Part shown: positions 1 through 64,000 of the stretch, piece by piece
How the letters are laid out: each line of letters opens with the position of its first letter
How positions within the stretch are numbered: position 1 is the first letter of the stretch
From: Minisyncoccota bacterium
GTDB taxonomy: Bacteria > Patescibacteriota > Minisyncoccia > Phycocordibacterales > PALSA-1337
NCBI GenBank assembly: GCA_041663145.1
Contig: JBAZRG010000001.1
Span: 254,984 to 318,983, forward strand
Direction of reading: 5' to 3'
DNA length: 64,000 bases
Notes under the pieces: model-generated
Database searches by the model: none
What the model was told of the DNA's origin: nothing
Seen by the model: only the letters and a program-made list of their open reading frames with translations
Position numbers and translations under genes: made by a program

Positions 1-455
1 TAAAATTCGTAGCCGTAGCTGTTATCGCTCTACATACAAGATTCAACGATGAACCGATCGATGCGATGATCTACTGCATCATCACCGCTCTTGGTTTTGC
101 CGCTATCGAAAACGCTCTCTTTGTGATGCAACCGCTCGAATCCGGCTCGATAGCCACTGGTCTCATGACTGTCAATATGCGTTTCATCGGAGCGACTCTC
201 GTACACATAGTCAGTTCGGCTCTGGTTGGTTTTGCTTTGGGATATGTTTTCTATCGTGGAATCATCACAAAAATATTTGCAGTCGCGATCGGGTTATCCC
301 TAGCTATCATATTGCATGCGATGTTCAATTTGTCTATAATAAATGGCACGACAGGAGACACTATGAAAGCATTCGCATGGGTCTGGGGAGCAGTCGTTAT
401 ATTGATCGTCTTATTTGAAGAGATCAAAGCCGTACAACCAAAATTTAAATATTAA
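1..455 (+). CDS. PrsW/CPBP-like intramembrane protease family protein, C-terminal part (gene continues upstream of window)
   Basis: Reading frame is open from position 3 with no stop; multi-TM hydrophobic product with GFAAIENALF-type motif. Confidence 0.45.
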   Translation, partial: KFVAVAVIALHTRFNDEPIDAMIYCIITALGFAAIENALFVMQPLESGSIATGLMTVNMRFIGATLVHIVSSALVGFALGYVFYRGIITKIFAVAIGLSLAIILHAMFNLSIINGTTGDTMKAFAWVWGAVVILIVLFEEIKAVQPKFKY

Positions 456-472
456 TACCTTTACAAACAAAC

Positions 473-955
473 ATGGCAAAAGACAAAAGATCATTTTTTG
501 AGAGAATCACAGGAACTATCCGTATGGAAGATAACGATGAACCTCGAGAGGTCAGTCGCATTCCTTCAAAAAAGACTTTAGGAGAGAGATCTGAGCCTGT
601 TTGGAAAGAAGAAGATACGGAGCAAGAGGGTGAATTGACTGTTGACGTCTATCAGACTCCAGAAATGATAGTTATAAAGTCCATGATTGCAGGAGTCAGA
701 CCTGAGGATCTGGATATTTCTATTACTAGAGACATGGTCACTATCCACGGCAAACGTGAAGAGGAGCGTATAGCGGATGATGACGATTATTTCACGAGAG
801 AATTGTATTGGGGATCATTTTCAAGAAGCATTTCCCTACCAGAAGAGATAGATGTAGACGAGGCAGAGGCCATAGAAAAACACGGTCTTCTCATCTTGAA
901 ATTACCTAAGCTCGACAAAAAGAGACAGTCAAAACTCAAAGTTAGGACGGCATAA
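473..955 (+). CDS. Hsp20/alpha-crystallin family small heat shock protein
   Basis: 160 aa; alpha-crystallin domain signature (VDVYQT..., ...GLLILKLPK C-terminal pattern). Confidence 0.8.
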   Translation: MAKDKRSFFERITGTIRMEDNDEPREVSRIPSKKTLGERSEPVWKEEDTEQEGELTVDVYQTPEMIVIKSMIAGVRPEDLDISITRDMVTIHGKREEERIADDDDYFTRELYWGSFSRSISLPEEIDVDEAEAIEKHGLLILKLPKLDKKRQSKLKVRTA

Positions 956-986
956 AAGACGATTATTATACGATAAATCAAAAAAT

Positions 987-1310
987 ATGGATCACAAAAA
1001 TATAACAACAGCTTTTGATATTCCTGGTAAGAAAATAACCGCTAATTTCGGTATTGTGAAAGGTATAATTGTTCGATCAAGATCGATATTTGGAACGATT
1101 GGCGGTTCTCTGCAGACCTTGGTTGGAGGAAATATCTCTCTATTTACCAATCTTTGTGAAAAAACTCGCAACGAAGCATATGAACTCATGATCAAACAGG
1201 CCCAAGACAAAGGTGCAAATGCTATCATCGGTATGAGATACGATACAACAGAATTACTCCAGGGTGTGACCGAAGTATTGTGTTACGGTACAGCTGTAAA
1301 AGTCGAATAA
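987..1310 (+). CDS. YbjQ/UPF0145 (DUF74) family protein
   Basis: 107 aa; GANAIIGMRYD...GTAVKV pattern typical of YbjQ family. Confidence 0.7.
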   Translation: MDHKNITTAFDIPGKKITANFGIVKGIIVRSRSIFGTIGGSLQTLVGGNISLFTNLCEKTRNEAYELMIKQAQDKGANAIIGMRYDTTELLQGVTEVLCYGTAVKVE

Positions 1311-1371
1311 CATAACTAATCGCTAGCTACCCATCCTCGGAGCACGTACGGGAAGTTCTTTCTGGAAGGTT

Positions 1372-3567
<2,196 letters not shown>

Positions 3568-3623
3568 TTAATTATAGCATTTTAGCTTCATCAATGGAAG
3601 CACATTTTTTCACATTATTATGT

Positions 3624-3902
3624 CTAATGGAGGGTAACAATGCCTATCTTTCTTTCGATCTTTCTCGTACGTTCTTTGAGGATTTTATGTTCTCTCATGG
3701 TCGTGTAATTGAGATAAATGTTGTCGAGCTGGTTTTGCACACCATTGAATCTATAGTCCATTCGATTTTCCAAATCACCAAACCTCTTTTCCATTTTATT
3801 TTCCAAATCACCAATTCTCTTGTTTATACTAGTTTCTAGACGCAAAATCATTCCACCTAGATCGTCAATGGTTATTCTGTTTGTTTGAATCTTGGTTTTC
3901 AT
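3624..3902 (-). CDS. hypothetical small coiled-coil protein with tandem 11-aa repeats
   Basis: 92 aa; in-frame tandem DNA repeat about 33 nt x2 (RIGDLENKMEK / RFGDLENRMDY); no homology assignable. Confidence 0.3.
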   Translation of the reverse strand: MKTKIQTNRITIDDLGGMILRLETSINKRIGDLENKMEKRFGDLENRMDYRFNGVQNQLDNIYLNYTTMREHKILKERTRKIERKIGIVTLH

Positions 3903-4092
3903 CTGAATGTTTCGCCAATTACGATATAAGGAAATACGTCTAAATACTTTCTTGATTATATTTTATCAAAAATTTAATAATCAAATCAAGTTACATAGAT
4001 TCAAATTATGTCTCGTAATGAAGTAGATTACAAAAAAAGTATTACAATCGTAATTTTCATATCCCGAATCATCTTAAAACCTAATCATTGCA

Positions 4093-6135
4093 CTACCTCA
4101 CTTCCCAACCCTCTTTTTTAATACTTACATTTATAGCATTCATAACTTTTGATACTTCATCGTCTGTAAGAGTTCTATCCATCGATTGGAAAACCATACG
4201 GAAAGCGTATGACACTTTTCCTTCTTTTTTGAAAGTATCGAATAACAAATGCCTGACTAATAAATCCGATGCATCGGCAGATTTTATTGCTCCTTCTATT
4301 GTATTCCATACACCATTCGAATCGATAGATTCAGGAACAAAAACAGCAATGTCTCGAACTATAAAAGGATACTGTGAATATTTCGTATATCTCTTATCAG
4401 ATAACGCTTTGAATTCAAGATCTATAGCCGACGTAGATGTGACTGAAGAAGATTTCGATCCTGTATTTGATACAGATCGAACGAGACTTAAAATTTCACT
4501 AAGATCAATTTCACAAGCATAACTTTGATTTTGCGAGATAATTTTCGGAACGGAAAGTCCTATATTCAATCTTGCGAAAATTTCTTTTATAGCATTTTCG
4601 ATAATAACTCCTCCGTTTACACCTTTCATCTTTTTGACTTGAGCTGAACCGAGAGAAAGCACTACATTTTCTTGATTATGAGTAAAGACTCGACCGATCT
4701 CAAATATCTTAATTGAGTCGAGACCGAGTAGATCTGCATTTAAAACATTTTTATGAACGCAAGAAAGTATACCTTCAGTTAAGTTTTTTCGAATAAACGC
4801 CTTATCTTTGGCAAGAGGTTTTAAAGTCTCAATATCGCCTTTTTCAACAAGTGAATAGAGGCTGACTTCGGAAAAACCGATACCGGTTAATATATTCTTC
4901 AATCGTTCCGAAACAGAAAAGTTCAATTCTGTAATCGGATCCGTAGTTGCTTTCGCTGGCAATTTTCCGGCAATCTTTTCATAACCATATACACGACCGA
5001 TCTCTTCGACGATATCTTCACGAATTCTCAAATCTAATCGTTCGTGCGGTATAGTCAGAGACCATATATTCCCTTTTGCGACGACACCCATGTTCATCTT
5101 CATCAGAATATTTTTTATTGTATCTGCAGGAACTTCTATGCCTAATCTTTCTTTTACATACGCGGGATCAAAATCAACAATCACGTCTTTGGATTTATGC
5201 TGATATTCATCAACAATCGGACCAAAAACAGCATTCGGATATCGTTCTTTTATAAGTGCACAAGCATTATTCATCCCATGAATAGCCAATTCCGGAGTGA
5301 TCTCATTTTCAAACCTCTTTGAAGAATCGCTTCGAATATCGTATTTGGTGGAAGTACGTCTCACTGCCGTCGGATCAAAATTGGCGGATTCGATAATAAT
5401 CCTTTTTGTGGATTCCGAGACTTCAGCTCTCTTCCCTCCTTTGGCTCCAGCGATGACAAGTGGTCCATCTTCATCGGCAATGACATTGTCATCTGAAGTC
5501 AAAATGATCTCCCGACCATCGAGAAGTACGATCTTTTCTCCTTCTTTGGCGGACCTTACCGTGATAGGACCCTTAACCTTATCTGCATCGAAAGCATGCA
5601 AAGGCTGACCGATGTCATACATCACATAGTTTGTAATATCAACAATAGGATTTATAGAACGTTGACCAATAGATTCTAAAGCACTTTTCAAATATGCTGA
5701 AAAATTATTTGATCCTGCCTTCGCTAAAGCTACGGCAGGCAAGCCTGCTTTCGGCACGGCTACTGGAGGCAAGCCTGCTTTCGAATTTATCTCGATACAT
5801 CTAGCTATATATCTTCGGCAAAATTTATCATTCTCCAATTTTACAATAGGACAATGATCTGCATTGGCAGATAACGCCTCCACATATCGTTTCTTTGGCA
5901 ACATATCAGTTAAGAATGATATCTCATCAGCGATACCCTTATGTGACAAAGCGTAGTGGGCTCTGTCAGGCAGAACCTTGATATCCAAAACTGAATCAGC
6001 ACTACCGTCAGTATTTTTTATATCCTCGACTCCTTCAACCTCAAAAGAATGCATAGCAAAAAGATCAGCGAGCGTATCCGCATCTGGGATTTTTGCATCA
6101 AAATATGTTTGTAACCACTTGTGAGAGACTTTCAT
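4093..6135 (-). CDS. pheT: phenylalanine--tRNA ligase beta subunit (short, domain-reduced form)
   Basis: 680 aa; MKVSHKWLQTYF start, B3/4, B5 and anticodon-binding-like C-terminus; overlaps pheS stop; contains internal 30-nt tandem duplication. Confidence 0.9.
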   Translation of the reverse strand: MKVSHKWLQTYFDAKIPDADTLADLFAMHSFEVEGVEDIKNTDGSADSVLDIKVLPDRAHYALSHKGIADEISFLTDMLPKKRYVEALSANADHCPIVKLENDKFCRRYIARCIEINSKAGLPPVAVPKAGLPAVALAKAGSNNFSAYLKSALESIGQRSINPIVDITNYVMYDIGQPLHAFDADKVKGPITVRSAKEGEKIVLLDGREIILTSDDNVIADEDGPLVIAGAKGGKRAEVSESTKRIIIESANFDPTAVRRTSTKYDIRSDSSKRFENEITPELAIHGMNNACALIKERYPNAVFGPIVDEYQHKSKDVIVDFDPAYVKERLGIEVPADTIKNILMKMNMGVVAKGNIWSLTIPHERLDLRIREDIVEEIGRVYGYEKIAGKLPAKATTDPITELNFSVSERLKNILTGIGFSEVSLYSLVEKGDIETLKPLAKDKAFIRKNLTEGILSCVHKNVLNADLLGLDSIKIFEIGRVFTHNQENVVLSLGSAQVKKMKGVNGGVIIENAIKEIFARLNIGLSVPKIISQNQSYACEIDLSEILSLVRSVSNTGSKSSSVTSTSAIDLEFKALSDKRYTKYSQYPFIVRDIAVFVPESIDSNGVWNTIEGAIKSADASDLLVRHLLFDTFKKEGKVSYAFRMVFQSMDRTLTDDEVSKVMNAINVSIKKEGWEVR

Positions 6136-6860
6136 TAGAATTGATTTATGAGACGCAGATCACCATTATAGAGAGATCTTATATCGTCTATGCCGAACTT
6201 GAGCATGACTAGTCGATCTATACCAAAACCAAAGGCAAAACCTTGCCACTCGTTTGGATCGAGTTTCACTGCTTTGAAAACCTCCGGATGAACGAGTCCG
6301 GCTCCACCCATTTCCAACCATCGACCCTTCCAACGCATATCGACTTCGACTCCCGGCTCGACGAATGGAAAAAAACTCGGTCGAAAACGTATTTCCACAT
6401 CATCTCCAAATATCTTTCGGAACATAAGTTCGAGGACACCTTTCAAATGTGCCAAAGAGACGTTCTTGTCCACATACAAAGCTTCTATCTGGTGAAATTG
6501 GGCCTCATGAGTAGCATCAGTAGCTTCGTTACGATACACCTTACCGGGAACTATGATCCTAACTGGTGGTTTATGAGCTTCCAAATATCGAATCTGTACC
6601 GATGAAGTATGAGTACGCAAGACATGTTGCTTGCTTTCATTTGCATCTTTTTTTATCCAAAAAGTGTCCTGCATGTCTCGAGCAGGATGATCATGAGGTA
6701 CATTGAGAGCATCAAAATTATGAAATTCATCTTCAAGCTCAGGTCCATCTGCTATCTCAAAACCCAGATCACGAAAAGTCCCGTAGATCTCTCGAACGAT
6801 CTGGGTGATCGGGTGCAATGAGCCGATCTTCTTATCTCCAAGCATTTCCGTATTTGACAT
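6135..6860 (-). CDS. pheS: phenylalanine--tRNA ligase alpha subunit (short form lacking N-terminal coiled coil)
   Basis: 241 aa; class II aaRS motifs (FRPSFFPFVEPGVEVD, GAGLVHP). Confidence 0.9.
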   Translation of the reverse strand: MSNTEMLGDKKIGSLHPITQIVREIYGTFRDLGFEIADGPELEDEFHNFDALNVPHDHPARDMQDTFWIKKDANESKQHVLRTHTSSVQIRYLEAHKPPVRIIVPGKVYRNEATDATHEAQFHQIEALYVDKNVSLAHLKGVLELMFRKIFGDDVEIRFRPSFFPFVEPGVEVDMRWKGRWLEMGGAGLVHPEVFKAVKLDPNEWQGFAFGFGIDRLVMLKFGIDDIRSLYNGDLRLINQF

Positions 6861-6910
6861 ATTGGCTATACTCTAACAAAAAAGCTTCAAATATCCAAAC
6901 GATAGTAGGG

Positions 6911-6983
6911 AGCCACCTCCCAGACTTGAACTGGGGACCTTCGCTTTACAAAAGCGTTGCTCTACCAACTGAGCTAAGGTGGC
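6911..6983 (-). tRNA. tRNA-Thr (anticodon UGU)
   Basis: Cloverleaf readable on minus strand: GCCACCT acceptor, GCTCAGTTGGTAGAGC D-arm, anticodon loop TTTGTAA, T-arm CCCAG-TTCAAGT-CTGGG; no encoded CCA. Confidence 0.8.
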
Positions 6984-7078
6984 AAATCATTTGTTAAATA
7001 ACTTTCAATAATGAAAGATTGCGATACAACTTCGCAAGTAGAAAAAGAATAGCTTATTTAGCAAAATAACGCAAAAGA

Positions 7079-7453
7079 TTATTTGTCGTTAATTCTGCGT
7101 AGATAGAATGAAGCGCCATGATGCTTAATATCAGCACGTCCACGGACAGCATCTATGACTTTGCGACTGTGTGGATTTGCCAATGCTTTATCTTTACCTT
7201 CGACATATATCTTACGTATGCGTAGTAAAACATGAAAGGCCAACCACTGAGCTAGGGTAATGAAAGTTTTTCTATTGAGATATGCTATAGCTCGACGGAC
7301 CCCACTAAAAAGTTTATGGAAAGCATGGTCAGTACCTTTTCCTAGTCTAGCAACCAAACTGGGTCGTCCAGACTTTATCTCACGTCTCTTTAAGAGAATC
7401 ATAAGAATGATTCCGATCAAAGATATGTAAAATATTGTAATGATGCTGTACAT
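7079..7453 (-). CDS. hypothetical protein with N-terminal transmembrane helix
   Basis: 124 aa; basic, single N-terminal TM; no family recognised. Confidence 0.35.
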   Translation of the reverse strand: MYSIITIFYISLIGIILMILLKRREIKSGRPSLVARLGKGTDHAFHKLFSGVRRAIAYLNRKTFITLAQWLAFHVLLRIRKIYVEGKDKALANPHSRKVIDAVRGRADIKHHGASFYLRRINDK

Positions 7454-7471
7454 ATTCTTTTTTCTCCCAAA

Positions 7472-8092
7472 TTACTCCAAAACCTTGAAACGACAATAAC
7501 GAGCAACGGCTATCTTTTCACCAAATTTTTGAGTAGCCTGATCGATAAGTCCCTGAACAGTTACATCACCATTTTTGATGAATGGCTGAGCCAAAAGGAC
7601 CATCTCTCCAAAATATGCATTGAGCTTTCCTTCCAAAATAGCTTTCTTAACAGCCTCAGGCTTGTCCGCCATAGCCTTGGCGGAGGCGGGATTTCCTTTT
7701 ACTTCTTCTTCAAAAACTTCACGAGCGGCTTTCATATCGGACTCCTTTATGTCATCGGTCTTCAAGAATTTTGGATTTGTCGCTGTTACATGCATAGCTA
7801 TATCTCGAGCTAAGGTCTTGAAATCTTCGTTATTTGCCACGAAATCTGTTTCGCAGTTGAGCTCCACCATGGAAGCAACAGTACCATTTGCATGAACATA
7901 AGTCTGGATGGTGCCAGCACGAAAAGTTCGGTCGCTTTTCTTGGAAGCAAATTCACCGCTTTTCTTTCGCAATATGACCAGAGCTTTTTCGGCATCTCCA
8001 CCGGCTTCTTCTAGAGCCTTTTTGCATTGCATGATTGAGATTCCGGTTTGATCGCGAAGTTCTTTGACTTGTTCGGTTGTGATTGTAGGCAT
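7472..8092 (-). CDS. tsf: elongation factor Ts
   Basis: MPTITTEQVKELRDQTGISIMQCKKALEEAGGD... The ORF-track N-terminal 37 aa are an upstream in-frame extension, so the start is placed at the internal Met. Sits downstream of rpsB. Confidence 0.9.
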   Translation of the reverse strand: MPTITTEQVKELRDQTGISIMQCKKALEEAGGDAEKALVILRKKSGEFASKKSDRTFRAGTIQTYVHANGTVASMVELNCETDFVANNEDFKTLARDIAMHVTATNPKFLKTDDIKESDMKAAREVFEEEVKGNPASAKAMADKPEAVKKAILEGKLNAYFGEMVLLAQPFIKNGDVTVQGLIDQATQKFGEKIAVARYCRFKVLE

Positions 8093-8213
8093 GTTTTTTA
8101 TTGTTTTGATATTCTCTTTCTCTTTGTAAGCACCCACACTCTCACGTGATGAATCTGGGTGATCCGACTTACTTTCCGAAATGAAAATAATTGGTCCAAT
8201 CATGGGACTCTTA

Positions 8214-8954
8214 CTAAACCGTCTTCTTTACGTTAGCTGAGTAGGCCTTGGTTATTTCATCGACAAAATATTGGATACTCATCTTTGAACCGTCGTTACC
8301 GACAATAGGATAATTGATATTGGCAATATTACAATCTGAACCTGACAAAGCGATAACGGGAATATTGAAATCCATAGCTTCTTTTATAGCACCAGCTTCA
8401 TGTCGAGGATCGATAACAAATAAAGCATCAGGAGCTTTCTTTAGGATCACAATACCCAAAAACATCTTTTCCAAAGAAGCGATCTCTTTGTCGATAAGCA
8501 TCCTTTCGCGTTTTGTATATTTTGCTAGTTCACCCTTTTCTCGATCAGAGATGAATTTTTCGTAAATATCAATGCGTTTTTTGATCTGAGGAAAGTTTGT
8601 AATGGTTCCACCGATCCATCGTCCATCTACATAAGGCATATTGAGGGACATAGCTGCGTTCTTTATGGTCAAAGAAGCCTCTTTTTTTCCGCCCACAAAC
8701 ATAATAGTTTTGCCTTCTTTGGCAAGAGAAGCTACGAAATCTTTGGCTTTTTCTAGGCTGGCCTCGGTTTTTTCGAGATCGAAGATATCGGTATTGTTTT
8801 TTGTGCCGAATATATAAGGGACTATCGTCGAATGTCTGCGAGATCGAACCATGCCGAAATGAGCGCCGACTTCAAACATCTTATCCAAGGTATTTTTGAT
8901 TTCCATATGTGGATATAAACTATCAAAAATAGGGTTATAAGTCAAATCAAACAT
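8214..8954 (-). CDS. rpsB: 30S ribosomal protein S2
   Basis: 246 aa; canonical uS2 sequence; rpsB-tsf operon order. Confidence 0.95.
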   Translation of the reverse strand: MFDLTYNPIFDSLYPHMEIKNTLDKMFEVGAHFGMVRSRRHSTIVPYIFGTKNNTDIFDLEKTEASLEKAKDFVASLAKEGKTIMFVGGKKEASLTIKNAAMSLNMPYVDGRWIGGTITNFPQIKKRIDIYEKFISDREKGELAKYTKRERMLIDKEIASLEKMFLGIVILKKAPDALFVIDPRHEAGAIKEAMDFNIPVIALSGSDCNIANINYPIVGNDGSKMSIQYFVDEITKAYSANVKKTV

Positions 8955-9004
8955 ATAAATTGGACTTGCGTAAACATCGAACCTTCTTTTATACTTATGC
9001 CAAT

Positions 9005-9694
9005 ATGAAAATCCTGATTATCGAGGATGATCTTAGAACCGCAAACGTTGTCCGAGACGGACTAAAAGCCGATGACCATACCGTGGAAATAGCCAGTGAC
9101 GGAGCCGAGGGTTCTTTTATGGCTAGAACATTCGAGTATGATGCCATAGTCCTAGACTATTCATTACCAAAGAAAAATGGGCTCGAAGTCTGCCGAGAGG
9201 TACGTCTAGCCGGTCGAACCACCCCCATATTGTTCTTATCGATAGTAGATGATTCGGATACAAAAATCGCCGCTCTCAACCAAGGAGCGGATGATTATAT
9301 GACCAAACCTTTTCAACTGCTAGAACTTTATGCCCGGATACGGGCGGTAACCAGACGTCCAGCAATCATAAATAAGACCTGCGTATCTGTCGATGATCTC
9401 TCTATCGACACCGATCGACACATCGTACTCCGTGGTACCACTCGTATCCGCATGACACGAAAAGAGTTCAATCTGCTTGAATACTTGATGAAGAACACCG
9501 GTAGAGTTTTATCGCGAGCCCTACTCATGGAACATGTCTGGACAGCGGATAGTAATCCATTTTCAAATACAGTCGAGGCTCATATTCGAAATATTCGTAA
9601 AAAGATCTGTATAAATCACAGACCTGACCTTATCGCAAATATTCCAGGCCGTGGCTATGTCATCGATACTCTGCAAAATTTAAGAAAGCTCTAA
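9005..9694 (+). CDS. OmpR-family two-component response regulator (orphan, no adjacent histidine kinase)
   Basis: MKILIIEDD receiver domain with conserved D, winged-helix C-terminus (LLEYLM...RGYVI); start placed at internal Met at 9005. Confidence 0.85.
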   Translation: MKILIIEDDLRTANVVRDGLKADDHTVEIASDGAEGSFMARTFEYDAIVLDYSLPKKNGLEVCREVRLAGRTTPILFLSIVDDSDTKIAALNQGADDYMTKPFQLLELYARIRAVTRRPAIINKTCVSVDDLSIDTDRHIVLRGTTRIRMTRKEFNLLEYLMKNTGRVLSRALLMEHVWTADSNPFSNTVEAHIRNIRKKICINHRPDLIANIPGRGYVIDTLQNLRKL

Positions 9695-10012
9695 GAGTTA
9701 ATTTATCCGAAATTGAATAGATTTTTAATAGGATTTTATCGCCTATTGTTATGCTAATTGCGGTTATGAGTCGACATAACCCTTATGAACCTTATTGTCC
9801 CATAGTATGATGCACGCAACTTCCCCGGTTCGGAAGCCTAAGCCCTCCCGACCACGTGCTCCGAAAAAATAGCAAAACTAGTCGAGACAAATCAAACGAA
9901 GATCGTATATCACGAAAGCTGGCAGGCCTATCGTGCATATATGAAAATGTCATGCTCATTCCGACGTTAACACGGAAAGCATGACTTTTTCATTTGTATG
10001 AGAAGTTGATGT

Positions 10013-10049
10013 TGTGCCAAGGACCAGGATCGAAAGTTACCCCATCCCG
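10013..10049 (-). pseudogene. tRNA-Phe 3'-half fragment (partial duplicate of the adjacent tRNA-Phe)
   Basis: 22 nt identical to the 3' acceptor/T-arm of tRNA-Phe (TGTGCCAAGGACCAGGATCGAA on the plus strand), followed by a degenerate anticodon-stem copy; lies about 35 nt from the intact gene. Confidence 0.5.
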
Positions 10050-10084
10050 CAAGAATCGCAACTATGTGATTTCTAATAATGCTG

Positions 10085-10157
10085 TGCCAAGGACCAGGAT
10101 CGAACTGGTGACCCTTCCCTCTTCAGGGGAATGCTCTACCAACTGAGCTACCTTGGC
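10085..10157 (-). tRNA. tRNA-Phe (anticodon GAA)
   Basis: GCCAAGG acceptor, anticodon loop CTGAAGA, T-arm ACCAG-TTCGATC-CTGGT; no encoded CCA. Confidence 0.85.
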
Positions 10158-10183
10158 GCATTTTGGCTTACAGCTTACCTTGG

Positions 10184-10414
10184 TTACAAACCTTGAAGCA
10201 TACTTTGACCATCAGATATTATATCTGTCATAGACATAACATACGGCTGAATAGCATAATACGCACCCAAGCCTAGACCAATAATGACAACCCAATACAA
10301 CACTCTAAAGATAATCGCATACCTATTGGCTCTGCGCATCTTGCGGAGAATGGCGTTATTTTCCTCCGACATTTTGTAAGTACGCTCCAATAACGACTTT
10401 TCTTCGGGTGTCAT
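10184..10414 (-). CDS. hypothetical small membrane protein
   Basis: 76 aa; charged N-terminus followed by one TM helix. Confidence 0.3.
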   Translation of the reverse strand: MTPEEKSLLERTYKMSEENNAILRKMRRANRYAIIFRVLYWVVIIGLGLGAYYAIQPYVMSMTDIISDGQSMLQGL

Positions 10415-10468
10415 GGAAACACTATAACAGATTTATATCCGACACGGAAGTGTGTTAGGATTTCTAGA

Positions 10469-10540
10469 CGCCCCCGTAGTTCAATGGATAGAACAGTTCC
10501 GTCCTAAGGAATAGATGTAGGTTCGATTCCTACCGAGGGC
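10469..10540 (+). tRNA. tRNA-Arg (anticodon CCU)
   Basis: D-arm GTTC-AATGGATA-GAAC, anticodon loop GTCCTAA, T-arm GTAGG-TTCGATT-CCTAC; one C-A mismatch in the acceptor stem. Confidence 0.6.
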
Positions 10541-10581
10541 ACTACTTCGCAACCCTGTAACGCACAGGGTTGCTTCGTAGT
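10541..10581 (+). terminator. tRNA trailer hairpin (CTACTTCGCAA-hairpin motif shared with the tRNA-Gly trailer)
   Basis: GCAACCCTGT-aacgc-ACAGGGTTGC 10 bp stem immediately 3' of tRNA-Arg; no clear U-run. Confidence 0.35.
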
Positions 10582-10657
10582 GCGAGGCACCTTGTAATAT
10601 ACCCTTTAGTGTTATATAATGATTGGGTTAAAAAATCTTATCAATTAACAAAGATCT

Positions 10658-11086
10658 ATGAATAAGACATCTGTTCAAATCGCAATTGTAGCAGTAGCAG
10701 TCATCGTTGGTGGTGCTATCTATTTTAGCGCCCCAAAGACCGAGAATGTAGACGATCAATCAGCAGCAATCATATTATCTACTGACCCAAAGATTCAACG
10801 CCTATACCCTTATGAATTCACCGCTTACCTCCAAAGCGGAGATGTAACCGTGATTGACATCAGAACTCCTGAAGAATTCGATGGTGGACATATTGAGAAT
10901 GCAGTAAACCTCGATTTCTACTCTCCTGAATTCAAGGACAACCTTTCGACTTTGGACAAAAACAAAAAGTATGCGATCTACTGCAGATCTGGCGCCAGAA
11001 GCGAAGAGACTCTCACAATCATGAAAGACCTCGGCTTTATGGATGTTGCCGATCTTATTGGCGGACTAGAAAGTATCCAACAGTAA
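10658..11086 (+). CDS. rhodanese-domain sulfurtransferase, membrane-anchored
   Basis: 142 aa; rhodanese active-site pattern (YCRSGARS), N-terminal TM helix. Confidence 0.75.
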   Translation: MNKTSVQIAIVAVAVIVGGAIYFSAPKTENVDDQSAAIILSTDPKIQRLYPYEFTAYLQSGDVTVIDIRTPEEFDGGHIENAVNLDFYSPEFKDNLSTLDKNKKYAIYCRSGARSEETLTIMKDLGFMDVADLIGGLESIQQ

Positions 11087-11089
11087 CAA

Positions 11090-12064
11090 TTATTCTTCAT
11101 CGTTCCCTGCCTTTCCAGTCTTCTCATACTCGTGCAAGGCTTCGATGATCGGCGTTAATTTTCCAGACATGATGATTGGAAGATTGTGCCATGATTGCTT
11201 GATCCTATGATCGGTAATACGGTCTTGGGGATAATTGTACGTGCGTATTTTCTCTGATCTATCACCAGTACCGATCTGACCTTTGCGATTCGAAGCAAAT
11301 TTCTTGGCTTCCTCCTCCTCTTTGCGGGCCGCCAATTTCGCGACCAAAATCTCCATTGCCCTTTCGCGATTGGCTGATTGACTACGCTGAACTGTCGAGC
11401 GCACATCTAGACCGGTCGGTATATGAATGATTCTAACGGCAGATTCGACTTTGTTCACATTCTGACCACCCTTTCCACCCGATCTAGAAAATTCCATTTC
11501 AAATTCGGCTGGATTGATCTCAAAAGCCACTTTCTTTCTGATTGGCATAATGGCTATCGAAGCCGTTGAGGTATGTATACGGCCTGACTTTTCCGTCTCT
11601 GGTACACGTTGAACACGATGCACACCTGTCTCCCAGCGAAGATCGTCATAAACACCAACACCCTTGATCTCAAGTGAAGCGTCTTTGTAACCGCCAATAT
11701 CATTTCTCGATGATTCGGTTATTTTTGCTGACCAGCCTTTCGATTCGGCATATGCCTTGTACATCTCCAACAGCTCAGCCGCGAACAAAGCGGCTTCATC
11801 GCCACCGGCTCCGGCTCGAACTTCCAAAATTATTTCTTTGGGATTTTCTATCTCTTCTTTCTCACCTTCAACGATGGCTGATATTTGTTCTTCCAAATTT
11901 TTCTTTTGCTCCAAAATAGAGACAAGATCACTTTCTACCAACTCCTTTAGTGAAGGATCCTTTTCCAACATAGCACGAACTTCATTCTCGTCCTTAACGA
12001 GCTTTTCATACAAACCGACTAGAAAAGCGGTTTTCGGGTTTGATTTATGGAGTTCAATATTCAT
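11090..12064 (-). CDS. prfA: peptide chain release factor 1
   Basis: 324 aa; GGQ motif, RF1-type tripeptide region (QRVPETEKSGRIHTS). Confidence 0.85.
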   Translation of the reverse strand: MNIELHKSNPKTAFLVGLYEKLVKDENEVRAMLEKDPSLKELVESDLVSILEQKKNLEEQISAIVEGEKEEIENPKEIILEVRAGAGGDEAALFAAELLEMYKAYAESKGWSAKITESSRNDIGGYKDASLEIKGVGVYDDLRWETGVHRVQRVPETEKSGRIHTSTASIAIMPIRKKVAFEINPAEFEMEFSRSGGKGGQNVNKVESAVRIIHIPTGLDVRSTVQRSQSANRERAMEILVAKLAARKEEEEAKKFASNRKGQIGTGDRSEKIRTYNYPQDRITDHRIKQSWHNLPIIMSGKLTPIIEALHEYEKTGKAGNDEE

Positions 12065-12319
12065 CTACTTCTTTGCTTTTGACTGTCTAGTTTTGAATTT
12101 CTCAACACGTCCGGCTGTGTCGATCGTCTTGTCCTGTTTTGTGTAGAAAGGATGAGAAGCACTGGAGATTTCGATGCGATGAATAGGATATTCTTTGCCG
12201 TCAGTCCACTTTTCTGTGCCTTTGGTCACGATAGTCGAAGGTATCATAAATTTTACACCGCTAGAGTTATCTGCGAATATGACTGGCCTATAGTTTTCCG
12301 GATGAATCTTTTTCTTCAT
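12065..12319 (-). CDS. rpmE: 50S ribosomal protein L31
   Basis: 84 aa; MKKKIHPENY...HPFYT pattern; directly upstream of prfA. Confidence 0.85.
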   Translation of the reverse strand: MKKKIHPENYRPVIFADNSSGVKFMIPSTIVTKGTEKWTDGKEYPIHRIEISSASHPFYTKQDKTIDTAGRVEKFKTRQSKAKK

Positions 12320-12382
12320 AATGTTAACAAATTACCATATTCTGCAGTACTTTTGCAAGTCTGTTATAATATAGGGACGAAT

Positions 12383-13561
12383 ATGCACATTACATCTACA
12401 AGAGTTTCCCGCTCTCATATTATTTACACCATAGCAGCAATCGGTTTTATATACGTTCTACATTCAGCTATTCCTATATATTCGAACTCTAGTTTCCTAC
12501 AATTATTCGCTAATGAGTGGACTGTCGGCCTCATATATATGGTCGGCTCGGCTTTTTCGATTTTAGGTTTTATCATCGCGCCAACTATGATTCGCCGTTT
12601 TGGCAATTACAAAACCGCCATATTTCTAGTCTGTCTACAGATATTCCTAATGTACGGACTTATAAGTTCGATCAGTCCGTATGCTATTGCTTTATTCTTT
12701 GCTTTACAGATGGCAGTCATTTCACTTATTGGATTGACTATAGACATATTCCTTGAAGTTTACACTGACGCTTCATCTGTAGGAGCTGTCCGAGGATTCC
12801 ATACTGCTGTCCTAAATGCATCATGGGTCTTGGCTCCACTTATCGGCTCTCTCTTGCTAAACGGCACCAACAATTATCACAGTACCTATGTTGCCGCTTT
12901 GGCCATGCTCTTCCCTTTGCTCTATCTTATTTATCGAAATTTCCCGAGGTTCAAAGACCCAAACTATACACATCTCTCGCCTTGGCAATTAATAAAACAT
13001 ATTTCTTCAAACACAGATTGGACTAAACTATTTGCAGCCAACGTAATTCTCCAAACATTCTATTCTTGGATGGTCATATACAGTCCGATATATCTAAATA
13101 AGACTATCGGCTTTGGTTGGGCGGAAATCGGTATTATATTCGTGGTCATGCTCATACCTTTCCCACTCATCCAATATCCACTTGGACTCTTGGCTGATCG
13201 AAAATACGGCGAAAAAGAAATGCTAGCAATCGGTTTTGCTATTATGGGTATAACAACGATGTTTTTGTCCTTGGTCACAGTGAGTTCCGTCGTTCTGTGG
13301 GCATCTCTACTCCTGCTCACTAGGATCGGTGCGGCATCGGCCGAGATAATGATGGAAGTTTACTTTTTCAAAACTGTTCCAACCCGAGATTCGTCTGTCT
13401 TGGGTTCGTTCCGCATCACTCGACCAGTTTCGTATTTTCTAGCACCTTTGATCATGATGATCGGTCTTCTATTCACAACTGATCAATACATGTTCGTGGT
13501 TATTGGAGCAATGTGTCTAGTCGGACTGATCCCGGCACTTACGATAAAGGATACGAGATGA
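12383..13561 (+). CDS. MFS transporter
   Basis: About 12 TM helices; start placed at Met 78 of the ORF (12383) because the ORF-track start overlaps rpmE; -10-like TGTTATAAT upstream. Confidence 0.7.
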   Translation: MHITSTRVSRSHIIYTIAAIGFIYVLHSAIPIYSNSSFLQLFANEWTVGLIYMVGSAFSILGFIIAPTMIRRFGNYKTAIFLVCLQIFLMYGLISSISPYAIALFFALQMAVISLIGLTIDIFLEVYTDASSVGAVRGFHTAVLNASWVLAPLIGSLLLNGTNNYHSTYVAALAMLFPLLYLIYRNFPRFKDPNYTHLSPWQLIKHISSNTDWTKLFAANVILQTFYSWMVIYSPIYLNKTIGFGWAEIGIIFVVMLIPFPLIQYPLGLLADRKYGEKEMLAIGFAIMGITTMFLSLVTVSSVVLWASLLLLTRIGAASAEIMMEVYFFKTVPTRDSSVLGSFRITRPVSYFLAPLIMMIGLLFTTDQYMFVVIGAMCLVGLIPALTIKDTR

Positions 13562-13571
13562 GAGTATCGTA

Positions 13572-13740
13572 ACCCCCCCCCACCACACCTTAATTTGTTT
13601 TCCTCGAACTCTACTCACAATATACCAACATTTTCACAAAGGACTCTCTACAGGGATTCGCGAGTCCTTTGGAAAATGTGTTGGTATATTGTTTCGCAGA
13701 TTATTCTCGGAATACAAATTAAGATGTGGTGGGGGGGTTA
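13572..13740. repeat. about 170 bp nested imperfect palindrome with 27 bp terminal inverted repeats (poly-C / poly-G ends)
   Basis: AACCCCCCCCCACCACACCTTAATTTGT ... ACAAATTAAGATGTGGTGGGGGGGTT; internal perfect 22 bp IR (CCAACATTTTCACAAAGGACTC/GAGTCCTTTGGAAAATGTGTTGG). Confidence 0.7.
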
Positions 13741-13795
13741 ATTCACATTCAATAGAAACAAACCTCATGCTATAATAATCGCTATTAAATCATAA

Positions 13796-15094
<1,299 letters not shown>

Positions 15095-15315
15095 ATCACA
15101 ATCCACAACTTATACCGAGTTATGAACAGTTTATCCAGAGAATTATCCAGAATTTTTGTTTGACTTTTTATCTCACTCGACTAAACTGACTACAGGCACA
15201 CTTACAGGAGAGGATCCTAAATATCCATATAGGAGTCCACAACAATGCGACCTAGTCGCTTCAGGACACCACCTACAATTTCGCGATTACTCTCCATGTA
15301 CCGGTGGCCATTATG

Positions 15316-15347
15316 GCAAAACATCCCGCTTCGGCGGGATGTTTTGC
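15316..15347. other. 12-13 bp stem with UUCG tetraloop inside GC-rich non-coding region
   Basis: GCAAAACATCCCGC-TTCG-GCGGGATGTTTTGC; no flanking U-run. Confidence 0.5.
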
Positions 15348-15698
15348 GCACGCACCAATTTGCACTAGCTCGCGTTAACCTAAAATACTCCCAATACTAC
15401 ACTGTTGGAGGAGTTTCGGGTGTTGTCGGCTGTGTTGGAGCCGTATTTGGCTGTTTTGCCATGTTATTAAAAGCGGGTTGATTAGCTCCCGCACAGTCGC
15501 GCCTAATTGCGCAACGGAGATGATTATATCATCGGGTCAATATGATCCAGCTTTGCCTCAGAAAATTGACATCTCGTCAAAACGATAGTCCAATTCTGGC
15601 TTCATTTCGTACTCCTACGGCATGATGTAATTTGTCTAAAAATTTCGACATGTCTATATGGTTCCAGTCAATAAATAACGATGGAATATTTATATATA

Positions 15699-15844
15699 GA
15701 CCCCAACATAATGTTCCCGCCACAATCCTGCGTAATCGCTTCTCAAATTACAGCCGTGTTTGGTTCCAGGGCTTCACCAAACACGGGTAATTTTTCGAAG
15801 CTCAATCGCAACTCGGATTGTTTCGGGAACATTATGTTGGGGTC
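15699..15844. mobile_element. MITE copy A (inverted relative to copies B and C)
   Basis: GACCCCAACATAATGTTCCCG 21 bp terminal inverted repeats; about 95% identical to the reverse complement of copies at 42332 and 57773. Confidence 0.8.
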
Positions 15845-15857
15845 TTACGATAACCAA

Positions 15858-16604
15858 TTACTTGACCTTACCCTGATTCTTAACTGTCTCCATCGCCTGT
15901 TCCAATACAGCCTCGTCGGCAAGATAGTGTTTTGATATAGGCTTCATATCGGCATCCAATTCATAGACCAAAGGAATACCAGTAGGAATATTTAGTCCAA
16001 CAATATCTGTATCGGACATATTATCTAGGTGTTTTACAAGAGCTCGTAGACTATTTCCCGAAGCGGCGATGATAATCTTTTTGCCACTCTTTATCTCTGG
16101 AACAATTTCATTATTCCAATACGGCAATACCCTAGTCACAACATCTTTCAGATTTTCCGAAAGTGGTATGTCTTTTTTATCCAAATCTTTATAGAGAGAG
16201 TCGTTGGCAAAGAAATATTGACTATCGGGCTTCATAGGCGGAATAGCTGTATCATATCCTCGTCTCCAAAGTTCTACTTGCTTCTCACCAAACTCCGATG
16301 CCGTCTCGGCCTTATTGAGACCAGTCAAAGCTCCATAGTGTCTCTCATTTAGTCTCCAGGATTTACGAATCTCGATTCCCTTTTCATCGAGTTCTTCTAG
16401 AACGATATCGAGTGTCCTTACCGCACGCTTCAACAATGAAGTAAAAGCCAAGTCAAAAGTAAATCCAGCCTCTCGCAAGGATCGTCCGGCTGTATGTGCC
16501 TCACTCACACCCTGTTCTGTAAGATCGACATCAACCCAACCAGTAAACCTATTCTCTTTATTCCACTGACTTTGTCCGTGGCGAATCAAAATTATTTTAT
16601 ACAT
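15858..16604 (-). CDS. gpmA: 2,3-bisphosphoglycerate-dependent phosphoglycerate mutase
   Basis: 248 aa; RHGQSQWN catalytic His motif. Confidence 0.9.
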   Translation of the reverse strand: MYKIILIRHGQSQWNKENRFTGWVDVDLTEQGVSEAHTAGRSLREAGFTFDLAFTSLLKRAVRTLDIVLEELDEKGIEIRKSWRLNERHYGALTGLNKAETASEFGEKQVELWRRGYDTAIPPMKPDSQYFFANDSLYKDLDKKDIPLSENLKDVVTRVLPYWNNEIVPEIKSGKKIIIAASGNSLRALVKHLDNMSDTDIVGLNIPTGIPLVYELDADMKPISKHYLADEAVLEQAMETVKNQGKVK

Positions 16605-16627
16605 ATAAACATATTACATATTTATTA

Positions 16628-18016
16628 TTAATTTTCCAAGCTGTAAGTACTGCAAGTACTGTTGCGAAGATCGTTGTACGAATCAGTCAATTCTCCTGAT
16701 TTGTCTTTTCGAATCAAAAACACACTTACATATCTGACTATAAGTATCGACACGGTAGCCATGAGGACACCTAGGGCCCAGCCAGCCAAAACATCTGATG
16801 CAAAATGGACATTCAAGACCAATCGAGACAAACCAATGACTATGATCGCCAAGGCGGCAATAACGGTAAGTAATTCCCTCCACAACTGTTTGTTGATTCG
16901 CGGTGAAAAGAGATAGGCAAAAACAACAAAGAAACAAGCAGCCATAGCGGCATGACCAGATGGAAAACTTGGATCACCAAGAATGATTCTCAAAGCATTG
17001 GCTGGACGGTCAATGTCAAAAAATGACTTCATGAGCCCCAAAGCTATGCCGGTAAGATCGATAGCCAAAAACATGATGACGGCACTACGCCACTTCTGAC
17101 GAAAGATAAAATACAGACCGATTATGATCCCAAGACTTCCAGTAACGATCACTCCACCTACAGTCGAAATAATATTGGCTATGTACACTATAGGAGGCCA
17201 AAATGTTTGGAGAGCAACCATCTTTAGATTGACCCAAACATCAAAACCAAGATGAAATGATGTCTCCCTAAGAACATCTATAATACCAACTAGTGATATG
17301 AGCGAAGTAATACAGAGAATAAGCGTAAAAAGTTCATATCTTCTGAATATATGAATACGGGCATTCACAAATCTATATCCCCATATTATAAGAGCTACAA
17401 AGATGATTGCCACCAATACGAGGCGCCCAACATAACCGGATATGGCATGGTATCCAGCACCAAAAATATATCCTATCAAAACCGAAGAAATCACCCACAA
17501 TAATGCGCCAATAATATTAAAAAACCAAAATTTACCAGCTGAAGTTTTGCTGGCACCAACCATGAATGGCAAAATAGGACGAGTGGCAGGCGTAAAACGT
17601 CCAATGATCATTGCCTTGCCTGTATGTTGATCTAAAATCTTTCGAGCTTTATCTAAATGCAGATCTGTAATGCCGAAATACGGACGAATCCTGTCTATAA
17701 ATGCCATTCCGTACTTTCTTCCAATAAAGTAACCGATAAAATCCCCTATCATTGCTCCGATAGAGGCCACAATGATGACCGTCCAGAAATCCAAAAGACC
17801 AATTTTGACGAAAAAACCGGCCATCATTATAAATATTTGACCAGGCACCGCCAGACCGATAATTGGGATTCCTTCGATTATGGATAATATAAAAAGTAAA
17901 AAATAACCTCCATGGGAGATGATAGTTTCTATGTTTGAGACAACGGAAACGAATAAATGGGCAAAAGGCATTGCGCTATTATAGCACGGCATGATACAAT
18001 GCGAGTGATTAAACAA
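16628..18016 (-). CDS. DedA-family / PAP2 phosphatase fusion membrane protein
   Basis: N-terminal DedA/SNARE-associated region; C-terminal PAP2 motifs KxxxxxxRP, PSGH, SRxxxxxHxxxD; start may be Met16 (17971). Confidence 0.7.
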   Translation of the reverse strand: MFNHSHCIMPCYNSAMPFAHLFVSVVSNIETIISHGGYFLLFILSIIEGIPIIGLAVPGQIFIMMAGFFVKIGLLDFWTVIIVASIGAMIGDFIGYFIGRKYGMAFIDRIRPYFGITDLHLDKARKILDQHTGKAMIIGRFTPATRPILPFMVGASKTSAGKFWFFNIIGALLWVISSVLIGYIFGAGYHAISGYVGRLVLVAIIFVALIIWGYRFVNARIHIFRRYELFTLILCITSLISLVGIIDVLRETSFHLGFDVWVNLKMVALQTFWPPIVYIANIISTVGGVIVTGSLGIIIGLYFIFRQKWRSAVIMFLAIDLTGIALGLMKSFFDIDRPANALRIILGDPSFPSGHAAMAACFFVVFAYLFSPRINKQLWRELLTVIAALAIIVIGLSRLVLNVHFASDVLAGWALGVLMATVSILIVRYVSVFLIRKDKSGELTDSYNDLRNSTCSTYSLEN

Positions 18017-18063
18017 TCACAATTTAGATTGTATGTGTTTTAATAGTAAAAAATAAAAAAATA

Positions 18064-18300
18064 ATGAAAAACGTCACTATTTATTCGACTCCAACTTGTG
18101 TCTACTGCAATATGGCCAAGACTTTCTTCAAGGCCAACGATGTCGCCTTTACCGAATACGATGTCGCAAGTGATATCACCAAGCGCAAAGAGATGATCGA
18201 CAAAACAGGTCAGATGGGTGTGCCCGTCATCGATACCGGAAGTGAGATTATCGTCGGTTTTGACGAATCAAGACTCCGAACCATTCTCGGGATTAAGTAA
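18064..18300 (+). CDS. glutaredoxin-like protein (NrdH/thioredoxin fold, CVYC active site)
   Basis: 78 aa; YSTPTCVYCNMAK. Confidence 0.8.
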   Translation: MKNVTIYSTPTCVYCNMAKTFFKANDVAFTEYDVASDITKRKEMIDKTGQMGVPVIDTGSEIIVGFDESRLRTILGIK

Positions 18301-18320
18301 AGTCCGCAATGATCCGTATC

Positions 18321-18348
18321 AAAAATTGCCTAATGTGGGCAATTTTTT
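18321..18348 (+). terminator. rho-independent terminator of the glutaredoxin-like gene
   Basis: AAAAATTGCC-taatgtg-GGCAATTTTTT. Confidence 0.6.
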
Positions 18349-18414
18349 GGTAGAAATGAAAAGAGCCCGCAAGGTGAGTCGTAAACTCTTTCCTTGCAGA
18401 CTCTTGATTGTGGC

Positions 18415-18855
18415 TTAGGTTGACGCCTCAGGTTTACTGTTCAAGAACTTTTGAACAGTTAGTCCTCGAGCTTTCGCACAATATTCAACATCCTTCGGAA
18501 ACAGAGGTTCCTCGCGCCTGTCTACAAAGGATGAACCTACCCATACCATTTTAAATTCGCCGACGACTGTATTGCAAATGTGAGTGGATGAATCACTGCC
18601 CACTCTCACTACATCAGCCTTCTCGAACGAACCGTAATACCATTTTTCTTCAAGCTGAAACTGAATTCTGGCGAAGTCCGTAATTCGATATTCAATATCG
18701 AATTCATCGTCTCCGGCAAATATTCCTGCACGTCCCGTATTCATATCCAATTGGTAGAACGAGACGCGCTTGCCAATTTGGACTTCCAACGCTCTACGAA
18801 GCATCTCCATATGGATGCAAGATACTTCAGTAAGCACAGGGAATATTTTTCTCAT
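18415..18855 (-). CDS. hypothetical protein (first gene downstream of R1 promoter module)
   Basis: 146 aa from internal Met preceded by AGGAG; intermediate GC; no family recognised. Confidence 0.45.
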   Translation of the reverse strand: MRKIFPVLTEVSCIHMEMLRRALEVQIGKRVSFYQLDMNTGRAGIFAGDDEFDIEYRITDFARIQFQLEEKWYYGSFEKADVVRVGSDSSTHICNTVVGEFKMVWVGSSFVDRREEPLFPKDVEYCAKARGLTVQKFLNSKPEAST

Positions 18856-18922
18856 ATTTTCTCCTAATTCAAGGTGAAGGAGATTGATTTCTCCTAGTAT
18901 CACGTTCTGTGATTCCGAAAGT

Positions 18923-19030
18923 ACTATAGCATATGCATGAGTGGGTTGTCAATACTTTGACGATTCCGTCAAATATGTGCCATGGTATGGCTCTGTTAAG
19001 ACACTCTGTAAACCACGGTCGTGATTCGCC
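18923..19030 (-). repeat. R1: conserved ~105 nt promoter/operator module (copy 1 of 3)
   Basis: On minus strand TTGACA-18-TGnTATAGT; upstream palindrome TTTGACGATTCCGTCAAA; about 90% identical to R2 and R3. Confidence 0.6.
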
Positions 19031-19058
19031 TACTACCAATTATATTTACCATACGCAG

Positions 19059-19089
19059 AAAACCCACACGATTTCGTCATGTGGGTTTT
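19059..19089. terminator. bidirectional hairpin terminator
   Basis: AAAACCCACA-cgatttcgtca-TGTGGGTTTT with A-run/T-run on both sides. Confidence 0.5.
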
Positions 19090-19187
19090 GAATGTCAGCG
19101 GCTCATTCCATGCCGAGTGGTTAAACCACCAGATTTTTAGGGCTAAGGTCACAGTACACAAAGTGCATAGTAACAAAACCCATAATG

Positions 19188-19634
19188 CTAACTTGCGAAG
19201 CGCAGAGCCGGGCTGGCGTCGGGCCAGCGGCTGATAAGATCGTGCCAGCCTTGGACGACCTTGTCATCGAGCTCGCAGAGATACGGGACTTTGAGGTCGT
19301 CATCGTGGCGACTCATCACAACTCCCTTCCAGCCGCAGACATATTTACTCTTGAAGTATTTCCGAAAAAATACGATGCCTTTCTTTTGGATTTCTTCGAG
19401 ATCGCGCAGTCCCAAACAGGTCTTGAGTATGCCGTTCTTTTTGAGGTAGACATAGAGTTGGTTACCTCCTATTCGCTTATCTTGTTTCTGTTTGTCATGG
19501 AGCCACTGCTCCGTTTTGGTAATGTCAAACTCGGCAGGACCGGTGTTTTCCAACTCCGGATGCATAACCGTCTGCACCCAAACGGGATACGACGGACGAA
19601 TCGATCGATCTACGCAAATAATGGGATCGTTCAT
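19188..19634 (-). CDS. hypothetical protein, GC-rich cassette gene (about 58% GC)
   Basis: 148 aa; AAGGA RBS before ATG; lies downstream of R2 promoter; fully overlapping plus-strand ORF judged a GC artefact. Confidence 0.45.
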   Translation of the reverse strand: MNDPIICVDRSIRPSYPVWVQTVMHPELENTGPAEFDITKTEQWLHDKQKQDKRIGGNQLYVYLKKNGILKTCLGLRDLEEIQKKGIVFFRKYFKSKYVCGWKGVVMSRHDDDLKVPYLCELDDKVVQGWHDLISRWPDASPALRFAS

Positions 19635-19745
19635 TGACTTATCCTTTCTTTGGTTTGTTTTGGTTAAATCTAGCTCTCAAAAGACAAATTTCTACCTTTT
19701 CGGAGCTAGACTTAGCCGTTCTCAATGACCTGATCTTCTGTAATA

Positions 19746-19849
19746 AGTATAGCATTTCTAACACTATTTGTCAATACTTTGACGATTTCGTCAAATACAT
19801 GCGGTATGGCTCTGTTAAGACACTCTGTAAACCACGGTCGTGATTCGCC
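19746..19849 (-). repeat. R2: conserved promoter/operator module (copy 2 of 3)
   Basis: TTGACA-17-TGcTATACT on minus strand; perfect palindrome TTTGACGATTTCGTCAAA. Confidence 0.6.
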
Positions 19850-19871
19850 TCCTCTCCACATTCTCAATTAT

Positions 19872-20432
19872 TCAAAGTTCTGCAAGATCTCCTTTTATTA
19901 AATATTTTTCAATCTTGCTGACTTCTTCTGAGACTTTCTCTTTTCCTAACTCTGATTCCATCCAATTATTTCTATCAAAATCATACTGAGGTGACTTGTA
20001 CGGCGCAGCTTTGAGTATTATATGATTTGGTACATGCTTTTTTAATGTCATCAAAACCCTGCGAGAATGATAGTTTTTCATTATAGCCGTGATCGCATTT
20101 ACATTCTCCAAGCCAAGCTCTTTATCGATAAGGGCAAGTGAAAATAATACATTTTCGAGAGTGTTTGTTGATCTATTTTCAATGTAAATATCCTCAGATG
20201 CAATGCCTGATTTTATTGCTTCATTTGCCATTGACTCGCTTTCAACCATGCCTGAATTCTCATTAAGCCCACCACTAAAAATAATCTTTGGAACCAGTCC
20301 CCTTTTAAATATTTCTACAGCTTTCTCAACAGCACTTTTTTGCGCATTCCATGTACCAAATACCAAAGCAATATTGGCGGTAGGGTTTTCATCATCAATA
20401 AATACATATTTAGTTATTTCTTCATTTGTCAT
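19872..20432 (-). CDS. YdcF/DUF218 (ElyC/SanA-like) family protein
   Basis: 186 aa; SGG...ENRSTNTLEN pattern typical of DUF218. Confidence 0.65.
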   Translation of the reverse strand: MTNEEITKYVFIDDENPTANIALVFGTWNAQKSAVEKAVEIFKRGLVPKIIFSGGLNENSGMVESESMANEAIKSGIASEDIYIENRSTNTLENVLFSLALIDKELGLENVNAITAIMKNYHSRRVLMTLKKHVPNHIILKAAPYKSPQYDFDRNNWMESELGKEKVSEEVSKIEKYLIKGDLAEL

Positions 20433-20458
20433 GATTTGAGTATAACAATATTAGAGTG

Positions 20459-20510
20459 CCCGCACTACTTCGCAATTTGTCCTTTTAGACAAATTGCGAA
20501 GTAGTGCGGG
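20459..20510. repeat. perfect 23 bp-stem hairpin; its right arm plus TGCGGGT duplicates the tRNA-Gly trailer/3' end (DR-left)
   Basis: CCCGCACTACTTCGCAATTTGTC-ctttta-GACAAATTGCGAAGTAGTGCGGG; 39 nt (20473-20511) identical to 21933-21971. Confidence 0.8.
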
Positions 20511-20625
20511 TTGTGGTACGAAGTTGGATCCTTTTTGGCATTGAAGACTTTAGCATAAAAGGAAAACCGCATCGATCGAGATGCGGCTTGAAGATTTTAG
20601 CGAGTTCTTCAACTCGGTAGATAAA

Positions 20626-21246
20626 CTACTTGCGACGTTGGAAAATCCAACGGTCGTCAAACCGGGCAGACTGCTCGCTTGGACGAACAAAGGGTTGGTC
20701 ATCCTCGTGTTCGAACCTGATGAGTTCGAAAACACTCGGACGCCGAATTTTGTCGAACAAGGGCTCCATCGCAATCCGGACACACTCGTTTCGCGGCTGA
20801 TCCATGTATTGGAGACGCAATTCCAGTCCAATCTCGGCAGTGCAGAGATCAAGACCCTTCTTGGAAGCCGCCGCATAAAACTGTTGAACAGGGATTCTCT
20901 CGTTGCGGAAGTCGAGACCGACTTCAAGCGGCGAGGCCGAGACCAGTTCGACACAGGTCGGCTGCTTGCACATGGGAAACCGTTTGAGGGTAACCATGTC
21001 GAGCGCGTCCGATGTCAGGCCGCATTTGGCGAAGTTAAGGGCCGCGAGCAGTTCGCCAATGGTCTGAAATCTGCCAATCTTGACGTGGCGTCCAATACGG
21101 TCCCACAAGGACCATGCGGGTGCCGGAAAGCTATCTGTTACAAAAGCTTTTCCGGAAAGGAGTTTCTCAACTCCTTCGAGGCCGCCGATCATATTGATGA
21201 CCGCTTCCATGCAACCCCAATCCATTTTACCGTATTTCATCTGCAT
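20626..21246 (-). CDS. hypothetical protein, GC-rich cassette gene (about 52% GC)
   Basis: 206 aa; downstream of R3 promoter; alternative plus-strand ORF 20581..21261 cannot be fully excluded. Confidence 0.4.
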   Translation of the reverse strand: MQMKYGKMDWGCMEAVINMIGGLEGVEKLLSGKAFVTDSFPAPAWSLWDRIGRHVKIGRFQTIGELLAALNFAKCGLTSDALDMVTLKRFPMCKQPTCVELVSASPLEVGLDFRNERIPVQQFYAAASKKGLDLCTAEIGLELRLQYMDQPRNECVRIAMEPLFDKIRRPSVFELIRFEHEDDQPFVRPSEQSARFDDRWIFQRRK

Positions 21247-21406
21247 CCTTTCTTCACCTGATAGGTGACGAAATTCGTGCTGCCCGCACGTTGAGGGTGC
21301 CAGAGGACTAACACGTCAGTGTGTTTCGTCATAGCAGAGAATGGCCCAAACGAGCCGCTTTCTGCTATGACGAATGTAAGTAATTTCAATGACCTATACT
21401 GCTACA

Positions 21407-21513
21407 AGTATAGCATTTTTAACACTACTTGTCAATTCTTTGACGATTTCGTCAAATGTGTGTCGCCATAGGGCTCTGTTAAGCCACCTTGTAAACCACG
21501 GTCGTTATTCGCC
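21407..21513 (-). repeat. R3: conserved promoter/operator module (copy 3 of 3)
   Basis: TTGACA-17-TGcTATACT; TTTGACGATTTCGTCAAA palindrome. Confidence 0.6.
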
Positions 21514-21587
21514 CCCACTCGACTATCTTTGGAGGTTAGTTCCTTCTTCGCTCTTCGCAAAGCTCGGAGCTACGAAGGACAAGCACC

Positions 21588-21827
21588 TCAAACTAACCTC
21601 TTTCTGCTAAAAGCAAAGCCAGATCCTTTCTTCAAGTATTTTTCAAACTGTAAAGCTTTTGTTTTGTTATTAAAACAGCAGTACCACGATAGTTGCACAG
21701 GTCTTCTATCTTTTGTTGAATCAACTAATCCTTTGTTGTGATAACTTATTCGATTCTTCAGATTATCGGAAGAACCAACATAATAGGAGTTATCATGACA
21801 TTTAAGAATGTAAACGAAATGTGACAT
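21588..21827 (-). CDS. GIY-YIG nuclease superfamily protein (UPF0213/YhbQ-like)
   Basis: 79 aa; FVYILKC...YYVGSS...NRISYHNKG GIY-YIG signature. Confidence 0.8.
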   Translation of the reverse strand: MSHFVYILKCHDNSYYVGSSDNLKNRISYHNKGLVDSTKDRRPVQLSWYCCFNNKTKALQFEKYLKKGSGFAFSRKRLV

Positions 21828-21964
21828 ATTAAAATATTAACAGATCGTGTCCTTCTACGCTAAAGCTTCGAAGGACTACTTCGCAATTTTTATAATAATC
21901 TTCGTGATACTCATTGTGCCTGCACTTCGAAGCAATTTGTCCTTTTAGACAAATTGCGAAGTAG

Positions 21965-22035
21965 TGCGGGTAGCGAGAATCGAACTCGCGTCTCAACCTT
22001 GGGAAGGTCGCATTCTGCCACTAAACCATACCCGC
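21965..22035 (-). tRNA. tRNA-Gly (anticodon CCC)
   Basis: GCGGGTA acceptor, anticodon loop TTCCCAA, T-arm CGCGAG-TTCGATT-CTCGC; followed by conserved trailer hairpin. Confidence 0.8.
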
Positions 22036-22439
22036 TAAAAACCAAATTTTTGAATCAGAGAACTCCACCAACCAATATCTGCTCCGATGTTGGATTGCAA
22101 ACTCGACGTTGATGATACGGATGATCCATCCGACTCAGATCGATCCACGATAACTGCCACAGATTCCCCATCTTTTACGGCACGATACCTGGTGCGCAAC
22201 TCTGACTCTATTCCCATTTCAGTCGAGAGATATGAGACTCGATAACTGAGATCAGACCTTCTCTCTTCCAATTTATCTATCTCCTGTCGAGCCAGAGCCA
22301 GTCTTTCTTCACTAATATTATTTTTTGCATTCATACTCCAGGTCGCTTTTGCCAGAATACCAACCAGAACAACCAATACCACAACGAATATTGGTGAGGA
22401 ACGTATCTTGACCCAAACTGAACGTTTGCCGTATTTCAT
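22035..22439 (-). CDS. FtsB/DivIC-like septum formation initiator (TM + coiled coil)
   Basis: 134 aa; N-terminal TM then heptad-rich segment, Ser-rich tail. Confidence 0.45.
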   Translation of the reverse strand: MKYGKRSVWVKIRSSPIFVVVLVVLVGILAKATWSMNAKNNISEERLALARQEIDKLEERRSDLSYRVSYLSTEMGIESELRTRYRAVKDGESVAVIVDRSESDGSSVSSTSSLQSNIGADIGWWSSLIQKFGF

Positions 22440-22572
22440 CTCTCACAGTATACTAGATCTGTCATGTTATTTCACGAAAAAACAAAAAAGGTTGCGGGTG
22501 TTGGATTCATAGTAGTCGGTATTTTGGTCATCATAAGCATGGTGCTTATGTATTTTCCAGTCTGGCAGTAGA

Positions 22573-24405
22573 TCAACCCTGTCTCATCATTTTGACGAAG
22601 ACATCTTGAGGGATATTGACTGAACCGTGAGCTTTCAAACGCTTACGACCTTCTTTTTGCTTTTCTCGAAGCTTCATTTTACGGGTGATATCACCTCCGG
22701 ACAACGTGGCGGCGGCGTCTTTCTTTTTACCTGAGATAGTTTCTGATGAAATAATTCTACCAAAAGCGCTTGCTTGGATTTTGAATGTAAAGAGTTCTCT
22801 AGGCATGACTTCATACAATTTCTTGACCATTGACTCTGCATCTTCTGGTACTCTCCTCCTCGAAACTACCCTACTAAAAGCCGGCACAACTTCATCAGCT
22901 ACCAAGATATCCATCCTCACCACATCAGCCGGTCGATTTTCGGAGATGTCATACGAGATCGAAGCATAACCAGAAGATATGCTTTTTACTTCATCAAAGA
23001 AATTTCGCATCAGTTCTCGTAGTGGCATGATGAGTGTGACCAATGATCGATTGTCACCAAAGTTTTCCGTAGCCAATACCTCTGCTTCATGTTCATAGAG
23101 TGACTTCATGAGACCACTCAAATATTTTGGTGGGGTGATGATCTTCATAGTGACCAATGGTTCGAATACTGCTTTTATCTCATGATCATCTGGAAATAGA
23201 GCCGGTGAATATATGGTAACTCGACGATCATCTTTCATTACGACTTCATAAGTGATCGATGGTTGAGTAACTACCAGGTTGAGGCTGAATTCCCTTCGCA
23301 GACGTTCGGTGACAATCTCCATATGAAGCATACCTAGAAAACCACATCGATAGCCTTTACCGAGTGTGCCAGACGCTTCTTCTTCATATGTAAAAGACGA
23401 ATCAGAAAGTCGCAAACGTCCCAGAGCTTGTCTCAATAGAGCTAGATCATCCTGACTTTCGGGATAGAGTGAAGCCCAAACCACCGGTCGTGGTGTCTGA
23501 TAACCAGAAAGTGGTGGCAAAGGATCACGAAGAGATGAAACTGTATCTCCAACCGAGGCGATACCAGGTTCCTTGATGCCAGTTACGATATAGCCGATCT
23601 CACCTTCGTCTAGAGAATCAGTTTCTGTATTATCAGGTTTGAATATTCCAACTTCTATAGATTCAAATTCTTTTTCGGCTACTTTGAAAATCAGTTTATC
23701 ATGTCTTTTGACACTACCATTCATAACACGGATATAAACTATAACTCCAGTATGATTGGAATATGAAAAATCAAAAATTATTGAACGGAAAAATGGCGAA
23801 TCGGCTTTCTCCGGATTTGTATCCGGCGAAGGCACTCTGTTTACTATTTCATCGAGCAAATGACCGACACCCTCCCCTGTTTTACCGGAAACTTTGAGGA
23901 CTTCTTCGACCGAACAATTCAATAACTGACAGACTTCGGTTACGACCTCATCTGTTCTAGCCAATGGAGAGTCTATCTTTGAGACAACCGGTATGATCTT
24001 TAGTCCGGCATCACGAGCCATATTGAGCGTAGTCAAAGTTTGAGCTTGGACGCCCTGAGTAGCATCTACGAGAAGAATAGAACCCTCAACAGCCTTGAGT
24101 GCCCTCGAGACCTCATATGAGAAGTCTATATGTCCGGGTGTATCGATCAAGTTCAGTTCAAATTCGGCACTTTCTGACATGGCTCCATCTGGACCTCTAT
24201 ATTTGGTATTCCATTTCATCCTTACAGGTTGCATCTTGATCGTGATTCCCCGTTCACGCTCGAGTTCCATGGAATCTAGGACCTGTTCCTGCATTTTTCG
24301 CTTTTCTATTGTTCCGGTTATCTCAAGCATCCTATCGGCAAGCGTGGACTTGCCGTGATCGATATGAGCGATAATGGAGAAATTACGTATGAAAGCGGGT
24401 TTCAT
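22573..24405 (-). CDS. lepA: translation elongation factor 4
   Basis: 610 aa; AHIDHGKST G1 motif, LepA C-terminal domain. Confidence 0.95.
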   Translation of the reverse strand: MKPAFIRNFSIIAHIDHGKSTLADRMLEITGTIEKRKMQEQVLDSMELERERGITIKMQPVRMKWNTKYRGPDGAMSESAEFELNLIDTPGHIDFSYEVSRALKAVEGSILLVDATQGVQAQTLTTLNMARDAGLKIIPVVSKIDSPLARTDEVVTEVCQLLNCSVEEVLKVSGKTGEGVGHLLDEIVNRVPSPDTNPEKADSPFFRSIIFDFSYSNHTGVIVYIRVMNGSVKRHDKLIFKVAEKEFESIEVGIFKPDNTETDSLDEGEIGYIVTGIKEPGIASVGDTVSSLRDPLPPLSGYQTPRPVVWASLYPESQDDLALLRQALGRLRLSDSSFTYEEEASGTLGKGYRCGFLGMLHMEIVTERLRREFSLNLVVTQPSITYEVVMKDDRRVTIYSPALFPDDHEIKAVFEPLVTMKIITPPKYLSGLMKSLYEHEAEVLATENFGDNRSLVTLIMPLRELMRNFFDEVKSISSGYASISYDISENRPADVVRMDILVADEVVPAFSRVVSRRRVPEDAESMVKKLYEVMPRELFTFKIQASAFGRIISSETISGKKKDAAATLSGGDITRKMKLREKQKEGRKRLKAHGSVNIPQDVFVKMMRQG

Positions 24406-24457
24406 TGCTCAATGAATATAGCAGATTATTGTTATTTGTTATAGTCGTAGGCTCCTT

Positions 24458-27400
24458 TTATTCACTTTTCAGCACAAACCCCCTCGTCCCCTCTCCAAAG
24501 AGTCCTGTCCCATACTTTAGTCCCAATGGAGTAAGTATGTAAGGAGCATTAGCTTCTTGGAACTTAATGAGTGCTTTTTTAGTAAGAGCACCAAAAAATG
24601 TAGTTTCATTACCTAGGGAACCAGGACCAGTCAGAGATACAGTAAATCCATGAGTATTTAGGTATTGTTGCAGTGCTTTGACATCATCTCCTGTCATACC
24701 TAGTCTTAGTGTTCTTTTGAATGGGTATGTGGTTGTCGCTGTTGTGGTAGAAGATGATATTATTTTGAGGTTATACTGTTTAGCCACCTTTTTAGCTTCA
24801 TCTTTTTTGCCCATAGACAGAAGATTGGAGACTCTGTTCATTGGAGTACTTCCACTACTCGAAGAAATCGGTGATACTGGAGCTGAAGTGTGTTCTACCG
24901 TGAATGTATGGGTTGAATAGCCTCCAGTATATGTGAATGTAATGTGTCCTGTACTATCAGCCCTGCATACACCGTTTGTGCAGGTAGTTCCTGTGATACT
25001 ACTAGATACTAAACTATCTACCTTTACTAGGTAATATTCATTGGAAGTAAGATCACCTATTGTATATACAGTAGTAGTTGCATTTGTGGATGAGACTGTC
25101 CATGATTTGAGACTGTCTGTCCAGGTGATATTTGATATGTTGAGCCACTCTGGACGTGTGGTGGAGGCAGAGTAAGTCCATGTCTCTCCCGGTGCAATAT
25201 TGAGGTCTACTGTCATACTGGATGATGTGGCTGTTGTGTATCTATACTTCCTGTCTCCGTATATGCGTATGTTGCCTGTGGAGTCTAGTTTGTGGGTTCC
25301 TAGGGTAAATGGAGGCTGGTATTCCACTGCTCCGATGTCGGGGGTGCCGTAGATGGGGTTGTCGAGGAAGTCGCCAATTAAAGATATACTGGTGCCAGAA
25401 TCAATTGCTGTGGAAGTCGATACAATCGAGAAATCACTGCTAACCAACCCAGGGAAATATACATCTTCATCTTTACCATTAGTTTCTAAATTACTATCAT
25501 ACAAATTAAAATCAAAAACCCCCGCACCTGTTGTACTGATAGTAGTTGTACTTATTACATTATTTTTCACATTTGAACCTGAAGCAGCATTTATGCTAGT
25601 CGTATTACCATATAGAGTATTATTGTAAGCATTCGCATTAGATGATAATACTAGACCCGAAGCTGAATAATTTATTACATTATTCAATGTGTCTACAGCG
25701 CCTGTAACTGTTATGCCAGTCCAATCTCCTTTAGCTGGTAATCCTGAAATCGGATAAGCTAATATCCCATTACCAATACTCCAATCTTTTATACTAGTGA
25801 AAAATGTTTTAATTGGAGCAACTCCGCTGAAAGTCAACCCTTTATTGGGAATAAATTTTATATAATTTTGAGTGCTAATAAATGGTAATAGTGCGACTGA
25901 ATCATTTATCGTATCTGTCTTTGCTATAATCAAAGTCTTGCCAACCCAATCTATATCTGCAGGAGTTTCGTAAGTATATGTAATTGTTGAGGTACCTGAT
26001 ACTGTGTCCCCAGGATTCCAAAATTTGTTTTGATAAGTATTTTTGAGTAAGTATAATTTATTAGATCCATTAGATTGATACCCTTCTGCTGTATCCGTAA
26101 AATCAAGGCTTACTTTTAAATTAATATTTCCTCCGAAATAATCTAAATGTGAACTTGTATCAGTTGGAGTGCCGATAACCGCTCCAGGTAACGATCCATC
26201 ACTCGGCTGTAATATTTTTGTATTACTATCGATGCCGTAATATCTAAATTCTGTACTTGTCGGTGCAGAATTTATCTCTGGTGAAAGCGCTCCAATATAA
26301 AAACTTGTAGAAGTAGCCCCTTGGTTCTTGAAAGACAGTTGATAACCACGTTTAAAGAATGAGTCAGTCCATTGAAATGTTCTAGTGATGTCTGCAAAAT
26401 CATCAGTAGGTGAAGCGGTTCCATATAGATTATTGCTTTCAGCTATTGTGATTTGGTTTCCATGAACTACATCTCCAACATTTAAATTACCATCCATAGT
26501 GTAAGAAGTGCCATCAATATCAATACTTGTTATCGATCCTCCGTTTTCATGATTAGGATGAGCTGGACCGGGTACAAAGCCATTAAAGCTTCCACTATCT
26601 CCTTTTGGTCTCATTGTTGCAGCAATTGTAACCGACGTTCCTTGGTTTTCAATTTGATTAGTATCAGTGGTACCCCAATTTAAATCACCTGGATTAATAT
26701 CCTGATAGTTCGCATATCTGATTCCAGCAATATAAGCTCTGTCATAACCTGATGAGTTATATCCGACAACCTCAATTTTTACAACATCGCCTCTTCTAAC
26801 ATTTTGACCTATAGCTATAGAAAACACTGCTGTGCTTGTACCAACATTATTTGCTTTTCCAAAAACGAGAGGTGATGTATTCATATAGAATTGTCCACTG
26901 GCATCAAGATTTCCAACATTCGATTGAATCGAATCGTTAATTTTTACTCTGATCGTACCGTTTACTGCGCCAGAATACCAATAACCTAATAGCAATATGT
27001 CTGCATCTTGTGTTAGAGTTGTCGTACCATAAGCTGAGTATGCAGTATAGGTGGCAGTTGGGTCATACATTTTTACAGTGTAACCTTCTTTAGAATCGTT
27101 TGACCAAACTCCATCATTTCCATTCGTCCATACCCATTGTTCCCTCGCTTGAAAATTACTAGTCGACGCAATGTTTAATACTGCATTAGCGTTATTATCC
27201 CACGACCCACCTCCACCAACATATTGAAATAGTTTTGTCCTCGCCCATTTCATATTAGTCTGTCCCGCTTGGCTTGGAGCTCCTTGGACTGGCTGATATA
27301 CATAAAGAATACCAGTTGTTCCACCATCTGTTTTTGCTTTGTTGTATTCCAAATAAACAGCCGCACTAGTAACATTAACAAAAAACAACGATGTTATTAT

Positions 27401-27520
27401 AGAAATAGAAGAAAACAAAACGACGATTCGCAAAATAAAGACCCAACTTTTTGTTTGTTTTATATTTAAATCTTCAATTAACTCTCTCTCTCTCGATTCC
27501 TTTAACATAATTTGTAACAT
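24458..27520 (-). CDS. large cell-surface protein: N-terminal TM/signal, beta-helix-like Asn/Thr/Ser-rich repeats, C-terminal peptidoglycan-binding (PG_binding_1-like) domain
   Basis: 1020 aa; C-terminal ...MTGDDVKALQQYLNTHGF...TKKALIKFQ motif; (GA)6 repeat at codons 8-13. Confidence 0.6.
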   Translation of the reverse strand: MLQIMLKESRERELIEDLNIKQTKSWVFILRIVVLFSSISIITSLFFVNVTSAAVYLEYNKAKTDGGTTGILYVYQPVQGAPSQAGQTNMKWARTKLFQYVGGGGSWDNNANAVLNIASTSNFQAREQWVWTNGNDGVWSNDSKEGYTVKMYDPTATYTAYSAYGTTTLTQDADILLLGYWYSGAVNGTIRVKINDSIQSNVGNLDASGQFYMNTSPLVFGKANNVGTSTAVFSIAIGQNVRRGDVVKIEVVGYNSSGYDRAYIAGIRYANYQDINPGDLNWGTTDTNQIENQGTSVTIAATMRPKGDSGSFNGFVPGPAHPNHENGGSITSIDIDGTSYTMDGNLNVGDVVHGNQITIAESNNLYGTASPTDDFADITRTFQWTDSFFKRGYQLSFKNQGATSTSFYIGALSPEINSAPTSTEFRYYGIDSNTKILQPSDGSLPGAVIGTPTDTSSHLDYFGGNINLKVSLDFTDTAEGYQSNGSNKLYLLKNTYQNKFWNPGDTVSGTSTITYTYETPADIDWVGKTLIIAKTDTINDSVALLPFISTQNYIKFIPNKGLTFSGVAPIKTFFTSIKDWSIGNGILAYPISGLPAKGDWTGITVTGAVDTLNNVINYSASGLVLSSNANAYNNTLYGNTTSINAASGSNVKNNVISTTTISTTGAGVFDFNLYDSNLETNGKDEDVYFPGLVSSDFSIVSTSTAIDSGTSISLIGDFLDNPIYGTPDIGAVEYQPPFTLGTHKLDSTGNIRIYGDRKYRYTTATSSSMTVDLNIAPGETWTYSASTTRPEWLNISNITWTDSLKSWTVSSTNATTTVYTIGDLTSNEYYLVKVDSLVSSSITGTTCTNGVCRADSTGHITFTYTGGYSTHTFTVEHTSAPVSPISSSSGSTPMNRVSNLLSMGKKDEAKKVAKQYNLKIISSSTTTATTTYPFKRTLRLGMTGDDVKALQQYLNTHGFTVSLTGPGSLGNETTFFGALTKKALIKFQEANAPYILTPLGLKYGTGLFGEGTRGFVLKSE

Positions 27521-27653
27521 AAAAAGTATTTAGGATTGTATAAAATATTTCAGATCAACCACTTCGGTATTATACTCCATTTATCTCAATTTTTACATGT
27601 ATACAAAGTTGATAAACACCCACATCAGTCCAGCATAATGCGTATTATTTTCC

Positions 27654-29333
27654 TCAAATGTGTTCCACCTCCGCCGGAGGTACCTGCACCTTCCAGATTT
27701 TTCTGTGGAGTGTGTCGCTGACCGCTTCGAGCTCTTTATTCTTCAATATTTTCAATATGCAGATGAGAACAACTAGACCGATGAATCCGGCAGATAGGCC
27801 TTGCAGGAATATTCCCCAGACTTTGGTGAGTGGAAAGACTGCGGCGAACAATCGGAGTGATAGATATGTGACGTAGCCCATGATGACCGAGGCGGCGAAG
27901 GAGTGATACAGAGTCTCCAGGACTGGTCGGGAGAAACCTGGGAACGATCGTTCGTATATGACCCAATGCATGATCGTGTTTATTATCACCCCAAAAGCAA
28001 AAGCCAAAGGTAATACTAGAACCGCAGTGCCGGTCTGACCTTGAACTTTGAGTAGATATTCGATGAAGTATTGGAATACTGGATATGTAGCGAAGACTTT
28101 TACCAATACAAATCCAGAGACAATGATGATGAGTGCAGATATTGCATTTATGATAAGCGGTACAGTTGTCTTGCCATTGGCATAAAATGATCTGATGAAT
28201 AGTAAGACCAGACTTTGCCCGACAACTGACACTACAAATATAGCCAGGGCCGCGGCAGTGAGTCGTGTATCTGACCAGTCAAATGCTCCAGCTCCCAATA
28301 TTGTTCGAACAATCTGAGCTCGCAAAACAACAAACATGACCGTGATCGGTACCGACCAAAAGATGATATGCTGAGCCGAAGTTATCATTTTCTTTTTGAA
28401 TTCTGCCGTATTTCCCTTGAATAAGAGATGCGACAATGTCGGAAAGACTGCCGATGAATAACTGGCACCTATGAGTGACAGCGGGACTGACTGAATATTG
28501 AAGGCGAAATTGAAGACAGAAATGGAACCGGCAGACATGAGAGAAGCCAGTGAGATCAGAACAAAAGAAGCCAACTGATTTGCCGATAGTGTAAGAGTTC
28601 TCGGAATAGTCGAAAACACAACATGTTGCATATCTGACCAATTTATCCGCCATGTGAAGCGTGGCATAACACCTTCATAGATGATGAATGGCACCTGTAT
28701 TGCCACATGGAGAAATGCTCCCAAAGCGACTCCGATAGCCAGTCCAGATATGCCGAAGGCTGGGTATCCGAAAATAACACCGACGATGATACCGGCATTG
28801 TATACGACCGGACTCATGGCATAGACCAAGAATCTGTGACGCATCTGAGTCAGACTGGAGAAGAGATTTGAAAGCCCTAGAAAGAACGGCGAAAACAACA
28901 TGATTCGAAGAGACAAGATAAGATCGGGCAAAGCCGGATCATTGGCAAAACCTGGAATGATCTTCGGCACTAACCATGGAGCTAAGAAGAATATGATGAC
29001 AGAAGCTAGAATAATAACCACAAAAAACACAGTAAATATACTATCTGCAAATTTTCGTCCGTGATTATTACCCTTTTCAAATCTTTCTATGAAATAAGGT
29101 AGGAGTACCGAAGCAGAAACTAGAGAACCTATCGATACGAACAATAGATCTGGGATTCGAAAAGATGCATAGTAGACATCGAGTGCCCTGTCTGCACCAA
29201 ACGAATATGCTAATAATTTGTCTCGTACAAGAGCCAATATTTGAGACAATAGTGCAAACACTGCCAAAAGATACGCAGCCTCATGTAGGCCGCGTATCTC
29301 TTGTCCAAAAAATGAAAACCAGCGTTTGACCAT
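27654..29333 (-). CDS. murJ: lipid II flippase MurJ
   Basis: 559 aa; MviN/MurJ N-terminal conserved region, 14 TM. Confidence 0.85.
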   Translation of the reverse strand: MVKRWFSFFGQEIRGLHEAAYLLAVFALLSQILALVRDKLLAYSFGADRALDVYYASFRIPDLLFVSIGSLVSASVLLPYFIERFEKGNNHGRKFADSIFTVFFVVIILASVIIFFLAPWLVPKIIPGFANDPALPDLILSLRIMLFSPFFLGLSNLFSSLTQMRHRFLVYAMSPVVYNAGIIVGVIFGYPAFGISGLAIGVALGAFLHVAIQVPFIIYEGVMPRFTWRINWSDMQHVVFSTIPRTLTLSANQLASFVLISLASLMSAGSISVFNFAFNIQSVPLSLIGASYSSAVFPTLSHLLFKGNTAEFKKKMITSAQHIIFWSVPITVMFVVLRAQIVRTILGAGAFDWSDTRLTAAALAIFVVSVVGQSLVLLFIRSFYANGKTTVPLIINAISALIIIVSGFVLVKVFATYPVFQYFIEYLLKVQGQTGTAVLVLPLAFAFGVIINTIMHWVIYERSFPGFSRPVLETLYHSFAASVIMGYVTYLSLRLFAAVFPLTKVWGIFLQGLSAGFIGLVVLICILKILKNKELEAVSDTLHRKIWKVQVPPAEVEHI

Positions 29334-29339
29334 TAGAGA

Positions 29340-31928
29340 TTATTTGCTTTTTTCCTTTATAGGTAAAGTACTTCTCTTTTCTGGGTTTGGCGTAATCGGT
29401 GCCACAGCATCGGTAAAGATCGGTTGACCGGATTTCAAGTTTGATAAGATGAGAGATATCTCTTGATTGTCTGGATTTGTTTTGGATATCTCTTCGAACT
29501 CACGAATAGCATCGGTGGATTTGTTTTGACGAGCATAAGATAGACCCAGGAAATAACGAGCATTGGCATAATCAGTCTGATATTTAGTAGCTGCCGCAAA
29601 CGCCACTTCAGCTGCCGGATAATTTTTCATATTATACTCGAGCAAACCTAACTGGAACAAGATGATCGGATTTTCCGGATTGATCTCTAGAGCGACTTTG
29701 GCGGCGATAATAGCGTCCGGCAAATTACCTTTGGCCGCGTAGATCTGTGACAAGAGGAATATAGCGTCGAGATAATTGTTCTTCGTTTGAAGAGCGGCGC
29801 CGGTCGAAGTCAGAGCATCGTCCAACTTATTCATTCGAGCTTGCAATTTCGCCAAACCGAGATATAGCGAAGGGTTAAATGGATTTAGTCCGATAGCCTT
29901 ACCATATGACTGGACTGCATTTTCATAACCGTTTGCCATCTGTAGACCAGCGGCAAATTCTGATACACGAGCTTCGGAAACAAAGTTGTAATAATTCGTA
30001 GGATCAAAATTTATAGCATTTCTGGAATATGTAAGTGCCTGATTTGTAGCCTCAACTATCTGAGTCATCACTGTTTCTGTTGTCGAGGCAGTACTCGTAT
30101 TTGATAGGGATGAAGCCAGTTTGTTTGCATATGCCATAGATGCTTCGGCTCGGGCTTGCCAATATACATCCGACGAATCGATAGCTTGGGCTTTACGGAA
30201 ATAAGCATCGGCCAAGACCGGATCGCCTGTCACATTTAGTTCACTGATTCCCTTTCCGAAATAAGACAAAGCTAATGTCTTCTTTGCATAAACTACTCCC
30301 AGAATAGCCGCAATGACTATAAGTAGCAGAATAAATGCAAACATTGTCTTTGACCATTTATCCCCAGATCTCGGAGTCCAGACCCATGAATTGAGTAATC
30401 CGTAAGAAGCAGCCGAACCAAAGAATATTCCAGTCATAACAAATGTGAGGAATATGATGGCGTGTGAAGGAACGTAGATGAAGAGTGTTAACCACAAGAA
30501 CACCGTGCCAGTATAAGATGACAGAATTGTAAAACGACTTATTTCATCATTCGGCATTCGACGCAATACTCGATATCCAGATATACCTAGAAATACAAAG
30601 AATATGAGCCAGAGGATCGATCCGATCGTACCTTGTGCTGAAATCAGTGTTGGTACATATCCAAATCCGCTGTTAAATTCAACATTCCAAGCCGGGGTTG
30701 AATTTATAATATTTGGTTTATACGCGAGAAATGCCTGTAGGAAATGGTTTGATCCAACTCCCAATAATGGATAATTCTTGATTGTTCCAGCCGTAACATC
30801 TAGGGTCATCTGCCAAGGCAAAGATAGTTCGGAATGACCACCATATATCTTCGAAACAACTGGTGATAATATCGATTCATTTTTCCATGAAAGCAAAGCT
30901 AGTAGGATACAAATGACTAGAGGAATCCATGCCAGACGACTGAAGAAAGAACCTATACCTGTTCCTGTTTTTGGTCGCACCGATGTTACATATATGGTGT
31001 ATCCAACAAAAGTTAGGAAAAGCAATGCCCAAATAAATGGAATATTGATGATAAGTGCACCGATCGTGGAGACAGCCAAAAGTATCCAGTAGAGCATCTT
31101 TGACTTCGAAGTCATGGTAAGTGTCGACAAAGCGATAAATGAAACTATAGCGACTACGATTGAGAACAAACCGAGACTATACCAATTACCTACAATACTA
31201 GAAGTTGCAGAATTCAAAACAGATAATGTGGCAAAATTTGGTCCAAATACGATTCGAAGCAAATGAAATACAAATAGAATCAGATACGATGTAGCCATGA
31301 CTGTGTACAACAAGACCGCTCTTTCACTTTTTCGATAGACCAAAGCAAAGGCGACCAGAGCTGAGACAAAAAGCGCGATCAAGAAACCTGCTGTGCCACT
31401 TTCAAATCCTTGACCAAATAATGATCGTTCTATATTGATACTTACTAATGATGACACCAAGAGTGATATCACTAGAAGACTAGCAGTCCACGATATATTT
31501 TTTGGTGGCAAAGCCAATCGTCTTTCTCGAATAGCAATCACACCAAATAGAATAGCTGAAACCACAGTACCAACAACAATGACAAAACTCTTAACTGACT
31601 CCATGGGCAGATATTGTGTCGGCCAAAAAGATATCGGGACCAGAAAAGCTGTGAGCATGAAGATATTGAAAGCCCATTTCTCTAGTCTATCTTTCTTCGT
31701 AACAGTTTCTGGAGTGGTGACCTTTGCTTTCGTATCAACGAACCTCACATTCTCCACAGGCTTCACACTTTCAACTGGCTTTGGCGATTGGATCGAATCT
31801 ATATGAGTATTGTTATATTTAGGCGGTATAGTTGGCATATCAGGATGTGAACGCTGATCATTATTGTATTTATTCATATTTGGATTATTCGACTGCCTGT
31901 TATTTTGAAATGGTGAAGCTGGGTTCAT
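29340..31928 (-). CDS. polytopic membrane protein with C-terminal TPR repeats (O-antigen ligase/Wzy-like candidate)
   Basis: 862 aa; Asn/Pro-rich N-terminus, more than 12 TM helices, then 6 or more TPR-like repeats. Confidence 0.45.
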   Translation of the reverse strand: MNPASPFQNNRQSNNPNMNKYNNDQRSHPDMPTIPPKYNNTHIDSIQSPKPVESVKPVENVRFVDTKAKVTTPETVTKKDRLEKWAFNIFMLTAFLVPISFWPTQYLPMESVKSFVIVVGTVVSAILFGVIAIRERRLALPPKNISWTASLLVISLLVSSLVSINIERSLFGQGFESGTAGFLIALFVSALVAFALVYRKSERAVLLYTVMATSYLILFVFHLLRIVFGPNFATLSVLNSATSSIVGNWYSLGLFSIVVAIVSFIALSTLTMTSKSKMLYWILLAVSTIGALIINIPFIWALLFLTFVGYTIYVTSVRPKTGTGIGSFFSRLAWIPLVICILLALLSWKNESILSPVVSKIYGGHSELSLPWQMTLDVTAGTIKNYPLLGVGSNHFLQAFLAYKPNIINSTPAWNVEFNSGFGYVPTLISAQGTIGSILWLIFFVFLGISGYRVLRRMPNDEISRFTILSSYTGTVFLWLTLFIYVPSHAIIFLTFVMTGIFFGSAASYGLLNSWVWTPRSGDKWSKTMFAFILLLIVIAAILGVVYAKKTLALSYFGKGISELNVTGDPVLADAYFRKAQAIDSSDVYWQARAEASMAYANKLASSLSNTSTASTTETVMTQIVEATNQALTYSRNAINFDPTNYYNFVSEARVSEFAAGLQMANGYENAVQSYGKAIGLNPFNPSLYLGLAKLQARMNKLDDALTSTGAALQTKNNYLDAIFLLSQIYAAKGNLPDAIIAAKVALEINPENPIILFQLGLLEYNMKNYPAAEVAFAAATKYQTDYANARYFLGLSYARQNKSTDAIREFEEISKTNPDNQEISLILSNLKSGQPIFTDAVAPITPNPEKRSTLPIKEKSK

Positions 31929-32039
31929 ACGTTTTATAATTAAGGATTAATTAATGGATATTATAGCAGATATTATTTTAATCAACATAGCAAAAAGTAC
32001 ATAAAATTGGGTATTACCTAAAGGCAAAGATTTTAGGAG

Positions 32040-32072
32040 ATAAAGAAAACGTCCCGGTTTTTGCCGGGACGT
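32040..32072 (-). terminator. rho-independent terminator of rnpB
   Basis: On minus strand ACGTCCCGG-caaaaa-CCGGGACGT followed by TTTTCTTT. Confidence 0.65.
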
Positions 32073-32077
32073 CTCCA

Positions 32078-32516
32078 TATTGTCATACCATAAGCCGAAT
32101 TCTGTGTCAGTCATAGAACTCAATCGAGTCCTTGTGACCTTAACAACCATTTATCTTGTCCGACACTTGCGTGCCGGATCTAGCGGTTCTTCCTTCCAAC
32201 TTTTACTTGCGCAGAAGTTGAGAGGACACGACCTTGCACCGAGGTAAGGATTTTGCCGTTGCACCCCACGCGTTACCGCGCGGACTGATCCTAACAAATT
32301 GTGAGGATCCATGATTCATTTCCAAATCATGCGTCTCTGTTCGCACCTCTGGGCGTTACCCTGACGGGCGTTACCTCATAACACCGTAAGGTGTCATGAT
32401 TCCGATATAAATCGGAACGCTACCCTGCTATCATCGCTTTCGCGATGCCGGTGTTCGGACTTTCCTCATCTTGCAAAGCCCGAAAGCTTCACAAAACGTA
32501 GTTGTTTGGTACAACG
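32078..32516 (-). ncRNA. rnpB: RNase P RNA (bacterial type), ends approximate
   Basis: Minus strand carries GAGGAAAGTCCGAACACC (CR-I), ...CAGGGTAACGCCCAG..., GCGAACAGAGACGC, and the 3' ACACAGAATTCGGCTTATGG (P4 ACAGAAYCCGGCUUA homolog); 670 bp region without ORFs. Confidence 0.85.
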
Positions 32517-32522
32517 GTGGTA

Positions 32523-32551
32523 AGTATAGCATAAATCGATGTGTTTGACAA
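32523..32551 (-). promoter_or_regulatory. sigma70-type promoter of rnpB (TTGTCA-17-TGcTATACT)
   Basis: Consensus hexamers with extended -10 TG; same -10 context (ATGCTATACT) as the R1-R3 modules. Confidence 0.6.
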
Positions 32552-32581
32552 GTGTTGCAATTAGGGTGCTAATTCACTTGG

Positions 32582-32739
32582 TAGGAGCTTAGTGAACATT
32601 GTTCCTCATCTCCTCGCAAGGTCACCCACTCCAAATTGCAACCACATATCAGCAGATGGAACTACTGATATGTGGGCAATTTGTTCGGGGTTCGAATCGC
32701 ATTGCGAGTCGTTTCGGAACAATATTCACTAAGCTCCTA
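32582..32739 (+). ncRNA. S-element copy 1: extended hairpin with conserved 12 nt loop and T-loop-like motif (candidate structured RNA, strand uncertain)
   Basis: Outer 24 bp IR, conserved internal sequences, inner 11 bp stem, loop CAGATGGAACTA; covaries with copy at 50960-51117. Confidence 0.5.
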
Positions 32740-32816
32740 TGACACGTACGGAACGCTCACTGATATGCCCTCCTGACGAGCTTATGTCATAGAGTTGTGT
32801 TTTTGAAGCGTTTTCC

Positions 32817-35137
32817 TTACACAATTTCGCAAACTCCTGACACACACGCCAACTCTTTCTTCAGATCCGTCTCGTTTTGTTTTTCGTAAGTTATAATCTT
32901 CGAATAATCCACATGTTCCAAGCGCTTTGCAAGCTCTTTATATTTCTTTTCATCTATAGACTCATACGGAGCCAGCTTATAGACAGCATCCTCGCGTGGC
33001 AAGAATGACAGACCTCCGCAGATATCCCAATTTTCATAGACCCAGTTTGCAACCGCTATCCATTCATCATTACCTATAGAGATAGTGACTGAAGGATTGT
33101 GTTCTGTATAATTTTCCTTGACCATTTTCCAATACTCCAACTGCTGCAATGCTGTCTGATCATCTCGAAAGACCGAACCAGCTGGTGCTTTGACTGGAAA
33201 CTCTAGAACGTAGGTATTGGCGGACTCGGGTGATTGGCCAACCTCCGGGTTATAAGGTACACCTTGATCTTTGAGCATTTTGAATAACGAATCGGTCGAT
33301 GAGATCCTGATGCGACGAATATAGAACTTGGAGTGTCTCGGGTGCATACCTGAAGAACAATCAACAGTTTGTGACAAGGTTCCGGACGGTTTTACACAAG
33401 TTATAGCAGTTGATTCCCCTATTCCAAAACGTTTTGCATACTCTTTATTTATTCGTATTGCCTCAGCTTTTAGTCTACGCATGACCTCTGGCTTACGGAC
33501 AGCTGGACTATCCCACTGACCAGTGATAGATACTCCGAGCAATCTTTCACGTTCACAATGATCTTTCCATTCTTTGGACAAATACTGGAAATTTGTAAGA
33601 GATGACTGATACGTACCGAGAATGGTCGCGATTCGCATCTTCTTCATGAGAGTAGCTTCGGTATCTTCGGCTCGAGCCACGATCTCGGACAGATTACAGA
33701 ACTGTTTTGATTGAAGAATAATCTCACCACACGGATTTGTACCGATAGGTCCGATGATATGTTGACCAGTCGAATCGAAATAGCCCTTGTATTCTTTCAA
33801 AACTTTTATGCGCCTCTCTGGAAGAGTTTTTGCCAATGAACCGCGATTGAATATCCCACGTTCACCAGACCTACTCTCGACAAGTGCCATCCATTCCTTC
33901 AAAAATTCTTCATTTGTCGGCTTGTTGATATATACAGCGGAATTGTTAGCGAGCATTCTGTGAGGATGAGTCATGTAGAAAGCACCCTTCTTTGCATCAC
34001 GAATGAGTTCATCGCCGAGATCAGACAAAGAAATCATGGCGCTTCGTCTCACACCGCCAGCCACCACACAATCTCCGATCATACAGATGATATCGTGCAG
34101 ATCGAGCGGGCGTAGACGTTTACCTTGGCGAGCCAACATGATTTGTCTCGTAAATGACAGAAGTCGAATAAGAGGTGCCGGACCAGATGATTTGCCACCC
34201 ATAACTTTGAGACGCGCGCCTTCAGGGCGTAATTGGGAGAAATCAAAATCGATGTCACTGCCGGAAGCCCAGGTCTTCATACCTAGGACAAGCGAATTTG
34301 CCCATCCTTCTTTGCTATCTGGAACAACGTGTACAGGAAGTTTATCGCCATTTTGCATCATAATCTGCGGAAACTTCTCGACATTGGCACTTTCGACTGC
34401 CCAACCGCAACCTGTACCATTCATAGAGATATGAATGATCTCACCGAGATCTTGGAATGATTCTGGAGCGATAAAAGAACAGTTATATGCACAAATATTG
34501 TCTCTACGTGCTGGAGTGCCAGCAAACTGTAAGAGTCTCATCGACGGCATGGCCTGGTGATTTAGGATAGCTTCTCTAATCTCTTTGTATTCGCTTTCTT
34601 TGAGCTTATTGCCGAGATTCTCCTTCATGAAAGTGAGATACCGATCGACAGTCTCTATCCATGTCTCACGACGATTTTCAGAATCTATCCAGCGAGCATA
34701 AGAACGATAGTAAACGAACTCACCTAAAGCATTTCTAAAATATTTTTTGGAATCAGTAGCGAGCTTGCGAACATTTTCCGGAACTTCAAAACCTACAGAA
34801 CGCAGTTTTGCTCGTTCTTCACGATAAATAACGTAGTGTTTGGCGGCTTTGACATAGTCAGAGCGCATTAGCTCGGCCTCAACTATATCCTGAACACCTT
34901 CAACTGTAGGGATGAAGTTAGAAAATTTTCTTTTGATCCTAGTAAGCTCATTTTGAACCTGAGTTGCAACAACTCCAGCCTCTTCGATGGATCCTTCATT
35001 GACCGCGTTCATGCCCTTCCAGATGGCATTTGTGATTTTGGCAAGATCGAATGGAACGATTCGACCGTCTCTTTTGATAATCGTGGGGATTGAAACAACC
35101 TTACCCGCGGTTGTGGCGGATTTTTTCTTCTTTGGCA
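32817..35137 (-). CDS. ribonucleotide reductase, large catalytic protein with N-terminal ATP-cone (probably adenosylcobalamin-dependent class II)
   Basis: NPCGEI active-site motif, ATP-cone (VPFDLAKI...), C-terminal Cys pairs, no adjacent NrdB; start placed at ATG giving MPKKKK (the ORF track starts at an upstream TTG). Confidence 0.8.
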
Positions 35138-35330
35138 TATGTGTGCGTAGGCGGCTACGCAAGTGCTAATGTCTTATAATTTTTCGATCAATTTAACTGC
35201 TATTTAATTTCATTGTACAACCTATGACACTCTCCAACAATAAATTATCCTGTGGATAGTGACTTTCGTCACAATTTTTTCAGTTTGTCTGTAATGAAAA
35301 ATAATAATTATGGATAAATTGAGTTTTTGA

Positions 35331-35792
35331 TTAAAAATTATCAAAAATCAACTGAGTACCAGTAGCCAGACTCATTTTAGCAGCAGTTCCAGCATTCAAT
35401 TCTAAAACAAATTTTATCGGGCTTGGCGGATAAAAAGAATTTGGAAAAGAATCGACTGGAATATTCGAAGTGATGCCGACTACCTTCATATCTTCATCGA
35501 TCCAAATCATATCTAAAGGAAAATTCATATCATTCATCCAAAATCCGGGCGTATTTGGTTGAGTATATGCAAACAACATACCATGATTACTTGCTAGGGT
35601 CTCTCGATTACTCAAGCCCAATTGCATCGACGACGGCGTATCTGCTATTTCGACTTGGATTTCTCCCGAAGGAGCGGATATCTTAGTTGTTTTGACGTTA
35701 ATGGAATCATCATCTCTCGAAACAAAGACAAGACTAAAAATAAATATTGTTAGAATAGCAATTATTATCGAGATCTTTATAGAATTTTTCAT
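35331..35792 (-). CDS. DUF192 domain protein (COG1430), exported
   Basis: 153 aa; N-terminal TM/signal; ...GMLFAY...GFWM...PLDMIWID pattern. Confidence 0.65.
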   Translation of the reverse strand: MKNSIKISIIIAILTIFIFSLVFVSRDDDSINVKTTKISAPSGEIQVEIADTPSSMQLGLSNRETLASNHGMLFAYTQPNTPGFWMNDMNFPLDMIWIDEDMKVVGITSNIPVDSFPNSFYPPSPIKFVLELNAGTAAKMSLATGTQLIFDNF

Positions 35793-35864
35793 GACATTAC
35801 GTCTTGATACGACCTTATTATCATTGTATTATTGAATATTATATAACAAATTAAGAAATAATCT

Positions 35865-36278
35865 ATGTATTCAATCAATTTTCTGCCAATCCTAATTTCA
35901 TCAGTGGTAGCTTTTGGTCTCGGAGCATTCTGGTACTCCCCTTTTATCTTTGGTCGAGAGTGGATGACGTTAACAAAGATCTCCAAATCAGACATGATGG
36001 CAACTCAAGCCAAAGGTGTTTGGAAATCATATCTTATTCAATTCATCGCGACATTTGTGACATTCGCCGTCCTCGGTTTTTTGATCTCAGCCTCTGGTGC
36101 AAATTCAGCTGCTGATGGTGCATTTCTAGGAATAATCGTCTGGATCGGTTTCGTCCTAACTGACGCATCAGGCGCTTTGTTATGGGAACGCAAGCCCATG
36201 AAGCTCATCCTCATCAATACCACAATCACTTTAATGACTCTTCTCGTCGGCGGAGCGATCATTGGAGCCTGGAGGTAG
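35865..36278 (+). CDS. DUF1761 family membrane protein
   Basis: 137 aa; 4 TM, AFWYSPFIFG motif. Confidence 0.55.
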   Translation: MYSINFLPILISSVVAFGLGAFWYSPFIFGREWMTLTKISKSDMMATQAKGVWKSYLIQFIATFVTFAVLGFLISASGANSAADGAFLGIIVWIGFVLTDASGALLWERKPMKLILINTTITLMTLLVGGAIIGAWR

Positions 36279-36331
36279 GTTGGGGTGATTGAAGTAAAAA
36301 ATAAATAACGAATTTTTGGTATACTGAGACA

Positions 36332-37180
36332 ATGAAATCTCTGTTGCGATGGTTAAAAAGAATATTATATTTTGTCTTGGCTATTGTAATTCTTGTCGGA
36401 TGCCTATTCACCATCGTTCATTTTATAACCAAACCATCAAATGATCGTGATTGGAACACAGATCAGAAAACCCTACCTTATGCAGAAATAAACAACAATC
36501 TGATATCGGTTTACAATATCAGGAATTTCTCATACGCCTCAACGACAAGTTATATGCCGAATTACTACGATAAAGTGTTTGATTTGAATAAACTGAAAAA
36601 AGTTTGGTACATAGTGGAACCATTTTCAGGTATACCTGGTTCAGCTCACACATTTTTGAGTTTTGAATTTGAGGACAATCGGTTTATTTCCATATCAGTC
36701 GAAATCCGTAAGGAAAAAGGCGAAGCGTATAGTCCAGTCAAGGGTCTCTTCAATAAATACGAGCTAATGTATGTAGTGGCTGACGAAAATGATGTCGTCA
36801 AACTTCGCTCAAACTATCGTAAGGATCTGGTATATGTTTATCCAGCAAAAGCGACAGTCGAAAAGGCCCGCGCTTTATTCTTGGACATGATAGAGCGAGT
36901 AAATGATCTTAGAGATCACCCTGAATTTTATAATACGATCACAAACACTTGTACCACAAATATCGTAAAACATATCGATAAAATTACTCCCAATAGAGTG
37001 CCTTTATTCAATCTGCGTATTCTCTTGCCAGCGAACTCTGACAAGCTCGCATATGAGCTCGACCTCATTGATACTGACCTCCCTTTTGAAGAAGCTCGTT
37101 TGCGATACTTTATAAACAATCGTGCCATGAAATACGCTGACGATCCTGATTTTTCTGTAAAGATCAGACAGGGAAAATAA
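36332..37180 (+). CDS. hypothetical membrane-anchored exported protein (possibly DUF4105/Lnb-N-like)
   Basis: 282 aa; N-terminal TM then soluble domain. Confidence 0.35.
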   Translation: MKSLLRWLKRILYFVLAIVILVGCLFTIVHFITKPSNDRDWNTDQKTLPYAEINNNLISVYNIRNFSYASTTSYMPNYYDKVFDLNKLKKVWYIVEPFSGIPGSAHTFLSFEFEDNRFISISVEIRKEKGEAYSPVKGLFNKYELMYVVADENDVVKLRSNYRKDLVYVYPAKATVEKARALFLDMIERVNDLRDHPEFYNTITNTCTTNIVKHIDKITPNRVPLFNLRILLPANSDKLAYELDLIDTDLPFEEARLRYFINNRAMKYADDPDFSVKIRQGK

Positions 37181-37257
37181 ATTCCGTGATATTTATTCAA
37201 CTATACACTCTGCCGTAGAATGCACCATTTTCTCTCCAAATTACGTATAATAGGTGT

Positions 37258-37665
37258 ATGAATAAAAAAACATTATTTTTTGGTGCGGTGATAATCATCA
37301 TTCTTATAGGTATTTATCTTGTCTTTAGGACAGGCGACATTCCAACCGATTCCGCCCTAGATACAAACAATCAAAATAGCTCGAGTACGGAGCAATCAGT
37401 TACACAACAATCAGATATTCAGGAATCAGAATACACACTTGCGATTGTCAGTTCTCATAATACCAATCAGAATTGTTGGATGGTAATTGATAATAAAGTA
37501 TATGATGTCACCTCCTATATTGCATCTGGCCAGCACAATAAAGATATATCAAAAGGTTGTGGCATCGATGCCACATCAATGTTCGATAAAGAAAGAAAAC
37601 ATCAAGACAACAAGGCTCAAAATCTACTGAGTGGACTTGAGATTGGCACTCTAAAAATAAATTAA
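37258..37665 (+). CDS. membrane-anchored cytochrome b5-like domain protein
   Basis: 135 aa; core YTLAIVSSHNTNQNCWMVIDNKVYDVTSYIASGQHNKD...ATSMFDKERKH aligns to cyt b5 fold (HPGG replaced by SGQHN). Confidence 0.5.
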   Translation: MNKKTLFFGAVIIIILIGIYLVFRTGDIPTDSALDTNNQNSSSTEQSVTQQSDIQESEYTLAIVSSHNTNQNCWMVIDNKVYDVTSYIASGQHNKDISKGCGIDATSMFDKERKHQDNKAQNLLSGLEIGTLKIN

Positions 37666-38856
37666 ATGTTTCAATTATCCGATTTGCTTTATGATATTGG
37701 AAAATGGATGGGTATTGCCGGTTTTATTCTTTTGACCTTGCTTATTTTTTCTGGAGATACAGCCAGATTTTGGGATAGATATATCGGACTGGATAAGATT
37801 ATAAAATTCCAAAAGAAATTCTCGTACTTTGTCGCCTTTTTTGTCATCTTACATCCTCTTTTATTTATAATAGCTAGGAAGACCGTATTTGGATTTCTAA
37901 TTCCGAATTTTTCATATGTACCGCTGGCACTTGGGATCATATCTCTCTATATATTCATCGTGGTCATGATCGCCTCGTACTTTTATAAAAGGATTTCAAA
38001 TCTGGTTTGGCAATATATACATGTACTGACATACATACTGTTTTTCTTTTCAATCTATCACGCATTCAATTGGGGATCAGACAGGGATGATTTCATCCTC
38101 ATTTACGTAGTGTCTCTGATCATGATATTAATCGGGATAATATACAGAACTCAATACAAAATTAGAAACAAAATATCAAATGCCTTCACGGTCGACAGTA
38201 TCAAACAAGAAACATCTGATACGTATACCTTGAATCTAAAAAGCAAAAAACCATTTGATTTCAAAGCTGGTCAGTTTTGTTTTTTGAGAATAAACAAGAA
38301 TAGACTTTATGCGAGACATCCATTTACGGTTTCAAGCGCGCCGAATGATAACGTCACTTCATTCACGATCAAACATGCTGGAAGGTTCACAGAGACGGCG
38401 AGGACTCTCAAGACTGGTGAAAAAATATCAGTCGAAGGACCTTTTGGTGTCTTCATTCCGAAACCTGACAAAGATCTGGTATTTATCGCCGGTGGTGTCG
38501 GGATAACACCCTTTATGAGTATTTTGAAAGATAGGATAAATAATAATTCAAATCAAAACATCACTCTCATTTATTGTTCCCGCGGAAAAGATGACATAAT
38601 CTTCAAAAATGAAATTGATTCTATAAACAAGAGCTGGTTCAAGAAAATCTATGTGTTGAATAGTACGGACGGCGCTCTATTCCCTTGCGAACAAGGATAT
38701 ATCTCCAATAAAATAATAGAAAAATACGTCAACAACATCCAAAATTCCCTTTACTATATCTGCGGTCCTGAAAAGATGAAGAATTCAGCCAAAAAGATTC
38801 TTGGAGATTTGAAGGTGGATAAGAGCAGTATTTTTACGGAAGATTTCTTTTGGTAA
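37666..38856 (+). CDS. ferric reductase/NOX-family flavocytochrome (ferric-reductase TM domain + FAD-binding + NAD(P)-binding)
   Basis: 396 aa; 6 TM with paired His, HPFTVSS (FAD RxYS-like), GGVGITPFMSIL (NAD-binding GGxGxxP), C-terminal CGPEKM. Confidence 0.7.
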   Translation: MFQLSDLLYDIGKWMGIAGFILLTLLIFSGDTARFWDRYIGLDKIIKFQKKFSYFVAFFVILHPLLFIIARKTVFGFLIPNFSYVPLALGIISLYIFIVVMIASYFYKRISNLVWQYIHVLTYILFFFSIYHAFNWGSDRDDFILIYVVSLIMILIGIIYRTQYKIRNKISNAFTVDSIKQETSDTYTLNLKSKKPFDFKAGQFCFLRINKNRLYARHPFTVSSAPNDNVTSFTIKHAGRFTETARTLKTGEKISVEGPFGVFIPKPDKDLVFIAGGVGITPFMSILKDRINNNSNQNITLIYCSRGKDDIIFKNEIDSINKSWFKKIYVLNSTDGALFPCEQGYISNKIIEKYVNNIQNSLYYICGPEKMKNSAKKILGDLKVDKSSIFTEDFFW

Positions 38857-38883
38857 GATAGTGTTTATTATTGTTTTTTCTTC

Positions 38884-39897
38884 TTGACCTCGCTGAAAAA
38901 TGGTAAAATTACTTCCATGAAAGAAACGAGAAATATTATCATGTATGAATCGTCAGACAGCACATTAAAGCTGGAAGTGCCTATTGACGGTGAAACTGTA
39001 TGGCTATCTCAAAAGCAGATGGCTGAGCTTTTTGGTTGTACATCGGAGAATATCATTATTCATCTGAAAAATATCTACGATAGCGGTGAATTGACAGAAA
39101 AAGCAACTACTAAGGAATCCTTAGTAGTTCAAAAAGAAGGAAATAGAAGCGTAAAACGGGATATTCAGATATACAATCTTGATGCCATCATTTCACTTGG
39201 CTATCGCGTCAATTCAATTCGCGGCACACAATTTCGTATCTGGGCTACCAATAAATTGAAGGAGTATATTATCAAAGGTTTCGTGTTGGATGATGAAAGA
39301 TTGGCCGATGGTAAGAAGTCTAGATATTTCGACGAACTTCTTGAACGCATCAGAGCTATCCGCTCCAGTGAGCGAAATTTCTATCAAAAGATCACCGATA
39401 TATATGCAACTAGCGTTGACTATAACAAGGATGTAGAAACAACCAAAATGTTCTTTGCTACAATTCAAAACAAAATACATTTTGCTGTACACGGACATAC
39501 AGCAGCGGAGATCGTTTCCACACGCGCCGACGCAGGAAAAAAATACATGGGATTAACTAACTTCAAAGGTAAGATGGTACGGGAAAAAGACATTTCCATT
39601 GCCAAGAATTATCTGAATGAGGAAGAATTGAAACAACTCAACCTCATTGTTACCCTCTATCTAGACTTTGCCGAACTGCAAGCGAGTAATCGTCGAGCTA
39701 TGACTATGAAAGAATGGGTATCCAAACTAGATGATTTTCTGAAATTGAGCGAGAAACAAATCCTCTCTGGTGCCGGCAAGGTCAGCAAGGAAAAAGCTGA
39801 AGAAAAGGCGCGGAAGGAGTACGAAAAATATCGAAAGACTGAAGATGCGGCTTATATCTCTGATTTCGACAGACAAACGAAAAAATATTTGAAATAA
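38884..39897 (+). CDS. RhuM-family virulence/DNA-binding protein (COG3943)
   Basis: 337 aa; N-terminal region matches RhuM family; true start may be Met12 or Met20. Confidence 0.7.
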   Translation: MTSLKNGKITSMKETRNIIMYESSDSTLKLEVPIDGETVWLSQKQMAELFGCTSENIIIHLKNIYDSGELTEKATTKESLVVQKEGNRSVKRDIQIYNLDAIISLGYRVNSIRGTQFRIWATNKLKEYIIKGFVLDDERLADGKKSRYFDELLERIRAIRSSERNFYQKITDIYATSVDYNKDVETTKMFFATIQNKIHFAVHGHTAAEIVSTRADAGKKYMGLTNFKGKMVREKDISIAKNYLNEEELKQLNLIVTLYLDFAELQASNRRAMTMKEWVSKLDDFLKLSEKQILSGAGKVSKEKAEEKARKEYEKYRKTEDAAYISDFDRQTKKYLK

Positions 39898-39901
39898 GAT
39901 A

Positions 39902-39927
39902 TGTCCACTTTATGGGGTACGGATCAA
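39902..39927 (+). repeat. direct repeat DR-L of GC-rich mini-island (TGTCCACTTTATGGGGTACGGATCAA)
   Basis: 25/26 identical to 42028-42053. Confidence 0.75.
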
Positions 39928-40042
39928 AGATGGACCGTGTCCGCCGTAGCTACGCCATTACTATAAAAAAGTGACCCTCTTTCAGCTTTCGCTTACTCAA
40001 GGGTCACGTGTCTAAAGAACCAACCACTTCAACTGCTACGGT

Positions 40043-40435
40043 TTATGTAGACAGCTCCCCAGGTTCGAACTTGCTCTCATACTGAGGACGAATCCAAATC
40101 GAAGGGACGAGTGTGTCAATGCGGTTTCTCGAAAGAAATTCAACGAAGCTGTGGCGAATTTCAACGAGTGCTGCAGCCTTTTCATCTTCACCAGGGTTGA
40201 AAGGTTTTCCTGTGCCGTATTCGTCTTCACCGGCAGTGTATAGGACCTCGATCTGTACGGGTGCCTCATTGGCCGTGTACCGTACATCGAAGACGTCGAA
40301 TGCGACATCCTCCTTCCCTTCGATACCGAATATGGCTTCGACCGTGGCAATAAGGCTTCGAGACAAATCATCGAATGTCTCATCGATGATCATGTTCGCA
40401 GCCAAACGGTTGAGGTATACCTTGATCTGTGGCAT
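40043..40435 (-). CDS. tautomerase-family-like small acidic protein (GC-rich)
   Basis: 131 aa from Met175 of the ORF; MPQIKVYLNR... N-terminal Pro pattern; the upstream part of the 304-aa ORF is a Cys/His/Arg-rich GC artefact. Confidence 0.4.
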   Translation of the reverse strand: MPQIKVYLNRLAANMIIDETFDDLSRSLIATVEAIFGIEGKEDVAFDVFDVRYTANEAPVQIEVLYTAGEDEYGTGKPFNPGEDEKAAALVEIRHSFVEFLSRNRIDTLVPSIWIRPQYESKFEPGELST

Positions 40436-40461
40436 TACTGATTCCTTTCTTTGGTTGAGGG

Positions 40462-41073
40462 TTAAATCCAATCCATGACCGGCGACTTCTTGCGAAACCG
40501 ATAGACACAGAGTGGAACGGTTATGCAGAAACTCCCGACTGTCATGTAGATTGGCAAAATCAGATTCGCAAGCGTGAAATCGGAAATCGCAAAGAAGTTC
40601 AAGCTGTAGGCGACGGAGAAGAATCCCCACGCAAACGGCCTGTCTTGATCCGGCGACTTCCAAAGAAACGCTATGGTCGGAAGACATGCGAAGCTGTCGG
40701 CAACTATGGCTACATACAACGCGTATTGAACAAGGTCCTTGCTCTCCCTCATAAACAGCCACATCACTAAAGAAATGATGCCGAAGATAAGACAGACAAT
40801 ATCTAACTTGTTCAACTTTGTTCGCTCGTACTGCCGTTTGAAGGCAATAAGAGTGACAATGAGCGGATTCGTGAATCCGAACACCGCAGCCCAGACGTTT
40901 GCTTTTGCGCCGGAGCTTTTGTAAGTCAGGAGCAATGCGAGACCTATGAAAGTCCACAAACTCCAGCTCGTAATGTTCGGATGAACCTTCTTCTGGTAAG
41001 TCCGAATCGCGTAAGGTATTACACTTACAACGATCAGAATGCCGGAAATCAGTCCGATTAATTCTTTGTCCAA
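40462..41073 (-). CDS. hypothetical 6-TM membrane protein
   Basis: 203 aa; six hydrophobic helices. Confidence 0.45.
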   Translation of the reverse strand: MDKELIGLISGILIVVSVIPYAIRTYQKKVHPNITSWSLWTFIGLALLLTYKSSGAKANVWAAVFGFTNPLIVTLIAFKRQYERTKLNKLDIVCLIFGIISLVMWLFMRESKDLVQYALYVAIVADSFACLPTIAFLWKSPDQDRPFAWGFFSVAYSLNFFAISDFTLANLILPIYMTVGSFCITVPLCVYRFRKKSPVMDWI

Positions 41074-41208
41074 GGATTGCTCCCTTCTTGGTTAATTGTT
41101 TTATTGTGAAGAGCTGAAACTCTTAGGGGCACGACATCTCTGTCATGATCCCAGTTGAGTGGAGGATTGTAAATGGAACACAATCCTCCTTTATGAAACC
41201 GAAACGTA

Positions 41209-41880
41209 TCAGTTTGCCCGCACAATGGTATAGGGGTAATAACCAATTGTTGAATCAGTACCCCATGCTTCCAGGGTGCAGTCTCGCAGGGTAGCATTAT
41301 CGCCGAAATAGAGACAGCGATATTCTTTCTGCATCCCCAGATGGGTCGAATATGGTCCCCAAACGGGAAACTTTCCCTTGAAGACAAACAATACGCCACT
41401 GTCGCCGAGTCTCGTAGGACCATTCGTTGAAACAAGCCGTTCAACCTCTTGCTTCAGGAATGCCAGCGTCTCATCGTCGGTTGCAGTCTTGTACCACTCG
41501 AAGTTGGTCGTCGTGATATCAATCCTGATAAGGACCCTGTTGAAGTTTTCCACGAAGACCATTTGAAGAGGCCGCCCACGGAAGTTTCCGTAGGTGATGA
41601 TCGTGTCATCTCCATCGTGTGCAATGCCGTGTTGAAAAACAGCCGGAGGCATCTGGGGGACATTCGGTCCTTTGACACGATTGAATGCTTCCGAACTACT
41701 TGAGGTGTCCTCGAGCTGAGGCGGCCAGTGCAATTTTTCCAGAGCAACGTATCTCCGTTCCGATGCGGCCAATTGCCTCTCAAGCGAGTCGGCTCGATTT
41801 TTAAATGAGAGTGCGGCACCCAATGACACCGCGATTGCTGCAACGAATGCTATGACTACCAATTTTTGTGTCGTCTTCAT
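41209..41880 (-). CDS. hypothetical secreted protein (GC-rich)
   Basis: 224 aa from Met27; N-terminal signal/TM (MKTTQKLVVIAFVAAIAVSLGAALS). Confidence 0.45.
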   Translation of the reverse strand: MKTTQKLVVIAFVAAIAVSLGAALSFKNRADSLERQLAASERRYVALEKLHWPPQLEDTSSSSEAFNRVKGPNVPQMPPAVFQHGIAHDGDDTIITYGNFRGRPLQMVFVENFNRVLIRIDITTTNFEWYKTATDDETLAFLKQEVERLVSTNGPTRLGDSGVLFVFKGKFPVWGPYSTHLGMQKEYRCLYFGDNATLRDCTLEAWGTDSTIGYYPYTIVRAN

Positions 41881-42027
41881 AACAATGTACTGAGTACTGA
41901 TTTTGTCCGAACCTCCCCTTTTCGAGGGTACTAAACGGACATTTGTTGAGGTATTCAAATCTGGCGGTATTGTAACAAATTACGTAATGAAAGTCAACCT
42001 CTGTCCAATTTACAGCTTGGAAATCTG

Positions 42028-42053
42028 TGTCCACTTTATGGGGTACAGATCAA
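42028..42053 (+). repeat. direct repeat DR-R of GC-rich mini-island
   Basis: TGTCCACTTTATGGGGTACAGATCAA. Confidence 0.75.
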
Positions 42054-42139
42054 TTGCGGAGGCAATACATAGTCGCTATAGCTCCTTGTATTGCACTCTC
42101 GCAAAATATATTCGTTCGCGTTGCTCACTCATTATTTTG

Positions 42140-42224
42140 CGGAGGGTAAGGGATTCGAACCCTTGGTGGGTTGCCCCACACACGCTTTCCAAGCGTGCGC
42201 ACTAGACCGCTATGCGAACCCTCC
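42140..42224 (-). tRNA. tRNA-Ser (anticodon GGA), class II with long variable arm
   Basis: GGAGGGT acceptor, anticodon loop TTGGAAA, variable arm TGTGGGGCAACCCACC, T-arm AAGGG-TTCGAAT-CCCTT. Confidence 0.8.
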
Positions 42225-42331
42225 ATTTACAACATTTACATGATCATTCGTGTGATCAGATTATCAGAGACTACGCACGAAGTCACGCATCATCTTATTA
42301 AAACTATGTGTTGTCCTTTGGAGTTACGGTA

Positions 42332-42504
42332 AGACCCCAACATAATGTTCCCGAAACAATCCGAGTTGCGATTGAGCTTCGAAAAATTACCCGTGTTTGG
42401 TGAAGCCTTGGAACCAAACACGGTTGTAATTTGAGAAGCGATTACGCGATCGAGCACGATCGCCTACTGGGGAGGATTGTGGCGGGAACATTATGTTGGG
42501 GGTC
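42332..42504. mobile_element. MITE copy B (with 26 nt internal palindromic insertion)
   Basis: Same TIRs GACCCCAACATAATGTTCCCG / CGGGAACATTATGTTGGGGGTC. Confidence 0.8.
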
Positions 42505-42517
42505 TATATGTATATTC

Positions 42518-43429
42518 CTAGTTCATATTCATATCTGTACCTCTTAGTGCCGCAACCCTCTCTCCCACCGGCGGATGAGTCATGAAAAGTTTCGAGATGC
42601 CAGAAACTGACTTTGCGCCAAATGGACTCGAAATGAAGAGGTGCGCTGTTGCAGTGTTCGCACGCAACATCGGTGACCCGTAAGCGGAGATTTTTTCTAG
42701 AGCCGAAGCCAATCCTTCCGGATATCTGGTGAGGAGAGCACCACTAGCATCAGCTAGAAATTCCCTCTTCCTCGATATAGCAAGCTTGATAAGTTCAGCA
42801 ACAACCGGAGACAAAACAACAAAAACAATGCCGACCACAAAGAGGATGGCACCGAGTTGTCCCCCGCCACTCCTATTACTACTTCTTCTGCCACCTAATA
42901 TTCCGCGTGTAAATATATTTGCCAAGATCGAAATAAAACCAACCAAGACTACAACGACAGTCTGCAATAATATATCTCGATTCCCGATATGCGAAAGTTC
43001 GTGAGCTATAACTCCAGAGAGCTCATTCGTATCCATCATACCCAAAAGTCCGGTCGTGACTGCTATCGCGGCATGTTCCTTGTCACGACCAGTCGCAAAA
43101 GCATTTGGAGCTGAGTCTTCAATGATGTGAATACTCGGTGCTGGCAGACCTGCAGTTATTGAGAGATTATCCACTACACGAAACAATTCCGGATACTGTT
43201 CACTACTTGCCGGCTTGGCTCCAGCCAAAGCCAGAGATATTTTGTCCGAATACCAATAGCTCGTAACATTCATCACTAGAGCGAAAATGATCGCAACGTA
43301 TAGTATCACTTGTGCATCATAGTAGTAAGAGATAAACCAACCCAGAGCAATAACAACGACCAAGAAAACAGTCATGAGAAACCATGTTTTCCTTACATTG
43401 CTATCTTGATGTGAATACAGAGTCGACAT
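42518..43429 (-). CDS. htpX: zinc metalloprotease HtpX (M48)
   Basis: 303 aa; HELSHI HExxH motif, 4 TM. Confidence 0.85.
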   Translation of the reverse strand: MSTLYSHQDSNVRKTWFLMTVFLVVVIALGWFISYYYDAQVILYVAIIFALVMNVTSYWYSDKISLALAGAKPASSEQYPELFRVVDNLSITAGLPAPSIHIIEDSAPNAFATGRDKEHAAIAVTTGLLGMMDTNELSGVIAHELSHIGNRDILLQTVVVVLVGFISILANIFTRGILGGRRSSNRSGGGQLGAILFVVGIVFVVLSPVVAELIKLAISRKREFLADASGALLTRYPEGLASALEKISAYGSPMLRANTATAHLFISSPFGAKSVSGISKLFMTHPPVGERVAALRGTDMNMN

Positions 43430-43984
43430 CTAGAACTTGACTGCAACTGGTTGCTTGGCGGCGGCATCTGCGGCATCCAGCTGATAAAATTCCATAGCAC
43501 CAAAATGGAATGCACTTGCTATGATATTGCCCGGAAAAACCTGAATAGTCGTATTCAAGTCTCGAACATTGCCATTGTAAAATCTTCTGGCCGCTTGAAT
43601 CTTGTTCTCAGTATCACTGAGTTCTGTTTGCAATGCCAAAAAGTTTTGATTTGCCTTTAGTTCTGGATAGGCTTCTGCTATAGCAAAGACTGATTTCAAA
43701 GCACCAGCCAAAGTGGCCTCGGCTTGACCTTTGTCGGCGATATTGCCAGCTCCCATAGCTGCTGCTCTAGCTTTTGTAACATTTTCGAAGGCACTGGCCT
43801 CGTGAGTAGCATAGCCCTTTACTGTACTCACTAGATTTGGAATAAGATCATAACGACGCTTGAGTTGGACATCGATATCAGCCCAAGCTTCCTTTGCCCG
43901 ATTTATCATGGTGATGAGTTTGTTGTAAGAAAATACAACCCAAAGCACTATGACTACTATTATCGCGATAATTGCGTAAATCAT
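43430..43984 (-). CDS. lemA: LemA family protein
   Basis: 184 aa; N-terminal TM, LemA conserved core. Confidence 0.8.
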   Translation of the reverse strand: MIYAIIAIIVVIVLWVVFSYNKLITMINRAKEAWADIDVQLKRRYDLIPNLVSTVKGYATHEASAFENVTKARAAAMGAGNIADKGQAEATLAGALKSVFAIAEAYPELKANQNFLALQTELSDTENKIQAARRFYNGNVRDLNTTIQVFPGNIIASAFHFGAMEFYQLDAADAAAKQPVAVKF

Positions 43985-43997
43985 ATTAGATGATAAA

Positions 43998-44687
43998 TTA
44001 TTTCTTTACAGGCGAAGCTTTTGACTCATCGACTCCGACAGGACCAGTGACGAAAGCGAATGATTTGACCATCGTCGTAAATTCCGCGTCAGCGCTATTA
44101 ACAATAGCGATATTGTTGTTTCTGGCTTGAGTTAGATTTGAACCAGTGAGTTTCTTGCTTTCTGGAGAAAGGGCGATCGAAGAGAAGTGGAAAATGTAAC
44201 AAATCGATCCTTTTTGCAGAGAATACATTCTGTTTACATATGAACGACCCTGTACCGTGCTCGACATCGATATCATATTTACCGCATTGCCAGCGATGGT
44301 CAGAGTTCCACGATCTTTGATTGTGGTGACTGGTGGAAACGCACATTTACCCTGGAAGACGTTGATCTCGGCCTGAAGCTTGGCAACTGTCGAGACTTGG
44401 CTCTGATCGATAGGCATGATGAAAGTTACACCAGCATCAGTCGCATTTGCTTCCCATGTATTTGGATAATCGACGGAGAATCCAAGTTCAGAATTCTGAA
44501 ATTGAGAAATCTTTCCTGTAACTTTTGTAGTCTCCGATACCGGCACTGGTGCGGTCGAAGCTGTACTTGTACCATTTTTATTCGATCCATCTGGAAGATT
44601 AGAATCATCACTCGGGGATTTACCGAGTACCAATATGAGTACAATGATAATTACAAGGGCTACTATTCCAATAATTGATTTTTTCAT
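43998..44687 (-). CDS. hypothetical membrane-anchored exported protein
   Basis: 229 aa; N-terminal TM, Ser/Thr-rich linker. Confidence 0.4.
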   Translation of the reverse strand: MKKSIIGIVALVIIIVLILVLGKSPSDDSNLPDGSNKNGTSTASTAPVPVSETTKVTGKISQFQNSELGFSVDYPNTWEANATDAGVTFIMPIDQSQVSTVAKLQAEINVFQGKCAFPPVTTIKDRGTLTIAGNAVNMISMSSTVQGRSYVNRMYSLQKGSICYIFHFSSIALSPESKKLTGSNLTQARNNNIAIVNSADAEFTTMVKSFAFVTGPVGVDESKASPVKK

Positions 44688-44753
44688 TTTGATTAATAAG
44701 AGATGCTAATAATTGCAAATAAATGCATTTGTGGATTATACCACAAGTTCACC

Positions 44754-46394
44754 CTAGTAATCCATCTCAGGCGCACTTCCATGAGATGCCGTCTTCTTTT
44801 CTTCGGGCATATCAGCCACGGCCGCTTCGGTGGTAAGCAATATGGCGGCCGCTGAACAAGCATTTTCTACACCCAAACGAGTGACTTTGACTGGATCGAC
44901 AATACCAGCTTGTATCATATCTGGGATCATCTCATCTTTTAGAGCATCGAAACCAATGCCTCCTTTACCATTTTTGATCTTATCGACTATTACCGACCCA
45001 TCATCTTTTCCAGCATTCACAGCAATCTGTTTTAATGGCGACTCTAAAGCTTTAAGAACTATCTCATATCCGAGTTGTTGTTCTTTGGTCAAATTTTTTT
45101 TATTTGCCGCCAATTTTGCAACCTCACTCTGAGCACGGATGAGTGCTACTCCACCTCCAGCCACTATACCCTCTTCGATCGCCGCCTTTGTGGCATTGAC
45201 CGCGTCTTCGATCTTGAGTTTCAAATACTTCATCTCAGTTTGAGTGGCCGCTCCGACTCGAATGACCGCCACGCCGCCCGTGAGTTTGGCTATTCTTTCA
45301 TCAAACTTTTCCTTATCATATTTCGATTCGGTTGCTTCGCGCTGTTTTTTGAGCTGATCTGCCCTCTCTTGAATATCGGTTTTCTTACCCTTTCCACCGA
45401 CTATGATCGTATTATCTTTCGTTGATATTACTTTTCTGGCTTTACCAAGAGCGGACAAAGCAGTATTTTCAAATTTCATTCCAACATCTTCAGAGATGAC
45501 AGTTGCTCCAACTGTGACCGCTATATCAGCCAATATATCTTTCTTTCTGTCTCCATAACCGGGTGCTTTTATAGCTAGGACATTGAATGTACCTCGGAGT
45601 TTATTTACTACAAATGTAGCCAGAGCTTCACCGTCGACATCTTCGGCAATTATGACAAGATCTTTTTTGCCCGATTGTGCCAACTGTTCCAAAATCGGCA
45701 ATATTTCCTTCACAGTCGAGATTTTCTTGTCCGTAATCAAAATCGCTGGATCATTGAATTCTGCTTCCATCCGTTCCGGATTGGTGATCATGTAAGCTGA
45801 GACATAACCTTTATCAAATTCTATACCCTCGACAATCTCTGATTCCAAAGTGGTCGATTGAGATTCTTCCACTGTAACTACACCATCTTTGCCGACTTTT
45901 TTTATAGTATCAGCGATGATCGCGCCGAGTTCAGGTGATTCGGCAGAAATAGTTGCAACCTGACGGATCTCATCGTCGGATTTGATCGGTTTGGCGATAT
46001 TCTTCAAAGCCAAAACTACATCTTTCGAAGCCGCTTCTATACCAAATCTGAGCCCCATCGCATTTACACCCATAGATGTATGCTTCATTCCCTCGTCAAT
46101 GATCGCTTGAATGAGAATAGTAGCTGTAGTCGTACCATCCCCCGCCAGATCGTTAGTTTTGGAAGCGACTTCCTTGGCGATTTCTGCTCCCATGTTTTCG
46201 AACTTATCAGAAAGAGTGATTTCTCTGGCTATAGAAACACCGTCATTTGTAATAGTCGGCGAACCGTAACCTTTGTCCAGGACGACATTGCGACCACGCG
46301 GTCCGATGGTGATCTTGACGGCGTCAGCTACAATATCGACTCCTTTTTTCAGAGCTCGTCGAGCTTCTTCTCTATAAAGTATCTTTTTTGCCAT
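44754..46394 (-). CDS. groL: chaperonin GroEL
   Basis: 546 aa; canonical. Confidence 0.95.
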
Positions 46395-46457
46395 ATTATT
46401 TGGTATTTAAAAATCGAAAATGGAGACTACCATTTTCACTGATAATTTTTCTTTCAA

Positions 46458-46763
46458 CTATTTGATGATCGCCAAAATCTCACTTTCTCTAACAATATAA
46501 TATTCCTCATCATCAATCTTGACCTTATCACCCCACTGAAACAATACTTTATCTCCAACTTTCACAACTACAGGAATAACTTTTCCTTCTTCTATTCGAC
46601 CAGCACCAACAGACATAACAACTCCCCTCTTGCCTCCCTTGTCTTCATTGACTGTGATCGGAATGATGATGCCAGATGAAGTCTTTTTTTCCTTGCCGTC
46701 GATATCTTCTTTGATGATGATACGATCCGAAAGCGGTTTGATCTTTTTTGATATATCTTTCAT
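46458..46763 (-). CDS. groS: co-chaperonin GroES
   Basis: 101 aa; canonical. Confidence 0.9.
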   Translation of the reverse strand: MKDISKKIKPLSDRIIIKEDIDGKEKKTSSGIIIPITVNEDKGGKRGVVMSVGAGRIEEGKVIPVVVKVGDKVLFQWGDKVKIDDEEYYIVRESEILAIIK

Positions 46764-46838
46764 GGATTTTAGTGGTTATATTGATAATGTATACTTTCTG
46801 GAAGGTTCCTAAGTAACGCCATAACTGATTACATTCTC

Positions 46839-46866
46839 ATTATAGTCAGGAACAGCTTACTTACAA
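46839..46866 (-). promoter_or_regulatory. candidate sigma70 promoter of groES-groEL (TTGTAA-16-TATAAT); no CIRCE element seen
   Basis: Hexamers read on minus strand about 80 nt upstream of groES. Confidence 0.3.
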
Positions 46867-46937
46867 CTTGACAGTACATATATAGAGTGACCATCTTTTC
46901 TTGCAAAAAAAATATGATTATGCTAATCTCAGAACCA

Positions 46938-47159
46938 ATGAAGTCACTCCTTCCCTACATACAAATCATTTTGTCAGTGCTTCTTGTTGCCGCTATTCTC
47001 ATCCAAAGGACTGGTGCACAAGTCGGAGGCGCTTTCGGAGGCAGTGATAATTTCAGTTCCGCATTTCATACACGTCGCGGAGTGGAAAAAGGTCTATTCA
47101 TAGCTACTATTATTATTGCTATTCTTTTTGGACTCTCCGCTCTAGTCAACATCATCTAG
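46938..47159 (+). CDS. secG: preprotein translocase subunit SecG
   Basis: About 73 aa from internal Met; LLVAAILIQ...GGAFGG...RRGVEKGLF pattern. Confidence 0.6.
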   Translation: MKSLLPYIQIILSVLLVAAILIQRTGAQVGGAFGGSDNFSSAFHTRRGVEKGLFIATIIIAILFGLSALVNII

Positions 47160-47172
47160 TACTCATCACACT

Positions 47173-48942
47173 GTGAACCAACCCATCTCTCCAAAAGAAT
47201 TTCGCCTAAAAGGCGGAAACAAAATATTGGATTATCTTCGCCAATTCAGTGCAACCGAAAAGGTGGTATTTGGCGTACTCATCATATTGGCTGGTATATC
47301 GACTCTTCTTATGACAAATAAGATCAATTCTCATTTGGTTACCGAGATCCCGGGTTACGGTGGCACTTTGCACGAAGGTGTGGTCGGTCTACCACGCACC
47401 ATAAATCCGGTCCTAGCAGTGACCGATGTTGACCGCGATCTTTCAAATCTCATTTATTCCGGACTGATGCGACAATCCGAAGGCAAACTCATACCAGATC
47501 TAGCCAAGTCATACAAAATCTCCGATGATGGACTAGTCTACACTTTTATACTCAATGACCGTATCCATTTTCATGATGGACAAGCCCTAACAGCCGAAGA
47601 TATCGCTTTCACTATTCAGAAAATCCAGGATCCAGCATTGAAGAGTCCGCGTAAGGCTGATTGGGCCAATGTCACCACAAAAGTTCTTTCGCCAAATTCA
47701 ATCGAATTTATTCTAAAACAGCCGTATAGCCCTTTCCTTTCAAATACAACGATTGGCGTATTACCAAAACATATTTGGAAAGATGTCAGTAATGATCAGT
47801 TTATTTTTAGTGAATACAATATCGATCCTATTGGTTCTGGACCATTCAAAGCAAAGTCAATCCTTCGTGATAAAGGAGGGATACCGATAAGATACACTCT
47901 CTCAGTCAATAAAGATTATAATAACAGCATTCCTTTTCTCAAATCTATCGAATTTCATTTTTTTGCCGATGAAGAAAAAGCTCTTTCAGCACTTGATAAT
48001 GGAGAGATCGACAGTCTACCATCGATTTCATCCGGCGAAGCCGCTCGTTTGGCATCAAATAAAAATCAAGGATACAATATTTTATCCGCCCCATTGCCAC
48101 GAATCTTTGGAGTTTTCTTTAACCAGTCCCAATCAACCGTGCTAGCGGATATCAATGTTCGCAAAGCTCTAAATCTGGCTGTTGATCGTCAGAATATTAT
48201 CGATCAGGCTTTGGATGGTTACGGACAAGCTATTGAAGGACCTTTCCCGATCGATCTAATAGAGACTGCCAGTTCGAGCGGATCAATCTCCAATCCAGTA
48301 ATCTCCAAGGCCGATATTGCTTCCGCAAAGACTATCCTAGAAGCAGGTGGTTGGAAAAAGAATACTTCGACTGGAATATATGAGTTTACAAAAAAAGGTT
48401 CCAAGACTGTTCAAACCCTATCTTTTGATATTTACACTGCTGATTCCGCCGATCTCAAGCTAGCCGCCGAGCTGATAAAAGCCGATTGGACCGCTCTTGG
48501 TGCCGACGTTAGTATCAAAATCTTCGAGGCATCCGATTTGTATCAAAACATCATCCGAACCAGAAAATATGATGCACTATTATTTGGTCAATCTATAGGC
48601 AAAGATCGTGACCTATACGCTTTTTGGCATTCTTCACAACGCAATCAACCTGGATTGAATATCGCCATGTATACGAACAGTAAAGCTGACAAGATTTTGG
48701 AAGATATAAGGACAATAAAAACTAATGCCCTACTACAAACCAAATACAAAGAATTCCAAAAATTGATTGCTGCTGATATCCCCGCCATATTCCTGTATTC
48801 ACCGGATTTTATCTATGCAGTACCAAAGCGATTGAAAGATATCAATCTGACCGCCATTGATATTCCATCCGATCGTCTAAATTCAGTGAGCAAATGGTAT
48901 ATCAACATCGAAAAAGTCTGGAAAATATTCGTAAAAAATTAA
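47173..48942 (+). CDS. ABC transporter substrate-binding protein, family 5 (oligopeptide/dipeptide type), membrane-anchored; no adjacent permease genes
   Basis: 589 aa; SBP_bac_5 architecture. Confidence 0.75.
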   Translation: MNQPISPKEFRLKGGNKILDYLRQFSATEKVVFGVLIILAGISTLLMTNKINSHLVTEIPGYGGTLHEGVVGLPRTINPVLAVTDVDRDLSNLIYSGLMRQSEGKLIPDLAKSYKISDDGLVYTFILNDRIHFHDGQALTAEDIAFTIQKIQDPALKSPRKADWANVTTKVLSPNSIEFILKQPYSPFLSNTTIGVLPKHIWKDVSNDQFIFSEYNIDPIGSGPFKAKSILRDKGGIPIRYTLSVNKDYNNSIPFLKSIEFHFFADEEKALSALDNGEIDSLPSISSGEAARLASNKNQGYNILSAPLPRIFGVFFNQSQSTVLADINVRKALNLAVDRQNIIDQALDGYGQAIEGPFPIDLIETASSSGSISNPVISKADIASAKTILEAGGWKKNTSTGIYEFTKKGSKTVQTLSFDIYTADSADLKLAAELIKADWTALGADVSIKIFEASDLYQNIIRTRKYDALLFGQSIGKDRDLYAFWHSSQRNQPGLNIAMYTNSKADKILEDIRTIKTNALLQTKYKEFQKLIAADIPAIFLYSPDFIYAVPKRLKDINLTAIDIPSDRLNSVSKWYINIEKVWKIFVKN

Positions 48943-48946
48943 CACT

Positions 48947-50950
48947 ATGCAAAATCAAAAACCCTATAACAATAGACCAAATAATAATTTCACGAGACGT
49001 CCTTTGCCACAACCGCAGACACGCATCATGCACAACGACAATCCATCAGTAAAACCGGCAACAGTGACACCGACGCCAAGAGTCGGCATAGACAATGGCA
49101 ACGGACACAGGATAGTTCTCGGCAAAGGTGCCCGTAAGCATCCCGAAGCATTGCGACATATAGCTGGCGCTCGTATGAACGTTATTCGCAAAGAATCACG
49201 ACCAATGAAAAGAGGTGGTCCTTCACGCCCTCTTACCCATCACAAAGGCGAAGATGTCATTCCAGTTTTGGCGCCAAATTCGATCCGAATAGTACCATTG
49301 GGCGGAGTCGAGGAGATCGGACGCAATATGACAGCAGTCGAATTTGGAGATGATATCATCGTCATCGATATCGGCTTTCAATTTCGTGATGAAAATACTC
49401 CTGGTATAGATTACATCCTGCCAAATACGAAATATCTCGAAGAACGCCAAAACAAAGTTCGAGCGGTTTTGGTCACTCACGGACACCTAGACCACATCGG
49501 AGGTATACCTTATATCATGCCTCGAATCGGAAATCCGCCACTCTACACTCGCATGCTCACGTCAGTATTGATCCAAAAAAGACAGGAGGAGTTTCCACAT
49601 GTTCCCAAACTCGATATTCGAGTCATAGAAAAAAATGAAACCATAACTGTCGGTAAACTCAAAGTCAAATTCTTCGCAGTAACCCACACCATACCGGATG
49701 CTATGGGAATCATCATCGAGACTCCTTACGGTTCGATAGTTCATACGGGAGACTTGAAACTAGATCATATGGACGGCATCGTCGATCCTGTCGAAGAAGC
49801 CGAGTATGATCGGGCTTTCAAAAATGAAAAAGTACTACTTCTCATGGCTGATTCGACCAACGTTGAAAATCCAGGATTTTCGATACCGGAAAAAGTAGTT
49901 CACAAGAACATCGAAGAGATCATAAAGAACATGCAAGGACGGTTGATCATCGCCACATTCTCTTCCCTATTGGAAAGAATCTTGAAGATCATCGACTTTG
50001 CCGAAAAATACGGAAAGAAAGTAGTCGTCGAAGGACGAAGTATGAAAAATAACATCGAGATCTGCAAACATCTCGGTCTGCTCAAAGCCAAAAACGAGAC
50101 AATGATCACAACAGATGACATCGAAAATTTCCCGCCAGAACGCATAGTTATACTGGCAACCGGAGCCCAGGGAGATGAATTTGCCGCAATGATGCGTATG
50201 TCAAACAAAACTCACGCCAAGATCAGAATAACCCCACGCGATACGATCATGCTTTCTTCTTCGGTTATTCCAGGCAATGAAAGGGCCGTGCAAAAACTCA
50301 AAGACAATCTTTCGAGACAAGGAGCCAAGATCATTCATTATCGTATAGCAGACGTTCACTCATCCGGACATGCCAACCGCGACGAGACAGCCTGGATACA
50401 CAAAAAGATCCATCCGAAATTCTTCATCCCTTGCCACGGATATCACTACATGTTGCGTGTTCACGGCGAGATCGCCAAGGACGCCAATGGTCTCAAAGAA
50501 GAGGATATAATCATTCCAGACAATAGTTCCATAATTGAAATCCAAAATGACGGAGGCAAAATTGTTAAACTAAAAGAAAAAGCTGCGTCAGGACTGGTCT
50601 TAGTTGATGGATTTTCTGTCGGAGATGTCCAAGATGTCGTTATCCGAGATCGTCAAATGTTGGCGCAAGATGGTATATTTATAATATTCGGTATCGTCAA
50701 TGCAGAAAACGGTAGGCTGAAGAAATCTCCAGATATTATCTCTCGCGGTTTCGTCTATCTACGTGAATCTCAAGATCTTTTGCATGAAGTCCGTCTAATA
50801 ATCAAAGATACTGTGGACAAATCAACTCGCGGTCAAAATCCGATCAATGTTGATTTCGTAAAAGATGCAATCACCGATGCAGTCAGTAAATTCCTACTCC
50901 AAAAGACAGCAAAGAGGCCGATGGTTATTCCGGTTATTTTGACGATTTAA
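48947..50950 (+). CDS. rnj: ribonuclease J with about 100 aa low-complexity N-terminal extension
   Basis: 667 aa; HGHLDHIG metallo-beta-lactamase motif, beta-CASP and C-terminal domain. Confidence 0.9.
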   Translation: MQNQKPYNNRPNNNFTRRPLPQPQTRIMHNDNPSVKPATVTPTPRVGIDNGNGHRIVLGKGARKHPEALRHIAGARMNVIRKESRPMKRGGPSRPLTHHKGEDVIPVLAPNSIRIVPLGGVEEIGRNMTAVEFGDDIIVIDIGFQFRDENTPGIDYILPNTKYLEERQNKVRAVLVTHGHLDHIGGIPYIMPRIGNPPLYTRMLTSVLIQKRQEEFPHVPKLDIRVIEKNETITVGKLKVKFFAVTHTIPDAMGIIIETPYGSIVHTGDLKLDHMDGIVDPVEEAEYDRAFKNEKVLLLMADSTNVENPGFSIPEKVVHKNIEEIIKNMQGRLIIATFSSLLERILKIIDFAEKYGKKVVVEGRSMKNNIEICKHLGLLKAKNETMITTDDIENFPPERIVILATGAQGDEFAAMMRMSNKTHAKIRITPRDTIMLSSSVIPGNERAVQKLKDNLSRQGAKIIHYRIADVHSSGHANRDETAWIHKKIHPKFFIPCHGYHYMLRVHGEIAKDANGLKEEDIIIPDNSSIIEIQNDGGKIVKLKEKAASGLVLVDGFSVGDVQDVVIRDRQMLAQDGIFIIFGIVNAENGRLKKSPDIISRGFVYLRESQDLLHEVRLIIKDTVDKSTRGQNPINVDFVKDAITDAVSKFLLQKTAKRPMVIPVILTI

Positions 50951-50959
50951 TAATCTCTT

Positions 50960-51117
50960 GGAGAGCTCGGTGGATGTTGTGCTGACACAACCAGCAAGGT
51001 CACCCGCTCCAAATTGCAACCGTATTAGAGCAGATGGAACTACTCTAATACGGGCAATTTGTTCGGGGTTCAAATCGCATTGCAAGTCATGCAAAAACAG
51101 TATGTACCGAGCTCTTC
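50960..51117 (+). ncRNA. S-element copy 2 (candidate structured RNA, strand uncertain)
   Basis: Same conserved loop CAGATGGAACTA and conserved internal sequences as copy 1; inner stem CCGTATTAGAG/CTCTAATACGG; outer IR GGAGAGCTCGGT/ACCGAGCTCTTC. Confidence 0.5.
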
Positions 51118-51161
51118 TGGAAACAGCCTAATCGAATATCTGCTATGAGAACTAATACTGC

Positions 51162-52550
51162 TTACAATTGATCGATCATTGTTCGCTGAATGTTTTCGGC
51201 TTTAACCATCACACTATTGCCATAAAAAGCGTTTTTAGGAGCATTCCAATTTCCTCCAGCATAATATCGTAGTGCTGCCGTTCTCTCCGCAGTATATGTC
51301 TGTTTGGCGGCACCCAAATCCGTCAGATACATAGCCGAGGCCATAAAAGCATGTTCCGGGAACCAAGGGTTGGGCATACCTGATATTCCCAATAATTTCG
51401 CTACCCTATCTGCAACACTACTCACCCATGTCGATGGTATAAATTGAGCCGGTCCCATCGCTCCACCGTACCCACCAGTCGATAGAGGACAAGAGACGAG
51501 AGTTGCATAAGGATCGAGACCGAGCTCGTTGGTAATGGAAAGAAACGGTGCAACGTCTCTATCTGGCTTCATAACATTTGCTATTGGTGTTTTTGTGGTA
51601 ATTTTGATTCCAGCACCAGTGTCTTTATTTGCCAGATAACAAGAACCGACATATTTACCAAAAGTCGCATCTTTATCGAGACTTGATTCTTGAGCAAAAA
51701 TTGCCAAGAGAAATGCCGGTCGTATTCCTGTCCTCTTTTCGGCTTCAAGAGCATATTTGTACGCATCACCAAAAGGTATTTCAATAGCTCCAGCCAACTG
51801 GAACAGACTGGCCCTGATCATTGCCGCTTTGGCCTGTTTTTCAGCCAACAGCGTGGCATATGACTTTTCACTACCCTTACTCAAAGCCAAAAGTTTTTGT
51901 TTCTCTTTTTGATTTGCCGCTATGTTCTTTTGCTCCTGCTGTATCTCATATCTTGCGTCGATCTCGGCATTTCTTCGTTTATCAAGATCATTTTTTTCCG
52001 TAGTCGTTTCGTCCTGATCTGATCGCAATTGTTCGAAAGTACTTTTGAGTCCAGTTTGAACTGATTCGAAATAATCAATATCTTCGAAAAATTCAGACAA
52101 GTCCGATTGGGACAATAACATTTCCGGTACCGAATACTGATCCAACTCATTTGTCTTGCGCAATAAAACTGCCAAAGATTCTTTGCCTTTAGTGATTCGC
52201 ACCTCCAATTCATCGATGTGACTCTGTTTTTGATTTATGTCCTGACCAAGAGTCTGAATGCGCAGATTTTTTGCTTTGATATTGAGCTCGGCGGTCTTGA
52301 TTTTGGCGGTCAAAATAGCAATGTCTCGTGATAGTGAGGCACTTTGCCCCTTAGCAGTAGCTAGGTCTTTTTCAGCTTGTTTTTGTTCGGCCAGGACTTG
52401 TTCGAGAGCCTCTTCACAGGCAATCTTTTCAGCCGCAGTCTTACAGCTCATCGTTTCCGCATTTGAAATGTTGGCGAAAAATAAGGATGAAAAACAAACA
52501 ACCAGAAGCCCATACACGAGAAAGGTGGGCTTAAAGAAGTATTTCTTCAT
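51162..52550 (-). CDS. secreted coiled-coil protein with C-terminal lytic transglycosylase domain (MltB/family 3-like)
   Basis: Signal peptide from Met26; long coiled coil; GAMGPAQFIPSTW and AQESS motifs. Confidence 0.7.
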   Translation of the reverse strand: MKKYFFKPTFLVYGLLVVCFSSLFFANISNAETMSCKTAAEKIACEEALEQVLAEQKQAEKDLATAKGQSASLSRDIAILTAKIKTAELNIKAKNLRIQTLGQDINQKQSHIDELEVRITKGKESLAVLLRKTNELDQYSVPEMLLSQSDLSEFFEDIDYFESVQTGLKSTFEQLRSDQDETTTEKNDLDKRRNAEIDARYEIQQEQKNIAANQKEKQKLLALSKGSEKSYATLLAEKQAKAAMIRASLFQLAGAIEIPFGDAYKYALEAEKRTGIRPAFLLAIFAQESSLDKDATFGKYVGSCYLANKDTGAGIKITTKTPIANVMKPDRDVAPFLSITNELGLDPYATLVSCPLSTGGYGGAMGPAQFIPSTWVSSVADRVAKLLGISGMPNPWFPEHAFMASAMYLTDLGAAKQTYTAERTAALRYYAGGNWNAPKNAFYGNSVMVKAENIQRTMIDQL

Positions 52551-52628
52551 TGGATATACTGACATTATGATATTATAACCTATTTGGAGAATGGTTTGTG
52601 GCTTTTTGTGGCTTTTCCTGATCAACTA

Positions 52629-53339
52629 CTATTTATCAGCTTTTTTCTCTGACTTTTCTGATTTGTCTGACTTCTCCGCTACTGGTGCCTCGGCACCACC
52701 TTCGCCTTCCTTTACTTCTTTGCCCTTGGCCTCTACTTCGATAGCTGACATATCTATAGCGGCTGGAGCTTCTTCGACTTCTTCCTTGGCAACTGAGATA
52801 GAAGCCACGATTTCTTCGGCTGGAATCTTGAGTTCAACACCGGATGGAAGTGGAAGATCTTTGACCTGAATAACGTCGGTCAATTCTACGAGTTTGGAAA
52901 TATCAACAATAATATTTTGTGGCAAATCTCGAGGTGCAGCCTCAATGTCTAGGTCACGGCGAACTTTGACCAAGATTCCACCTTTATCCTTTACAGCTGA
53001 TGAGACACCTTCGAATACGAGAGGTACTGCAACATTTACCTTCTTGCCCTTTTCTATGACATAAAAGTCCGCATGTCGTGGTTCTCCCGATACCGGATGC
53101 ACGTCAACATCATGAATCAAAACCTCATGTTCATTGGCTTTATCATCCTTAAGAATAATAACTGAAGATTCTCCAGCCTTCTTCCAAACCTTTTTGAATT
53201 CAACTGTAGAAACAGTGATCGAAGTCGAAGGCTCCTTTGGACCGTAAAAAACAGCCGGTATTTTGCCGGATTGTCGCAAAGCATCATTCTTTGCCTTCAT
53301 ATCCCTCTTTTCTATAACCAAAGATAACATAGCGGACAT
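52629..53339 (-). CDS. rplY: 50S ribosomal protein L25/general stress protein Ctc with Lys/Glu-rich C-terminal tail
   Basis: 236 aa; L25 beta-barrel N-terminal domain pattern. Confidence 0.8.
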   Translation of the reverse strand: MSAMLSLVIEKRDMKAKNDALRQSGKIPAVFYGPKEPSTSITVSTVEFKKVWKKAGESSVIILKDDKANEHEVLIHDVDVHPVSGEPRHADFYVIEKGKKVNVAVPLVFEGVSSAVKDKGGILVKVRRDLDIEAAPRDLPQNIIVDISKLVELTDVIQVKDLPLPSGVELKIPAEEIVASISVAKEEVEEAPAAIDMSAIEVEAKGKEVKEGEGGAEAPVAEKSDKSEKSEKKADK

Positions 53340-53414
53340 TATACATGTCCAAGGAAAAAACTCAAGGTTTACCCCACTTGATATATCTCAAATTTTGTAA
53401 TACAATAGCCCATT

Positions 53415-53987
53415 ATGAATCCAGAGCCTGCAGGAGAAGTAAAGAAAAACGGCTTATGGCAGACGCTTCGTGAATGGTTATTTGTCATCGTGAGCGCCAT
53501 TATCATCTCCATTCCTATACGCTATTTTATCGCCGAACCGTTCATCGTAAATGGCGCCTCGATGGACCCCACTTTCGCGACCGGACAGTTCCTTATCGTC
53601 GATCGTTTGTCATACAGATTTGAAGAACCGAAACGCGGTGACGTGATCGTATTCCAATATCCAAATAACCCGAGTACTTACTACATCAAGCGCATCATAG
53701 GTCTGCCCGGAGAATCACTTCACATCAAAGATGGTCACGTGACCATAGCATCATCGACTTTGCATGAAGAAATAAATCTCGATGAACCGTATATCTCATC
53801 ATCTCATCTTTCGAAAGATTATTTGGATGTCACTTTAACTGACACAGAATATTTCGTCATGGGCGACAATCGTACCCAAAGCTATGATTCGAGAGTCTGG
53901 GGACCACTCGATCGTGATCTTATCGTCGGCAGACCGATAGTTCGACTTTTCCCTATAACATCATTATCCATATTACCGGGTAAATAA
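53415..53987 (+). CDS. lepB: signal peptidase I
   Basis: 190 aa; GASMDPT and GDNR...SYDSR motifs. Confidence 0.9.
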   Translation: MNPEPAGEVKKNGLWQTLREWLFVIVSAIIISIPIRYFIAEPFIVNGASMDPTFATGQFLIVDRLSYRFEEPKRGDVIVFQYPNNPSTYYIKRIIGLPGESLHIKDGHVTIASSTLHEEINLDEPYISSSHLSKDYLDVTLTDTEYFVMGDNRTQSYDSRVWGPLDRDLIVGRPIVRLFPITSLSILPGK

Positions 53988-53999
53988 TCAGAAAACATC

Positions 54000-55262
54000 A
54001 TGTCCAGTAACAAAAAAAATAATTCCGGTAATACTAGATTCATCTCCTGTGATCATCTCGATAAGATTGGAGAGATATCCGTTTATTACGGCTTTGATCC
54101 CAAAAAAAGCCCAACCATAACCAAAGAAGACCTCGATGCAGTCAAAGATATCTTAGAATCAGACTATATCGATGATGATATCGAAAAACACGCTCGTCTA
54201 CCTCTTCATGCAGAAGAAAAGATCGCTATCATACGCACATATCACGAAGAAAATATGTATGCGCTCGCACAACCAGTTATGTTTTACTTTAAGGATCCAT
54301 GTCGCATGAATTCATCGACGAGCAAAATCGCAAAACATGCTTATCATCGTTATGCCGATCTCGAAATCCTCGGTGCATCTGGACCGATCGCCGAAGCAAC
54401 ACTCATTCAGTCCGCTCGGGCGATGTTATATGAAGAAGGATTTTTGAATACTGCAGTCGAGATCAATTCTATTGGTGATCGTGATTCTATTGCCCGTTTT
54501 ACTCGTGAATTGACCTCTTACTATCGCAAGAATCTAAATGACATGACTGCCGAAGCAAGACAATTGCTCAAAAAAGATCCATTTGAGCTTCTATCATGTC
54601 GCGATGAATCCGTAAAAACTTTGAATGCTGGCGCACCAAAAGCTCTTGATTTCCTAACAGAAGTCAGCAGAAGACATCTCGAGGAAGTTTTGGAATATCT
54701 GGAAACCTTGGGAATTCCCTACAAGATCAACAACGGACTCATCGGCAATCGCAAATATTGTGCCGAAACAGTCTTTGTTATAGTGAACAGCGATAAAGAA
54801 GAAAAGAAAAATCAGATTCAAAGAATATTGGCGGTTGGAGTACGCTACAATGGTCTGGCAAAGCGACTCGGTATGAAGCGTGATATTCAAGGTATCGGTA
54901 TATCATTGCTCATCAAAGAGAGCAAAAATGGCATGAGGAAACCTGTTGCAAAGATCAAAAGACCGATCGCTTCTTTTGTCCAGCTTGGCCTCGAATCGAA
55001 ACTACTTTCACTCGATGTTATCGAGCGTCTCCGTAAAGTGAAGATCCCGTTATACGCTTCCCTAGCCAAAGATCGCCTCGGTGCCCAAGTTTCGACCACA
55101 GAAAGATTCAATGCCCCTTATGTGATCGTTATGGGCAAGAAAGAGGCCATGGATCGTACGACCATCGTTCGCAAAAATGACACTCATTCCCAAGACATAG
55201 TCCCAATCGAAGATTTGCCAAAATATATGAAGAAAGTTGAGGAACAATTGCAGAAGAAGTAA
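54000..55262 (+). CDS. hisS: histidine--tRNA ligase (divergent)
   Basis: 420 aa; class IIa motif-3-like VGVRYNGLAKRLG, C-terminal HGTP anticodon-binding domain (PYVIVMGKKE...); N-terminal half atypical. Confidence 0.55.
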   Translation: MSSNKKNNSGNTRFISCDHLDKIGEISVYYGFDPKKSPTITKEDLDAVKDILESDYIDDDIEKHARLPLHAEEKIAIIRTYHEENMYALAQPVMFYFKDPCRMNSSTSKIAKHAYHRYADLEILGASGPIAEATLIQSARAMLYEEGFLNTAVEINSIGDRDSIARFTRELTSYYRKNLNDMTAEARQLLKKDPFELLSCRDESVKTLNAGAPKALDFLTEVSRRHLEEVLEYLETLGIPYKINNGLIGNRKYCAETVFVIVNSDKEEKKNQIQRILAVGVRYNGLAKRLGMKRDIQGIGISLLIKESKNGMRKPVAKIKRPIASFVQLGLESKLLSLDVIERLRKVKIPLYASLAKDRLGAQVSTTERFNAPYVIVMGKKEAMDRTTIVRKNDTHSQDIVPIEDLPKYMKKVEEQLQKK

Positions 55263-55285
55263 GTTCATGTTAATATCCTCACATC

Positions 55286-55534
55286 ATGATCAATGCTGAA
55301 GTAACTAGAAATCCTGGAGAAAACGCTATGGGCGTTGTTCGCCGTTTTAGCCGTAAAGTCCAAAGCTCGGGAGTCATACCTCGCAAACGAAGTCTTCGTT
55401 TCAGTGGTCGCACCCAATCCCATTACAAAGTCAAAATGCGTACTTTAACCTTGATAAAACGTCGAGCTCATATGGCCGAACTCGTCAAATTGGGCAAAGC
55501 TCCTATAAAGCCAGTACGCGGTGGACGCAAGTAA
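55286..55534 (+). CDS. rpsU: 30S ribosomal protein S21
   Basis: 82 aa; basic, bS21-like pattern (VVRRFSRKVQSSGV...). Confidence 0.55.
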   Translation: MINAEVTRNPGENAMGVVRRFSRKVQSSGVIPRKRSLRFSGRTQSHYKVKMRTLTLIKRRAHMAELVKLGKAPIKPVRGGRK

Positions 55535-55539
55535 AACTC

Positions 55540-55920
55540 GTGAAAAGAGTAACTGTCATAAATGAAACAAACGCCACGCCTCCGCGCGTGGCGTTTGATC
55601 AAATAAAAAATGAATCTTTAGGTGATGAGTATGCCCTAAATGTCATATTCACTACCTCTTCCCGTATCAAACACTTAAATACTATATATCGAGACAAAAC
55701 CAAAGCGACCGACATTCTATCTTTCCCTATTTCAGATGATGAAGGTGAGATATACATTTGCCTTGACGAAGTCCGTAATGAAGCGAAAAAATTTGACCGG
55801 ACATACGAAAATTTCCTGTCATTTTTGTTTATTCACGGCTGTACCCATTTGAAAGGTTTCGATCATGGCGCTACAATGGAGAGTGAAGAAATGAAACTGC
55901 GCGAAAGATTCAATATCTAG
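55540..55920 (+). CDS. ybeY: rRNA maturation endoribonuclease YbeY
   Basis: 126 aa; HGCTHLKGFDH zinc-binding motif. Confidence 0.9.
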   Translation: MKRVTVINETNATPPRVAFDQIKNESLGDEYALNVIFTTSSRIKHLNTIYRDKTKATDILSFPISDDEGEIYICLDEVRNEAKKFDRTYENFLSFLFIHGCTHLKGFDHGATMESEEMKLRERFNI

Positions 55921-55948
55921 TTCAAGCATTTCATACCTTTCACCACTC

Positions 55949-57130
55949 ATGGCAAGAAATATATTAACAGGTATAGACGTCGGCACTTACCATGTCAAAG
56001 TTGTCATAGCTACGACAGCGGAAAAAAATGACAAAGGTCTACCGAAAGTACTAGGCAGTGGCATTTCAGAATCCCGTGGTCTTCGTCATGGCTACGTGAC
56101 CAATGTTCGCAGTGTAGCGGCAAGTATTCGAAGTGCTGTAGCCAACGCAGAAGAAAAAGCTGGAATAAAAATCAAAAAAGCTTTCGTGGGTGTTTCCGGA
56201 ATCGGTCTTTCAGCTTCAACAGTCACAAGTACTGTTATGACTTCCCGGGCTGATGCGGAGATCACGGCTCTCGACATAGACAAGCTCCACAAACAGTGTG
56301 AAAAAGATATCCCTCATGCGCAGTCCGCAAATAGACGCATCATTTACGACATCCCTTTGCAATACAAAATAGACGGTTTCCCTTCTCTCGGATCACCGGA
56401 GGGAATGAAAGGAAATAAAATCGATCTAAAGATGTTATTCATCACTTGTCTCGATCATCATGTCGCTGATCTTATCGCCGCAGTCAACGAGGCTGGTATC
56501 GAAGTCGAGGATGTCATGGCCGCGCCTATTGCTGCCGGTTTTGTTACATTATCAAAATCACAAAAAGTCGCCGGATCGGTCTTGGCAAATATCGGAGCCG
56601 AAACAGTTTCGATCGCTGTATTCGAAAATAACATTCCCACATCACTCGAAGTCTTCCCTATCGGCTCAACCGATATTACAAACGATATAGCACTCGGTCT
56701 CAAAGTTCCTCTCGAAGAAGCTGAACAGATCAAGATCGGCGCTATCACAGGGAGTTCATATCCACGAAAAAAATTGGAAGAAATAATATCAGCTCGACTA
56801 TACGATATATTTGACCTCATAGACGCTCATTTGAAAAAGATCAATAGAAATGGTCTCCTGCCTGCTGGCATTGTCATCACCGGTGGTGGATCTGGTCTGA
56901 CTTCGATAGATGAAATAGCCAAAGCGGCTCTAAAACTACCATCCAGAATCGGATCTATGGGTATTCTCGAAGGAAAATCTTCGTTCAAAGATGCTACATG
57001 GGCTGTCGCCTACGGACTATGTATTTGGGGAGTACAGACCGAGGAAGGTCCAGAGATCGATCGATCAACAGAATTCGTAAAACATGCATGGAAAGTTGTA
57101 AGCCGTTGGTTTAGTCAGTTCCTGCCATAG
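55949..57130 (+). CDS. ftsA: cell division protein FtsA
   Basis: 393 aa; actin-like ATPase fold motifs. Confidence 0.9.
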   Translation: MARNILTGIDVGTYHVKVVIATTAEKNDKGLPKVLGSGISESRGLRHGYVTNVRSVAASIRSAVANAEEKAGIKIKKAFVGVSGIGLSASTVTSTVMTSRADAEITALDIDKLHKQCEKDIPHAQSANRRIIYDIPLQYKIDGFPSLGSPEGMKGNKIDLKMLFITCLDHHVADLIAAVNEAGIEVEDVMAAPIAAGFVTLSKSQKVAGSVLANIGAETVSIAVFENNIPTSLEVFPIGSTDITNDIALGLKVPLEEAEQIKIGAITGSSYPRKKLEEIISARLYDIFDLIDAHLKKINRNGLLPAGIVITGGGSGLTSIDEIAKAALKLPSRIGSMGILEGKSSFKDATWAVAYGLCIWGVQTEEGPEIDRSTEFVKHAWKVVSRWFSQFLP

Positions 57131-57150
57131 TCATATCTACAAAATACTTC

Positions 57151-57696
57151 ATGGTTTTACCTGGACACATCGCCGGAGGATACCTCATCACAAAAGCATT
57201 GTTCAGTATTGCTCCACCATCTTTGTCACCGGAAGAAATTTCCATTTTATTATTTCTAGGGACAATATCGGGAGAAATACCGGATATAGATCTCATCTTC
57301 AGTCTATCAACAAAATATTTTAAAAGTAAATTTTTAAAATTTGATCATCGGGAACACATCACTCATGCTCCAATATTTTGGTTCACACTTTGCTTATTCA
57401 TGTTATTTGTCGGATATGTATCCGACTCTACGTTTGTAGTCTGGGCAAGTGTAGCTATATTTTTGGGAACAATGTCGCATTTTCTATTGGACAGCATCGA
57501 GTATGGTATTCGCTGGTTATGGCCGTTCACCAAAAGAAGATACGCCCTCATAGCAAACCCTAATGCAAATAGACCACGAGAACCGGTCACTGTATTCTAT
57601 TATTTGAATTATATAAAAACAGAATACATAGTTAGATTTTCCTTTTACGCTGAAATCGCAATCACTATAATAGCCATCATTGTTTTCTTAAGGTAA
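57151..57696 (+). CDS. membrane protein, YdjM/DUF457-like metal-dependent hydrolase candidate
   Basis: 181 aa; N-terminal MxxPGHIAGG and several TM helices. Confidence 0.4.
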   Translation: MVLPGHIAGGYLITKALFSIAPPSLSPEEISILLFLGTISGEIPDIDLIFSLSTKYFKSKFLKFDHREHITHAPIFWFTLCLFMLFVGYVSDSTFVVWASVAIFLGTMSHFLLDSIEYGIRWLWPFTKRRYALIANPNANRPREPVTVFYYLNYIKTEYIVRFSFYAEIAITIIAIIVFLR

Positions 57697-57772
57697 GACT
57701 GAGGATCAAAGTAAGCCCCTCACATCCTTATTTTGTATTCCGAGAATAATCTGCGGACTTTATGTCGTATTA

Positions 57773-57915
57773 CCCCCAACATAATGTTCCCGAAACAATC
57801 CGAGTTGCGATTGAGCTTCGAAAAATTACCCGTGTTTGGTGAAGCCTTGGAACCAAACACGGTTGTAATTTGAGAAGCGATTACGAGGATTGTGGCGGGA
57901 ACATTATGTTGGGGG
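57773..57915. mobile_element. MITE copy C (in the ftsZ upstream region)
   Basis: CCCCCAACATAATGTTCCCG ... CGGGAACATTATGTTGGGGG; flanked by TTA on both sides. Confidence 0.8.
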
Positions 57916-57985
57916 TTATACGATTATTTGATTTTACTTGTGTCTTCTAACTCCTGTGTTAATATACAACCTATCCAATACTTAT

Positions 57986-59176
57986 ATGCCAAACATCACT
58001 CCAGAAATCGAAGCATTTGCCCGTATTAAAGTCCTCGGTGTCGGTGGATCCGGAATGAATGCAGTAAATCATATGATCGCGTGCAAAGTCCGTGGTGTCG
58101 ATTTTATGGCTATAAATACCGATTCTCAGGACTTACATCGCTCTCTCGCAAAGAAACGCATACATATCGGTAAGAATCTCACTCGCGGACTCGGTACTGG
58201 CATGAATCCAGAATTAGGTAGGAGAGCCGTCGAAGAAACAAAAGATGAAATTCAAGATGCAGTAAAAGGTGCTGATATGGTATTTGTGACTTGTGGCCTA
58301 GGTGGCGGCACAGGTAGTGGTGCCAGTCCGCTAGTTGCCCGCACCGCAAAAGAGCTCGGTTGTCTCACCGTAGCCGTCGTTACAAAACCATTCTATTTCG
58401 AAGGTCGCCAGAGATCACGTATCGCCGAAGCGGCACTCGAAGAACTTCGTAAAGAAGTCGACGCTATCATCGTCATACCGAACGACAGACTTTTGTCAGC
58501 TATCGACAAGACCACCACGGCAAAAAATGCTTTCGTAATGTGTGATGAAATACTCCGACAAGCAGTCGAAGGAATCTCCGACCTCATCACCACTCCGGGT
58601 CTTATCAACATCGACTTCGCTGATATCCGAACTGTCATGGAAAATGCCGGATCGGCACTTATGGGTATCGGCTCAGCCTCAGGTGAAAATCGAGCCATTG
58701 AAGCCGCCAAGGGTGCCATCAACTCGCCTCTTCTCGACGTATCCATTGCCGGAGCAAAAGGCGTACTATTCTCTATCGCCGGCGGTGAAGACTTGACCAT
58801 GTTTGAAATCCAGGATGCAGCAAAGGTCATCACCGAATCCATCGATCCTGAAGCCAAGATCATATTTGGTACCGTGAGAGACGATAAGCTCAAGAAAAAC
58901 GAAATCAAGATTACCGTCATTGCCACTGGTTTTCCCGAAGGAGTCATAACAAGTAAGTCTTCATCAACAAATACAATCACCGAATCTCCAGCAACTCCAC
59001 TCATGAAAGGCATGGAGCGAGGCAAGATCTTCAATCCAGCACCGAGTCAAAACCGCGAGGCTGTAGGAGGCCAAAAAGTTGAAGTCAAACGTGATGTTAA
59101 GCCAGAAGAAAAGGAGAAGGATGACGATGATTGGGGTGCGATTCCGGCCTTTTTGAGACGATCAAGATTGAAATAG
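57986..59176 (+). CDS. ftsZ: cell division protein FtsZ
   Basis: GGGTGSG tubulin signature; start at internal Met (MPNITPEIEAF). Confidence 0.95.
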   Translation: MPNITPEIEAFARIKVLGVGGSGMNAVNHMIACKVRGVDFMAINTDSQDLHRSLAKKRIHIGKNLTRGLGTGMNPELGRRAVEETKDEIQDAVKGADMVFVTCGLGGGTGSGASPLVARTAKELGCLTVAVVTKPFYFEGRQRSRIAEAALEELRKEVDAIIVIPNDRLLSAIDKTTTAKNAFVMCDEILRQAVEGISDLITTPGLINIDFADIRTVMENAGSALMGIGSASGENRAIEAAKGAINSPLLDVSIAGAKGVLFSIAGGEDLTMFEIQDAAKVITESIDPEAKIIFGTVRDDKLKKNEIKITVIATGFPEGVITSKSSSTNTITESPATPLMKGMERGKIFNPAPSQNREAVGGQKVEVKRDVKPEEKEKDDDDWGAIPAFLRRSRLK

Positions 59177-59206
59177 TCTTGCATTATTAATATTAGTTCT
59201 TCATTT

Positions 59207-60133
59207 ATGATATATGACCTTACTGTGATCGGCGGTGGTCCTGCAGGAGCGGCTGCATCAGTATATGCGGCACGCAAAAGACTCCGTTCTATTGTGATTG
59301 CAAAAGACTGGCTCGGTCAAAGCAATGTCTCGGAAAAGATCGAGAACTGGATAGGCACTGTTGCCATTTCAGGTCTTGAACTATCACAATCACTCGAAAA
59401 ACACGCCAAGGCTTACAGCAAAGATACTTTGGATTTCAAAGATGGTGAGATGTGTCTAAATATTTCCCAAAATAAATCTGACAATATTTTTGATATCAAA
59501 ACAAATAAAGGATCATATAGATCAAAGACGGTTCTCATTTCAGCAGGCAGTCATAGAAGAAAATTGAATGTTCCCGGTGCCGACATATTCGAACATAAGG
59601 GACTGACTTATTGCGCTACTTGCGACGGACCTATGTACTCAGATCAGAATGTTGTGGTTGTGGGTGGAGGTAATGCCGGCTTTGAAAGCGCCGCCCAACT
59701 ACTCGCCTATTGCAAAAGTGTCACATTATTGTCCAGAAGCAATTTCAAGGCAGATCCAGGGACAATAGAAAAAGTGAAAAGCAATCCAAAGATGATTGCT
59801 ATCGAGTATGCAATACCAAAGGAAATAAAAGGTGACAAATTCGTCTCTTCGATTATCTATACCGATACAAAGACAAACAAAGATCATGAATTAAAAGTTA
59901 CGGGAGTTTTTGCTGAGATCGGATCGATACCAAATACGGAATTCGCAAAAGATCTTGTTAAGATGGATCCGTTAAATAGAATCATTGTTGACGCTAAAAA
60001 TCAAAAAACATCGATGGAAGGTATTTGGGCTGCCGGCGATTGTACTGATGGACTCTATCATCAAAACAACATAGCTGCTGGTGATGCAGTCAAAGCCGTA
60101 GAAGATATCTATCTTTGGATTCATGCAAAATGA
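59207..60133 (+). CDS. trxB: thioredoxin-disulfide reductase
   Basis: 308 aa; CATCDG redox-active site, FAD/NADPH GxGxxG motifs. Confidence 0.9.
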   Translation: MIYDLTVIGGGPAGAAASVYAARKRLRSIVIAKDWLGQSNVSEKIENWIGTVAISGLELSQSLEKHAKAYSKDTLDFKDGEMCLNISQNKSDNIFDIKTNKGSYRSKTVLISAGSHRRKLNVPGADIFEHKGLTYCATCDGPMYSDQNVVVVGGGNAGFESAAQLLAYCKSVTLLSRSNFKADPGTIEKVKSNPKMIAIEYAIPKEIKGDKFVSSIIYTDTKTNKDHELKVTGVFAEIGSIPNTEFAKDLVKMDPLNRIIVDAKNQKTSMEGIWAAGDCTDGLYHQNNIAAGDAVKAVEDIYLWIHAK

Positions 60134-60160
60134 TTTCTGCATAATTCCTGCACATTGTCT

Positions 60161-60547
60161 TTAGTCGTTGATTGAGAAAGTCCTGTTTCCTTTCGATATT
60201 ATGCCCTCCAGATTTGCCGTTGCTTCATAACTGAAATTACCTTCAAGGTCATTGGTCACGTCTGCATGACAGCCAAATTGACGAATTTCTATACTCCCAC
60301 TCATGAAATAATCTTTCATAGACATTATCTCCAGTGCATCGAGACATGCAGTGAGATTGAGTCGGGACTGAATTCTTAATTCCCTTTTGTTGACACTCTC
60401 CGAATATGACAAAATCGCGGACATTGTAATCAAGGAAAATGATAATCCGCCCACAACCAAGACAAGCACCGCGGAAAGCGCCAAAAATCCCGAACTTGCG
60501 ACTTTACTTAAGGATCTCGAATTATTATTACCGATCTTGTTGTTCAT
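60161..60547 (-). CDS. pilin-like protein (non-canonical; possibly the 3' part of a frameshifted pseudopilin gene)
   Basis: 128 aa; hydrophobic segment after SSG/F; overlaps upstream prepilin ORF by 20 nt in another frame. Confidence 0.3.
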   Translation of the reverse strand: MNNKIGNNNSRSLSKVASSGFLALSAVLVLVVGGLSFSLITMSAILSYSESVNKRELRIQSRLNLTACLDALEIMSMKDYFMSGSIEIRQFGCHADVTNDLEGNFSYEATANLEGIISKGNRTFSIND

Positions 60548-60722
60548 CGATGATCTCGTTTATAAGCTCATAATTTCCCGTGTGCAATTCGGAGGAATAT
60601 TTGATAAATGTGACCATCAATAAGGACAACAACATGCAATAAATAATGACTTCGACGAGTGTCATGCCTCGCACGACGATGTTTGTTGCGATAAATCCTT
60701 TTTTATATTTATTGATCTCCAT
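60528..60722 (-). CDS. prepilin-type N-terminal cleavage/methylation domain protein (very short)
   Basis: Class III signal ...VVRG|MTLVEVIIY with Glu at +5; only about 46 aa mature length. Confidence 0.4.
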   Translation of the reverse strand: MEINKYKKGFIATNIVVRGMTLVEVIIYCMLLSLLMVTFIKYSSELHTGNYELINEIIDEQQDR

Positions 60723-62145
60723 ATGAAATACTATAAATAACAGGTGCGGTACGAGCCAAAATATAGATCGAATCGTTATCACACGTAATAGTTTGCGGAG
60801 CTACAGGCAAAGAAATATTATTCGACTCCGATTCCGATTCAGATTCCGATCCTGACGCGTCATTTTTGTATATCTGAAATTCTCTGTCATTTTCTCGACT
60901 AGCCAGAAAAAGATGTGACCGATCTCGCACTATTCCATAAACACCACCTCCAATATCCATTGAAACAGGATCTGTGAGTGAATCCAAAGTCGTACTGCCC
61001 CATGAAAATATCTCATGATCGGCTCGAATATTAAATCCACCCGATGTTCGTCCAAAATCCAGACTATCTTCAAAATAAGAAATGACTTTGCCTTCTTGTC
61101 TGGACCAGCCGGACGGAGAAAATACATTTACAATCTCAGGCAAAACCGGATCACTAACATCCATCACCTGCAATTGATCGGGAGCGGCAGTCGCAATATA
61201 TGCTTTATCATTTCGTACGAATATGTCGTTGATTTTGCTGTTGATCTCGACCCCGCCCATCATGTTCAAATTCAGAGGATCACTGACATCAATAATGACA
61301 AATTCTGGACCTTCTCGCTTTTCTGTTCCGAGAAAGATGATGCCATCGTTATAAAAAATACTGCTTGCCATAGCTGGAGTAGCCGTCGCAAATGGCAGTG
61401 GTAGTTTGTACCGATTTTCGAGTTCCATGTTCATAGAATCAGAATGCCCCATCTTTACTACATGAAGACCGAATGCTGTACTTCCTGCCGCGGCGAATAT
61501 CCGATCTTGGACCAGACTCAGAGACACGATACCGGGACCAGTATTTATTGATGACAATAATTCCGGACCATCCGTACCACCCAGACGAAAAATCAAAATA
61601 TCTGGATCTGATGCTATTGCAGAATCGGCAGACACATATGCCACACCACCCCTCACTTCAAAATCAGTAAGTGGCAATAGAGGATCTATGGGTAATAAAT
61701 AAGCAGTAGTCGATAATATCGGATTATTTGGAAAAGATGGATCGTTATCACGCATTAGAGCGATATAAGAGCCTATCGGTCCTTTCGAAGAAAAATCATT
61801 TGAACACATGGGAGTACCGACAAAATCTCCTAAAGAAATATCTAAATCTCGATTTACGGAAACAAAAGGCAAATACTCGCTAGTACTGCCAACATTCGCG
61901 GCGTCAATATTTACGGAAAATATTTTCTCAAAAAGATCGTTACCAAAAGGTCTTATATCTTCCTCGAATGATCCCGCTTCGTAAGCATCAATATATTGAT
62001 TTCGATTCTTAGCATCCAGATATAATCGATGAGAATCGATGATAGCCCCAGTCTGAAGAGATACAAATATCGTACTCAGAACTAAGGCCAAAATTATGTC
62101 CAATAATATAAAGCCGTTATCTTTGTAGGACTTTCGATATGTCAT
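60709..62145 (-). CDS. large pseudopilin-like / pilus-associated protein (prepilin-like N-terminus NG|FILLD, beta-rich body, SESESE repeat)
   Basis: 478 aa; pilin-like N-terminal helix; imperfect hexanucleotide repeat encoding (SE)n near C-terminus. Confidence 0.45.
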   Translation of the reverse strand: MTYRKSYKDNGFILLDIILALVLSTIFVSLQTGAIIDSHRLYLDAKNRNQYIDAYEAGSFEEDIRPFGNDLFEKIFSVNIDAANVGSTSEYLPFVSVNRDLDISLGDFVGTPMCSNDFSSKGPIGSYIALMRDNDPSFPNNPILSTTAYLLPIDPLLPLTDFEVRGGVAYVSADSAIASDPDILIFRLGGTDGPELLSSINTGPGIVSLSLVQDRIFAAAGSTAFGLHVVKMGHSDSMNMELENRYKLPLPFATATPAMASSIFYNDGIIFLGTEKREGPEFVIIDVSDPLNLNMMGGVEINSKINDIFVRNDKAYIATAAPDQLQVMDVSDPVLPEIVNVFSPSGWSRQEGKVISYFEDSLDFGRTSGGFNIRADHEIFSWGSTTLDSLTDPVSMDIGGGVYGIVRDRSHLFLASRENDREFQIYKNDASGSESESESESNNISLPVAPQTITCDNDSIYILARTAPVIYSISYGDQ

Positions 62146-63175
62146 ATATAGGCATCATTATTGATAAAGCGATCGCTCCGACCATGATTCCCATTCCCGC
62201 CATCATGACCGGTTCGATCAGTGCCGTCAGACGTTTCAAGGAATTTTCGATATCCCGGTCTAGAATGCTCGCGGCACGACCAATCGAAAAACCCAAAGTT
62301 CCGGATGCTTCGCCGGCTACCAATAATGCTCCTATGTATGCGGGTATTTTTTTACCAACGATAATATCACCCAACACAATACCTTGTGATAATAATTCAG
62401 ATTTTGGAACAAAATATGTTCTGATCGGAATGAACGATATCGATGCACTGGTATCTTGATAAGCCTGACCGACTGAAGAGCCCGTTTCGATCAAGGATCC
62501 CATTGATCTCAAAAACACAGTCAAAGCGTAATTGAATATAAGACTGCCGATAATCGGAATACCCAAGAGAAAATGATGGAATATATTTTTGATTTTAATG
62601 AATCTTTTATAATGATAACGAGTAATGAAAAACAAGATAGTAATACCGATCAAAATAAAATGACCCCGTGAGACAATTTCCTCGGAAAAAAACATAACTA
62701 TACGCGTCAGCAGAGGTAAATCCGCATTGAGACTTCGAAGCATCGGTATGATCTGTGGCATGACTCCACGAACGAGGCCGATCATCATAAGTACGGAGAA
62801 AATGCCGATGATGACCGGGTATGTCATGGCAGAGAGACACCTCTTCCATAGCTCATCTTCCCTTTCCAAAAGAGAACGACTGTTACGCAGAGCCGAGACT
62901 AGTTGTCCCGATGATTCACCGTATTTGATAATATCTGACGTAGTCTGATTTAGACCCCGAAATCTGGACAATCCTTCCCATAAGGCAATACCTGATTCGA
63001 CTTCTTGCTTTATTTGAATCAAATCGGATATATGCTTCTTTGGAATTCCACGCTTACACAAATCTAAAGCCCTATCGATAGTCAAACCGGCTCCGATATA
63101 TAATTCCAACCTTTCCAGTAAAAAAATAATATTTCTGCGATTCCATTTTGATTTTCTGACCTTTTTCATTGTCAT
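62117..63175 (-). CDS. pilC: type IV pilus assembly platform protein PilC (GspF family)
   Basis: 352 aa; two T2SSF domains. Confidence 0.85.
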   Translation of the reverse strand: MTMKKVRKSKWNRRNIIFLLERLELYIGAGLTIDRALDLCKRGIPKKHISDLIQIKQEVESGIALWEGLSRFRGLNQTTSDIIKYGESSGQLVSALRNSRSLLEREDELWKRCLSAMTYPVIIGIFSVLMMIGLVRGVMPQIIPMLRSLNADLPLLTRIVMFFSEEIVSRGHFILIGITILFFITRYHYKRFIKIKNIFHHFLLGIPIIGSLIFNYALTVFLRSMGSLIETGSSVGQAYQDTSASISFIPIRTYFVPKSELLSQGIVLGDIIVGKKIPAYIGALLVAGEASGTLGFSIGRAASILDRDIENSLKRLTALIEPVMMAGMGIMVGAIALSIMMPIYDISKVLQR

Positions 63176-63180
63176 CTGAA

Positions 63181-64000
63181 TTACGAATTAAAAGAAGAAA
63201 ATAAAACTCGCGACACCTCGACTTTGGTGGTGATACCCCAATTGACTTTTTCCATTCCATCTTCGATGATCGGTCGAAATCCTCGACTGACTACATATCG
63301 CAAACACTCTTCACTCGATGATCTTGATCCTATATGTTGCGACAATCCTGCGTCGACTTCACAGACCTCAGCAATGACAGATCGACCTGAATATCCGCTA
63401 TATCTGCATCTATCGCAACCATCAGTAAAACAACTTTGACATATGGTACGGACCAGACGTTGAGCGATGATGAGCTTGAGTGTCGAAGCCAAGAGATAAT
63501 TGTCGACTCCCATATCTATCAGTCTAGGTATGGCCTCTATGGCGGAATTTGTATGGAGAGTCGACAAAACTAGATGTCCCGTAAGAGCTGTATGAATGAC
63601 AACCTCCGCGGTTTCCCTGTCTCGAATCTCGCCGACCATAATAACGTCCGGATCTTGACGCATGGCAGAACGTAATCCGGCCGCGAATGTTACTCCGTGT
63701 GTGTGCCTAATATGTACCTGACGAACGCCGGCAATCTCGTATTCGATCGGATCTTCCAAAGTGATTATGGATAATGGTTCTCGCGCCTTATCTACAAGAC
63801 AAGTATGAAGTGTGGTTGTTTTTCCTGATCCAGTCGGACCTGTGACTAGGATCAGTCCATGAGGACGTCTCAAAGCAGAATCGATAGATCTAACATGTTC
63901 TGCGGTAAAACCAAGTTTTGTAAAAGAAATATCGGCAGTGATTTTGGCTGGCAATAAACGTATAACGGCATTTTCACCATAATATGTAGGCATAAATGAA
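63181..64000 (-). CDS. pilB: type IV pilus assembly ATPase PilB/GspE family, C-terminal part (N-terminus beyond window)
   Basis: Walker A LVTGPTGSGKTTT, Asp/His boxes, C-terminal tetracysteine (CQSC...CDRC) typical of PilB/GspE. Confidence 0.8.
   Translation of the reverse strand, partial: SFMPTYYGENAVIRLLPAKITADISFTKLGFTAEHVRSIDSALRRPHGLILVTGPTGSGKTTTLHTCLVDKAREPLSIITLEDPIEYEIAGVRQVHIRHTHGVTFAAGLRSAMRQDPDVIMVGEIRDRETAEVVIHTALTGHLVLSTLHTNSAIEAIPRLIDMGVDNYLLASTLKLIIAQRLVRTICQSCFTDGCDRCRYSGYSGRSVIAEVCEVDAGLSQHIGSRSSSEECLRYVVSRGFRPIIEDGMEKVNWGITTKVEVSRVLFSSFNS

Follow-up and report, generated by a model that had tools for sequence, protein, structure and literature searches.

CPR/Patescibacteria have very small genomes, in which mobile DNA is usually described as scarce, and to our knowledge MITE-like palindromic repeats have hardly been described in these bacteria. 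In IS200/IS605 elements, which have hairpin ends, and in the PATE derivatives, HUH/Y1 single-strand transposition proceeds with no obligatory target-site duplication, and what the enzyme of IS200/IS605 recognises is a hairpin of DNA in which particular bases are unpaired, not a duplex terminal inverted repeat. REPINs are doublets of REP sequences that form hairpins and are mobilised by RAYT/TnpA-REP (Bertels & Rainey 2011, PMC3116915), and compensatory changes are also common in them (PMC3116915). In the bcr1 repeat, of about 155 bp, compensatory changes maintain the double-stranded structure (PMC3184786), and double changes can arise without selection through the template-switch correction of quasipalindromes (PMC7202029, PMC8604942).

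The stretch of DNA analysed here (64 kb, hereafter the window) comes from a member of the Paceibacteria (CPR/Patescibacteria), its RNase J and ribonucleotide reductase proteins being 100% identical to those of a 'Candidatus Paceibacterota' MAG. An earlier note had proposed that two copies of an extended hairpin within it, with conserved blocks and compensatory base changes, represent a functional ncRNA. The hairpin, the blocks and the compensatory changes all stood up to analysis, but a dedicated RNA function did not: the element is a multi-copy repeat found in mixed orientation, with no promoter of its own or U-tract terminator found at the two copies scanned, with empty orthologous sites and with Watson-Crick-only pairing in its inner helices. 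We consider it probable that the copies are members of a hitherto undescribed family of interspersed palindromic repeats of ~145-167 nt in Paceibacteria, that is, to non-autonomous mobile DNA resembling MITEs, REPINs and bcr1. No description of the family was found in the literature searched.

The two original copies and their fold

The two original copies, A1 (32582-32739, + strand) and A2 (50960-51117, + strand), lie in the same orientation, as had been claimed, and align without gaps over 158-166 nt; each spans 158 nt, the full element in A1, and both were assigned to subfamily A, with covariance-model scores of 115 and 111.9 bits, respectively. The three-block conservation, with helices that differ in sequence and yet stay complementary, was reproduced, the blocks being exact in A1 and A2. 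The 27-nt and 32-nt blocks occur twice each in the window and not once in shuffled sequence, even with up to 3 mismatches allowed.

In A1, the left outer arm (TAGGAGCTTAGTGAACATTGTTCC, 32582-32605, + strand) pairs with the right outer arm (GGAACAATATTCACTAAGCTCCTA, 32716-32739, + strand), one position being C/A on the + strand and hence G-U on the − strand. Conserved block 1 (CAAGGTCACCCACTCCAAATTGCAACC, 32617-32643, + strand) provides the 5' side of the internal loop and the 5' strand of helix P4. The apical hairpin (32642-32675, + strand) is made up of an 11-bp variable stem, in which 32642-32652 pairs with 32665-32675, and a 12-nt loop (CAGATGGAACTA, 32653-32664, + strand), and conserved block 3 (GGGCAATTTGTTCGGGGTTCGAATCGCATTGCGAGTC, 32674-32710, + strand) contributes the 3' strands of P4 and P2, the 3' side of the internal loop and a 7-nt bulge. 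The 11-bp inner stem pairs perfectly in both copies (CCACATATCAG/CTGATATGTGG versus CCGTATTAGAG/CTCTAATACGG), with 5 of its 9 variable pairs changed and complementarity perfect, and the inner helix is extended, again as described before, by the pairing of CAAATTGC with GCAATTTG. The outer arms were correctly described as complementary with differing sequence, but they are not unrelated to one another: they are homologous, have GAGCT/AGCTC in common, and show at least five compensatory double changes between A1 and A2, as read from the pairwise alignment. Both folds greatly exceeded shuffled sequences in stability on either strand, with z = -9.7 and -12.3 for A1 and z = -7.0 and -7.5 for A2.

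The two copies differ at 3/76 positions in the blocks and apical loop and at 41/82 in the stems and junctions (Fisher p = 1.5e-11); the stems are thus diverged by ~50% while the unpaired core is almost invariant. This contrast in rate shows long-term selection on the core, although a host function could produce the same contrast. Gene conversion between copies was rejected as an explanation for the conserved blocks, since these and the conserved loop alternate with diverged 9-bp stem halves.

Further members, gene neighbourhoods and orthologous sites

The two copies are not the whole set, as the window contains three more, which form subfamily B, and a further hairpin that is probably a distant member. 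An unfiltered search of the window with R1, a covariance model built from three cores and spanning the 94-nt core, matched at 15728-15816 (+), 42361-42449 (-) and 57800-57888 (-) with E = 1e-8 to 1e-10. The corresponding full elements are B1 (15698-15845, + strand; 39 bits with R1 and 86 bits with model R2), B2 (42335-42501, − strand; 91 bits with R2), which carries a 24-nt internal insertion, and B3 (57765-57923, − strand; 86 bits with R2), which has 37-nt arms. These three are nearly identical over ~148-167 nt and end in perfect 19-bp termini (CCCCAACATAATGTTCCCG/CGGGAACATTATGTTGGGG), and B2 and B3 share 100% identity over 112 nt. Identity of this kind implies that copying was recent, and its occurrence at unrelated loci implies copying rather than local evolution. 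Relative to subfamily A, subfamily B shows compensatory replacements in P3, P4 and P5, with the asymmetric unpaired core recognisably kept. A further 163-nt hairpin, C1 (13575-13737, no strand assigned), has 34-nt arms 95 nt apart and gave a marginal covariance-model match in its core (13611-13704, 18.9 bits, E = 0.005). C1 has the ATTGTTTCG junction and C-run termini in common with subfamily B, and it is probably a distant subfamily with the same size and architecture, its membership being tentative. Subfamilies A to D can be distinguished, of which A, B and probably C are present in the window and D in the contig of a relative (L014).

Each element, 145-167 nt in length, forms one long imperfect hairpin, with arms of 24-38 nt that are 84-94% complementary in A1, B1-B3 and C1. 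From the outside inwards, the architecture comprises a 19-37-bp outer inverted repeat, the short helices P2 and P3, helix P4 (AAATTRC/GYAATTT) and, at the apex, an 11-bp stem with an 11-12-nt loop. The internal-loop region is conserved and asymmetric, reading ..TC.C..CTC.. on its 5' side and ..TTCG..G.TC(R)AA.C.CA.. on its 3' side. With five firm copies and one probable copy per 64 kb, the family makes up ~1.5% of the stretch.

The neighbouring genes named in the earlier note, a class II ribonucleotide reductase (RNR; 32817-35162, − strand), RNase J (48947-50950, + strand), an SLT-like gene (51162-52625, − strand) and rnpB, the RNase P RNA, were all confirmed. The divergent rnpB (32104-32517, − strand) scored below the Rfam threshold (52.5 bits versus 100), and its promoter lies at 32551-32523 on the − strand. 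A1 sits between this promoter and the RNR stop codon (32817, − strand); its distance from the promoter, given before as 60 nt, is in fact 30 nt from the end of the element to the -35 box, with 64 nt to the 5' end of rnpB. A2 starts 9 nt past the RNase J stop codon and ends 44 nt from that of the SLT-like gene, the two genes being convergent. B1 ends 12 nt from the stop codon of a histidine-phosphatase gene (15858, − strand), B2 lies 16 nt downstream of an M48 peptidase stop codon and 110 nt upstream of tRNA-Ser, B3 lies between the stop codon of a YdjM-like gene (57696) and the start of the ftsZ ORF (57938), and C1 starts 13 nt past the stop codon of an MFS gene. All six copies in the window are intergenic by ORF map and annotation, the sole ORF overlapping an element being a 66-aa TTG ORF across A2, and one end falls within 12-16 nt of a stop codon in three of the six and within 9 nt in another. 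Orientation with respect to local transcription is mixed: B2 and the L010 member described below are in sense, A1 and B3 are antisense, and A2 and B1, placed between convergent genes, are ambiguous. The asymmetric core would therefore often be transcribed as its reverse complement. The window encodes both RNase J and YbeY, and the copies lie at mRNA 3' ends.

Members were also sought in other genomes, including relatives whose RNase J and RNR proteins are 84-90% identical. Scanning the metagenome collection with a 21-mer from block 1 returned a single contig (L003, Hainich groundwater), also from Paceibacteria, with an incomplete copy, and a longer contig of the same locus (L010), reached through a neighbouring protein, carries the full element. 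This is an almost perfect hairpin of 145 nt, with a perfect stem of ~33 bp, that begins ~4 nt after a stop codon. Its block 1 is identical at 26/26 positions, its apical stem is a third complementary version (CCATATTTTGA/TCAAAATATGG), and its P2 reads GTAA/TTAC instead of GCAA/TTGC. Two features taken from A1 and A2 do not hold for other members. The 12-nt apical loop is not conserved outside these two copies, differing at 6/12 positions in L010, and the T-loop-like GTTCRAATC is likewise lost, block 3 being altered to GCTCAAATC in L010 and the motif reading CTCA-ATC in subfamilies B and D. The closest relative (L014, RNR 90% identical) has a member scoring 57 bits between its DUF192 and RNR genes, cut at the contig end, whose P4 is A-like, whose loop is B-like and whose P3 (CCAT/ATGG) and apical stem are both new; the DUF192/RNR spacer of the window, of 168 nt, is without the element.

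At the sites occupied in the window, the relatives lack it. The RNase J/SLT spacer in relatives with 82-86% RNase J identity is 9 nt long and without the element in three contigs (L004-L006), and in three others (L007-L009) it is 75 nt long and holds a simple AT-rich hairpin but not the element. The RNR/rnpB spacer in relatives with 89-90% RNR identity is ~70 nt (L012) or ~20 nt (L014), again without the element, and in L017 the DNA that follows the M48 peptidase gene contains no member. The element is thus missing from each of the three orthologous sites that could be tested, and L014 provides one reciprocal case. The intergenic DNA of the relatives was not alignable in this comparison of filled and empty sites. 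No member was found in ~100 kb of other related loci, and a viral contig collection gave no matches when scanned with blocks 1 and 3 and with the terminus and core of subfamily B. In the genome contig collection, a 21-mer from block 3, a block that varies in L010, gave two chance matches only, in Abditibacterium and Verrucomicrobiota MAGs. Logan contigs break inside the elements, as is expected at a repeat: one from the same organism (L011) ends within A1, and L014 starts within its own copy.

Pairing character and the readings of the element

The compensatory changes reported in several helices are genuine, and the additional copies strengthen them. In an alignment of seven cores, 95.5% of the cells are paired and 16 of the 30 pairs show double changes; at most four double-change pairs are obtained when partner columns are slid, and none of 500 shuffles reaches the observed values. 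The 19 pairs of P4 and P5 are Watson-Crick in all seven sequences, with no G-U pair and no one-sided change. Zero G-U pairs in 95 cells has p ~0.008 if 5% are expected, taking ~5 independent lineages, and the minimum-free-energy folds of whole elements contain 0-4 G-U pairs among 50-64. A structure that pairs equally well on either strand marks a DNA palindrome, or else selection acting on both strands, and is untypical of an RNA made from one strand. The earlier note had itself set palindrome-like covariation and identity with a MITE against an RNA, and in kind both are essentially what was found.

The mobile-repeat reading, which we regard as probable, is drawn from the dispersion of copies with subfamilies, the identical members, the reciprocal presence and absence, the intergenic placement in either orientation and the Watson-Crick-only palindromy. 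No transposase, recombinase, HUH/Y1 or reverse transcriptase gene was found in the 64-kb window or beside the copies (Pfam, NCBIfam, PHROGs), Y1_Tnp (RAYT) had no match among the window ORFs, and no autonomous element or parent IS with matching ends was seen in the window or in the relatives' loci examined. The copying enzyme would be encoded elsewhere in the genome, outside the window, and may recognise the conserved asymmetric core in hairpin, possibly single-stranded, DNA, while the helices would need only to pair. Recognition of the core together with free helix sequence would let the helices drift by Watson-Crick double changes with the core fixed. The double changes themselves could arise by selection for foldability among lineages or by intrastrand template-switch correction of quasipalindromes (PMC7202029, PMC8604942). 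Because the asymmetry of the core persists across subfamilies, although homogenisation of the arms would tend to erase asymmetry, the core is therefore under selection. Read-through from neighbouring genes may produce long RNA hairpins near mRNA 3' ends, and any effect as a terminator, a stabiliser or an RNase target would be a secondary consequence. Against a MITE or REPIN, the conserved part is central rather than terminal, which is unusual for classical members of either class.

A structured RNA with a function for the host, acting as a cis or trans ncRNA module whose conserved internal loop binds a protein or is catalytic, whose helices are maintained through selection on RNA structure and whose copies mark multiple regulated loci, is an unlikely reading. 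The strong covariation in four helices, the nearly invariant unpaired core of A1 and A2 beside their diverged stems, and the identity of block 1 in a different organism (L010) are what such an RNA would lead one to expect. The few wobbles of A1 and A2 also take the form of G-U on whichever strand read-through would be expected to transcribe. Transcription continuing from RNase J would give A2 3-4 G-U pairs (+ strand), and that from RNR would give A1 one (− strand), a weak hint of tolerance at the RNA level. Set against these observations are the Watson-Crick-only pairing of P4 and P5, the variation of the apical loop and the "T-loop" across members, and an orientation such that the complement of the core is transcribed in about half of the copies, together with the three empty sites out of three testable and the presence of the element elsewhere in the closest relative. 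The promoter scan at A1 and A2 found only the promoter-like site of rnpB, and neither copy showed a terminator signal. In the comparison with Rfam that had been proposed, the elements gave no match at the gathering threshold, and at permissive E-values they gave only generic, sub-threshold matches to miRNA-precursor hairpins.

Several more specific RNA and DNA candidates were tried and rejected. A tRNA-like or T-loop element was discarded, as ARAGORN and the Rfam tRNA model yield only the five true tRNAs and there is no complementary T-stem. A stand-alone sRNA gene was set aside given the absence of an own promoter at A1 and A2, the mixed orientation and the empty orthologous sites. A K-turn in the core is contradicted by the required GA not being beside the C-stem and by an A in place of G in A2. 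The variable stems, considered as guides to other sites, had no match beyond chance in the window. A retron, an integron attC site, a DGR, an IS110 bridge RNA and a TIGR array were set aside, as neither a tandem array nor a gene for a reverse transcriptase, an integrase or a recombinase was present nearby.

Also doubtful is the proposal that the invariant asymmetric core (blocks 1 and 3 with the 7-nt bulge) is the recognition module of a new Paceibacteria-specific system for mobilisation or RNA binding. In one form this would be a new type of single-strand hairpin transposon, with an enzyme that reads the unpaired bases within a helix of otherwise free sequence. In another, the repeat would have been domesticated, its RNA form being bound or processed by a host factor, and if that were true the family would serve as a post-transcriptional signal throughout the genome of an organism whose regulatory repertoire is minimal.

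It is improbable that the element is primarily an orientation-independent terminator, an insulator or a hairpin protecting mRNA 3' ends, turning over rapidly between the packed genes of a small CPR genome. Such a role would suit the position of the copies, each of which follows one or more stop codons at ~4 to 77 nt, as well as the high stability of the long hairpins on both strands and the simple AT-rich hairpin that takes the place of the element in the RNase J/SLT spacer of some relatives. It would, however, have no need of a conserved asymmetric 40-nt core or of a fixed length of ~160 nt, the relatives manage with spacers of only 9-20 nt at the same junctions, and identical copies at unrelated loci indicate copying. 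An intrinsic (Rho-independent) terminator, judged at A1 and A2 by a U-tract after a GC-rich hairpin, was rejected: the scan found none at either copy, and no T-run follows the stems of A1, A2 or L010 on either strand. A binding site or cruciform at the DNA level for a chromosomal protein, for example one of nucleoid organisation, replication or segregation, is very improbable, as the strand-symmetric Watson-Crick-only pairing and the dispersed, intergenic, orientation-independent copies that would fit it are outweighed by the absence of the element from most related genomes and orthologous sites, by a conserved asymmetry that a symmetric duplex site would not need, and by recent identical copies and subfamilies that fit a replicating element better.

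Returning to the mobile-repeat reading, non-autonomous mobile elements appear to be active in the Paceibacteria lineage, an activity implied by the presence of several subfamilies and by the reciprocal insertion polymorphism between close relatives. The case carries a caution for ncRNA discovery, as covariation in multiple helices that looks like a textbook example can arise from mobile palindromic DNA. Three checks separate the two: whether G-U pairs are missing, whether orientation is mixed and whether the orthologous sites are empty. The elements also interrupt short-read assemblies. The conserved asymmetric core gives a concrete starting point in the search for whatever enzyme or host factor recognises it, and thereby a lead to a CPR mobilisation system.

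Comparison with described hairpin repeats

Several of the features by which MITEs are recognised are present: a length below ~400 bp without a transposase ORF, terminal inverted repeats, dispersed copies, and presence or absence at orthologous sites. Like the classical MITEs (Correia/NEMIS, ERIC, RUP; PMC3184786, PMC10969869), the element is shorter than 200 bp, has terminal inverted repeats and no transposase, forms a long stem-loop, and is intergenic with insertion polymorphism. Unlike in those families, the termini are not the conserved part, as they differ between subfamilies and covary. The element is flanked by TA at A1 (TA|GGAGCT..AGCTCC|TA) and possibly at C1, with no consistent duplication at A2, L010 or B1-B3, and its boundaries are fuzzy.

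With REPINs (PMC3116915) the family shares short, non-coding, extragenic and multi-copy sequences that form a single long hairpin in ssDNA or RNA, the conservation of length and of pairing ability, common compensatory changes (16/30 core pairs here) by which the hairpin is kept, and the coexistence of subfamilies in one genome. The distribution of conservation is the reverse, however. In REPINs the conserved part consists of two terminal REP 16-mers around a variable central spacer, whereas here the central asymmetric core is the most conserved part and the arms vary. REPINs are also ~90-110 nt long and known from Proteobacteria, in contrast to ~160 nt in Patescibacteria with no RAYT in the window.

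The bcr1 repeat of the Bacillus cereus group (Delihas 2011, PMC3184786), likened here by its description, is close in size at ~155 bp and, as with this family, its distribution is not conserved between related strains; it differs in having 5-bp terminal direct repeats and documented transcription. IS200/IS605 elements have distinct left and right subterminal hairpins, whereas the present element is one element-long hairpin with no TnpA or TnpB nearby; the likeness lies in the idea that a hairpin with unpaired bases may be what is recognised, and it is an analogy of mechanism only.

The rnpB locus beside copy A1

Adjoining copy A1 (32582-32739) of the long hairpin element in the window is a divergent RNase P RNA gene of bacterial class A (32104-32517, minus strand), whose score of 52.5 bits falls short of the gathering score of 100 and which is therefore missed at the Rfam default threshold. 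This rnpB gene has a sigma-70-like promoter, TTGTCA-17-TATACT, on the same strand (32551-32523), and in the contigs of two relatives, L012 and L014, the RNR stop is followed immediately by rnpB.

Variation within and around the long-element family

Copy A1 differs at a single position, window 32653, from its counterpart on L011 (6424-6515), a contig from the Logan assembly of the same organism that stops exactly where block 1, one of the conserved blocks flanking the apical hairpin, ends in A1. The base concerned, the first of the apical loop, is C in the window, and L011 has a T instead, which would extend the stem by one A-T pair. Copies B2 (42335-42501) and B3 (57765-57923) are identical apart from a 24-nt internal insertion in B2 (CCCCAGTAGGCGATCGTGCTCGAT), which pairs with neighbouring element sequence to form its own 7-bp hairpin, GCGATCG/CGATCGC. 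Another element of 155 nt, with inverted arms of 29 nt that are 90% complementary, lies 3' of murJ in the closest relative (L014 7304-7458); it gave no match to the long-element covariance model, shares GGCTCAAAT with block 3 of the element on the Hainich groundwater contig (L010), and could represent yet another family of hairpin repeats.

Possible integration traces and repeated intergenic segments

Two direct-repeat copies of 26 nt (TGTCCACTTTATGGGGTACGGATCAA), 96% identical to each other, lie at 39902-39927 and 42028-42053 and enclose two ORFs (40043-40957 and 41209-41958), for neither of which a family was matched. The bracketed segment, which adjoins copy B2 and has a RhuM-family gene on one side and tRNA-Ser on the other, may represent a small island acquired by integration. 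A 26-nt stretch from the 3' part of tRNA-Phe recurs at a distance of 70 nt from the gene (10009-10034 and 10079-10104), and this duplicate looks like an att-site remnant of an integration event. On the contig of another relative, L017 (RNR 87% identical), a large serine recombinase with Resolvase, Recombinase, and Zn_ribbon_recom domains is encoded at 21515-22325, roughly 9 kb away from RNR; since its surroundings contain no hairpin element, the recombinase is not linked to the hairpin family.

Intergenic repeats of about 60-100 nt that are 62-90% identical occur at window 18946-19047, 19765-19866, and 21429-21530, with a further pair of the same set at 19738-19796 and 21399-21457. The small ORFs downstream of these repeats matched no family, and the repeats may be duplicated promoters or leaders belonging to a small set of paralogous genes.

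Short hairpins at tRNA genes

The window contains a second repeat family of short perfect hairpins of 20-23 bp (CCCGCACTACTTCGCAATTTGTC / GACAAATTGCGAAGTAGTGCGGG), with members at 20459-20510, 21919-21970, 10539-10583, and 21875-21895, two copies of which adjoin tRNA-Gly and tRNA-Arg at their 3' ends. GCAATTTGT/ACAAATTGC occurs both in this family and in the P4 helix of the long element. The short hairpins could be tRNA terminators, or they could form a REP-like family akin to the long element.

What the first reader, a model, noticed from the sequence alone, without database searches (positions are those of the whole stretch)
37258..38856. Exported cytochrome b5-like protein paired with a NOX/ferric-reductase-family flavocytochrome
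The 135 aa product of 37258-37665 is membrane-anchored. Its core aligns with the cytochrome b5 heme-binding fold (YTLxxVxxHNTxxxCWxVIDxKVYDVTxY), but both canonical His ligands sit in altered motifs (SGQHN, KERKH). The adjacent, possibly translationally coupled 396 aa protein has a 6-TM ferric-reductase domain, an FAD-binding HPFTVSS motif and an NAD(P)-binding GGVGITPF motif, which is the NOX/FRE architecture. An electron-transfer pair of this kind, from NAD(P)H across the membrane to an extracytoplasmic heme protein, is unexpected in a fermentative reduced-genome lineage. It may serve extracellular reduction (iron, oxygen or host-derived substrates) or redox signalling. The flanking genes are DUF192, DUF1761 and an unknown exported protein.
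Basis: partly seen in the sequence, partly recalled or inferred. Interest (0 to 1): 0.52.

Follow-up and report, generated by a model that had tools for sequence, protein, structure and literature searches.

The report
NOX-like electron exporter with tethered b5
A membrane enzyme related to NADPH oxidases sits directly after, and probably passes electrons to, a small heme protein tethered outside the cell; the pairing is real and conserved in ultra-small bacteria and archaea, a 2021 preprint had already noted it, and the final electron acceptor is still unknown.

Summary
37258-37665 encodes a membrane-anchored Cyt-b5 domain protein (Pfam 9e-14). 37666-38856 encodes a Ferric_reduct + FAD + NAD(P) flavocytochrome whose closest solved structure is SpNOX. 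The stop and start codons abut (TAAATG).

- The FRD has 5 TM helices, not 6.
- It has three of the four NOX heme histidines. The inner-heme TM3 His is a near-invariant Gln (Q49), in the same register as MsrQ R77.
- The pair is not unusual for this lineage. The family is widespread in CPR bacteria and also occurs in DPANN archaea. A 2021 preprint already reported Cyt-b5/ferric-reductase colocalisation in 185 CPR genomes, with unknown function.

New here: the gene slot directly upstream of the FRD is modular. It holds b5 in 24 of 55 loci, a type-1 cupredoxin in 20, and a Rieske lipoprotein plus DsbD_2 in 3. Related FRD-DH proteins carry fused extracytoplasmic cytochrome c domains.

Best reading: an NAD(P)H-driven transmembrane electron exporter that reduces a tethered one-electron carrier. 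The terminal acceptor is unresolved. I rate it a new variant of a known kind, of moderate interest.

The parts
37258..37665 (+). Gene for the 135-aa membrane-anchored cytochrome b5-like protein (the proposed extracytoplasmic electron carrier)
   Evidence: ORF. Pfam Cyt-b5 9e-14. Best PDB profile match is 1CXY, a bacterial cytochrome b5 homologue, at 1.4e-20. [quoted passage not shown] Paceibacterota.
37270..37326 (+). N-terminal signal-anchor helix of b5 (about aa 5-23, preceded by KK)
   Evidence: Single hydrophobic segment within aa 1-30. Relatives have the same anchor or a lipobox such as LSGCG or LSACS.
37327..37428 (+). Ser/Thr/Gln/Asn/Asp-rich linker of about 34 aa between the anchor and the b5 domain (flexible tether)
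   Evidence: Sequence RTGDIPTDSALDTNNQNSSSTEQSVTQQSDIQES. This stretch is variable and gapped in alignment A1.
37429..37653 (+). b5 heme-binding domain (aa 58-132). Candidate axial ligands are H93 (37534-37536) and H115 (37600-37602). Invariant Cys are C73 (37474-37476) and C101 (37558-37560).
   Evidence: Pfam match covers residues 61-132. Ligand and Cys conservation. Both Cys align with Cys in 1CXY. Codons checked.
37663..37668 (+). TAAATG junction: the b5 stop is followed directly by the FRD start (probable translational coupling)
   Evidence: In relatives the upstream partner ends between -11 and +82 nt of the FRD start, and the stop-to-stop frames often overlap.
37666..38856 (+). Gene for the 396-aa FRD-FAD-NAD(P) flavocytochrome (NOX-like transmembrane electron exporter)
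   Evidence: Pfam. Best PDB sequence match SpNOX 5e-24. AF2 model pLDDT 92.9. Foldseek top hits are SpNOX (E 1e-22, TM 0.67), then DUOX1, NOX2 and NOX5.
37666..38178 (+). 5-TM ferric-reductase domain. Outer-heme ligands are H63 (37852-37854) and H132 (38059-38061). Inner-site residues are Q49 (37810-37812), K50 and H119 (38020-38022). Inter-cofactor aromatics are F97 and F126.
   Evidence: Helices 4-31, 42-71, 85-105, 112-136 and 140-171. Conservation: H63, H119 and H132 in 120/120 and Q49 in 119/120. Register versus SpNOX H69/H83/H129/H142 and MsrQ R77/R78/H91/H151/H164.
38179..38460 (+). FAD-binding lobe with the HPFT motif (38317-38328)
   Evidence: FAD_binding_8 and FAD_binding_6 hits. The motif matches the H[PSA]F[TS][LIMV] filter quoted. 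Codons checked.
38461..38853 (+). NAD(P)H-binding lobe with GGVGITP (38491-38511) and the C-terminal aromatic tail EDFFW
   Evidence: NAD_binding_1 1.6e-18 and NAD_binding_6. [quoted passage not shown] E392, F394 and F395 are invariant and W396 is nearly invariant.
35865..37180 (+). Upstream same-strand genes DUF1761 (35865-36278) and Lnb_N domain protein (36332-37180). They may be co-transcribed, and whether they belong to the system is uncertain.
   Evidence: Pfam. DUF1761 recurs next to the FRD in L006, L010 and L012. Lnb_N is not a conserved neighbour. No terminator-like site lies on the + strand between 35865 and 38856.

Best explanation
The two genes encode a two-component transmembrane electron exporter. 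The 396-aa protein oxidises cytoplasmic NAD(P)H on its C-terminal FNR-type FAD/NAD(P) module. It passes single electrons through its 5-helix ferric-reductase domain to an outward-facing b heme held by H63 and H132. That heme reduces the heme of the b5 domain, which is tethered to the outer face of the membrane by an N-terminal anchor and a flexible linker of about 34 residues. The b5 protein then acts as a mobile one-electron shuttle to a terminal acceptor that is not encoded in an identifiable way. What is shown: domain content, fold, topology logic, conservation, adjacency, interchangeable partners and natural fusions. What is inferred: cofactor occupancy, direction of electron flow, physical docking and the acceptor. 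The inner redox site (Q49/K50/H119) is not a bis-His heme site. By analogy with MsrQ and STEAP it probably holds a flavin, or else a heme bound through His119 only. My guess for the terminal acceptor is an extracellular oxidant such as Fe(III), Cu(II) or O2, or an envelope protein, which would give a quinone-free organism an outlet for reducing equivalents.
For: Domains and motifs are. SpNOX is the closest relative by sequence and by fold, and the model is confident. The outer-heme pair, H119 and the inter-cofactor aromatics are conserved. Published work shows SpNOX has an exposed outer heme, reduces cytochrome c directly, and has an unknown physiological acceptor. The b5 protein has a signal anchor, and its relatives have anchors or lipoboxes. 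They also share an invariant Cys pair that aligns with Cys in 1CXY. A b5 gene lies directly upstream on the same strand in 23 of 54 loci from other species plus the window, with abutting or overlapping start and stop codons. In the reciprocal scan, 14 of 80 b5 loci have an FRD directly downstream, and these include 4-His and Arg-type FRDs. The same slot holds a type-1 cupredoxin in 20 loci, whose closest PDB relative is the tethered electron-transfer cupredoxin domain of Cu nitrite reductase at 2e-11. It holds a Rieske lipoprotein plus DsbD_2 in 3 loci. The wider family contains fusions with the topology signal/TM, then cytochrome c domains, then a 5-TM FRD, then the dehydrogenase domain. This is the same topology that the split b5 + FRD pair implies.
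Against: There is no biochemical evidence of any kind. No usable model of the complex was obtained. One inner-site His is missing, so the FAD-to-outer-heme path depends on a cofactor that has not been identified. The two b5 His are displaced from the canonical ligand positions. Most exported b5 relatives found in metagenomes have no FRD beside them, so b5 is not an obligate FRD partner. About six related FRD loci show none of the three recognised carrier genes directly upstream. CPR bacteria are generally thought unable to make heme (my own knowledge, not tested here), so cofactor supply is an open issue. No terminal acceptor gene is conserved.
Confidence: 0.68

Rival explanations
1. The large protein is a true NADPH oxidase. 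It reduces O2 to superoxide or H2O2 at the outer heme, as SpNOX does in vitro and eukaryotic NOX do. The b5 gene is a bystander or a regulator.
For: SpNOX, DUOX1, NOX2 and NOX5 are the closest full-length structures. The FAD and NADPH motifs pass the published NOX filters.
Against: It fails the four-His filter that defines bacterial NOX. The residue four positions after the outer TM3 His is an invariant Phe (F67) where NOX enzymes have the conserved His. Carrier genes of three different cofactor types occupy the upstream slot. Even for SpNOX, O2 is not established as the physiological acceptor.
Confidence: 0.1
2. The pair is an assimilatory metal reductase in the FRE/STEAP style. Electrons end on extracellular Fe(III) or Cu(II) to make the metal importable, and b5 (or cupredoxin in other genomes) is the metal-facing site.
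For: FRE and STEAP members of the same superfamily are ferric and cupric reductases. Some related loci carry HMA-DsbD_2 fusions and ArsR-type regulators. The preprint authors also list Fe3+ and copper as candidates.
Against: No metal transporter is a conserved neighbour, and the window has none of these genes. SpNOX ferric reductase activity is negligible. This reading is compatible with the best explanation rather than an alternative to it, because it only specifies the last step.
Confidence: 0.2
3. The b5-like protein is a heme-scavenging receptor for an organism that cannot make heme. The FRD reduces or helps to import the captured heme, rather than running a steady electron flux.
For: It is an exported heme-binding fold in a lineage believed to be a heme auxotroph (my own knowledge). 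Its ligand loops are non-canonical.
Against: The interchangeable partners are a copper protein and an iron-sulfur protein, which are electron carriers and not heme binders. Both b5 His are conserved as expected for a stable bis-His cytochrome. The fused homologues carry covalently bound c-type heme domains.
Confidence: 0.05
4. The adjacency is an accident of a horizontally acquired island, and the two proteins do not work together.
For: GC content is lower across 35000-39500 than in the flanks, and a RhuM-family gene follows.
Against: Adjacency is conserved in 23 other loci across CPR, DPANN and unclassified MAGs, with coupled start and stop codons. It recurs with divergent FRD subfamilies. 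Fusion proteins exist.
Confidence: 0.02

Closest known systems
SpNOX (Streptococcus pneumoniae NADPH oxidase; PDB 8QQ7, 8QT6)
   Same: Same three-part architecture (FRD TM domain, FAD lobe, NAD(P)H lobe) and about the same length. It is the best sequence and fold match. The outer-heme His pair, the TM5 inner His and the inter-heme aromatics align. Its outer heme is exposed and can reduce a protein acceptor, cytochrome c.
   Different: SpNOX has 6 TM helices and four heme His (H69/H129 inner, H83/H142 outer). This protein lacks TM1 and has Gln at the H69 position. No dedicated partner gene is described for SpNOX in the papers read here. This family has one directly upstream.
MsrQ (YedZ) of the MsrPQ system, with Fre as cytoplasmic reductase
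   Same: Same three-His pattern in the same register: MsrQ R77-R78...H91 and H151/H164, against Q49-K/R50...H63 and H119/H132 here. MsrQ carries one outer heme plus a flavin in the inner site, and it delivers electrons to a periplasmic protein partner.
   Different: MsrQ is a domain-only protein that depends on a separate reductase, whereas here the dehydrogenase is fused. The first position is Gln rather than the strictly conserved Arg. The partner is a b5 (or a cupredoxin or Rieske protein) and not the molybdoenzyme MsrP. None of the neighbour proteins scanned matched a molybdoenzyme family.
STEAP1-4 metalloreductases
   Same: FRD proteins with a single outer heme and a flavin in the inner site. 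They have lost the inner TM3 His, and STEAP uses a Gln in the inner site. They are ferric and cupric reductases.
   Different: STEAP are eukaryotic. The STEAP Gln replaces the TM5 His, not the TM3 His. Their NADPH domain is an unrelated N-terminal module. They have no protein acceptor.
pFre/cytb5 gene clusters of CPR bacteria (bioRxiv 10.1101/2021.11.17.468889)
   Same: This window is an example of what that preprint counted: a PF00173 gene within 10 kb of a PF01794 gene in a CPR genome (185 of 7,645 genomes). The preprint proposes a membrane complex of unknown function.
   Different: The preprint centres on MAPR-like, tyrosine-ligating cytb5MY proteins with extra b5-like genes and two-component regulators, none of which is present here. 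It states the colocalisation is absent outside CPR. In the passages I read it does not describe the His/Gln pattern, the 5-TM form, the cupredoxin or Rieske alternatives, or DPANN members.
Ectothiorhodospira vacuolata cytochrome b558 (PDB 1CXY), a prokaryotic b5
   Same: Best PDB match of the b5 family profile (1.4e-20). Both family-invariant Cys align with Cys in 1CXY.
   Different: In the alignment 1CXY reads NHPG across the first ligand loop, the canonical b5-type motif, where the window protein reads SGQH. 1CXY is a soluble protein with no known partner (my own knowledge). The window protein is membrane-anchored and is paired with an FRD.
Microsomal NADH-cytochrome b5 reductase plus cytochrome b5
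   Same: An FNR-type FAD/NAD module reduces a b5 heme. b5 reductases are among the PDB matches of the dehydrogenase half (2EIX 2e-14).
   Different: In that system both partners face the cytosol and contact each other directly. Here a transmembrane cytochrome domain lies between them, and the b5 is predicted to be outside the cell.

Membership tests
Ferric reductase domain (FRD) superfamily, three-domain 'long' bacterial form | Ferric_reduct TM domain followed by FAD- and NAD(P)-binding domains | tested here: met
   PF01794, PF08022 and PF00175/PF08030 all score above their curated cutoffs. NOX-type fold.
Ferric reductase domain (FRD) superfamily, three-domain 'long' bacterial form | All four canonical heme His (stated for long forms by Zhang et al. 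2013) | tested here: not met
   There are three His. The NOX2 H101 / SpNOX H69 position is Gln in 119 of 120 relatives.
Bacterial NOX (criteria of Hajjar et al. 2017) | [quoted passage not shown] | tested here: met
   HPFTV at residues 218-222 and GVGITP at 277-282.
Bacterial NOX (criteria of Hajjar et al. 2017) | Two bis-histidyl motifs (His-X12/14-His) on TM3 and TM5 | tested here: not met
   The TM5 pair H119-x12-H132 is present. TM3 has only H63.
Bacterial NOX (criteria of Hajjar et al. 2017) | Six transmembrane helices | tested here: not met
   Five helices in the AF2 model. The N-terminus is about 35-40 residues (one helix) shorter than in 6-TM relatives.
NOX-type oxidases (NOX versus FRE signature of Zhang et al. 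2013) | Extra His four residues after the outer TM3 His (NOX2 His119), associated with O2 reduction | tested here: not met
   The position is F67, invariant in 120 of 120.
NOX-type oxidases | NAD(P)H-dependent superoxide or H2O2 production | not testable with these tools
   Needs an enzyme assay.
MsrQ/YedZ-STEAP group | Loss of the first TM3 heme His while the outer pair (and in MsrQ/STEAP1 the TM5 inner His) is kept | tested here: met
   Q49 / H63 / H119 / H132.
MsrQ/YedZ-STEAP group | That first His is replaced by a strictly conserved Arg | tested here: not met
   Gln in 52 of 66 locus FRDs, Asn in 3, Leu in 1. Arg occurs only in two divergent b5-paired FRDs, L083 and L087.
MsrQ/YedZ-STEAP group | Flavin rather than heme in the cytoplasm-proximal site | not testable with these tools
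   Needs cofactor analysis or an experimental structure.
MsrQ/YedZ-STEAP group | Domain-only protein with MsrP partner (MsrQ), or N-terminal NADPH oxidoreductase domain (STEAP2-4) | tested here: not met
   A C-terminal FNR-type dehydrogenase is fused. None of the neighbour proteins scanned matched a molybdoenzyme family.
Cytochrome b5 (Pfam PF00173, bis-His clade) | b5 fold recognised by profile | tested here: met
   9e-14, 51.7 bits against a cutoff of 23.7. The 56 PDB matches are almost all cytochromes b5 or proteins with a b5 heme-binding domain.
Cytochrome b5 (Pfam PF00173, bis-His clade) | Two axial His at the HPGG and VGHS positions | tested here: inconclusive
   H93 and H115 are present in all 23 FRD-adjacent relatives, but they lie +2 and +1 from the canonical columns. 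Distant relatives have HPGG and PHS. Heme binding was not tested.
Extracytoplasmic prokaryotic b5 (1CXY type) | Export signal and a Cys pair | tested here: met
   The window protein has an N-terminal anchor, and relatives have an anchor or a lipobox. C73 and C101 are invariant and align with Cys in 1CXY. Disulfide formation itself was not tested.
CPR pFre/cytb5 colocalisation (2021 preprint) | PF00173 gene within 10 kb of a PF01794 gene in a CPR genome | tested here: met
   The genes are adjacent. The protein is annotated as from Ca. Paceibacterota.

The most novel reading that the evidence does not exclude
The CPR/DPANN Gln-type FRD family may be a distinct, horizontally shared class of quinone-independent envelope electron-supply modules. 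It would combine a NOX-style fused dehydrogenase with an MsrQ/STEAP-style flavin inner site and one outer heme, and it would feed interchangeable tethered one-electron carriers (b5, blue copper, Rieske). Those carriers would service extracytoplasmic redox chemistry, such as thiol/disulfide or copper/iron handling, in organisms that have no respiratory chain. This reading would also give the first genomic answer to the question of what bacterial NOX homologues reduce in vivo: a protein, not O2.
Probability: 0.3. Interest if true: 0.7.

Novelty: new variant of a known kind. Interest (0 to 1): 0.5.

Why it matters
[quoted passage not shown] The SpNOX structure paper says O2 may not be it. In this family the answer appears to be written in the gene order: a dedicated, exported one-electron carrier sits directly upstream of the FRD gene. 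The carrier is swapped between heme, copper and iron-sulfur versions, and in relatives it is fused to the FRD. That makes the question directly testable with two small recombinant proteins.

The family also breaks the published rule that three-domain FRDs keep four heme His. It combines a NOX-type fused dehydrogenase with an MsrQ/STEAP-type inner site, which bears on how this superfamily evolved.

For CPR and DPANN biology, it points to a common, laterally shared way of moving reducing equivalents out of cells that lack quinones and respiratory chains. The colocalisation itself is not new (2021 preprint), and nothing here establishes function.

Tried and rejected
1. Joint model of b5 + FRD. 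The concatenated chain folded without an alignment gave pLDDT 46 and pTM 0.25, which is useless for docking. No structure-prediction jobs remained for a b5-only model.

2. Stop-codon read-through or a fused protein. The two ORFs are in frame here. In relatives the junction is usually an overlap in another frame, and no fused b5-FRD ORF was seen among 54 + 80 loci or the best 150 representatives. I rejected this as a chance in-frame arrangement.

3. The idea that the b5 anchor helix replaces the missing TM1. The short 5-TM form goes mostly with b5 (19 loci, or 20 counting L004) and the 6-TM form mostly with cupredoxin (13). Exceptions exist both ways (3 and 3), cupredoxin partners also carry an anchor, and the counts are not phylogenetically independent. 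This is unresolved and not claimed.

4. Promoter and terminator scan. Promoter-like sites were no more frequent than in shuffles, and nothing informative turned up on the + strand within the pair.

5. Search of the window for the Dsb, cupredoxin, Rieske, HMA and ArsR modules seen in related loci. None were found, so those contexts cannot be transferred directly to this genome.

6. Terminal acceptor from conserved neighbours. None was found. Neighbours of the broader exported-b5 family are heterogeneous. One sub-family has a GSDH-type dehydrogenase downstream, which does not generalise.

7. Literature. Five of the six queries found no description of this system. None of the 15 listed CPR/DPANN papers contained 'ferric reductase'. 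The b558/b5 query surfaced the one relevant preprint.

8. The word-based homologue search for b5 returned only 11 proteins. The pattern scans were needed to see the family.
Full report
OBSERVATION. Both ORFs are present exactly as described. They are called identically in an independent assembly of the same organism, whose gene order is RNR class II, DUF192, DUF1761, Lnb_N, Cyt-b5, FRD. The 135-aa product matches Pfam Cyt-b5 at 9e-14. The 396-aa product matches Ferric_reduct, FAD_binding_8, NAD_binding_1 and NAD_binding_6, all above the curated cutoffs. The b5 stop codon TAA is followed directly by the FRD ATG, and the two ORFs happen to be in frame. NCBI annotates the identical small protein as a cytochrome b5-like domain protein of a Candidatus Paceibacterota MAG on a 356,648-bp contig. 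The window therefore comes from a CPR/Patescibacteria genome.

THE b5 PROTEIN. It has a KK-preceded hydrophobic anchor (about aa 5-23), a low-complexity linker of about 34 residues, and a b5 domain (aa 58-132). In pairwise alignments with eukaryotic b5, the two canonical axial His columns fall on G91 and K114. The protein's own H93 and H115 lie two residues and one residue later. Both His are present in every b5 found next to a related FRD. More distant family members carry the canonical HPGG and PHS motifs. C73 and C101 are invariant and align with two Cys of 1CXY, the bacterial b5 homologue that is the best PDB match of the family profile at 1.4e-20. Many relatives replace the anchor with a lipoprotein signal such as LSGCG or LSACS. 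Together these features place the domain outside the cytoplasmic membrane. Heme binding and the disulfide are inferred, not shown.

THE FLAVOCYTOCHROME. The best solved relative is SpNOX by sequence (5e-24). By fold it is also SpNOX (Foldseek E about 1e-22, TM 0.67), followed by DUOX1, NOX2 and NOX5. This used a confident AF2 model (pLDDT 92.9, pTM 0.86). The FAD motif HPFTV and the NADPH motif GVGITP pass the published NOX filters. Two features depart from NOX.

First, there are five TM helices. The protein starts at the equivalent of NOX TM2, so its N-terminus should face outward. The positive-inside pattern of the loops agrees with this, which is my own reading of the sequence.

Second, only three of the four heme His are present. 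SpNOX binds its inner heme with H69 and H129 and its outer heme with H83 and H142. Here H63, H119 and H132 correspond to H83, H129 and H142, and the H69 position is Q49. This is not a lesion of one gene. Among 120 relatives, H63, H119 and H132 are invariant and Q49 is present in 119.

The pattern Q49-K/R50...H63 with H119/H132 is in the same register as E. coli MsrQ R77-R78...H91 with H151/H164. MsrQ holds one outer heme and an FMN stacked on H151 in the inner site. STEAP proteins behave likewise with FAD. Zhang et al. state that three-domain bacterial FRDs keep all four His, and that the three-His pattern marks the domain-only YedZ/STEAP1 proteins. This family contradicts that rule. The aromatic residues that sit between the two hemes in SpNOX (F107, Y136) are aromatic here as well (F97, F126). 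An inner cofactor is therefore still expected, but its identity cannot be determined computationally. The NOX-specific His four residues after the outer TM3 His is an invariant Phe (F67).

DISTRIBUTION AND GENE CONTEXT. The FRD has 428 close homologues (E <= 1e-10) in the word-based search, at 52-66% identity among the 120 listed. A scan of species-representative genomes returned 54 close loci. Depositors label these as CPR groups (Paceibacteria, Nomura-, Taylor-, Magasanik-, Peregrini-, Falkow- and Nealsonbacteria, WWE3) and, at 44-57% identity, as DPANN archaea (Woese-, Pace- and Nanoarchaeota) plus one Altiarchaeota MAG.

The gene directly upstream on the same strand falls into classes:
- A b5-like protein in 23 loci plus the window.
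- A membrane-anchored cupredoxin in 20 loci.
- A DsbD_2-type membrane protein preceded by a Rieske lipoprotein in 3 loci.
- None of these in 6 loci.
- The contig ends before the slot in 2 loci.

The cupredoxin has conserved His...Cys-x4-His ligands, with Gln or His at the axial position. Its best PDB relatives are the tethered electron-transfer cupredoxin domains of three-domain copper nitrite reductases (2e-11) and nitrosocyanin. Several cupredoxin-type loci read DsbA - small thioredoxin - DsbB - cupredoxin - FRD. Others have HxlR or ArsR regulators or HMA-DsbD_2 fusions nearby. None of these genes occurs in the present window.

In the reciprocal direction, a metagenome scan with the b5 profile gave 80 loci. 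Fourteen have an FRD directly downstream. These include FRDs with the canonical four His and two with the MsrQ-type Arg. Most HPGG-type exported b5 genes have other, heterogeneous neighbours. Across 66 locus FRDs, the inner-site residue is Gln in 52, Asn in 3, Leu in 1, Arg in 2 and His in 8.

An exhaustive profile search found 2,711 representatives at E <= 1e-30. Among 136 full-length sequences of the best 150, 124 have four His and only 7 (including the window protein) have Gln. The Gln type is thus a small, distinct clade inside a large NOX-like family.

That wider family contains natural fusions. P0159 has a signal or TM segment, then three CxxCH cytochrome c domains, then a 5-TM FRD, then the dehydrogenase. 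P0261 and P0150 carry one c-type heme motif each. c-type cytochromes are matured outside the cytoplasm (established knowledge). These fusions therefore have the same topology as the split b5 + FRD pair.

MECHANISM. The best-supported reading is that NAD(P)H is oxidised in the cytoplasm and electrons cross the membrane through the FRD. The outward-facing heme then reduces a tethered one-electron carrier, which in this genome is the b5 protein. Four lines of evidence support this: the architecture, the export features, conserved and coupled adjacency, and substitution of the partner by two other classes of electron carrier together with fusion proteins. The direction of flow follows from thermodynamics (NAD(P)H is far more reducing than b5 or blue copper centres), which is inference. 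The terminal acceptor is unknown. Metal ions, O2 and envelope proteins are all possible, and the Dsb/HMA/ArsR contexts in relatives hint at envelope thiol or copper chemistry without proving it. I put 0.68 on the exporter-to-b5 model. A dedicated ROS-producing NOX gets 0.1, heme scavenging 0.05 and accidental adjacency 0.02. Metal reduction (0.2) is a possible last step of the main model rather than a true rival.

COMPARISON AND NOVELTY. The protein is a member of the FRD superfamily, and it works like a NOX or MsrQ electron exporter. It is not a NOX by the published criteria: it fails on four His, six TM helices and the NOX His. It is not an MsrQ or STEAP either, because it has a fused C-terminal dehydrogenase and Gln rather than Arg.

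The b5/ferric-reductase colocalisation in CPR is prior art. A 2021 preprint found PF01794 in 1,427 of 7,645 CPR genomes, 185 of them with a PF00173 gene within 10 kb. It proposed an unknown CPR-specific membrane complex and stated that the colocalisation is absent outside CPR.

Several things appear not to be described in the papers I could search:
- The Gln-for-His inner site in a three-domain FRD.
- The 5-TM form.
- The interchangeable cupredoxin and Rieske partners.
- Members in DPANN archaea.
- The cytochrome c fusions as supporting evidence.

My literature access is limited to open-access full text, so 'not described' is provisional. I rate this a new variant of a known kind, with interest 0.5.

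LIMITS. Taxonomic labels are those of the depositors, and some MAG labels ('Saccharibacteria', 'Gammaproteobacteria', 'Bacillota') may be binning artefacts. Locus counts are not phylogenetically independent. Cofactor content, topology, docking and function are all inferred. No complex model could be obtained.

Noticed in passing
window 37246-37251: A perfect TATAAT lies only 6 nt upstream of the b5 ATG (37258), with a poor -35 and no usable Shine-Dalgarno spacing. The b5-FRD pair may have its own promoter giving a leaderless or very short-leader mRNA.
   Followed up: partly
window 37663-37668: The b5 and FRD ORFs are in the same reading frame, separated only by TAA. Relatives mostly have start/stop overlaps in another frame, and no fused ORF was found, so this looks coincidental.
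   Followed up: yes
window 35000-43000: GC is 0.33-0.41 across DUF192...RhuM (35000-39500) and 0.46-0.49 across 40000-43000. A RhuM-family gene (38884-39897) follows the FRD, and tRNA-Ser(gga) lies at 42139-42224 (-). This may be the boundary of an acquired island.
   Followed up: partly
window 40043-41958: Two minus-strand ORFs (40462-41073, a 203-aa multi-TM protein; 41209-41958, 249 aa with an N-terminal anchor) have no significant Pfam family. A 304-aa ORF overlaps the first.
   Followed up: partly
window 35865-36278; L006, L010, L012: A DUF1761 membrane-protein gene recurs within one or two genes of the FRD gene in four loci. It may be an accessory component.
   Followed up: partly
L017, L018, L027, L029, L053 (about 2400-5200): Operon-like arrays of DsbA - small CxxC thioredoxin - DsbB - cupredoxin - FRD occur in CPR and DPANN genomes. 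This is a link between the FRD system and disulfide-bond machinery, in lineages generally thought to lack quinones (my own knowledge, not tested here).
   Followed up: partly
L020, L038, L044 (about 2600-5200): A third partner arrangement in Woesearchaeota: Rieske [2Fe-2S] lipoprotein, then a DsbD_2/CcdA-like membrane protein, then the FRD. In L020 the inner-site residue is Asn instead of Gln.
   Followed up: partly
L040 2171-3985: Here the b5 domain is the C-terminal end of a 604-aa exported, extremely acidic coiled-coil protein. It is flanked by an HMA-DsbD_2 gene and an ArsR regulator.
   Followed up: no
P0159, P0261, P0150 (representative library): FRD-DH proteins with N-terminal fused c-type cytochrome domains (three, one and one CxxCH motifs). 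P0235 and P0249 instead carry a signal peptide and bacterial TSP3 repeats.
   Followed up: partly
L083, L087: These are three-domain FRD-DH proteins with the MsrQ-type Arg-Arg at the inner site, each paired with an upstream b5. They amount to a fused-dehydrogenase version of MsrQ.
   Followed up: no
L148, L150-L152: Gene order is b5, then a four-His FRD, then a 402-aa GSDH (glucose/sorbosone dehydrogenase) family protein (Pfam 1e-89). This may be a different terminal partner in that sub-family.
   Followed up: partly
L051 4142-5192; L054 3401-4593: The FRD genes are split into two ORFs, from a frameshift, pseudogenisation or assembly error.
   Followed up: no
b5 partners across L001-L157: The b5 ligand-loop type co-varies with the FRD inner-site type. 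xGxH b5 goes with three-His (Gln or Arg) FRDs, and HPG(G) b5 goes with four-His FRDs. This may reflect co-adaptation or simply shared ancestry.
   Followed up: partly

Follow-up and report, generated by a model that had tools for sequence, protein, structure and literature searches.

Genomic islands that tyrosine integrases place at tRNA genes lie beside a tRNA between direct repeats that originate from the 3′ end of that tRNA, have an atypical composition and are absent from relatives. Insertion sequences (IS) of the IS3 family (IS911, IS2, IS3 and IS150) measure 1.2–1.55 kb, carry terminal inverted repeats (IRs) of 20–40 bp with TG..CA tips, encode a DDE (rve) transposase in two consecutive, partly overlapping open reading frames (ORFs) joined by programmed −1 frameshifting and duplicate 3–4 bp of their target; they move by copy-out/paste-in of the IS alone and are not known to form translocatable units. 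Composite transposons and IS26 units hold cargo between two direct copies of IS-derived sequence, and the retroelements Ty3 and Dictyostelium TRE insert in a position- and orientation-specific manner at fixed distances from tRNAs of many specificities. Here we compare with these systems a locus in a 64-kb window (the whole stretch of DNA that was analysed) that had been described, in an original prediction, as a GC-rich mini-island bracketed by 26-nt direct repeats. The locus shares with tRNA-linked islands the neighbouring tRNA, the bracket of direct repeats, the atypical composition and the absence from relatives, but its repeat is a transposon end located 85 nt from the tRNA and is not tRNA-derived, no integrase is present, and a relative carries the same repeat with other cargo and no second copy. 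Compared with an IS3-family element, the window holds only two relics of 26–34 nt, both of the orfA-proximal terminal inverted repeat (IRL), with neither a transposase nor the opposite repeat (IRR). Compared with composite transposons and IS26 units, it holds end relics only, with the same end facing the same way and no outward-facing pair.

The two 26-mers (39902–39927 and 42028–42053) are identical at 25 of 26 positions, as predicted, the sole mismatch being G/A at position 20. The window contains no further copy at up to three mismatches, and a chance origin was ruled out, given that 100 shuffled sequences yielded no match. Both are of the IRL type and have the same orientation (minus strand), and no other IR-like sequence occurs in the window. 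The left relic (39901–39927; minus-strand reading TTGATCCGTACCCCATAAAGTGGACAT) has two mismatches to the IRL consensus TGATCTGTACCCCATAAAGTGGACAC and retains none of the IS interior; its tip points toward the terminator of gene A and its inner side lies 4 nt from the stop codon of a RhuM-family gene. The flank of this relic contains no T-loop and is not recognizable as a tRNA end, and an abutted IRR at this flank was rejected as not significant (approximately 11 of 26 matches, counted by eye). The right relic (42020–42053, minus strand) comprises the 26-nt IR, which matches the consensus at all 26 positions, and approximately 8 nt of IS interior (GAAATCTG), with its tip toward tRNA-Ser. Positions 42020–42062 (43 nt) share 97.7% identity with the junction of IRL and tRNA-Ser in a full-length IS at another locus (L196), and a cut-off locus (L176) gives the same match. 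At up to seven mismatches, we found no inverted partner of the relics anywhere in the window and no degenerate IRR in the interval from the right relic to the promoter of gene C. The 64 kb also contain no full-length IS, transposase or IRR, so the link between the relics and the IS rests on identity over 26–34 nt. The two inverted ends and target duplication of a functional IS or miniature inverted-repeat element (MITE) are likewise missing from the window. Because both relics point the same way, they cannot delimit a transposable unit, and two same-type ends with no inverted partner offer a transposase no outward-facing pair to act on.

Searching metagenome contigs with the 22-mer core of the repeat identified at least 120 stretches that carry a 22–26-mer, in which the repeat is the IRL of an IS3-family IS of approximately 1.37 kb. 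Complete elements (1339–1428 bp), found at 23 or more loci, are bounded by imperfect inverted copies of 26 bp with TG..CA tips, one end reading TGATCYGTACCCC... and the other ...GGGGTACRGATCA. Their orfA encodes 145 aa (PF20310), and orfB of the copy in L175 matches NF033516 transpos_IS3 (258.9 bits against a cutoff of 160, E = 8e-77) as well as the Pfam families rve, rve_2, rve_3 and HTH_21; the two ORFs are in a 0/−1 frame relation and overlap around GATTTTTTAGC, a T-rich slippery stretch lying where they meet. Target duplications of 3–4 bp (GGCC, TTGG, GCT, GTT, CGG, ATG, TTT and CAGT) flank many copies and are absent from some complete ones. In length, ends, transposase and target duplication, these loci thus correspond to the IS3 family. 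The IS is widespread in Paceibacteria/Patescibacteria metagenomes, where it also occurs as relics truncated to various lengths, as a 797-bp derivative and as 44-nt IR–IR palindromes; in L197, two direct IRL copies are separated by 1 kb, and a co-oriented tRNA adjoins each of them. None of 2.9 million viral contigs matched the 22-mer core, which rules out the identity of the repeat as a phage attP. With the same IRL in at least 120 unrelated contigs, no overlap with the tRNA and no inverted partner, the predicted role of the repeats as boundaries of an island, or of a trans-mobilised remnant, is not supported.

This IS shows a precise preference, in a fixed orientation, for the 3′ ends of tRNA genes, a trait that the papers searched did not describe for IS3-family elements. 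Among the matches listed, the IRL tip lies 0–10 nt from a tRNA 3′ end at 60 of the 113 loci with enough flank, the tRNA-adjacent IRLs represent approximately 18 amino-acid specificities, and a spacing of exactly 19 nt between the tip and the start of the T-loop motif is kept in 49 of 72 distinct tRNA-type flanks. More than 20 different tRNAs were found beside the repeat, and non-tRNA sites also occur. Insertion takes place 3–4 nt past the discriminator base, with or without an encoded CCA, and always in the order tRNA, IRL, orfA, orfB, IRR. The targeting pattern itself is well supported, and this preference explains the tRNA-Ser next to the right relic without integrase-type integration into a tRNA.

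The tRNA-Ser(GGA) gene (42139–42224, minus strand; ARAGORN; Rfam RF00005, 55.5 bits) was correctly predicted beside the right repeat, at a distance of 85 nt rather than the 90 nt given, and is the only RNA family found in 39.5–42.7 kb. Its sequence is 95% identical to the corresponding tRNA in the relative L002 and 71% identical to that in L016. The native trailer (42063–42138, minus strand) has homologues in L021, L048 and L058 and contains a conserved hairpin (CGCAAAATA/TATTTTGCG, 42100–42141) that overlaps the tRNA 3′ end; the L021 version carries a compensatory change. Beyond the trailer, 9 nt (42054–42062; CCTCCGCAA on the minus strand, read directly) duplicate the tRNA-Ser 3′ end at the spacing from the IS tip that is canonical, and this repeat encloses nothing but the 76-nt trailer. 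In L021, a co-varying repeat of its own (CTTCTGCAAA) occurs 75 nt downstream of tRNA-Ser, without an IR. The core of an att site would derive from the end of the tRNA; the 26-mer is an IS end, at a distance of 85 nt.

Between the relics lie three minus-strand genes, which are real ORFs, as predicted. Gene A (40043–40435) encodes 130 aa starting with Met-Pro, and its predicted structure (AF2, pLDDT 92; E-H-E/E-H-E) consists of two beta-alpha-beta units. Foldseek searches of the PDB matched this model to a fused 4-OT (6vvm), 4lkb, CHMI, MIF and cis-CaaD (E = 8e-6 to 5e-4, probability 1.0, TM 0.5–0.66), and all 17 homologues are approximately 130 aa long, 16 of them starting with MP (typically MPQ). 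There was no Pfam match, including to tautomerase families at E < 0.01. On the basis of the modelled fold and the conserved proline after Met1, protein A probably belongs to the tautomerase superfamily, in line with the earlier assignment, and has a candidate catalytic Pro. Gene B (40462–41073) encodes 203 aa with seven predicted transmembrane helices rather than the six first proposed; its model (pLDDT 94) has a PQ-loop/SWEET/KDEL-receptor-like fold, with Foldseek matches to cystinosin, the KDEL receptor and SWEET (TM 0.55–0.63), and more than 319 homologues of 203 aa occur across Patescibacteria in core contexts beside gltX. Gene C (41209–41880) encodes a near-orphan of 223 aa with an N-terminal hydrophobic segment, which matches nothing in Pfam, NCBIfam, PADLOC or PHROGs and has a single homologue (43% identity), located in a different Patescibacteria contig with priA on one side and def-fmt on the other. 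Neither PADLOC nor PHROGs returned anything significant for the three proteins (B has one weak match, to phrog_2642 of unknown function, E = 0.0055). A conserved three-gene module was ruled out, as eight contigs carry a homologue of A but neither B nor C, and the homologues of B and C sit in core-gene contexts. The longest ORF of the region (40043–40957) is gene A with a spurious 5′ extension through B in another frame; the homologues of A and B bear out the suspicion that it was an artefact.

The C-B-A unit is preceded by a sigma-70-like promoter (41969–41997, minus strand; TTGACT-17-TACAAT with TG, 10 of 12 consensus positions) and followed by an intrinsic terminator (39964–40007, minus strand; a 9-bp GC-rich stem, then UUUUUU). 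The arms of the terminator (39971–39978/40000–40007) are the palindrome noted earlier after the left repeat; because UUUUUU follows it on the minus strand, it is the transcription terminator of gene A rather than a recombination element. The approximately 60-nt promoter stretch is about 80% identical to L016 (85% over 40 nt by blastn), where other genes lie downstream.

All three genes are foreign in composition and absent from relatives, both as anticipated. Their GC content is 47–50%, consistent with the predicted value of about 50%, but the window background is 41.8% (s.d. 3.5) rather than 38%, values of 36–39% being confined to the neighbouring 35–39-kb stretch. Their GC3 (A, 0.534; B, 0.603; C, 0.540) lies well above that of 51 other ORFs in the window (0.392 ± 0.057; z = 2.5–3.7). 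Neither the syntenic relatives L002 and L016 nor any of the 80 related loci contain A, B or C, whose homologues elsewhere lie apart from one another in unrelated contexts. L002 lacks the IR and all seven genes. L016 carries one IRL copy 2 nt from tRNA-Ser(GGA) and the same promoter region, followed by completely different genes; no second IR was found in it. An IR-like sequence was detected in 1 of the 80 related genome loci (1.18 Mb). These relatives are only distantly related (HtpX identity no higher than 72%), and exact-protein look-ups with HtpX, RhuM (from its ATG start) and B recovered no strain-level empty site. L001 is an identical 1.4-kb fragment only. The relics are 25–26/26 identical to the L016 copy (the left one 26/26), yet the adjoining tRNA-Ser is only 71% identical, so they must be young, homogenised or constrained.

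On the other side of the left relic, the RhuM-family gene (38884–39897, plus strand; Pfam PF13310, E = 3e-111), correctly placed next to the island in the original prediction, is the last gene of an AT-rich block (36332–39897) and converges on the relic. Among RhuM and A, B and C, RhuM alone matches PADLOC PDC-S05 (E = 3e-141) and is thus a candidate defence gene by homology. It is absent from L002 and L016, and an 85% homologue in L086 has no IR beside it. No integrase or recombinase was found among 15 neighbouring ORFs (Pfam scan of ten, 35.3–43.4 kb), in agreement with the prediction; LemA, GroEL, GroES and RNR in this neighbourhood were identified by homology only.

Taken together, the repeats are very probably transposase-less IRL relics of the IS3-family IS in a region that is a variable tRNA-Ser hot spot. 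The right relic would stem from IS insertion at a tRNA-Ser-type 3′ end and the left relic from a second IS copy where the GC-rich C-B-A block meets the AT-rich Lnb-Cytb5-FRE-RhuM block; each IS would later have lost all but 26–34 nt. The hot spot lies between tRNA-Ser and the DUF1761-DUF192-RNR block, has a content that differs in every relative examined and is a patchwork of acquired DNA; C-B-A is probably one horizontally acquired patch, self-contained with its own promoter and terminator. We infer two separate IS copies followed by deletions, with IS copies serving as junctions for recombination or rearrangement; two independent decays, each leaving an intact IRL, are not parsimonious and count against this reading, as do the shortness of the identity that links the relics to the IS, the left flank that does not resemble a tRNA end and the failure to recover a strain-level empty site. 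The earlier idea of foreign genes near a tRNA therefore survives in part: the genes are foreign and the proximity to the tRNA is meaningful, but the evidence does not support the repeats as att sites or island boundaries. A false ‘mini-island with att sites’ is thus replaced by a set of IS scars at a variable locus that follows tRNA-Ser and holds a foreign three-gene unit (a predicted tautomerase-fold protein, a PQ-loop-like membrane protein and a putative exported orphan) and the candidate defence gene RhuM.

Other histories could be drawn from the same layout. DNA with C-B-A and one IS might have recombined into an IS resident downstream of tRNA-Ser, through RecA-mediated or cointegrate-type recombination as for IS26 translocatable units, yielding IS-CBA-IS that then decayed and making the direct repeat a by-product of island arrival. 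Such a single acquisition predicts the direct orientation of two same-type ends, fits the position of the left relic exactly at the boundary of two compositionally different blocks and could draw on an IS that is multi-copy in these communities. We nevertheless consider it unlikely: two later deletions are still needed, the promoter inside the right relic is common to L016, where it serves other genes, which suggests native DNA, one relic has G and the other A at a polymorphic position, which would be expected if they came from different IS copies, and transposition in the IS3 family involves the IS alone. An integrase-type island, with the 26-nt repeats as attL and attR and its integrase lost or supplied in trans, is scarcely credible even though the repeats in direct orientation, the tRNA close by, the unusual GC content and the lack of these genes in relatives would all suit it and short self-repeats of the tRNA-Ser(GGA) 3′ end, present here and in related genomes, hint at old integrase activity at this tRNA. 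The repeat is not tRNA-derived but is the IR end of a DDE transposon that sits beside more than 20 tRNAs and at non-tRNA sites, viral contigs contain no match, no integrase lies nearby, and the single copy in L016 adjoins unrelated genes.

The solo IRLs might instead be kept by function, as transposase landing pads, tRNA trailer or processing signals or regulatory sites, the pair here bracketing an exchangeable cassette. Their perfect conservation despite 29% divergence of the neighbouring tRNA from that of L016, the 17 or more solo copies next to tRNAs and the bimodal scores downstream of tRNAs (23/26 or higher, or else 15/26 or lower) speak for such a role. The lack of half-decayed copies (16–22/26) among approximately 160 other tRNAs, a small and ascertainment-biased sample, also counts against the reading as decayed IS ends. 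However, the search demanded an intact 22-mer, so the sample is biased to intact copies, and the occurrence of an IR-like sequence in only 1 of 80 loci means that it is not a general tRNA trailer element. The lengths of IS interior retained are variable, as random deletion gives, and the closest relative, L002, has no relic. Retention by function is therefore very improbable, and we favour the reading of the repeats as decayed IS ends.

As end pieces of a common IS rather than att sites, the repeats are in themselves a largely ordinary finding, whereas the tRNA targeting of the IS is unusual. That a Patescibacteria lineage of IS3 (DDE) elements picks its target by reading tRNA genes, perhaps through recognition of tRNA-gene DNA by the transposase or OrfA, is a proposal that we make tentatively, at somewhat less than even odds. 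Its likeness to Ty3 and TRE is one of behaviour only, the element here being a bacterial DDE DNA transposon without Pol III machinery; the papers searched for tRNA-targeting IS3 elements or IS in Patescibacteria held nothing relevant. If true, the proposal would provide a bacterial DNA-transposon counterpart of Ty3/TRE-type tRNA targeting and could explain post-tRNA rearrangement hot spots in tiny genomes, like that of this window; if undescribed, the precise tRNA-end targeting would make a tractable system for studying how a DDE transposase chooses its target sites. Short perfect repeats beside tRNAs in metagenome-assembled genomes of Patescibacteria should be checked against this IS end before they are taken for att sites. 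Many records also stop approximately 100 nt from this IS end, which suggests assembly breakage by the IS.

The 26-nt direct repeat (TGTCCACTTTATGGGGTAC(G/A)GATCAA) reported at 39902–39927 and 42028–42053 is real: both copies were confirmed as the only two in the window at ≤3 mismatches, and 100 dinucleotide shuffles yielded no match. Sequence comparison identifies it as the orfA-proximal terminal inverted repeat (IRL) of an IS3-family insertion sequence (IS), an assignment that rests on the inverted copy, orfA/orfB pair, transposase matches, TG..CA tips and target duplications found in metagenome loci. L016, a locus of a different Paceibacterota species, carries the exact 26-mer 2 nt from the 3′ end of its own tRNA-Ser(GGA), with no second copy, and the 22-nt core recurs in at least 120 stretches of metagenome contigs (no matches in viral contigs). 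Once all core matches were oriented on the motif and their flanks compared, one side of most was a tRNA gene 3′ end and the other comprised, again in most, about 30 variable nt, a palindrome (TTCTTTTGTTA..TAACAAAAGAA) and a gene start (MRTxFSxEEIAxLxxNP...), replaced in a few matches by a DDE transposase C-terminus. An imperfect inverted copy (TGATCYGTACCCC(A/T)TTTAGTAGACAC) lies 1339–1428 bp away in at least 23 loci, and the paired copies enclose an element with 5′-TG..CA-3′ tips, a 145-aa orfA (PF20310 HTH_Tnp_2) and, across a T-rich slippery stretch, an overlapping orfB (258.9 bits against NCBIfam NF033516 "IS3 family transposase", cutoff 160; also rve, rve_2, rve_3 and HTH_21). Many copies have 3–4-bp target duplications, and full elements of about 1.37 kb are found, for example, in L175 (3672–5040) and L196 (2026–3396; motif-oriented coordinates). 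Many metagenome records stop 93–104 nt into the IS, which suggests multi-copy repeat behaviour in short-read assemblies.

The IS is closely associated with tRNA genes. Its IRL tip lies 0–10 nt (mostly 1–3) from a tRNA 3′ end on the appropriate strand in 60 of the 113 loci with enough flank, next to tRNAs for about 18 amino acids. A T-loop motif is present in 72 of 107 distinct flanks and starts exactly 19 nt from the tip in 49 of these 72 (at 18–20 nt in 60), and the insertion point is 3–4 nt past the discriminator (metagenome loci L082–L201). The order tRNA, IRL, orfA, orfB is invariant and the IS is always co-oriented with the tRNA; the few copies with a probe-matching opposite inverted repeat (IRR) do not adjoin tRNAs. 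We found neither tRNA-end targeting by IS3-family elements nor Patescibacteria IS elements described in the literature searched. Several non-tRNA insertion sites (L100, L108, L129, L173 and L188) have in common, just outside the tip, a tRNA-end-like TGGCGG..GGGACGAA.TTGGAAC; ARAGORN called no tRNA at these flanks, which may be degenerate tRNA ends or another tRNA-like target. The preference for tRNA ends accounts, without an integrase, for the position of tRNA-Ser(GGA) (42139–42224, minus strand), which does neighbour the right repeat copy, at 85 nt rather than the 90 nt originally given.

The window contains only two IR-like sequences, both IRL-type and in the same orientation, with no inverted partner at ≤7 mismatches. 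The right relic matches the IRL consensus at 26/26 positions and keeps about 8 more IS bases (GAAATCTG); 42020–42062 shows 97.7% identity to two IRL/tRNA-Ser junctions, that of the full IS in L196 and that of the cut-off locus L176. The tip of the right relic adjoins, at the canonical distance, ATT-GCGGAGG, which repeats 9 nt of the tRNA-Ser 3′ end and is not the tRNA itself. The left relic (24/26 to the consensus, 26/26 to the L016 copy) keeps no IS interior, lies with its inner side 4 nt from the stop codon of the RhuM-family gene and has no recognisable tRNA end on its outer flank. Its tip faces the terminator of gene A; this terminator (39971–39978/40000–40007, with U6 after it when read on the minus strand) is the 8-bp palindrome noted earlier after the left repeat. 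The 76 nt between the 9-nt fragment and the real tRNA-Ser are native trailer with homologues in L021, L048 and L058; they contain a conserved hairpin (CGCAAAATA/TATTTTGCG) that overlaps the tRNA end and shows a compensatory change in L021. The downstream repeat of the tRNA-Ser(GGA) 3′ end measures 9 nt in the window (repeat/hairpin region 42054–42141), 10 nt in L021 (11460–11800) and about 19 nt in L058 (1730–2070); in L021, which has no IR, it co-varies with the tRNA of that locus. Repeat and hairpin may be left over from an old integration event or form a functional trailer structure.

Between the two relics lie three minus-strand genes, C (41209–41880), B (40462–41073) and A (40043–40435). 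The long open reading frame at 40043–40957 is, as suspected, an artefact consisting of A and a spurious extension over B: A homologues, all about 130 aa, have an MPQ start, and the family of B numbers more than 319 proteins of 203 aa. The atypical composition of the three genes holds after correction of the GC background to 41.8% from 38%; their GC3 is 0.53–0.60 versus 0.392 ± 0.057 in 51 other window ORFs. With a promoter of its own (sigma-70-like TTGACT-17-TACAAT, 41997–41969, upstream of C) and the terminator, C-B-A is a self-contained transcription unit. Protein A, listed as hypothetical in NCBI (WC648_01680, from a Candidatus Paceibacterota MAG), has no Pfam match and 17 homologues, 16 of which have Pro after Met1. 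Its predicted model (pLDDT 92) contains two beta-alpha-beta units and matches fused 4-oxalocrotonate tautomerase, CHMI, MIF and cis-CaaD (E = 8e-6 to 5e-4), which supports a tautomerase-like protein at the level of the predicted fold. B is modelled with seven transmembrane helices (pLDDT 94) rather than six and resembles cystinosin, the KDEL receptor and SWEET. Homologues are widespread in Patescibacteria, in core contexts elsewhere; the one in L210, which adjoins gltX, has 88% protein and 82% DNA identity. The single homologue of C (43% identity) lies between priA and def. We rejected the trio as a conserved module, since A homologues occur without B or C in eight contigs.

Scanning species-representative genomes with the neighbouring HtpX gave 80 Patescibacteria loci, none of which contains a homologue of A, B or C. 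The best match, L002 (HtpX 72% and tRNA-Ser 95% identical), has the backbone of the window (GroES-GroEL-hyp-LemA-HtpX-tRNA-Ser-[...]-DUF1761-DUF192-RNR), with an IMPase-like and a NUDIX-like gene between tRNA-Ser and DUF1761 and none of C, B, A, RhuM, ferric-reductase-like, cytochrome-b5-like or Lnb. The different content of L002 and the lack of A, B and C across the 80 loci indicate that the stretch downstream of tRNA-Ser is a variable locus. Here it comprises the GC-rich block C-B-A and an AT-rich block (36332–39897, 35–39% GC) of Lnb-like, cytochrome-b5-like, ferric-reductase-like and, last, RhuM-family genes; the latter (38884–39897; true start likely the ATG at 38917) matches the PADLOC candidate defence system PDC-S05 (E = 3e-141). 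The GC-rich part starts only at the C start codon. A stretch of approximately 60 nt immediately inside the right copy, promoter included, is about 80% identical to its counterpart in L016 (85% over 40 nt, blastn), where unrelated genes follow, so that the DNA there looks native. In L016 (10915–15628) the tRNA-Ser/IR/promoter segment has the opposite orientation with respect to HtpX and its genes are unrelated (pilin-like, DedA-like, SEC-C-motif, 173-aa and 239-aa proteins), further evidence of a rearrangement hot spot.

The reading of the repeats as boundaries of an integrated island was rejected, as they are transposon ends and not tRNA-derived att cores. An att-flanked integrative island is very unlikely: L016 has a single copy beside unrelated genes, and the tRNA neighbour that would favour it is explained by IS targeting. 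Two like ends in direct orientation also provide no outward-facing pair, so the 2.1-kb segment is not a transposase substrate. The relics agree with the L016 copy at 25–26 of 26 positions against only 71% identity between the tRNA-Ser genes, and L002, a much closer relative than L016, has no IR; together this indicates that the insertions took place recently and probably independently, in keeping with a tRNA-targeting IS. Most likely, the hot spot downstream of tRNA-Ser gathered acquired patches; copies of the IS would have entered both a tRNA-Ser-type end and a junction between two patches, where they may have acted as recombination substrates, and deletions would then have left two IRL relics that bracket C-B-A by chance. 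Acquisition of C-B-A in one event through IS homology is a weaker alternative, which we consider improbable.

Other loci contain relics of various lengths, some of which retain the operator palindrome, and in L197 two IRL copies in direct orientation lie 1 kb apart, each with a co-oriented tRNA beside it. Palindromes of 44 nt made of two overlapping IS ends (L141 3304–3347, with a CAGT target duplication; L195 61–104) and a 797-bp internally deleted derivative (L185 690–1486; all motif-oriented) appear to be MITE-like, non-autonomous versions of this IS. That relics are intact, with no half-decayed IRL copies among about 160 other tRNAs, could reflect constraint on the sequence; against this, the relic probe demanded an intact 22-mer, and only 1 of the 80 genome loci has any IR-like sequence.

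Two ORFs (19185–19637 and 20581–21261) are the only others in the window with similarly high GC3 (0.556 and 0.586); they lie about 0.7–2.8 kb from tRNA-Gly(CCC), with no Pfam match and no IS end nearby. Two long hairpins (32582–32739 and 42335–42501; 38- and 28-nt arms, loops of about 82–111 nt) have a common GAACAT..TGTTCC core in their arms and lie just downstream of the minus-strand RNR and HtpX genes, respectively, possibly as REP/MITE-like elements or long terminators.

Follow-up and report, generated by a model that had tools for sequence, protein, structure and literature searches.

What is the long hairpin that separates the RNase J gene from its convergent neighbor, and does it belong to that one spacer or to something more widely distributed? 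The CPR/Patescibacteria have tiny, densely packed genomes whose non-coding content is little known. The hairpin is ~158 nt long and near-perfect, and occupies positions 50960-51117 of the window, by which we mean the whole 64-kb stretch of DNA that was analyzed.

The hairpin and its counterpart at copy 1

The element lies between the RNase J gene (rnj; 48947-50950, plus strand, 667 aa) and a gene on the minus strand (51162-52625, 487 aa) whose product has a weak match to the SLT (lytic transglycosylase) domain. By its RNase J homologues, the window belongs to Candidatus Paceibacterota, a group of the CPR/Patescibacteria. The element starts 9 nt past the rnj stop codon at 50950 and ends 44 nt short of the stop codon of the SLT-domain gene at 51162, so that, as the first-pass annotation had stated, two convergent genes have their 3' ends on either side of it. 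The outer inverted repeat described there is also present, with GGAGAGCTCGGT (50960-50971) pairing with ACCGAGCTCTTC (51106-51117) and a single G.T wobble between the arms. The plus strand has a folding energy of -71.7 kcal/mol, compared with -42.5 +/- 4.0 kcal/mol for dinucleotide shuffles (z = -7.3, with none of 200 shuffles as good), and the minus strand gives -72.7 kcal/mol (z = -7.9). With 50 Watson-Crick pairs, 4 G.U pairs and one G.G mismatch this is the most eroded copy of the family described below; its imperfections are mainly G.T on the rnj-sense strand, and it looks like an old, eroding copy.

The 5' outer arm (50960-50984) and the 3' outer arm (51093-51117) enclose a conserved core at 50991-51089, which is matched at 101.7 bits (E = 2e-26) by R1, a covariance model built on the 99-nt core. 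Proceeding inward on the plus strand, the 5' side of an asymmetric internal loop, GGTCACCCGCTC (50998-51009), is kept both in copy 1 and in a copy from another genome (the L249 copy), and is followed by the 5' strand of the conserved stem C, CAAATTGC (51010-51017), and a conserved AA bulge (51018-51019). The variable stem V (51020-51030 and 51043-51053) carries the terminal loop CAGATGGAACTA (51031-51042), which is identical in copy 1; the L249 copy and the copies of a sister subfamily, F2, have a different loop, TCCAAGG(A/C)TTC(A). The 3' strand of stem C, GCAATTTG (51054-51061), leads into the 3' side of the internal loop, TTCGGGGTTCAAATCGCA (51062-51079), the most conserved block of the superfamily, which has the consensus TTCGrrGyTC(r)AATCGCA. 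When the three forward frames of the core were read by eye, no start codon, shared ORF or conserved frame was found, and the only ORF listed over the hairpin (66 aa, on the opposite strand) has no counterpart in copy 1.

When the window was searched with this region by blastn, a single further match was returned, to 32616-32710 on the same strand (86% identity over 95 nt, E ~1e-27). The 99-nt core repeats 32613-32711, and the loops and inner stem of the two are 96% identical. The complete counterpart, S-element copy 1 (S1), spans 32582-32741 on the plus strand; on one side of it a minus-strand gene for class II ribonucleotide reductase ends with its stop codon at 32817, and on the other is the promoter-like site that belongs to the RNase P RNA gene. 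Pairwise alignment of S1 with the hairpin at rnj (copy 2, or S2) gave the invariant blocks GCAAGGTCACCC, CTCCAAATTGCAACC, GCAGATGGAACTAC, GGGCAATTTGTTCGGGGTTC and AATCGCATTGC. The variable inner stem, CCGTATTAGAG/CTCTAATACGG in S2 and CCACATATCAG/CTGATATGTGG in S1, differs at six base pairs, and all six changes are compensated. The outer arms also differ in sequence, with pairing retained in each copy; the changes in the S2 arms are compensated and their G.T wobbles fall on the plus strand. The original proposal that S2 repeats a conserved element, with stems that are different yet complementary, is borne out by the blastn match and by the compensated inner-stem changes, and both the similarity and the hairpin of S2 are far beyond chance.

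The RNase P RNA gene next to S1 (RF00010, bacterial class A) was located at 32076-32517 on the minus strand, with 70.8 bits and E = 2e-21 over the full-length model; the default Rfam scan missed it because this score is below the gathering score of 100. A sigma-70-like site (32551 to 32523, minus strand) lies just upstream of it, and a 67-aa ORF at 31947-32150 that overlaps the 3' part of the gene is probably spurious.

A dispersed family in the window and in another genome

The first-pass annotation had counted a pair of elements, and the same window contains three additional copies that form the F2 subfamily. Exactly five strong R1 matches were found in the window (86-104 bits, E <= 1e-21), three on the plus strand and two on the minus strand, and beyond these five copies no match in the 64 kb exceeded 18 bits. 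An inverted-repeat scan likewise revealed further hairpins of the same size at 15698-15845, 42335-42501, 57765-57923 and 13575-13737. The first of these is F2a (plus strand, R1 89.6 bits), next to a histidine-phosphatase gene; F2c (42335-42501, minus strand) lies between an M48 peptidase gene and a downstream tRNA gene and has an extra 25-nt mini-hairpin module; and F2b (57765-57923, minus strand) lies between a ydjM-like gene and ftsZ, directly upstream of ftsZ. The F2 copies have common arms, CCCCAACATAATGTTCCCG..CAATCC, and from CCCC to GGGG the three differ by only two substitutions and the one 25-nt module, while their flanks are unrelated. Their interior, CTCAAATTACA(A/G)CC-(stem-loop-stem)-GGGTAATTTTTCGAAGCTCAATCGCA, can be aligned to the S core, CTCCAAATTGCAACC-(stem-loop-stem)-GGGCAATTTGTTCGGGGTTCGAATCGCA.

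The layout of the family consists of outer arms of 24-39 bp, an asymmetric internal loop with GGTCACC..CTC on its 5' side and the consensus given above on its 3' side, the A/T-rich conserved stem (in which GC becomes AT in F2), the conserved AA bulge, a variable 11-bp stem and a loop of 11-12 nt at the tip. The elements are 148-167 nt long and non-coding, and approximately 1.5% of the window DNA is made up of large hairpins of one family. The remaining hairpin of the inverted-repeat scan, at 13575-13737 between an MFS transporter gene and an enolase gene, is a near-perfect structure of 163 nt with C7/G7 ends. It scores only 12.4 bits with R1 and has a different interior, together with the family layout and the same CTC-stem...stem-TTCG junction, and may represent a third, distant subfamily.

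Several other structured sequences were noted in the window. The module found only in F2c (42446-42471) reads CCCCAGTAGGCGATCGTGCTCGATCG on the strand of the element, and a 12-mer of it, CCCAGTAGGCGA, recurs with a compensated mini-hairpin directly past the rnj stop codon in two relatives, L005 (12008-12032) and L006. This recurrence suggests that the hairpin units are modular or nested. A separate family of short palindromes, (CCC)GCACTACTTCGCAA...TTGCGAAGTAGTGC(GGG), is present at 10539-10583, 20459-20510 and 21875-21970; two of the three adjoin tRNA genes, and two of the three contain the S-element duplex CAAATTGC/GCAATTTG. Downstream of the enolase gene there are ~600 nt of non-coding DNA (15095-15697) with hairpins at 15313-15462, and this stretch gave only chance-level matches to Rfam (istR, E = 0.07; rsmX, E = 0.3). 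Genes of the RhuM family are frequent on mobile islands. One lies in the segment 38884-41958, where it precedes minus-strand ORFs that overlap one another and lack Pfam matches (40043-41958); the segment may be decayed or foreign.

In the sequence collections searched the family is scarce. A degenerate core pattern covering both subfamilies identified one true locus among 185,579 species genomes, L249 in a Candidatus Parcubacteria MAG, along with three chance matches, and no true match in JGI metagenome contigs (one chance match) or IMG/VR viral contigs (none). The exact S-type 22-mer of the 3' block had no matches in genome and metagenome contigs, 14-17-mers gave only chance matches in viral contigs, as confirmed by reading and by blastn, and no phage or plasmid record was matched by blastn. 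Rfam 15, with its tRNA, 6S, Y RNA, SRP and ribozyme families, produced no gathering-score match to the element over the whole window, no match to S2 at E <= 10, and for S1 at the same threshold only a chance match to mir-1992 (E = 0.39). No description of such repeats in Patescibacteria was found in the literature, and across the Rfam, phage, plasmid and viral collections searched the family matches no described RNA family or mobile element.

The L249 copy (R1 109 bits) combines an S-type core and an F2-type loop with entirely different, fully complementary stems. Its core is identical to S1 and S2 at 44 of 48 positions (92%), and when identity was partitioned by structural part, the internal loops, stem C and the bulge were 92-96% identical, compared with 50-64% for stems A and V, while the outer arms could not be aligned. 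The coding DNA of L249 is 65-73% identical to that of L258, a Logan contig that encodes protein P0234 and appears to come from the genome of the window; the DUF8128 protein that adjoins the L249 copy is 60% identical to P0234. Since the core is 92% identical between distant genomes whose genes are 65-73% identical, it is either under strong sequence constraint or moving horizontally, with the stems apparently constrained only to pair.

Among 13 related loci (~270 kb) searched with R1, no clear member other than the L249 copy was found. A weak match of 15.9 bits at L260 8039-8216 has the family layout, AAAATTGT-AA-stem. The spacer between a sigma-like gene and the DUF8128 gene holds hairpins of 120-170 nt and largely unrelated sequence in four genomes (L249 3816-3968; L256 9857-9976; L259 9806-9974; L260 9390-9517 and the 8039-8216 stretch just mentioned). 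Two different Parcubacteria genomes share a further hairpin repeat, GTCATTCCCGCGAA(A/G)GCGGGAATGAC; it fills the rnj/SLT spacer in L007 (11990-12090) and is also found in L260 (12367-12466).

The sites occupied by these copies could also be examined in relatives. Six related genomes, with RNase J 82-88% identical, retain the gene order SBP-rnj-SLT-L25 with rnj/SLT spacers of 9, 27, 35, 75, 126 and 128 nt, and R1 matched none of these spacers. In the reverse comparison, the site of the L249 copy, between the sigma-like gene and the DUF8128 gene, is a spacer of just 37 nt in L258 (2365-2401). These empty orthologous sites, together with near-identical F2 copies in unrelated flanks, indicate a duplicative or mobile element. 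The rnj/SLT spacers of L005 and L255 contain strings of 10-13 nt in common with S1 and F2c, in the same order (the F2c-module 12-mer mentioned above, and ATCAGCAGAT and GAATCGCATTGCG from S1), which may be what is left of an old element between the two genes. Such relic matches allow another history, that of ancient residence between rnj and the SLT gene followed by decay rather than recent insertion. Given the relic-like strings at rnj/SLT and the diverse hairpins of the sigma-like/DUF8128 spacer, long hairpins keep recurring in the intergenic spacers of this group and turn over fast.

Position, structural conservation and alternative explanations

All seven of the family or related hairpins examined lie no more than 75 nt downstream of the stop codon of a protein gene, in either orientation: S2 9 nt past rnj, F2a 12 nt past the histidine-phosphatase gene, the 13575-13737 hairpin 13 nt past the MFS gene, F2c 16 nt past the M48 peptidase gene, the L249 copy ~25 nt, F2b 68 nt past ydjM and S1 75 nt past the ribonucleotide reductase gene. 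Such a placement could reflect selection against insertions at other sites, or else a modest 3'-end hairpin role that is independent of orientation; as a secondary role, such a contribution to termination, insulation or protection from 3' exonucleases is plausible.

The first-pass annotation had also suggested that S2 might act as a bidirectional attenuator. In its fullest form this explanation holds that a terminator or attenuator evolved locally between the convergent rnj and SLT genes, and that the likeness to copy 1 reflects a shared terminator design. The position agrees with it, S2 being flanked by two convergent stop codons just as intrinsic terminators, including bidirectional ones, form a stable hairpin directly past stop codons between convergent genes; every member of the family lies just downstream of a stop codon, the hairpin is highly stable in both orientations, and in four related genomes long hairpins, unrelated in sequence, occupy the sigma-like/DUF8128 spacer. 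The sequence does not agree. The plus strand reads ...CTCTTC followed by TGGAAACAG and the minus strand ...CTCTCC followed by AAGAGATTATT, with no T run past the stem on either strand, and a terminator scan of 50700-51400 gave no sites. Whereas intrinsic terminators have U/A tracts, the S-element lacks them, is approximately five times longer and has a conserved, sequence-specific interior; a 60-bp rod with conserved internal loops far exceeds what a terminator needs. Relatives hold the same convergent pair with as little as 9-35 nt between the genes, and since all six keep it without the element, nothing at the rnj/SLT site requires one. Local evolution also leaves unexplained the near-identical copies at unrelated loci and the 92-96% conservation of an asymmetric core in copies elsewhere in this genome and in another one. 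Only the positional part of the suggestion therefore stands, and we consider a locally evolved attenuator improbable.

The conservation of the structure bears on a different explanation, a multicopy family of structured non-coding RNAs in which the ~100-nt core would be the functional RNA and would bind a protein through the asymmetric internal loop, the perfectly paired outer arms would serve as a processing stalk (for RNase III, for example) that releases the core from any transcript, and the paralogues would diverge freely in their helices, as those of Y RNAs, vault RNAs and 6S RNA do. When six members were aligned, every cell of the inner helix was paired (100%); six of its pairs change on both sides and none on one side only, and this strong covariation favors an RNA. 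For the whole modeled structure the covariation score is 0.359, compared with 0.148 +/- 0.029 in shuffles, with none of 500 reaching the observed value, in a test that used six sequences only and an alignment fitted to the model; the score collapses once the pairing partners are slid. Paired cells amount to 89.6%, compared with 77.2% in shuffles, and 11 pairs of the whole structure changed on both sides. The contrast between the core loops with stem C and the variable stems, and the conservation of the core between genomes with far more divergent genes, speak for the same explanation, and the asymmetry of the core implies that polarity matters for something. The outer-arm imperfections of S2 and L249 are mostly G.T on the forward strand; pooled over S2, L249 and S1 by manual pairing there are ~5 forward and 1 reverse (p ~0.1, not significant), so that the excess is suggestive only. 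Free closing stems with fixed internal loops are also precisely the pattern expected of a protein-binding RNA. Bacterial Y RNAs and 6S RNA paralogues resemble the S-element in design: their closing helix is long and arbitrary in sequence, their internal loop or bubble is asymmetric and conserved, they have a stem-loop at the tip, and each genome has several paralogues.

The composition and surroundings of the helices point the other way. Each copy has 50-59 Watson-Crick pairs and 0-4 G.U pairs; G.U pairs number 0 of 56-59 in S1 and the three F2 copies, three in L249 and four in S2, and such near-absence is unusual for selected RNA helices. Since the helices are almost purely Watson-Crick and the plus and minus strands fold about equally well, the data suggest that complementarity is maintained in the DNA, or that the copies are young, and are less in keeping with typical RNA helices. 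A promoter scan found no promoter-like site at S2 and none at a fixed distance from any copy, nor was any terminator-like signal found at such a distance; the only promoter-like site at S1 points away from it, toward rnpB on the other strand, and the TTGACA upstream represents overlapping boxes. Three copies run in the sense direction of the nearest gene upstream, and the other three in antisense. Thus, of the features generally expected of a non-coding RNA gene, compensated structure was observed, and transcription signals of its own or a fixed polarity were not. The element is also absent from the syntenic site in six relatives, its core pattern occurs in one other of 185,579 species genomes, and the S copies match no Rfam family (chance mir-1992 aside). 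In lacking their own promoter, in their mixed orientation and patchy distribution, and in giving no match to the Rfam 6S, Y RNA or tRNA models, the S-elements differ from Y RNAs and 6S RNA. We regard a non-coding RNA family, the main rival explanation, as possible but doubtful.

Alternatively, the element could be a site read as duplex or cruciform DNA, in recombination, replication or nucleoid-protein binding, resembling integron attC or REP/BIME sequences and with template-switch repair keeping the palindrome perfect. The almost purely Watson-Crick arms and the use of both orientations are consistent with this, as is the occurrence of the conserved short duplex of stem C in two shorter palindromes of the window. 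However, there are no attC-type R''/R' boxes at the ends of the element, the S-element is far longer than REP elements, and neither a recombinase gene nor a RAYT-like one was seen in the window; we give this explanation only a slim chance.

A proposed mobile-like intergenic repeat and its relation to known elements

The explanation that we favor, with a probability of approximately 0.5, is a non-autonomous, MITE/ERIC-like family of structured intergenic repeats in Paceibacterota/Parcubacteria, in which the hairpin and the sequence-specific core are needed for spread or maintenance. Its evidence includes the multiple copies in both orientations, the near-identity of the F2 copies as a sign of recent spread, presence and absence at orthologous sites, a core far more conserved than the genes, and Watson-Crick covariation; the rare and patchy occurrence, the possible relics at rnj/SLT, the position close behind stop codons and the precedent of known MITEs speak for it as well. 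Propagation or retention would require a hairpin of single-stranded DNA or RNA, and a trans-acting protein would read the asymmetric internal loop, the A/T-rich stem CAAATTGC/GCAATTTG and the AA bulge in a sequence-specific manner, leaving the arm sequences free provided they pair. Copies would survive only in spacers just past stop codons, where a transcribed hairpin is tolerated, and the transcribed hairpin may double as an orientation-independent 3'-end hairpin that provides insulation or protection from 3' exonucleases. S2 would be an old copy sitting where two genes converge at their 3' ends.

MITEs occupy intergenic and 3'-UTR sites, give stable stem-loop transcripts that are cleaved by RNase III in the arms, can carry nested insertions, and have direct repeats that fade (PMC10969869). 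The S-element family resembles them in being small (MITEs are under ~500 bp) and non-coding, in having several dispersed copies, some near-identical, and in its presence and absence at orthologous sites. Shared terminal inverted repeats were not found; the arms differ among S1, S2, L249 and F2, and the center is conserved. No direct repeat flanks the F2 copies, whose flanks were aligned, or S1 and S2, although this absence of a target-site duplication is weak evidence against a MITE because direct repeats fade with time (PMC10969869). Among the ~55 window genes scanned, all of them housekeeping, there was no transposase, integrase or reverse transcriptase. Because the search for conserved termini and for a target duplication was negative, we do not class the family as bona fide MITEs.

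A number of other identities were considered and rejected. The ends of S1 (TAGGAGC/GCTCCTA) and S2 (GGAGAGC/GCTCTTC) do not correspond to the RYYYAAC/GTTRRRY of integron attC sites, and the neighbors are housekeeping genes. Inverted repeats of the kind found in retron msr-msd are present, but there is no adjacent reverse transcriptase, the neighbors being rnj, the SLT-domain gene, ribonucleotide reductase, rnpB, ftsZ and similar genes. The defining parts of REP elements are absent. A tRNA-like or Y-RNA-like reading of GGTTCGAATC fails since there is no flanking T-stem and no match to a tRNA model, and its first T is a C in the L249 and F2 copies. For a 6S-like RNA there are too many copies and no model match, and TIGR-Tas arrays, unlike the S-element, are tandem and need a Tas gene.

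A central loop conserved above the level of housekeeping genes, with compensated turnover of the stems, points to a dedicated recognition factor. It is tempting to speculate, although we think it unlikely, that the family represents a new class of structured RNA specific to CPR bacteria, or an RNA- or single-stranded-DNA-mediated mobile element, in which a protein reads the invariant loop and stem C and RNase III trims the arms. If so, the changing stems would carry copy-specific information, such as small duplex-derived RNAs, or would regenerate by hairpin-templated copying as the element propagates, and either mechanism would be one not described for bacterial repeats. The family may offer a handle on a new mobile-element mechanism, with a conserved center, free termini and no target duplication, or on an unrecognized RNA-protein system in uncultivated CPR bacteria. 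In practical terms, S-elements mark the 3' ends of genes, could mislead gene callers through spurious ORFs over the elements, could complicate assembly, and may serve as strain markers.

ERIC sequences have a conserved central repeat; they show no sequence similarity to the S-element and belong to another host phylum, the S-element being found in Patescibacteria. The arms of the S-element are almost wholly replaced between copies with perfect compensation and its asymmetric internal loop is near-invariant across genomes, which sets it apart from ERIC. Both are imperfect palindromes, of ~130-160 nt in ERIC, that are intergenic, often just after genes and in either orientation; ERIC copy number likewise varies by lineage, and ERIC sequences are co-transcribed with their neighbors, alter mRNA fate and have no known transposase (PMC10969869).

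The Correia elements of Neisseria (CREE), QMITE2, SPRITE, RUP and BOX are, like the S-elements, small, non-coding, multicopy and located in 3'-UTR or intergenic DNA. Correia elements and similar MITEs also share the long paired arms, which give RNase III-type double-stranded RNA in transcripts, and the nesting described for them (PMC10969869) resembles the extra mini-hairpin module of F2c. The ends of Correia elements are conserved repeats of 26 bp, accompanied by duplication of a TA target, whereas in the S-element family the termini differ between subfamilies and no duplication was found. A center that is conserved most and terminal arms that are conserved least are the opposite of what a cut-and-paste MITE shows, and the family inverts the usual MITE conservation pattern, with the center fixed and the termini free.
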